NCBI GenBank assembly: GCA_013416795.1
Contig: RQSC01000005.1
Location: 207,393-228,666 of the forward strand
Source: Prasinococcaceae sp. CCMP 1430
Taxonomy: Eukaryota; Plantae; Prasinodermophyta
DNA: 21,274 nucleotides
Direction of reading: 5' to 3'
The notes below the pieces were generated by a model. It was not told the DNA's origin. It ran no database searches and worked only from the letters and a program-made list of their open reading frames with translations. Made by a program: the position numbers and the translations under genes. This document shows, in pieces, positions 1-21,274 of the stretch. Each line of letters opens with the position of its first letter. Position 1 is the first letter of the stretch.

Positions 1-2
1 GG

Positions 3-859
3 GCGGCGGACGCGCGCGAGGCGGGCTCGCGCGCGGCAGCGCGTGCGGTCGTGCGCGCGTGCGAGGCGCTTGGGCGTGTGGAGGTGGAGCCGGTGGACTG
101 TGCGTTCGAGCGCGCGGTGGAGGGCGTGCCTGAGCTGCACGAGTTCAGCCTGGCACCGTCCGCGCGCGCGCCGCGCTGCAGCACCGGGAATATGGCCTTC
201 GACCCACGAGACGGCACCCCGGCATGGCACACCGACCAGTCCTTCCGCAGCGCCGCGCCGGCGTACACGGGCCTGCATCACGTGGGCGTGCTGTGCGCCG
301 ACGTGCAGAAGTCGGTGGCGTTCTACACCGAGGTCATGGGTCTCACGCTCAACGACGCGCGCCCCGACGACCGCCTGCCGTACGACGGCGCGTGGCTGTG
401 GATCGGGAAGGACCAGAGCATGATTCACCTGATGGAGCTGCCCAACCCAGACCCCGTCGACGGCCGGCCCGACCACGGTGGCCGCGACAGGCACGCGGCA
501 TTCGGCATCGACGACGTCAAGCCGCTCGTGGAAAGGCTGGAGAGGCACGGCGTGCCCTACACCATGTCTAAGAGCGGCCGCGCGGCGGTCTTCTTCAGGG
601 ACCCCGACGGCAACGCCATGGAGTTCATGGTGCGTGGCGCTGAGACGAGGGGCGTCGCTGCCACCGCCCGCGCCTGTCCGTGCGCGCGCTGGGCCGCGCG
701 CCCAGCCTATCACCAGTGCGCGCGCCCAGCCTATCACCAGTGCGCGCGCTCAGCCTATCACCAGTGCGCGCGCCCTGCGCCACCGCGCCACCGCGCCAGC
801 GCCTGCGACTGTTGCGGGCGCTGACGCACGCCCCCCCGCCATGCTCGCAGGAGCTGTGA
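3..859 (+). CDS. 5'-partial gene, exons <3-629 and 851-859: TauD/TfdA-like N-terminal half fused in frame to a complete VOC/glyoxalase-like domain (plant At5g57040-type)
   Basis: The frame is open from base 3. The VOC part (LHHVGVLC..FY..VMGL..NDARPDDRLPYDGAWLW..MIHLMELPNPDP..GRPDHGGRDRH..YTMSKSGRAAVFFRDPDGNAMEF) matches the plant glyoxalase-like family as I recall it. Intron 630-850 has a GTGCGT donor, a GCTGAC branch at ~820 and a C-rich ...CGCAG acceptor, giving the ending EFM|EL*. TGTAA lies 26 nt after the stop. Confidence 0.85.
701..772 (+). repeat. Intronic minisatellite, 3 x 24 bp (CCCAGCCTATCACCAGTGCGCGCG)
   Basis: Units at 701-724, 725-748 and 749-772; the third has one substitution. 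There are no spacers. Confidence 0.95.
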
Positions 860-884
860 GTGCGCCGCGGCCACGCCCGCTGAC

Positions 885-889
885 TGTAA
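885..889 (+). promoter_or_regulatory. TGTAA polyadenylation signal (green-algal type)
   Basis: TGTAA just downstream of the predicted stop at 857-859. Confidence 0.6.
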
Positions 890-1088
890 CAAAGACATAT
901 AGCATCTCTTAAAGTAGTCGTCGAATACTCAGAGGCGTGTACTGTGAACATAGTAGACAAAGACCCTCCCTTGGCACACACGCCTCACGGGTGCGCCACA
1001 GGGGCGGGGGGAAGAGGGGAAGCGGGGCATGCCACCTTCGGCTGCGCGCGCCGCCTTGCGGGCGCCCTCGCGAACCAAAATGCGGCCC

Positions 1089-2069
1089 CTACGCGGCGCG
1101 GTACAAGGGGTTGACGCCCTCGGGCACCATCGGCGCCGTGTTGATCTCCGCGAGCTGCTCCGGCGTGGCGACGTCGGCGTGCAACGGGTTGACGGAGACT
1201 GACTCCACAGCGTCGTCGACGTCGAGGAGGGGCTCGTACGCGGAGGCCGCGGCGACCGGGGGCAGGGGCTGCGGCGTCGTCCTCCGCACGTGCTTGCACG
1301 CGCAGTACGCGAGCGAGCAGAACGTGAGCAGGCTCACCGCAACAAACGCGAGGAAGCACGCGGGCGGGTGGCGGTGAGGGCCCCGAGGGCCGTCGGGGTG
1401 GCGGGGATGAGGGCCGTCGAAGCGCGGGTCGAACTCGCGCGCCGTCCAAGGCGGCTCCTCCCACGGGGGCACCTCGAAGTCGCGCACGCCGAGGTCGGGC
1501 ATCTGTGCGCGCAGCCCCTCCATCCTTGCGGCCGCGGCGTCCTGCTCGCCGCCGAACAGCAGGTCGAAGATGCCCATTGGCGGCACCTCGGGGATGACCA
1601 TATCGGCGTCGCCATCGCGGCCCTCGTGGCAGCCACTCTTCTTGGTCCCGGGGACGAACGGCCTGTACACGGGGCGCGGGAGCACGAGGTCGAGCAGCAT
1701 GCCCACGTCGAGCATGGCACCCAGAGCGTCCTCCTCAGAGTCGCTCACGACGGTGACGTCGACGCCCGAGTCGTCAAAGGAGATATCCACGACGGCCTGC
1801 GCGGCGCCCGGGCACGAGCACTCGGCCGAGACGAGCTGCCCGTCCTCGCCGGTGACGCAGGTGGCCTGCGCCGCGATGGCGCCCGCCGCGATGCACTCGG
1901 CAGAGCACTGCGCACGCACCGCCTCGCACACGTCCATTGGGATCTCCTCCACCTCGACGAGTTCCTCGACAAGGTCCTCGACGCCCTCCCCGAGCGCCGC
2001 CGCACCGCCAACGGCCGCGAGCGCCACCGCGGCAACGCAGAGCGCCGCGCGCGCGCGGCGCGCCGCCAT
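1089..2069 (-). CDS. Orphan type-I membrane protein, 326 aa, intronless: signal peptide, 6-Cys module, acidic/Pro-His stalk, TM helix, tail with YEPLL and two VNPL(H/Y) motifs
   Basis: The ATG at 2069 opens MAARRARAALCVAAVALAAVGGAAA (signal peptide). TM helix CFLAFVAVSLLTFCSLAYCAC is followed by basic KHVRR. TAG stop at 1089-1091. Confidence 0.8.
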   Translation of the reverse strand: MAARRARAALCVAAVALAAVGGAAALGEGVEDLVEELVEVEEIPMDVCEAVRAQCSAECIAAGAIAAQATCVTGEDGQLVSAECSCPGAAQAVVDISFDDSGVDVTVVSDSEEDALGAMLDVGMLLDLVLPRPVYRPFVPGTKKSGCHEGRDGDADMVIPEVPPMGIFDLLFGGEQDAAAARMEGLRAQMPDLGVRDFEVPPWEEPPWTAREFDPRFDGPHPRHPDGPRGPHRHPPACFLAFVAVSLLTFCSLAYCACKHVRRTTPQPLPPVAAASAYEPLLDVDDAVESVSVNPLHADVATPEQLAEINTAPMVPEGVNPLYRAA

Positions 2070-2183
2070 GACGCGTCCCCTTCCCTGAGGAAAAAAAAGG
2101 GGGGAAGGAGGGGAGAAAGGCACGGGCAGCCGAGCGCCCTCTCTCGCGCGCTCGGCGCGCCCGCGGCACGCACGCGCGCACCG

Positions 2184-2706
2184 NNNNNNNNNNNNNNNNN
2201 NNNNNNNNNNNNNNNNNNNNNNNNNNNNNNNNNNNNNNNNNNNNNNNNNNNNNNNNNNNNNNNNNNNNNNNNNNNNNNNNNNNNNNNNNNNNNNNNNNNN
2301 NNNNNNNNNNNNNNNNNNNNNNNNNNNNNNNNNNNNNNNNNNNNNNNNNNNNNNNNNNNNNNNNNNNNNNNNNNNNNNNNNNNNNNNNNNNNNNNNNNNN
2401 NNNNNNNNNNNNNNNNNNNNNNNNNNNNNNNNNNNNNNNNNNNNNNNNNNNNNNNNNNNNNNNNNNNNNNNNNNNNNNNNNNNNNNNNNNNNNNNNNNNN
2501 NNNNNNNNNNNNNNNNNNNNNNNNNNNNNNNNNNNNNNNNNNNNNNNNNNNNNNNNNNNNNNNNNNNNNNNNNNNNNNNNNNNNNNNNNNNNNNNNNNNN
2601 NNNNNNNNNNNNNNNNNNNNNNNNNNNNNNNNNNNNNNNNNNNNNNNNNNNNNNNNNNNNNNNNNNNNNNNNNNNNNNNNNNNNNNNNNNNNNNNNNNNN
2701 NNNNNN
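2184..2706. other. Assembly gap (523 N)
   Basis: Run of N between two divergently transcribed genes. Confidence 1.
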
Positions 2707-2742
<36 letters not shown>

Positions 2743-2830
2743 GCACGCACACACACACACACGCACGCACGCACGCACACATGCGCACTCGCGCGCACAC
2801 ACACACACACACACATGCGCACTCGCGCAC
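2707..2830. repeat. (CA)n/(GCAC)n compound microsatellite
   Basis: Pure AC run from 2707, then mixed ACGC/AC tracts with a duplicated ACACATGCGCACTCGCGC motif. It abuts the gap. Confidence 0.95.
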
Positions 2831-3078
2831 GGTGCGCAGCACTGGCACTGGCACCTGCCCGAGCTCGCTACGGTAGATCTAGAGACGAACCTGAATCTAC
2901 CTGGAGAGCCCCAACTGTGGCGGCTCGCGCGATCGCAAACGCGTCCGCAAAAATGGCGGCTGGCGGGCGTCGCGCCACACCTCCCCGCTCTGACCCCCGG
3001 CGCCTGCCGCGCCCCGCCCGCGCGGCTTGCGGTGGCGCGTGGCGCCTTCGAGCTCCTGCACCGAGACTTCGCCGGCCG

Positions 3079-4794
3079 ATGACGAGGGCGCGCGGCGCCC
3101 CCGCCGCGGCGGGCCCGCTGCCCCCGCTCCTGTTGGCCGCGGCCGCGTTGGCCGTCGCGTTGCCGGTAGGGTTGGCGCAGGGCTCCGAGTCGGCCAACGT
3201 CAGCGCGATCGCGGGCGAGGACCTCGAGCCCTCGGCGGTGGTCTGGACGCCGCGCGCGCCGCTGCCGGCGCCGCTGTCGGACTTCTCGGCGACGCGCGTC
3301 CGCGCGCGGAGCGCCTCGCCGTACTCTACTACCGCCGCAGATGCGGGCAGCGGCGGCGACTACCTGATCGCCATTGTCGGCGGCTGCGACGGCGACCAGT
3401 CGCTCGTGTGCGAGGACGAGGATGCCCAGGTGGGGTGCTTCTTCGTGTGCCCGCACGCGACGGACGCCGTAGCGCTCTACCATCCTGCAATGGACAAGTA
3501 TTTCGTGTCCGAGTCGGAGACAGCGCCCGACAGCGGCACGAACGACACGGCGATGTCGGGCGCTGAGGGCCAAAACGGCAGTAGCGACGATGGTACTGCG
3601 GTGGGCGCGAGCGCCGGTACGGTCGCGCGCGCTCCGGTGGCGCGGCTGAGGCACGCCGCCGCCGCCGTGCTTGGCGGCGAGTTGCTCGTCGTTGCGGGAG
3701 GGCGCACCGCCGACACCGATGAGCTCATCACCGCGATCGACGTCTTCAACGCGAGCAGCGGCACGTGGGCGGAGCCCTCGCCCATCACCAACTGGACGGG
3801 TGCCACGAGCGATCTTGGCATGTTCGCACTGGACGACTGGCCCGCGCCCGGCGCAGCGACTGCCGTCGCGCTCGCTGGGTACGACGCCGGCTACGAGGCG
3901 CTCCCTGACGCACAGGAGTTCGTGCTGGCGCCCGCGTCGGACCTGTCCTCCGTGCTGCCGCCAGGCACCGAGGTCCTGGCGACCTCGGAGCCCTTCACAG
4001 TCGGCGGCGCGGGCGCCCCCGCGCTGGCGCTCGCGTGGGTTCGCATGCCAGCGCAAGCGGGTGGCGTGCCGGACCTCCCCGACGCCGGGCGCGGCGACAT
4101 CACGGTCGCTCAGGCGCCGCCCGTCGAGGAGGGCGTCCAAGCGATGGCAGTGGCCATCGGTGGCTACGTGGCGGGCGATTTCTGCAGCCCCGTCGCGACC
4201 GTGGACGCATTTGTGCCCTTTCCGACCGTGGCGGCGGCGACGAGCTCCGCAGGTGTTTGGGTATCGCTGCCCCCGCTCACGCACCCGCGTGCCGACGCCG
4301 CCGCCGGATGGGCGGACGGACGGCTGTTTGTCGCGGGCGGCGAAGGGACGCGCGAGTGCGCCGAGTTCTCGCTCGCGACCGATCACGTCGAGGAGTGGAC
4401 GCCACCAGTCGACTCCTTGCTCAACGCGAGCACCGCGTCGCTAGCCGCGTGGCGCGACGCGGGCGACTTTCCGGGCGAGCGCTTCCGATTCGCTGGCGCC
4501 AGCACGGAGAGCGCTCTGTTCTTGTTCGGCGGGCAAGCCAAGTTCGATGAGGCCTCGGGGACGTATCCACTCACCGAGGATGTTGTGGAGTTCCAAGAGG
4601 GATGCCCGTCCTTGCCGGGCAGCGGCGACGTCAACGGCGACTCTCAGGTGGACCTGACGGATCTCCAGGAGGCAGCCAAGCACGTGGCAAGCGCGCTTAT
4701 CCCCAAATGCGTCCTATTCGCCGCAGATCTCGACGCGAACGGCGTGCTCGATGCTGCTGATCTCGCGATGCTGCAGGTCATCGTGCAAGAATGA
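3079..4794 (+). CDS. Secreted six-bladed Kelch beta-propeller protein with a C-terminal dockerin-like domain, 571 aa (alternative in-frame ATG at 2953)
   Basis: Signal peptide ...LLLAAAALAVALPVGLA. Kelch repeats with GG/AG turns and W markers (IAIVGGC, LVVAGGR, VALAGY, VAIGGY, LFVAGGE, LFLFGGQ). C-terminal GDVNGDSQVDLTD...ADLDANGVLDAAD. TGA stop at 4792-4794. Confidence 0.85.
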   Translation: MTRARGAPAAAGPLPPLLLAAAALAVALPVGLAQGSESANVSAIAGEDLEPSAVVWTPRAPLPAPLSDFSATRVRARSASPYSTTAADAGSGGDYLIAIVGGCDGDQSLVCEDEDAQVGCFFVCPHATDAVALYHPAMDKYFVSESETAPDSGTNDTAMSGAEGQNGSSDDGTAVGASAGTVARAPVARLRHAAAAVLGGELLVVAGGRTADTDELITAIDVFNASSGTWAEPSPITNWTGATSDLGMFALDDWPAPGAATAVALAGYDAGYEALPDAQEFVLAPASDLSSVLPPGTEVLATSEPFTVGGAGAPALALAWVRMPAQAGGVPDLPDAGRGDITVAQAPPVEEGVQAMAVAIGGYVAGDFCSPVATVDAFVPFPTVAAATSSAGVWVSLPPLTHPRADAAAGWADGRLFVAGGEGTRECAEFSLATDHVEEWTPPVDSLLNASTASLAAWRDAGDFPGERFRFAGASTESALFLFGGQAKFDEASGTYPLTEDVVEFQEGCPSLPGSGDVNGDSQVDLTDLQEAAKHVASALIPKCVLFAADLDANGVLDAADLAMLQVIVQE

Positions 4795-4973
4795 GCTCTG
4801 TTGAGTCAAGGCCAACGTGAAGCGTGCAAGCGGGGTGCTCTCTCAATCACGACGCAGCGTGTGTCCCACACGCGGGCGCCTCTACGTGTTGGCAGCCAGC
4901 TCAACCGATGCAAGCTGCGGCTGGCGAGGGGACCTAAGAGATACGGCCCACGTCGACGCTACAACTACAGTAC

Positions 4974-4997
4974 TGTAATGAAAGCCGTACAATTACA
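4974..4997. promoter_or_regulatory. Pair of convergent TGTAA poly(A) signals (4974-4978 on +, 4993-4997 on -)
   Basis: Each motif lies downstream of the stop of the gene on its own strand (4794 on +, 5018 on -). Confidence 0.6.
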
Positions 4998-5017
4998 AGA
5001 TCGATCGTTTGGACAAG

Positions 5018-5568
5018 TTACTGTCGCTTCAAGTTGCGGCCAGCGCCCACTGCGTCGCGCCCACCACCCACTGCCTCGTTGACGTACTGCCCTGATACAA
5101 ATGCCGCCCAGAACAATCCCGCTTGCGCGGTTGGCGATGCCGCAGCTTGCACAAGGGCAGGCCCGGGACAAGCCCCGAGGAGCCCCCAACCCACGCCAAA
5201 CACCGCCGCACCCGCCAACAGGCGCGCGCTGACGTCGCCATTGTCGCCTGCGGTCGGGCCAAACTTGACCTCGTACGCGCCACCGCAGGTAGAGCCACTG
5301 CACGCCCGCCCCGCGCGCTGGTTTCGCATGATGATGGCGAAGGCCGGCGTGATGATGGCGAGCGCACCACCCATGACGAACATGAGGCTCGCATCGAAGT
5401 GAGGGGTGAGGGGCGAAAGGAAGCCAATGACCTGCGTGGGGTGGGTGGGTGAGAGCACTCCGAGTCAACGGATCGCAAGCCGGCGGGCGTCTGCGAATGA
5501 CACGCATCGGAACCATGCACCCGCGCGCTCCGGGTGCTGCGCGCGCTCACCTTGCTAGGATTCGGCAT
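5018..5568 (-). CDS. YeeE/YedE (Sulf_transp/DUF6691-type) sulfur-compound transporter, C-terminal half only, 143 aa; exons 5568-5551 and 5431-5018
   Basis: The spliced join gives MPNPSK|VIGFL..FDASLMFVMGGAL and LLAGAAVFGVGWGLLGACPGPALV, both hallmark motifs. Intron 5550-5432 has AAG|GTGAGC, a GTTGAC branch and a C-rich CAG acceptor. TAA stop, then TGTAA about 20 nt downstream. Confidence 0.75.
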
Positions 5569-5625
5569 GCCAGAGAGGACGCGGCCTTCGGCGGGGAGGT
5601 GGTGTGCGCGCCCGAGAGGCGCACG

Positions 5626-7034
5626 ATGGTGCGCGTCGTGTCTTCCGATGACATCGGCCTGCTCAAGGGCGTCGAGTGGGCGACAGGCGGCGCGGCGGCC
5701 GAAGCGCTGCGCAATGTGGCGAAAGGTGCGGCGACGCACCGCGTTTGCGGGTGCGGGTGCGGCTGCAGTTGCGCTCGCGCTGTCGGGCGCGCGCGCAGTC
5801 GCACTGCTGACACCACCCACACCCCCGCGCGCTCCCCGCTCGCCTTGATGGCACTCCCTGGCGCGCGTCACGCCCAGGCGCCACGCCAAAGCCGCCGAAG
5901 GTCGCGTGGCGCGCCGGCCAGCCCGCGCGCGCCGCGCGTGCTCGCTGCATGTCGCTCTCATCTCACGCCGAGCACACGACGGCGGCGGCCGGGCTGGAGG
6001 ACGGAGCGGTGGTGCTGTACGATGCGGGCACCGCGCAGAAGCTCGCGGAGCTCAGGCTCTTCGACGGCGACGACGACGGGGAAACGCTGGACGCGGCGTC
6101 AGTGGTGGGCGTCGCCGTGCGGATGGACGAGGCACACGAGCGCGCCGCGCTGGTGGCAGCCACCGCGACGGGCGGCGTGGCCGTGCAGCAATTGCGCATG
6201 GAGAACAGCGGCGGCGGTGACGGCGGCGCAATGTCCGTGTCGCCTGTGAGTGAGGCCTTCCGTTTCAGCGTGAAGGCGCCCGTCGCGGCCATGGCCGCGA
6301 CGGCCGATCTCAGCCACATCGCGGTCGGCGGCCACAAGTCGGACCTGTCCGTGCACGACGTCAGCACGGGCGAGCAGGTGTTCAAAGCGCGCCTGCCCAA
6401 GTTCACGTGGCCGCTGCCGCTGCCTGTGCCATATGTCGCGTCGGCGGCGTTCGTGCCACTGGGCGGCGGCTGCGACAGCCATAGCGTGGTGGCCGTAGGC
6501 ACGGGTAGCCACGAGGTGCGGCTCTACGACGCGCGCACGAGTCGCCGTCCACAGTGGCGCGTGGACTACGGCGAGTGCCGCGTGGGCGCCGTGTGCGCTG
6601 AGCCCATGGGGGGGCCGCCACGCATCTTCGCCGCGACCGGAGCTGGCGCCGTGGGGGCCTTCGACATCCGCGCGGGCGCCAACGCGGGTGCGCTCCTCGG
6701 CGGGTACAAGGGCGCACAAGGAGGCGTCAGATGCCTGGCGAGACACCCCACGGAGGGCTGGCTCGCTGCGGGTGGCCTCGACCGCTGGCTGCGCATCTAC
6801 GACGCCAACACGCGCAAGCTGCGCTGCAAGGTCTTCATGAAGCAGAGCATGAGCGGCGTTGGCTTCGATGTGCGCCAGCTTCCCGTGGAGGGCGAGGAGG
6901 AGGGCGAGGAGGGCGGCGATGGCGAACGCAATGGCAGCGCGGGCAGGGGCAAGGGCCAGGGCGCTGGCGCCGGCAGAGGCGGCAGCAAGTCGGCCAATGC
7001 GCCGCATGCTAAGCGTCGTCGTCGGGACGACTGA
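5626..7034 (+). CDS. WDR74: WD40 60S ribosome biogenesis factor WDR74/NSA1, 418 aa; exons 5626-5725 and 5878-7034
   Basis: N-terminus MVRVVSSDDIGLLKGV. Further motifs IAVGGHKSDLSV, VAVGTGSHEVRLYDARTSRRP, YKGAQGGVRCLARHP and AAGGLDRWLRIYDANTRKLRCKVFMKQ. The phase-1 intron has a GTGCGG donor, GCTGAC branch and CCCAG acceptor. Basic NLS-like C-terminus. Confidence 0.88.
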
Positions 7035-7360
7035 GCAGCGCACGCGGTAAAGGACACGCGCGCGCCTTCCTTCGACACTCGCTGCCCACAAAGCCCATGC
7101 GTGTGTTCTGTTTGTGTGAAGGGGGGCTGGGGTGGGGGTGGGGGGCGGAGGAGTGATGGCGCGCCGTCGCACGCCGCGCGCTGGCAGCCCGGCGGTGGCT
7201 CCGTCGGCGTCTGGATGCGAAGCAAGAGATATTAGTGTCCGTGGGCCGGCCTCGCGCGCGCGTCTCGTCCTAGCGCGCCCAATTCACGGACCGTTCTCGC
7301 CCGTGCCGCCGCGAGGCGGGCGCGGGCGATCAGCAGCAGCGCGGAACAGGCGGAGCGCAA

Positions 7361-8298
7361 TTAGCCCGCGAAGGACTTCTTGGCACCGCCGGCGGCCGGG
7401 ATGACCTTGAGCACGTTGAAGCGCACGGTCTTGGACAGCGGGCGGCACTGGCCGATGACGACGGCGTCACCCTCACGGCAGCGGAAGCACGGCGAGATGT
7501 GCGCGGCCACGTTCTTGTGGCGCTTCTCGTAGCGCTGGTACTTGCGCACGAAGTGCAGGTAGTTGCGGCGCACGATGATGGTCCTGTTCATCTTGGTCCT
7601 GTGCACGGTGCCGGTGAGGATGCGGCCGCGGATGGAGACATCGCCGGTGAAGGGGCACTTCTTGTCAATGTAGGTGCCCTCGATCGCCTCCTTGGGGGTC
7701 TTGAAGCCGAGGCCCACCGACTTGTAGAAGCGCTTGCCGGCCTTGCCCGGGGCGGCCTTGTTCTTGTTGGCCTTCGAGTTGGAGATCAGCGCCACCTTGA
7801 CCTGCTTCTGGAACGCCTTCTCGTGCTGTTTGGCGCGGCCGGCGCGAGAGGAAGCCGGCGCGAACGTCAGCACGACGCGCCTGCCAGGATCGCACGCGCC
7901 CAGCGCCCAGCGAGCGCACCACGCCTAGGCTGCCGCGCACGCCCCGCCGCAGCCCGCGCAGCGCATCGCGTCGCCTGCGAGCGCTGGCGAGCGCTGCGCC
8001 GAGCGCTGCCTGCGCCACACCACCGCGCGCGGTGCTGCGTCGCTGCGCCTCGCGGGGCACGAAACGATCGCGCCCGAGCGGTGTGTGGCGCCCAGCACGA
8101 NNNNNNNNNNNNNNNNNNNNNNNNNNNNNNNCCCGCAATCAAAAAAAAAAAAAAAGGCGCAGGGCTTTTGCCCTAAGCAGCGCCGCCAGGCCGCGCCGCG
8201 CCGCAGGGCTCTCTCTCTCTCCCACCCCGCGCGCGCCCTCCTCTGCCCCGCCCGCCGCCGCGCCCTCCCCCTCGACGCCCGTGACGCACCTGGTCCAT
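7361..8298 (-). CDS. RPS11: 40S ribosomal protein S11 (uS17), 157 aa; exons 8298-8290 (MDQ) and 7825-7361
   Basis: [35 protein letters not shown] and [17 protein letters not shown] are unmistakable. The 9-nt first exon has a CAG|GTGCGT donor, and the intron ends with a GCTGAC branch and AAACAG acceptor. Confidence 0.97.
8101..8131. other. Assembly gap (31 N) in the RPS11 intron
   Basis: Run of N. Confidence 1.
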
Positions 8299-8703
8299 GG
8301 CTGCTGGCTGGGGCGAGCGCTGGGCGTGCGCGGTGTGGTGCGGTGCCGAGGCCGGGCGGCGCAACGCGCGCAATGCGAGAGCGCGCCCGCGCGGCCGGCG
8401 GAAACTCTGCGGAGTTTCCGCGCGCACTCGTCCGCGATACCCGCGTACTGAATCGCACCCGCACTGCGCGGCCGCTCCGCGCGCGAAACGCCGCTCCGCG
8501 CAGCCGCCGCTGGCGGCTCGCGGCCGGTGCCGGCGGCCCCCCATCAGACCGCATTCAGCCGAACGGCCGCGTGCGAACTGATACGCCCACAGGACGTGCA
8601 CGCACGCACAGTACGTACGAACGCGCGTAAAAAAGAGGGTCTCGCGCCGACGCGTCCCATCATTGAAAGAAACGACTTTCGACGTGCGCGTGGCGTGCTA
8701 CCA

Positions 8704-8714
8704 TTTAGGGTTTT
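8704..8714 (-). promoter_or_regulatory. Telo-box (AAAACCCTAAA) about 400 bp upstream of the RPS11 ATG
   Basis: TTTAGGGTTTT on + inside an AT-rich patch. Telo-boxes are established elements of plant ribosomal protein promoters. Confidence 0.5.
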
Positions 8715-9003
8715 ATTGAATGGTGGAGTCGGATGCGTCGTTCGATGGGCGGGCGTACGCGCCACGCACCGCAGCGTCCGGGACGCGTGCGATGCGCCGA
8801 TGCAAAATGGGGGAGGACACCGAAACCCCAACCCACCGCCGACCGACCGACCGACCAGACATGAGCAGTGTGAAGATCAACCAACCGACCAACCATCAAC
8901 AAATGACGAGCGAGCGGAGGGAGGGGGTCAGTGAGTCGGGCGGGGCTGGATCGGCGGCTGGGACCGCGCGCCCACGATTCTGCGCGTGCAAGCACGCACG
9001 CAC

Positions 9004-9172
9004 CCTGCGCTCTGACCGCCGCTCTCGCCGCTCTTCACGCTTGCCATTGCCAATGCAGCCGGACACCACCAGGCAGCGGTACACCTTCGCGCACTGGTAA
9101 AACACGCACAGCAGCAGCAAGCCCGTGGTTATCAGCACCAGAATGGACGTAGGATCGTTGTCTGTCAGTTTC
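9004..9172 (-). CDS. Isolated exon encoding a TM helix plus charged juxtamembrane tail (partial gene, 5' part not seen)
   Basis: It reads KLTDNDPTSILVLITTGLLLLCVFYQCAKVYRCLVVSGCIGNGKREERRERRSERR. It is bounded by a GCTGAT branch and CCCATAG acceptor on one side and an AGG|GTGCGT donor on the other. Most codons end in G/C. Confidence 0.55.
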
Positions 9173-9279
9173 CTATGGGGGCACAGACGTCGTTATGCGA
9201 GCGAGCGCGAGCGCAGAGGTGCATCAGCGTGCTGCGACAAAGCGCGAGCGCGCATGCATGCTCGCGCCATGTCGGCTCN

Positions 9280-9486
9280 CCCTTACCTTCCCCGCCCCCA
9301 CCACCACTACCCGCATCGCCATCGCCGACACCAGAGCCGACCCCCTCACCGACGGCGTCGCCCACTCCATCGCCCACGTCACCACCACCTTCGCCCCCGC
9401 CGCCCCCGCCGCCCCCGCCGCCGCCGCGGGATGGGCGTGCAATGTGCTGGGCGCTCGGGCTGTTCACGCGCCCGCGCCCGCTCTGA
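9280..9486 (+). CDS. Extensin/pherophorin-like Ser-Pro/Thr-Pro-rich segment (partial, begins at the single N)
   Basis: PSPPPPPLPASPSPTPEPTPSPTASPTPSPTSPPPSPPPPPPPPPP with varied Pro codons. No 5' part is visible left of N9279. Confidence 0.5.
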   Translation, partial: PLPSPPPPPLPASPSPTPEPTPSPTASPTPSPTSPPPSPPPPPPPPPPPRDGRAMCWALGLFTRPRPL

Positions 9487-9663
9487 TACGTCTGACCACG
9501 GATCAAACCAGGTCCCGATGAGCAAGGCAAGTCGAGTCCCTGAGTGAAGACCAGGGGTGACACGCGCGACACGGGGGTTGGACCGGTACCGGTACTCGGG
9601 GTAGTCAGGTGGTAGACCGGGGGTGCGGGTCCGCCCGGGTGTTGTGCTGGGTACGCGATTGGC

Positions 9664-9728
9664 AGGGTACTAGGGTGCGCAAGTGAATGAACCCTAATTG
9701 TTTAACCCTTAAAAGTAACCTGAACCCC
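9664..9728. repeat. Cluster of degenerate telomere-like/telo-box motifs upstream of gpmA
   Basis: AGGGT and TAGGGT, then AACCCTAA (9690-9697), AACCCTT, AACC and AACCCC, in an AT-rich island. Confidence 0.4.
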
Positions 9729-9830
9729 GGTGATCAAGGGGAGGGCCGCGAGCACACCGGGCGCGGGCGCGGGCCGTGGTCCGTGGCGCGCGGCGCAGTC
9801 GAGGGGGCTCTGTTTGAGCGGGGACGGAGG

Positions 9831-10910
9831 ATGGCGGGGGTCGCCGCGCGCTGCCGCGCGCTGCGGCAGCCGGAGTGGCGGCGGCAGCTGCAGGCGCAGC
9901 AGCAGCACGGGTACACACAGCGCGCGCAGCGGCGGCGAGGAGCACGAGGAGGCACGCGCCGAGTGCGCGCCACGGCCATCCTCGAAGCGGACCGTCTGAT
10001 CGACACCGAGCTCGGGTGCGTGTCCATCGAGGAGTCCATGCGCAGCGCGGGGCTGGACTTCTACAACGAGAGCGGGCCGGGGCTTGACGGCGTGATCAAG
10101 GAGGGCGGCGGCGACGAGCCGCCGAGCTCGGGCGCACACCTGGTGCTCATGCGCCACGGCGAGTCCATGTGGAACGACCGCAACCTCTTCACGGGATGCG
10201 TGGACGTGCCGCTCTCGAAGAAGGGCGTGCAGGAGGCCATCGCCGCGGGCAAGCGCATCGCCAACGTGCCTGTGGACGTAATATTCACCAGCGCGCTCGC
10301 GAGGTCGCAGGTGACGGCGCAGATCGCCATGACCGAGCACATCTCGTCCAAGGTGCCCGTGGTGCTCTACAGGGGCACCGACGAACGCGCCATCTACTGG
10401 TCGAGGTGCCACTCGGAGGAGACCGCGCGCGACATCATCCCCATCGTGCGCACCTGGCAGCTCAACGAGCGCATGTATGGCCGCCTGCAAGGGTACAACA
10501 AGGCGGAGATGGCGGAGAGCCACGGCGAGGAGAAGGTCTTCGAGTGGCGGCGCAGCTACGAGACCGCCCCGCCTGGCGGCGAGTCGCTCGAGATGACGGG
10601 ACGTCGCGTGCAGGCCTTCTTCCTCAACGAGGTCGAGCCCATGCTCGCCAAGGGGCACAACGTGATGATCAGCGCTCACGCCAACTCGCTGCGCTCGCTG
10701 GTCATGTTTTTGGAGGACTTCGACGCGGAGGAGGTGGTCAAGCTCAAGGTGTCCACGGCGATGCCGCTGCTGTACCGCTTCGAGCGCGGGGCATTGAAGC
10801 GCAGCGGCATGCCGCAGAGCAGCGACGCGCCAGGGGTGTATGCGCTGTCACCGGAGCTCGCGATGTACCGCGACACCTTCGACACGATGAAGCCCGGCTA
10901 CAGCTCGTGA
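9831..10910 (+). CDS. gpmA: 2,3-bisphosphoglycerate-dependent phosphoglycerate mutase, plant plastid type, 359 aa with transit peptide
   Basis: LVLMRHGESMWN..NLFTGCVDVPLS, WQLNERMYGRLQG, WRRSYETAPPGGESLE and SAHANSLRSL. Arg/Ala-rich N-terminal extension from the ATG at 9831. Confidence 0.93.
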   Translation: MAGVAARCRALRQPEWRRQLQAQQQHGYTQRAQRRRGARGGTRRVRATAILEADRLIDTELGCVSIEESMRSAGLDFYNESGPGLDGVIKEGGGDEPPSSGAHLVLMRHGESMWNDRNLFTGCVDVPLSKKGVQEAIAAGKRIANVPVDVIFTSALARSQVTAQIAMTEHISSKVPVVLYRGTDERAIYWSRCHSEETARDIIPIVRTWQLNERMYGRLQGYNKAEMAESHGEEKVFEWRRSYETAPPGGESLEMTGRRVQAFFLNEVEPMLAKGHNVMISAHANSLRSLVMFLEDFDAEEVVKLKVSTAMPLLYRFERGALKRSGMPQSSDAPGVYALSPELAMYRDTFDTMKPGYSS

Positions 10911-11102
10911 GCACAGCACGACGGACCTGCGCTCGACCGCGTGGGGCGCACAGCGCCGCGTCCGCGCTTACTCGCGTGGCGGGCGACTATATTATTTTAA
11001 TGAAGGGCGATGTGTTTCAGACGTGGCGCGCGGGCGTGCCCCGTCGCGCGCGCGCTCGCGCTGCCCGTCGCTGCGCATGCGCTCATTAGTACGAGGCTCT
11101 CA

Positions 11103-11892
11103 TCAGAGACCAGCTGCGTGCGCGCCGCGCTTCTCTCCGACTGCGGCGAGCTGCTCTGGCTCGAACTCGCCGCTCCTGCTCGTGAACCATGGCGTAGCGT
11201 CCGCACCCGCCGCATCCCGTCCCACACTCTCAAGCGCGCCCCCAATTGCCTCCGCGGCACCGTCCTCGCCGAGCGCTGCGAGGAGCCTCGTCACAGCCTC
11301 CTCGACCCCACCGATGCCTGCTGGAACGCGAGAGAGGTCGAGATCGCGGCCTCTCCCGTCGCCATCAGCGGGCGCGTCTGCGCCGCACTTCGCCGATGCG
11401 GCGCCGAGCACACGCACCCACTCGTCATCGTCCTCGCCAGCGAGTGCCAGGAGCGCGTCGAACTCGCCCTCGTAGCTGCGCCCCGATGCCGACGGAGCCG
11501 CCGCGCCAGCCGCACCTGCTGCGCGAACGCCGCGAGGGTGTCAGCGCGGGCATCCCGATCCCGCCGGCGGCGGCGCAGCGCGAGCAGCACCGCTCTGGGT
11601 GGCCGTCCGGAGCCGCCCGGGTGCGTGCAACAACGGGCGCGCCCGGAGCGCGTGGCTCGGCGCTCTCACCTGGCCCCGCGGCCTCGCGCTGCGCTCTTGC
11701 GAGGAGCGCGCGCACAACCGCGGCGCGGCGCACGCGCGGCTCGAGCTGACCCCATGCGCCGCGCAGAGCGGCGGTGCTGTCGGCGCTCACGGCGACGGCG
11801 CCCGCGGCCGGCGCGACGGCGGCCCAAGGATCGCTCAGGCGCTTTGTGAGCGAGTCAGCGACGGTGACGCCTACGCCTGTGCCCGACGCCAT
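11103..11892 (-). CDS. NELF-A N-terminal-domain-like protein, ~212 aa; exons 11892-11670 and 11518-11103 (alternative NAGNAG acceptor 11515)
   Basis: The phase-1 intron (CCAG|GTGAGA donor, GCTGAC branch, GCGCAG|CAG acceptor) joins two listed ORFs. The product aligns by eye, in order, with the human NELF-A N-terminus: SDPWAA..., LRGAWGQLEPRVRRAAVVRAL, EGEFDALLALAGEDDDEWVRVLG, DLDL and VEEAVTRL. Confidence 0.62.
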
Positions 11893-11925
11893 CGCCGCCG
11901 CTGCCTCAACCACACGGCCCGCTCC

Positions 11926-11955
11926 GCCCCGCCCCGCCCCGCCCCGCCCCGCCCC
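11926..11955 (-). repeat. (GGGGC)6 tract, G-quadruplex-forming, upstream of the NELF-A-like ATG
   Basis: (GCCCC)x6 on the + strand. Confidence 0.9.
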
Positions 11956-12079
11956 GCACCACGCCCCGTGCGCGGGCTTTGGCGTCCGGCATTCGCGGTG
12001 CCCGCTTGCGCGCAGCACAGCGCGCGCGCCTCGCGCGCGCGCGCACGACCCACCACACACGCAAGCGCGACCTGCCGCG

Positions 12080-12844
12080 ATGCGAAGCTTGCGAAGGGCG
12101 GCCGCGGCTGCGAGGCTCCTCAGGCGCGCCGCCTGCGAGGTTCAGCGGCCGCGCCGGGCGAGCTTGGCCGGCGTGGCTCGCGGCGCGTCCAAGGGCGGCG
12201 CGTCGTAGGATGAAGCGGATGAAGGCGATTTACCGGAGCAAACGACGGGAGCAGACGCCAGGCGGGGCATGACGGCCGAGGAGCGCGCGGAGCGCCGCGC
12301 TGGCCTGCTGGCGGAGCATGCCGCGCCGCCTGGTGTGCGCGCGCCGCCGGACGCCGACGCGGGTGCGGTGGCGGGGCTCAGGCCAGTCGGCGGGCTCGAG
12401 TGGATGGCCGAGAACGCCATCGCGCAGGCGATCCGGCGCGGCGCGCTGGACGACCTCCCCAACAAGGGCAAGCCGCTGCAGGTGCGACCGGAGGAGAGCG
12501 TTCCGTGGGCGTTCGACCCGACCGAGGCGGCGCTGATGCGCACCATCAAGTCGCAGGGATTCACGCTCGAGAGCATCGCGTGCCGCGACGAGCTCGACAG
12601 GTTGCGGAGCGAGGTCGTCGGGGCGTCGCGCTCAGCGCTTCGCGGCGCGGGGCCGCGCCGCCGCCGCGCGCGTCGCCCCTCCGCGCGCCTGGACGAGCTC
12701 ATCGCCGCCACGCGCGCGCTCAACGCCGCCGTCGCGCGCGAGCAGCTCGCCTCTCGCGCGCTCCACTATCCGGTCGCACAACGTCCACTGCCCACGCTCG
12801 AGGAGCTCCTCGCCGAGGCCGGCGTCGCCAAGGGCGGTCGCTGA
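12080..12844 (+). CDS. DUF1992 (DnaJC28 conserved domain) protein with a mitochondrial-type presequence, interrupted by an in-frame TAG at 12206-12208
   Basis: LEWMAENAIAQAIRRGALDDLPNKGKPL..PWAFDPTEAALMRTIKSQGF is the DUF1992 signature. The ATG-12080 presequence ORF is in the same frame as the ATG-12269 ORF. Confidence 0.75.
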
Positions 12845-13149
12845 GGCGTGCCCGTCGCGCGCCTTCGCGCTTGGGAGGCAGCCGGAAGCGCGCCCGCTCG
12901 GACTGCCTTGCCGCCGGTAGAGGCGAGGCTGTCCACAGCCGCGGGCCTTGCCGCCGGGGGCATCGTCGCCGCGGGCGCCCTTCGCCGGTGCCGCCCGCGT
13001 TGTATGTCAATGTTGTACGTTTCTGTGAATGCATGCGACGACGTCGGAGGCGCGCGCCACAGAGCGCGCACCCGACGGCGCTCGCGCCAGCGTTCGCGCT
13101 GGCTCGCTCTCGGGCCCCGGCGCGCCCGCGCGCGCACACACGCACAGCG

Positions 13150-14826
13150 ATGGGTGAGCCCCCCGTGGCTGGCGTGGGCGGGGTGCTGCGCCTGGCGCTG
13201 CCGCTTTTCCTCGCGCGCGTCGGATGGGCGGCGCTCAAGGCGACGGACAGCGCCGTGCTCGGGCGCGTCTCGACCGACGCGCTGGAGGCGTCGAGCCTGT
13301 CCGACCTGTGGACCATGAGCACAGGCGTGCTCTTGACGAGCAGCGTGCTGGGAACGCTCGCCGCGCAGGCACTCGGCGCAGGCAATGCGCGGCTGGTCGG
13401 CGCGTGGGTGCAGGTGTCGCTCGCCGTACAGGCTGTCCTCATGCTGCCCGTCGCGGCGAGCTGGCTGGCTGCCGGGCAGGGACTGCGTGCGCTCGGCGCG
13501 GATGATGGCGTCGTAGGCATGGCGGGATACTATGCGAGGAGCATGGCAGCGGCGCTTCCGGGGCGCACCGCGCTGCAGCACCTCACGGCATTCCTGTCGG
13601 CGCAACGGATCGTTGCGCCCGCCGCTGGCGCGTCCGCGACCGCCGCCGTCCTCAACGCTGCGCTCGGCATCGGACTCGTCCTCCGCGCAGGCTTGGGTTT
13701 TCCGGCAGCGCCATGGGTGACGGTGGGGGTGGAAAACGCGCAGCTCGCCGCTCTGTGGGCGTACGCCGTGCCCCTGAAGCGCCTCCACGAGAGGTGTTGG
13801 CCGGGGTGGGACTTGCGCAAGCACGTGACGCGTGAGCGCGTGCAGACCTACCTCGCGATCTACTGGCCGGCGGCGCTGTCCATCGCCTCCGACTTCTGGC
13901 GCATGAGCGCCGTGGGTGCTCTGGCGGCGTCCATCGGCGGGCTTGAGCTGGCTGTCTTCAACACGAGCTACAGAGTGCTGTGGATATGCTTGATTTTCAC
14001 AGGCGCGACCGCCGGCGCGACGGGCATCACGCTCGCGAGCGCGCTCGGCGCTGGCGACGTGCACGCCGCGCGCCGCGCAGCGAGAGCAGGCACGCTGGTC
14101 GTCGGCGTGGCCCTCCTGACTCTGTGCGCGGCCATCCTTGTCTTCGCGCGGCCAATCGCGCGCATATTTTCCGAAGACGAGGAGGTGTTGGAGCTCTTCC
14201 ACGAGAGCAGAAAGGCGCTCGCATTGGCGACGTTTTTCATGAACCTGACCGTCTTCCTCGAGACCATGCCGAACGCCTTCGGTCGGACTCGCAACGTCTT
14301 GTGAGTGCGCTCGCCCTCCACCCCACTTTGCCGATCCCTCCCGCGGCGCAGGTTTTGGTGCATCATCGAACGCTCGCCTCTGCCGCGCGCAGCCACGCTT
14401 GGCGCTGCTCGCCGCTGACCCCTGCCTGCGGACCGTACGCACGCCGTGCCCATCGTCCCCATCGCCGCCTCCACCCCGCCCACCAGCTACGCAGGACTCG
14501 TGGGCTCATGGGTCGGACAGGTCCCCCTGTCCTACATCGCCCTCAGATATTGGCGAAAGGACCTCGTGGGGCTCTATTGTGGCGTGGCTGGCGGCTACGC
14601 ACTCGCGTGCGTCGTCTTGGGCGTGGTCATCCTGCGCACCGACCTGGACGAGGTCGCCGACGAGGCGCGCGAGCGCGCCGAGGTGGCGCTGGAGCGTGCC
14701 GCGATGGCGCGCCGCCGAGGCAGCGTCGACGTGCACGTAGGCTCCTCGTCGGAGGACTCTGCGGACGAGGGCGTCGAGAGCGGGCGCGATGATGCCGATG
14801 CCGATGCAGAAACGCCGCTGCTGTAG
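13150..14826 (+). CDS. MATE-family transporter, 496 aa; exons 13150-14300 and 14487-14826
   Basis: VLRLALPLFL, TDSAVLGR, LGTLAAQALGAGN and ITLASALGAGDVHAARRAA. The phase-2 intron (TT|GTGAGT, GCTGAC at 14414, CACCAG|C) gives RNVFYAGLVGSWVGQVP. Acidic tail ending ETPLL*. Confidence 0.92.
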
Positions 14827-15064
14827 GCGACCCGGACAGCTGTACTGTACATTCTGTATCTGTTGCAATTTTCGTGTACAAGCTACGCAGCGCCTGAGTG
14901 GCTCATTGCAGCGGGCGGTCCCATGTGCGCGTAGGCCCCCCACATCCTCTACTACTACGGAGTACCCTTCGTACACGCCGCGCGCCTCTGGCTGAGTTCT
15001 CCCGGTGGCTTTGGGTTGCGGGAGGGTCTTTGGGCGAGAAACGTCGACCGCGGCCGCCCCCTCT

Positions 15065-15074
15065 CCCCCCCCCC

Positions 15075-15110
<36 letters not shown>
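15065..15110. repeat. Poly-C tract (~45 nt, one T)
   Basis: Directly visible; the true length is uncertain. Confidence 0.9.
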
Positions 15111-15254
15111 TGGGCGGGCGACTGGACGACCGCGCTGTGGAGGGAGCTCGACCGCCCCCCCACGTCGAGTCCGTTCACACCGCATGCGCGTCTTTCCTGG
15201 ACCCTCTTTCATACAAACCTCAGATGCGCGCGCGGGTTGAGAGCGCGCGTTTTT

Positions 15255-15334
15255 CGCGCGCGTTTCGGCGGGGCAACCACCGCGCGCCGTCGGGGAACCG
15301 CCGGTTCCCCGTTGCGGCGCCCGAAATGTGCGCG
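15255..15334. other. Nested inverted repeat: 14-bp outer stem and 10-bp inner inverted repeat; overlaps the E2F-type motif TTTCGCGC
   Basis: 15255-15268 pairs with 15321-15334 (2 G-U pairs). CGGGGAACCG (15291-15300) is the exact reverse complement of 15302-15311. Confidence 0.55.
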
Positions 15335-15575
15335 CGCGCGCTGGCGGGGCGGGGCCGCGGCGCGCTCGGCAGTGATGGGCTTTGCGACACAAGGGCTCGC
15401 CAATGACACGCGCTGCGCCACCGCCACGTCCGTAAGCCGCACCAGCTCCGGCGGGCTGGACGAGTGCCCGATGCGGATCGGTCTGAGGTGGCACATGCTG
15501 CTGCGCGAGGTGCCGCAGAGCGAGCGCTCCAGGGTGGATGGATCTATCTCGAATGAGGGCGCCACGTACTCCGAG

Positions 15576-16749
15576 ATGGCGAGNCGGTGCGGGATGGGCG
15601 TGCGGGATGGGGGATGGGGGGGGGGGGGGCAACCAGGAGGCGGCGGCTCTCCGCGCGGCTGCCGAGCCCCGCGCGCCTTGGCGGTGCGCTCCGCCATGCG
15701 CACGGCGCCCATCCTGCCGGTGCTCGACGAGGGTTGCATAGCATCATCCAAAGGCGCTTCCTCCTGGGCGCGCCCCCTCGGGAGCGAGTGCAAACGCTGC
15801 GCTCGGGGCCACGGGGCGTGCGCCTTGCTCGGTCCGCAGAGCGAGCCCGGCGTAGCGCATCCAGTCGTCGCTAGCGCAAGATCTGGCGCGCCTGCTGACG
15901 CGCGGCGCGACCCCTTCCCAACGGCGCTCTTCACTGCGTCCGCGCTGCGTGCTCTTCACCCCCCCTCGCGCTCATCAGGTGAGCTACAGCCATGAGGCGC
16001 TGCTGGTGCTCGAGGGTGCCACGCCTGGCAGCGAGCTGCTATGGAGCACAGAGCCCTCGCTGAACGCGTACTTCAAGGACCAGCTCGCGAGCGTCGAAGT
16101 GCGCGCTGCTGAAATCGACAGCAACGCCGACGGCAAGGTGGACGCGATCGACTTGACGCTGCGCGTGGCCTCGACCGAGCCCGTGATTGGCTTGAAGCTC
16201 GCGGCGGGCTTTCAGTACGGTTTGGAGGACCGCGTGCGCGTGGACATGACGGGCGTCACGTACGTCTCGGCGAGCAGCGCGCGGCCATGCTCGCGTCTGT
16301 CGGTCGACGGCGATCTGGCGTTTCAGCAGCGCGCCCCGCTGGCTGATGATGGCAGCGTCGTGACGCACGCGGAGAGCGCGCTGCAGCTCGAGGCGCCGGG
16401 ATCAGGCACGATGGCGCCGCTCGAGGAGCGCATCAGCTTCGCCTCGTTCCTCGCGAAGTACAATTCGCGCAACGAGACGGCAGCGCTGGCGCAGCGCTCT
16501 TCGGTGTGGGAGAGCGGGACAGGCGCCAGCGGGTGCGAGATCCACTTGCGCGTGCGCGTGCCCCCCGCCCAGGAGGTGTCCTACATCCCTGGCGCGCTGG
16601 AGGTGGTCAAGTTCGCGTGGGTGCAATTCTTGGCCGTCTACATCATCTTCGCCTTCTGCTTGAGGTGGATCGAGTGGGTGGTATTCCACTACAGGATTCT
16701 GCCCACCAGGATCGTCTCGGACGTCGCGGGCATGCGCAAGACGCTCTAG
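15576..16749 (+). CDS. TMEM231: Ciliary transition-zone (MKS) protein TMEM231; main exon 15979-16749, first exon probably ATG 15576-[N]-15586 and mostly missing
   Basis: LLWSTEPSLN, EIDSNADGKVD, LSVDGDLAFQQRAPL, YNSRNET and SYIPGALEVVKFAWVQFLA match TMEM231. GCTGAC branch and ATCAG acceptor at 15978. The 5' end is inferred. Confidence 0.85.
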
Positions 16750-16884
16750 AGACGGCACGCGGGGCGCTGTAGTTGGCATCCGCGCGCGCGGCACCTTGGG
16801 CGACAATGGTAGCGATGCACTAACAAAAAAAACGCCAATCTACAACAGCGCCGGCGGGCATGAGCTTCGCGAGTCCCCGTGCAG

Positions 16885-17472
16885 CTAGATGTCGCCGCGG
16901 ACAGCCCTGTGCGCGCGCCGCCGTCGTCAGCACATTGCGCGCGGCGTGGTCTCTACGCAGCGGGGGCGGGCTCGCACATGGCGCACCTGCTCCCGATGGC
17001 GTAGGCCGGATCGGTCGTGTCAGGACCTCCGAGCGGCACCCCGAAGACATCCTCCTGCAGCAGCACAGCCGCCTTCTGCAGGACTACTCCCACTGCGACC
17101 TGGCTGACGCCGAACACGATGATCTGTAGGAAAAAGTAGGCTTTGCCGGTGCGCCTGCCAATGTGCGCATGGGCACGCGTGGGGGCGCAGCGAGGGACCA
17201 CCGCATCAGCGAGTCACGCACGGGCAAACGCAGCGCGCACAGGCGGCGCGCACGGAGCGCTCACACGCACTTGCTGATGTACCACGGAACATCCTCGTCG
17301 GTGGCCTTGGCGCTCGCCCGACCCCTCTTCTGCGGCGCGCCCTTGCCCTTGGCCTGCTTCGCTCCACCGCCGCCGCCGAAGAGCGCGCGAGCGCGCGCGC
17401 GGCGCGGGGCGCGGGGCGCTGCGCGCCGGCGGCCGCGGCGCGCGTGGCGCGCGGCAGCGCCACCGCCTGCAT
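16885..17472 (-). CDS. Small orphan plastid-targeted single-TM protein; exons 17472-17271, 17154-16987 and 16906-16885, with an apparent 2-nt frameshift in the (GC)5 run 17391-17400
   Basis: Both introns are phase-compatible with GTGCG donors, CTGAY branches and CAG acceptors. The joined product is ..ALFGGGGG..EDVPWYISK|RTGKAYFFLQIIVFGVSQVAVGVVL..AIGSR|AVRGDI*. The transit-peptide-like MQAVALPRATRAAAAGAQRPAPRAAR lies in the adjacent frame. Confidence 0.7.
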
Positions 17473-17732
17473 CGGCGCTCGATGGATTGGCGCGCGGGTG
17501 GGTGGGCAGAAGGGAGCGGAAGAGGCGCGGCGCTGCGCCCGCTGTGTGGCACGCCCGCCAGCGCGCCTGGGCCACTCATCTGCCGCAGATTCGGATTTGC
17601 CGGATATCTGGATATGACGGGGCCGGGACAGTTCATTCACGCCGTGTGTGTTTTCTTACGGGCCGCGCCCCCCCCCCCCGCGCGCGCCACCGCCACCGCA
17701 GCCGCCCCAACACACACATTCGGGCCGCGGGC

Positions 17733-20297
17733 TCAAGCGCGCGTGTACACGTACACGTAGCCAAGGCCCAGCGGGGGGCTCTGGCTCTTCATGACTTTGT
17801 TGTCGTTCAGGAGCGTGTAAGAGCCGTCGGGCTCCCTCCTGTGTGCCACGTAATGGCCGGCGTGCACGGACGACCCCATGTGGGAGCACATCGCGCGCAG
17901 GCGGTACTTGCCAGCGCCATCGGTGAGAGCACGTGCCGGCGCGCTGCTGGCGGCAGCATCAGCGCCGCCGTCGATATCCATTGACACGGCGCCATTGAAG
18001 AGCGCGTCCGCCGCGCGCTCGATGTTGTTGTCGCACTGCTCGAGGGCACGCCTCGCGAGTGGCGCATCGAATCCCATCGCCACAAGCATCTCGACAGACT
18101 CCGCTGGTGGCTCCGGCTTGCCGCCGCCACCTGCACCTGCCGGCGCGGCCGGCACGATGGGGGCGTCAATGTCAGGGTCGTCCATGTGCTCGAGCAGCCA
18201 ATTCATCGCCATGTCCGCGTTTGAGTTCTGTGTGGCGAGCGCAGCCTTCTGGCAGCGAATCTCAGGGAAGCCCATCGACGCCAGCTGTGCGACGATGGAG
18301 GGGTCTGCCTGCGGAGCCGCGGCCGCGGCGGGCGCCGCTTCAAACGCGACAGCGTCGGCCGAGCCTTCCTCTGGCAGCGCCTCCTCTCCCGGCCGGACCC
18401 CTCCGTCGCCGGGCGAGCGCACGCCCAGCGTGCCGAGATCGAGCTCCTCCGGCACGTCCAGCTCCACATCTAGCTTGGTGGGCACCCAGTTGTCCCCCAC
18501 CACGAACTTCTTCACGTGAATCACCAGCGTGTCTGGGTACGAGAGCATGCTCATGGACTTGAGCGCCACCCCACGCTTGCCCGTGGCGGTGCTCATGAAG
18601 CCGTCGACGCGCTCTTGTCCTACCATGGCCGCGAGGCATGCGGTCAGCGGCACCTTGGGCCGCACGACCGTCGCCGCGTCGACCTTCTGGCCCGCCGCCT
18701 CGACGGCAGCCTTGTGCTCCTCGAAGGCGGCAACCTCCGCCTTGTTTACGGCCGCCTCGAGCGGCACCGGCACGCTGAGGGCATTCTCCTCACGCGAGAC
18801 GTACCGCACCTTGCCCGACGCCTCGCACTGCGTGCGCTCTTCGACCTTGAACGAAGACGCCAAGGACGGGTCGGTGGCCGTGGTTGCCTGTGCGCCGCTG
18901 CTTGAAGCACGCGCGTGCTCGCCGCGCTCGACGAGCTGCAAGAGCCACTGGTAGAACTCGAAGGCGTCCTGTTGACGCCCCGTGCTGAACTCGGCATGCC
19001 CAGCGCCAGCAAAATTTTTGAATGCCCTCGGGGAGACACCGTTGCCGCCCGGCCCGTCGCCGCCCTCGGCGCCCGCAGTGCCCTCCGCGGGGGGCTTAGA
19101 ATAGTCGCCTGACAGCAGCCCATGGCCGAGCTTGCACATTTGAAGTGCAAAGTCGGCGGACGGGTCGGAGGGCGCCGCCTCGAAGGCTGCGCGCAGCGCC
19201 TCCGCGGAGCCGTATCTGGTCGCGAAGGCTTCGGTGGCGAACATCGCCTGGATCACCGATGCCATGTAGCACGAGTTGCCCAGATTCTTCATGCCTGTGA
19301 AGCCCGGGCCGTACAGCGGCTCGAGGACCTTGCCCTCCTCGGTGAGCTTGGAGAAGTCGAATGCAACATTCATGTCAAGCTCCAGCTCCGCCATGGACTT
19401 ATCCGTCTTCGTCATCTGCATGACGTCGATGCCCCAGTGCGCGAGGTGCTTGGCGAGGTGCGGGTCCTCGACGAGATCGTTTTCGTCCGGTGCGTACGAG
19501 AACACGTCCGCGCCCTCCGGCGTGATCGTACCGAGCTTGACTGCCAGCGGGTACTTGCTCCCAGTGGCCTCGTAGTGCGTGAGTGCCGCACCAGTACCAC
19601 CCGAGCCATCCCAGTTACGTCGCCCGCTGCCGATGTGGCCCGTGCTAAGGTTGAGCCACAGATTCTCGGTCATGCCCGACTCTTCGCACTTCCACGTTGT
19701 CGGGTCAGGCGAAATCTTGACGCCGTTGTCCAGCTGCTCCAGGCTCTCCGCATACTTGGACACCTTGCGCTCTTCGTCGGCGACGAAGGCGTCGACCGCG
19801 GCGGTGCGCTCGGCGCCCGCCGCGGCCAGCACGCCGTTGGCCGCCTCAATCACGCGCTCAGGCAGCGCCGCGTTTGGGAAGGGCACCTCCTCGAACTCTG
19901 GCAGCACGACGACAGCGTAGCTCTCCTCATAGTCGTCCTCCCCCGGCCCAGTGCCCCCGCCAAAGCCGCCGTCCACCCCCACGCCGAGCACGGTGGGCGA
20001 TGGAGCGGGCTTCTTCTGCAGCGGCTGGCCGTCCGAGGCGCGCGTGTCGTCACCGGCGTCGTCCTTCTTTTCCTTGAGCGTGCGCGTGATGCGCAGGTAC
20101 ACCGGGTTGCCCGTTTTGGCGAGGTTCGCCTCGACGTAGCGCCGCCCGAATGCCACGTGCGACGCCAGGTCCACGAAGAGCCCACCGGGGGACTCGGCAT
20201 CGTCGAACGAGAGCGCGCACTCCTGCTTGTACACGCGTGCCCCCGCCGCAGGGATGCGCACGCGCTCCATGAGCAGCGGCCCGCGGAGCCGATCCAT
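17733..20297 (-). CDS. UBP14: Ubiquitin C-terminal hydrolase USP5/UBP14 (isopeptidase T), 854 aa, intronless
   Basis: VYKQEC..SFD, ZnF-UBP-type LWLNL..G..G.GR..WDGSGG..YPLAVKLGTIT, Cys box GMKNLGNSCY, QQDAFEF, two UBA domains (MGFP..CQKA; MGF..ARRAL) and His box HMGSSVHAGHYVAH. ATG at 20297. Confidence 0.96.
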   Translation of the reverse strand: MDRLRGPLLMERVRIPAAGARVYKQECALSFDDAESPGGLFVDLASHVAFGRRYVEANLAKTGNPVYLRITRTLKEKKDDAGDDTRASDGQPLQKKPAPSPTVLGVGVDGGFGGGTGPGEDDYEESYAVVVLPEFEEVPFPNAALPERVIEAANGVLAAAGAERTAAVDAFVADEERKVSKYAESLEQLDNGVKISPDPTTWKCEESGMTENLWLNLSTGHIGSGRRNWDGSGGTGAALTHYEATGSKYPLAVKLGTITPEGADVFSYAPDENDLVEDPHLAKHLAHWGIDVMQMTKTDKSMAELELDMNVAFDFSKLTEEGKVLEPLYGPGFTGMKNLGNSCYMASVIQAMFATEAFATRYGSAEALRAAFEAAPSDPSADFALQMCKLGHGLLSGDYSKPPAEGTAGAEGGDGPGGNGVSPRAFKNFAGAGHAEFSTGRQQDAFEFYQWLLQLVERGEHARASSSGAQATTATDPSLASSFKVEERTQCEASGKVRYVSREENALSVPVPLEAAVNKAEVAAFEEHKAAVEAAGQKVDAATVVRPKVPLTACLAAMVGQERVDGFMSTATGKRGVALKSMSMLSYPDTLVIHVKKFVVGDNWVPTKLDVELDVPEELDLGTLGVRSPGDGGVRPGEEALPEEGSADAVAFEAAPAAAAAPQADPSIVAQLASMGFPEIRCQKAALATQNSNADMAMNWLLEHMDDPDIDAPIVPAAPAGAGGGGKPEPPAESVEMLVAMGFDAPLARRALEQCDNNIERAADALFNGAVSMDIDGGADAAASSAPARALTDGAGKYRLRAMCSHMGSSVHAGHYVAHRREPDGSYTLLNDNKVMKSQSPPLGLGYVYVYTRA

Positions 20298-20778
20298 ATT
20301 CCCCTGCCCCCCGCGCCCTCCCTCCCCCGTGCGACGCCGAAAATGCCGGCTCGGGGCGGTAGCTGTTGGGGTGGAAGGGCGATCGGCGCCGCAGCCTCGC
20401 CTGTCGCAACCCCCACGCCTCCCCACGCCCCTCTTCGCACTCCCGCCCCTTCCCCCAGCCCTCCCGCCGCCGCGCGGCGCCGCACCGCGCGTTGAGTGTG
20501 TGGCGCGCGCGGCAAACAGATCCGCCTGCCATCAAATCGCACCGCGCGAATGTCACCCCCACCTGAGAGTACAAAAAGTCGAAAATGATCAGCATTACCC
20601 ACGGGCGATTACAATCACCGCACCGTTTTGCTCTGGTCGGTGCGCATCCGAAGCGACCTTACTGTACTTCCCCGGCGTCGCCGCGGCTGTTGGGCGCGCG
20701 GCCACTGCGCGTTGGCGGGCGCACACCGCGCGCGCTCTGTGGTGCGCCTCCTGCGACAGCAGGGGGGCGCCAGCCCCC

Positions 20779-21274
<496 letters not shown>

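What the first reader, a model, noticed from the sequence alone, without database searches (positions are those of the whole stretch)
4624..4791. Bacterial cellulosome-type dockerin on a secreted algal Kelch propeller
Seen: duplicated Ca-binding loop-helix repeats D-V-N-G-D-S-Q-V-D-L-T-D and D-L-D-A-N-G-V-L-D-A-A-D. Both have D/N at positions 1, 3, 5, 9 and 12, sit at the extreme C-terminus and follow a short linker. Known: this is the type-I dockerin consensus. Dockerins attach enzymes to cohesin scaffolds in anaerobic bacteria and are rare in eukaryotes. Positions 10-11 (LT versus AA) are the specificity residues and are asymmetric here. Inference: the alga may assemble extracellular complexes through a cohesin-dockerin-like system, or bind bacterial cohesins. 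The gene is intronless, which is compatible with, but not proof of, horizontal acquisition.
Basis: partly seen in the sequence, partly recalled or inferred. Interest (0 to 1): 0.72.

Follow-up and report, generated by a model that had tools for sequence, protein, structure and literature searches.

The report
Algal surface Kelch protein with dockerin
A marine green picoalga (probably Prasinoderma coloniale) expresses its own gene for a secreted six-bladed Kelch protein in which the membrane anchor found in almost all its relatives is replaced by a calcium-binding dockerin module of the bacterial kind, so the alga may plug this protein onto its surface; the binding partner has not been tested.

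Summary
Window 4624-4791 encodes the last 56 residues of a 571-aa protein (CDS 3079-4794, + strand). They score as Pfam Dockerin_1 (36 bits, cut-off 22.9). All EF-hand models fall below their cut-offs. Solved cellulosomal dockerins are the best PDB matches.

The gene is native, not a recent bacterial import:
- It has the genome's ~70% GC and sits among ordinary eukaryotic genes.
- It is colinear with an 1,865-nt contig from a probable transcriptome run.
- An orthologue in a related alga has the same architecture, cut by three GTGCGT...AG introns. One intron lies exactly at the propeller/dockerin boundary.
- The dockerin is also kept in a Prasinoderma singulare orthologue (dN/dS about 0.24).
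- A distant MMETSP protein has the same Kelch-dockerin layout.

The propeller belongs to an algal family of signal peptide plus Kelch. Of 72 relatives without a dockerin, 69 end in a transmembrane or hydrophobic C-terminal anchor. So the dockerin stands where the anchor normally is.

My best reading is a non-covalent, Ca-dependent surface tether. The cohesin partner could not be tested here. The horizontal-transfer hint is not supported.

This scan found the same 1,716-nt gene before on another piece of DNA (s1-377779). It also noted cohesin-fold proteins elsewhere in the genome. I did not check those.

The parts
3079..4794 (+). Intronless CDS of 571 aa plus stop: signal peptide, six-bladed Kelch propeller, Cys-containing linker and C-terminal dockerin module.
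   Evidence: The ORF is. Exactly this 571-aa product is on record, and 11 of the 15 listed members of its 20-member cluster are also 571 aa. The 13 aligned variants are 98-99% identical. A contig of run X15 is colinear over 3098-4959 with no gaps and no differences.
3079..3183 (+). Predicted signal peptide, residues 1-35: a basic N-terminus, a Leu/Ala-rich core and an A-Q-G end. The cleavage site is inferred.
   Evidence: The 12-residue hydropathy maximum is 2.83 within the first 35 residues. AF2 predicts a helix at 16-26 followed by disorder. The orthologue and most family members start with a similar hydrophobic segment. No signal-peptide predictor was available.
3232..4596 (+). Six-bladed Kelch beta-propeller, residues ~52-506, with long low-confidence loops at 153-176 and 383-387.
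   Evidence: Kelch_1 scores 23.9 bits against a cut-off of 20.1. The AF2 model built with an 83-row alignment has pLDDT mostly above 90 here. Foldseek top hits are six-bladed Kelch domains (NS1-BP, KLHL17, KLHL3, Keap1, LZTR1) at E down to 2.4e-16.
4597..4623 (+). Linker E-G-C-P-S-L-P-G-S containing Cys509 (nt 4603-4605).
   Evidence: The sequence is. A Cys lies just upstream of the dockerin in all four algal proteins. It is in the same E-G-C-P-S motif in three of them and slightly shifted in P0020. In the orthologue L002 a phase-0 intron lies right after the C-P-S codons.
4624..4791 (+). Dockerin module, residues 516-571. It comprises Ca loop 1 (4627-4662) and helix 1; an inter-repeat linker with a short helix and Cys544 (4708-4710); and Ca loop 2 (4726-4761) and helix 3.
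   Evidence: PF00404 scores 36.0 bits, E 7.8e-9. PDB matches are 8x39_A at 1e-8 and 2ccl_B at 1.9e-4. A profile of the four algal modules reaches 1.6e-15 and 1.3e-6 on the same chains. AF2 predicts helices at 526-536, 543-548 and 559-570, with pLDDT only 52-68. dN/dS against L002 is 0.24.
4795..4996 (+). Probable 3' UTR. The transcript contigs end at 4959 (X15) and 4996 (X16).
   Evidence: table 8. The DNA contig of X4 runs on through 5300, whereas these contigs stop. A convergent DUF6691 gene ends at 5018 on the minus strand.

Best explanation
The window carries a native, expressed, intronless nuclear gene of a Prasinoderma-type green picoalga. Its product enters the secretory pathway through an N-terminal signal peptide. 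It folds into a six-bladed Kelch propeller and ends in a roughly 56-residue module of the dockerin family: two Ca-binding loop-helix repeats joined by a short helical linker. The propeller belongs to an algal family whose other members are held at the cell surface by a C-terminal transmembrane helix or a hydrophobic, GPI-signal-like end. In the Prasinoderma lineage, and in one other sampled lineage, that anchor is replaced by the dockerin. I therefore infer that the dockerin does the anchor's job. It would tether the propeller non-covalently and Ca-dependently to a partner on the cell surface or in the wall, most plausibly a cohesin-fold module. Two cysteines conserved only in the algal versions (Cys509 just before the module and Cys544 between the repeats) probably form a disulfide that staples the small module for extracellular life. 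Shown here: domain identity, gene integrity, conservation, purifying selection and replacement of the anchor. Expression rests on contigs only. Inferred: secretion, Ca binding, the disulfide, tethering and the nature of the partner. What the propeller itself binds is unknown. By analogy with extracellular Kelch propellers such as attractin, it is a ligand-binding face, not a known enzyme.
For: Domain identity:
- Dockerin_1 scores above the gathering score and every EF-hand model scores below its own.
- The best PDB sequence matches are dockerins, including the C. thermocellum Xyn10B type I dockerin.
- The language-model neighbours are dockerin clusters, at a weak 0.84.

Native gene:
- GC is about 0.67-0.73, like the rest of the window. 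This matches the 69.8% published for P. coloniale.
- The neighbours are eukaryotic genes: WD40, His_Phos, MatE, a UBP with UBA domains, and glyoxalase.
- The orthologue on L002 has three introns with GTGCGT donors and AG acceptors. The last is a phase-0 intron at the propeller/dockerin boundary.

Expression:
- A contig from a transcriptome-sized run covers exactly 3098-4959 without a gap. Marine metatranscriptome contigs cover parts of the gene.

Conservation:
- The dockerin is 67% identical in L002 and 50% identical in the P. singulare cluster. UniRef names a member of that cluster 'Dockerin domain-containing protein'.
- It is also present in the distant protein P0020 (Dockerin_1 24.6 bits).
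- dN/dS is 0.24 for the dockerin and 0.17-0.27 for the propeller.

Anchor replacement:
- The exhaustive search gave 414 relatives.
- Of 72 aligned members without a dockerin, 29 have a TM helix plus tail and 40 have a hydrophobic C-terminal end. Three are marginal.
- Only the four dockerin members lack such an anchor.

Cysteines:
Against: - No cohesin or other partner was examined here. The rest of the genome was out of reach, and the scan's notes on cohesin-fold proteins are unchecked leads.
- The AF2 confidence for the dockerin is only 52-68, and its fold could not be searched on its own.
- Dockerin_1 and the EF-hand families belong to one Pfam clan (my own knowledge). EF-hand proteins appear from E = 5.7e-5 in the profile search, so the margin is real but not huge.
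- Many bacterial dockerin-like modules outside cellulosomes have no known cohesin (my own knowledge of the field, citing Peer et al. 2009, which the paper tool does not hold).
- In P. singulare, loop position 9 is T or G instead of D/N.
- The RNA status of run X15 is the tool's guess.
Confidence: 0.6

Rival explanations
1. The module is a dockerin-family Ca-binding pair that has no cohesin partner. It would stabilise the protein, or bind the wall directly, for example by Ca-bridging to acidic or sulfated polysaccharide, or it would drive self-association.
For: Dockerin_1 and the EF-hand families are one clan, and EF-hand models give weak hits. Dockerin-like modules are common in marine bacteria on proteins with no known cohesin, such as the multi-dockerin PKD and subtilase proteins P0110 and P0132. 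No partner was tested here.
Against: The module sits where the membrane anchor is in 69 of 72 relatives. This argues for an attachment role, although attachment to a polysaccharide would fit that as well. Scan notes report cohesin-fold surface proteins in this genome; these are untested.
Confidence: 0.25
2. The gene, or the whole contig, is a recent horizontal acquisition from bacteria or bacterial contamination.
For: The gene is intronless. The dockerin family is overwhelmingly bacterial, and all the nearest non-algal dockerins appear bacterial.
Against: The orthologue has three spliceosomal introns. The propeller's relatives include algal proteins from Pinguiococcus, Octactis and MMETSP transcripts. 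The neighbouring genes are eukaryotic and the GC matches the genome. No bacterial dockerin above about 46% identity was found in 1.84 billion representatives or in the metagenome scan.
Confidence: 0.03
3. The dockerin targets cohesins of associated bacteria. This would be cross-kingdom docking in the phycosphere, not docking onto an algal partner.
For: Nothing beyond the bacterial-type sequence.
Against: The module stands in for a self-anchoring device in a family of the cell's own surface proteins. It has been under purifying selection across Prasinoderma species. No bacterial cohesin partner is known or was tested.
Confidence: 0.04

Closest known systems
Bacterial type I dockerins of cellulosomal enzymes, such as the C. 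thermocellum Xyn10B dockerin (PDB 1ohz and 2ccl) and Pfam PF00404
   Same: Both have two roughly 22-residue repeats, each a 12-residue Ca loop with D/N at positions 1, 3, 5, 9 and 12 followed by a helix, joined by a short linker helix. Both are C-terminal and follow a short Pro/Ser/Gly linker on a secreted protein. The sequence match is E = 1.9e-4 for the single module and 1.3e-6 for the algal profile.
   Different: The host is a eukaryotic alga and the passenger is a Kelch propeller, not a glycoside hydrolase. The recognition positions 10-11 are L-T and A-A instead of the clostridial S-T pairs. Two cysteines specific to the algal versions flank the first repeat. The module lies on its own exon in a relative. 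No cohesin partner has been shown.
Non-cellulosomal dockerin-like modules of marine and environmental bacteria, such as P0110 (PKD plus 4 dockerins) and P0132 (8 dockerins plus a subtilase); also the double-dockerin serine protease in PDB 8x39
   Same: These are the best non-algal sequence matches, at 31-40% identity. They too are dockerins on non-cellulolytic passengers, and their partners are mostly unknown.
   Different: They are tandem multi-dockerin arrays in bacterial proteins. They lack the conserved Cys pair and have no Kelch domain.
Algal family of signal peptide plus six-bladed Kelch plus C-terminal TM or hydrophobic anchor, such as P0035 (Pinguiococcus pyrenoidosus) and P0045/P0185 (Octactis speculum)
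   Same: The propeller is homologous over its whole length, at 24-33% identity to the non-Prasinoderma members, and shares the conserved blade motifs. All have an N-terminal signal sequence and an extracellular topology.
   Different: Those members end in a membrane anchor, whereas this one ends in a dockerin.
Extracellular Kelch propellers of animals (attractin, MEGF8; Pfam Beta-prop_ATRN-LZTR1)
   Same: Both are Kelch propellers displayed on the outside of the cell. Of the 83 aligned sequences, 73 hit this Pfam model, with a best E of 1.6e-34.
   Different: Attractin is a large mosaic type I membrane protein. Orthology is not implied, and the window protein itself scores only 12 bits on that model.

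Membership tests
Dockerin (Pfam PF00404 Dockerin_1) | The profile HMM score is above the curated gathering threshold. | tested here: met
   36.0 bits on the tail and 29.8-30.7 bits on the whole protein, against a cut-off of 22.9.
Dockerin (Pfam PF00404 Dockerin_1) | Two tandem loop-helix repeats with Ca ligands (D/N) at loop positions 1, 3, 5, 9 and 12. | tested here: met
   Loop 1 is D517, N519, D521, D525, D528. Loop 2 is D550, D552, N554, D558, D561. Positions 1, 3, 5 and 12 are invariant or D/N in all four algal modules. Position 9 varies in P. singulare.
Dockerin (Pfam PF00404 Dockerin_1) | A three-helix dockerin fold. | tested here: inconclusive
   AF2 predicts three helices (526-536, 543-548, 559-570) but at pLDDT 52-68.
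Dockerin (Pfam PF00404 Dockerin_1) | Closer to dockerins than to canonical EF-hand pairs. | tested here: met
   The EF-hand_1, 5, 6 and 7 models score 11.5-17.5 bits against cut-offs of 25-30. The top 7 PDB hits of the algal profile are all dockerins, and the first EF-hand protein appears at 5.7e-5.
Cohesin-dockerin system (cellulosome-like assembly) | A cohesin module in the same organism that binds the dockerin Ca-dependently. | not testable with these tools
   Only this 21-kb window was readable. No Pfam Cohesin hit was found among the ten ORFs scanned here. Scan notes s1-393020, s1-396487 and s1-403942 report cohesin-fold proteins elsewhere, but I did not check them.
Cohesin-dockerin system (cellulosome-like assembly) | The passengers are polysaccharide-degrading enzymes. 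| tested here: not met
   The passenger is a Kelch propeller with no CAZyme domain. Li et al. 2020 found no cellulose-related enzymes in P. coloniale.
Type I dockerin (as opposed to type II or III) | Specificity for type I cohesins. The clostridial recognition pair is S-T at positions 10-11, and there is no X-module. | tested here: inconclusive
   There is no X-module, but positions 10-11 are L-T and A-A. Type is defined by the partner, which is unknown.
Kelch beta-propeller | Kelch repeat profile hits and a six-bladed propeller fold. | tested here: met
   Kelch_1 scores 23.9 bits against 20.1. The AF2 propeller has pLDDT above 90. Foldseek finds six-bladed Kelch domains at E = 2.4e-16, with target TM-scores up to 0.79.
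Algal surface Kelch family (signal peptide, Kelch, anchor) | Full-length homology of the propeller together with a C-terminal membrane anchor. | tested here: not met
   The homology is met. The anchor is absent and replaced by the dockerin. This protein is therefore a variant member of the family.

The most novel reading that the evidence does not exclude
Prasinoderma, and perhaps Prasinodermophyta as a whole, runs a native eukaryotic cohesin-dockerin display system. Several secreted proteins would carry bacterial-type dockerins and plug into membrane-anchored, cohesin-fold scaffold proteins: this Kelch propeller, plus a nearby metalloprotease and LamG and somatomedin-B proteins that other scan notes mention. 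Together they would build or decorate a cell wall whose chemistry is unknown. The dockerin would have been captured as an exon and swapped in for a membrane anchor.
Probability: 0.3. Interest if true: 0.8.

Novelty: new variant of a known kind. Interest (0 to 1): 0.55.

Why it matters
Cohesin-dockerin pairing is the textbook way that anaerobic bacteria assemble cellulosomes. In eukaryotes it is essentially unstudied, and I found no paper on dockerins in algae. Here a dockerin has taken the place of a membrane anchor in a conserved family of algal surface proteins. It sits on its own exon in a relative and is under purifying selection. This gives a concrete, testable case of a bacterial-type docking module working in a eukaryote. 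It also gives a handle on the surface architecture of Prasinoderma, an early-diverging green lineage whose thick wall has no known composition. If a partner is confirmed, the pair would also be a small, Ca-switchable, disulfide-stapled tag of eukaryotic origin.

Tried and rejected
- **Single-sequence AF2 of the whole protein.** It gave pLDDT 36 and was useless. It was replaced by a run with an alignment.
- **Word-index search restricted to the dockerin region.** It found only the protein's own cluster.
- **NCBIfam scan.** It gave nothing meaningful.
- **AU test of one origin for the Kelch-dockerin fusion, on all 77 rows.** It did not finish in three 300-s runs. A 36-row LG+G4 version gave p = 0.505, so one origin versus two is unresolved.
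- **Metagenome scan with the algal dockerin profile.** It returned only distant dockerins (27-46% identity), apparently bacterial. It found no further algal loci.
- **Reaching the region upstream of the window.** I tried through the glyoxalase gene, but no exact product is on record.
- **The divergent upstream membrane protein (1089-2069, minus strand) as a possible partner.** It has no Pfam, PDB or atlas match. Nothing supports this idea.
- **Peer et al. 2009 on non-cellulosomal dockerins.** The paper is not held, so what I say about it comes from a citing paper and from memory.
- **Li et al. 2020.** Neither the text nor the held supplements mention dockerin or cohesin.
- **Exons of the L002 orthologue.** I compared them one at a time, by reference.
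- One metagenome locus (L027) comes from a contig labelled as a human-gut metagenome. I took it to be bacterial and did not use it further.
Full report
**1. What is there**

The longest sense ORF over the finding runs from 2815 to 4794 on the + strand. I take the start codon to be the ATG at 3079, for four reasons:
- The residues after it form a typical signal sequence: a basic N-terminus, a Leu/Ala-rich core and an A-Q-G end.
- Exactly this 571-aa product is on record, and 11 of the 15 listed members of its 20-member cluster are also 571 aa. The 13 variants I aligned are 98-99% identical.
- The orthologue starts in the same way.
- Upstream of 3079 the ORF runs into a CA repeat and an assembly gap (Ns at 2184-2706).

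The finding's coordinates, 4624-4791, are residues 516-571.

**2. Is it a dockerin?**

- On the last 68 residues, Pfam Dockerin_1 scores 36.0 bits (E = 7.8e-9, gathering score 22.9). EF-hand_1, 5, 6 and 7 score 11.5-17.5 bits against cut-offs of 25-30.
- By sequence against the PDB, the best matches are a double-dockerin serine protease (8x39, 1e-8) and the C. thermocellum Xyn10B type I dockerin (2ccl_B, 1.9e-4; 1ohz_B).
- A profile of the four algal modules (A4) improves these to 1.6e-15 and 1.3e-6. Its seven best hits are all dockerins, and the first EF-hand protein appears at 5.7e-5.
- With an 83-row alignment, AF2 predicts three helices in the module (526-536, 543-548, 559-570), as in dockerins. 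The pLDDT is only 52-68, so I count the fold test as inconclusive.

That criterion is not met. 'Type I' cannot be asserted, because dockerin types are defined by their cohesin partner.

**3. The rest of the protein**

The same model gives a confident six-bladed propeller (pLDDT mostly above 90, pTM 0.80). Foldseek matches six-bladed Kelch domains (NS1-BP, KLHL17, KLHL3, KLHL20, Keap1, LZTR1) at E down to 2.4e-16. Six N-x-S/T sequons and the signal sequence fit a secreted glycoprotein. This is read from the sequence, and secretion is inferred.

**4. Native gene, and expressed**

- *Composition and neighbours.* GC over the gene is 0.67-0.73, like the rest of the window. It matches the 69.8% reported for Prasinoderma coloniale. 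Earlier scan notes name that organism. I could confirm this only indirectly: a cluster 57% identical contains a UniRef entry from Prasinoderma singulare. The neighbouring ORFs are ordinary eukaryotic genes: a WD40 protein, a histidine phosphatase, a MatE transporter, a UBP-type deubiquitinase with UBA domains, and a glyoxalase.
- *Transcript evidence.* An 1,865-nt contig from a transcriptome-sized 2015 run lies on 3098-4959 with no difference and no gap. Contigs of a second such run end at 4996. A DNA contig runs through the whole stretch that was laid. Marine metatranscriptome contigs cover parts of the gene. I read this as an unspliced mRNA with a 3' UTR of about 165-200 nt. The RNA label on those runs is the tool's guess.

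**5. Orthologues and introns**

- *The L002 orthologue.* A Logan contig from another run (L002, 67% GC) carries an orthologue that is 58-75% identical piece by piece. It has the same order of parts.
- *Its introns.* The reading frame is interrupted three times, at L002 1319-1553, 2213-2556 and 2773-3064. Each interval starts with GTGCGT and ends with AG, and each restores the frame (coordinates worked out from that output). The last intron is phase 0. It falls between ...G-C-P-S and M-P-G-S-G-D-V-N-G-D, so the dockerin is a separate exon there. I compared the exons one by one (P0019, P0002:16-238, P0021:1-76, P0031) and did not build the joined protein.
It more likely reflects intron loss here or intron gain in the relative.
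- *Conservation of the dockerin.* The module is 67% identical in L002. It is 50% identical in the P. singulare cluster, where UniRef already labels one member 'Dockerin domain-containing protein'. Nei-Gojobori dN/dS between the window and L002 is 0.24 for the dockerin exon and 0.17-0.27 for two propeller segments. dS is 0.6-1.0, close to saturation.

**6. The family, and what the dockerin replaces**

- *Relatives found.* An exhaustive phmmer search of 1.84 billion representatives found 414 relatives at E <= 1e-3. The few with names are algae: Pinguiococcus pyrenoidosus, Octactis speculum and MMETSP transcripts.
- *How they end.* In an alignment of 83 sequences, 75 hit Kelch_1 and only 8 hit Dockerin_1. 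Those 8 are the window protein, two P. singulare-cluster proteins, the L002 dockerin exon, P0020 and three bacterial dockerin pieces that I had added. Of the 72 full-length relatives without a dockerin, 29 have a transmembrane segment followed by a tail of at least 12 residues. A further 40 end in a hydrophobic stretch at the very C-terminus, like a GPI signal or a tail anchor. Three are marginal.
- *Inference.* The dockerin therefore occupies the position of the membrane anchor. This is the main basis for my functional inference that it is an alternative, non-covalent way of holding the propeller at the cell surface.
I had read that note before making the count, so the count is my test of its claim, not an independent discovery.

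**7. A second lineage**

P0020 is a 450-aa MMETSP transcript of unknown species, also found on JGI contig L003. It is only 31% identical over the full-length alignment (39% over the matched stretches), but it has the same Kelch-dockerin layout (Dockerin_1 24.6 bits). Its two repeats are nearly symmetrical. In a tree of the propeller it does not group with Prasinoderma, but no supported branch separates them. An AU test on 36 rows does not reject a single clade (p = 0.505). Whether the fusion arose once or twice is open.

**8. Features specific to the algal modules**

All four algal proteins have one Cys just before the module (the E-G-C-P-S motif in three of them, slightly shifted in P0020). 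All four have a second Cys in the inter-repeat linker (P-x-C). The three bacterial modules I aligned have neither. I infer a stapling disulfide.

**9. Origin of the module**

The nearest non-algal dockerins are multi-dockerin proteins, apparently bacterial, with PKD or subtilase domains (31-40% identity). A metagenome scan with the algal profile gave nothing closer than 46% over 47 residues. Language-model neighbours are bacterial dockerin clusters, with a weak score of 0.84. An ancient bacterial origin of the module is plausible from the family's distribution. No donor is visible, and a recent transfer is excluded.

**10. What is not shown**

No cohesin was examined. Nothing in this window resembles one. 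The divergently transcribed upstream gene (1089-2069, minus strand) is a type I membrane protein with no detectable relatives. The scan's notes report membrane-anchored proteins with cohesin-fold repeats, and several more dockerin-tagged proteins, on other pieces of this genome. These are untested leads, and I give them no weight as evidence.

**11. Literature**

No paper in the held library combines dockerin with Prasinoderma or with algal genomes. One paper states that dockerins are absent from green-algal cellulases. A 2017 paper cites Peer et al. 2009 and says Pfam cohesin domains in eukaryotes were thought to be restricted to choanoflagellates and sponges. Li et al. 2020 report that the wall composition of P. 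coloniale is unknown and that the usual wall-polysaccharide enzymes are missing.

**12. Verdict**

The module itself is a known kind and is already auto-annotated in a sister species. What I found undescribed in the literature is the context: anchor replacement in an algal surface-protein family, its own exon, a Cys staple, and purifying selection. I rate it a new variant of a known kind, with interest 0.55.

Noticed in passing
window 1089-2069 (-): A gene transcribed divergently from the Kelch-dockerin gene encodes a 326-aa protein with a signal-like N-terminus, an acidic ectodomain of about 210 residues, a TM segment at residues ~236-258 and a 68-aa tail. It has no Pfam, PDB or atlas relatives.
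   Followed up: partly
window 2184-2800: There is an assembly gap (Ns at 2184-2706), followed directly by a CA/GT dinucleotide repeat. Both lie in the shared upstream region of the two divergent genes, so the promoter region is incomplete in this assembly.
   Followed up: no
L002 1319-1553, 2213-2556, 2773-3064: The orthologue in a close relative (58-75% identical) has three introns, all with the donor GTGCGT, where the window gene has none. This is a clean case of intron presence/absence between close relatives.
   Followed up: partly
P0020 / L003 262-1614: A distant MMETSP protein of unknown species has the same Kelch-dockerin architecture, with two nearly symmetrical repeats (both loops are followed by V-L-D-V-V). 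Symmetry of this kind is associated with dual binding in bacterial dockerins (my own knowledge).
   Followed up: partly
window 5018-5458 (-): A DUF6691 ORF (61 bits) converges on the Kelch gene. Its stop codon at 5018 lies only about 20-60 nt from the apparent 3' ends of the Kelch transcript (4959-4996).
   Followed up: no
window 3114 to 4002 (run X17): One low-depth metatranscriptome contig joins 3114 to 4002 with 36 unrelated G/C-rich letters in between. It looks like a chimeric assembly of short GC-rich matches, not a splice.
   Followed up: no
window 17733-20426 (-): A long single ORF (897 aa) encodes a USP5-type deubiquitinase (zf-UBP_var, zf-UBP, UCH and two UBA domains). It appears to be intronless.
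   Followed up: no
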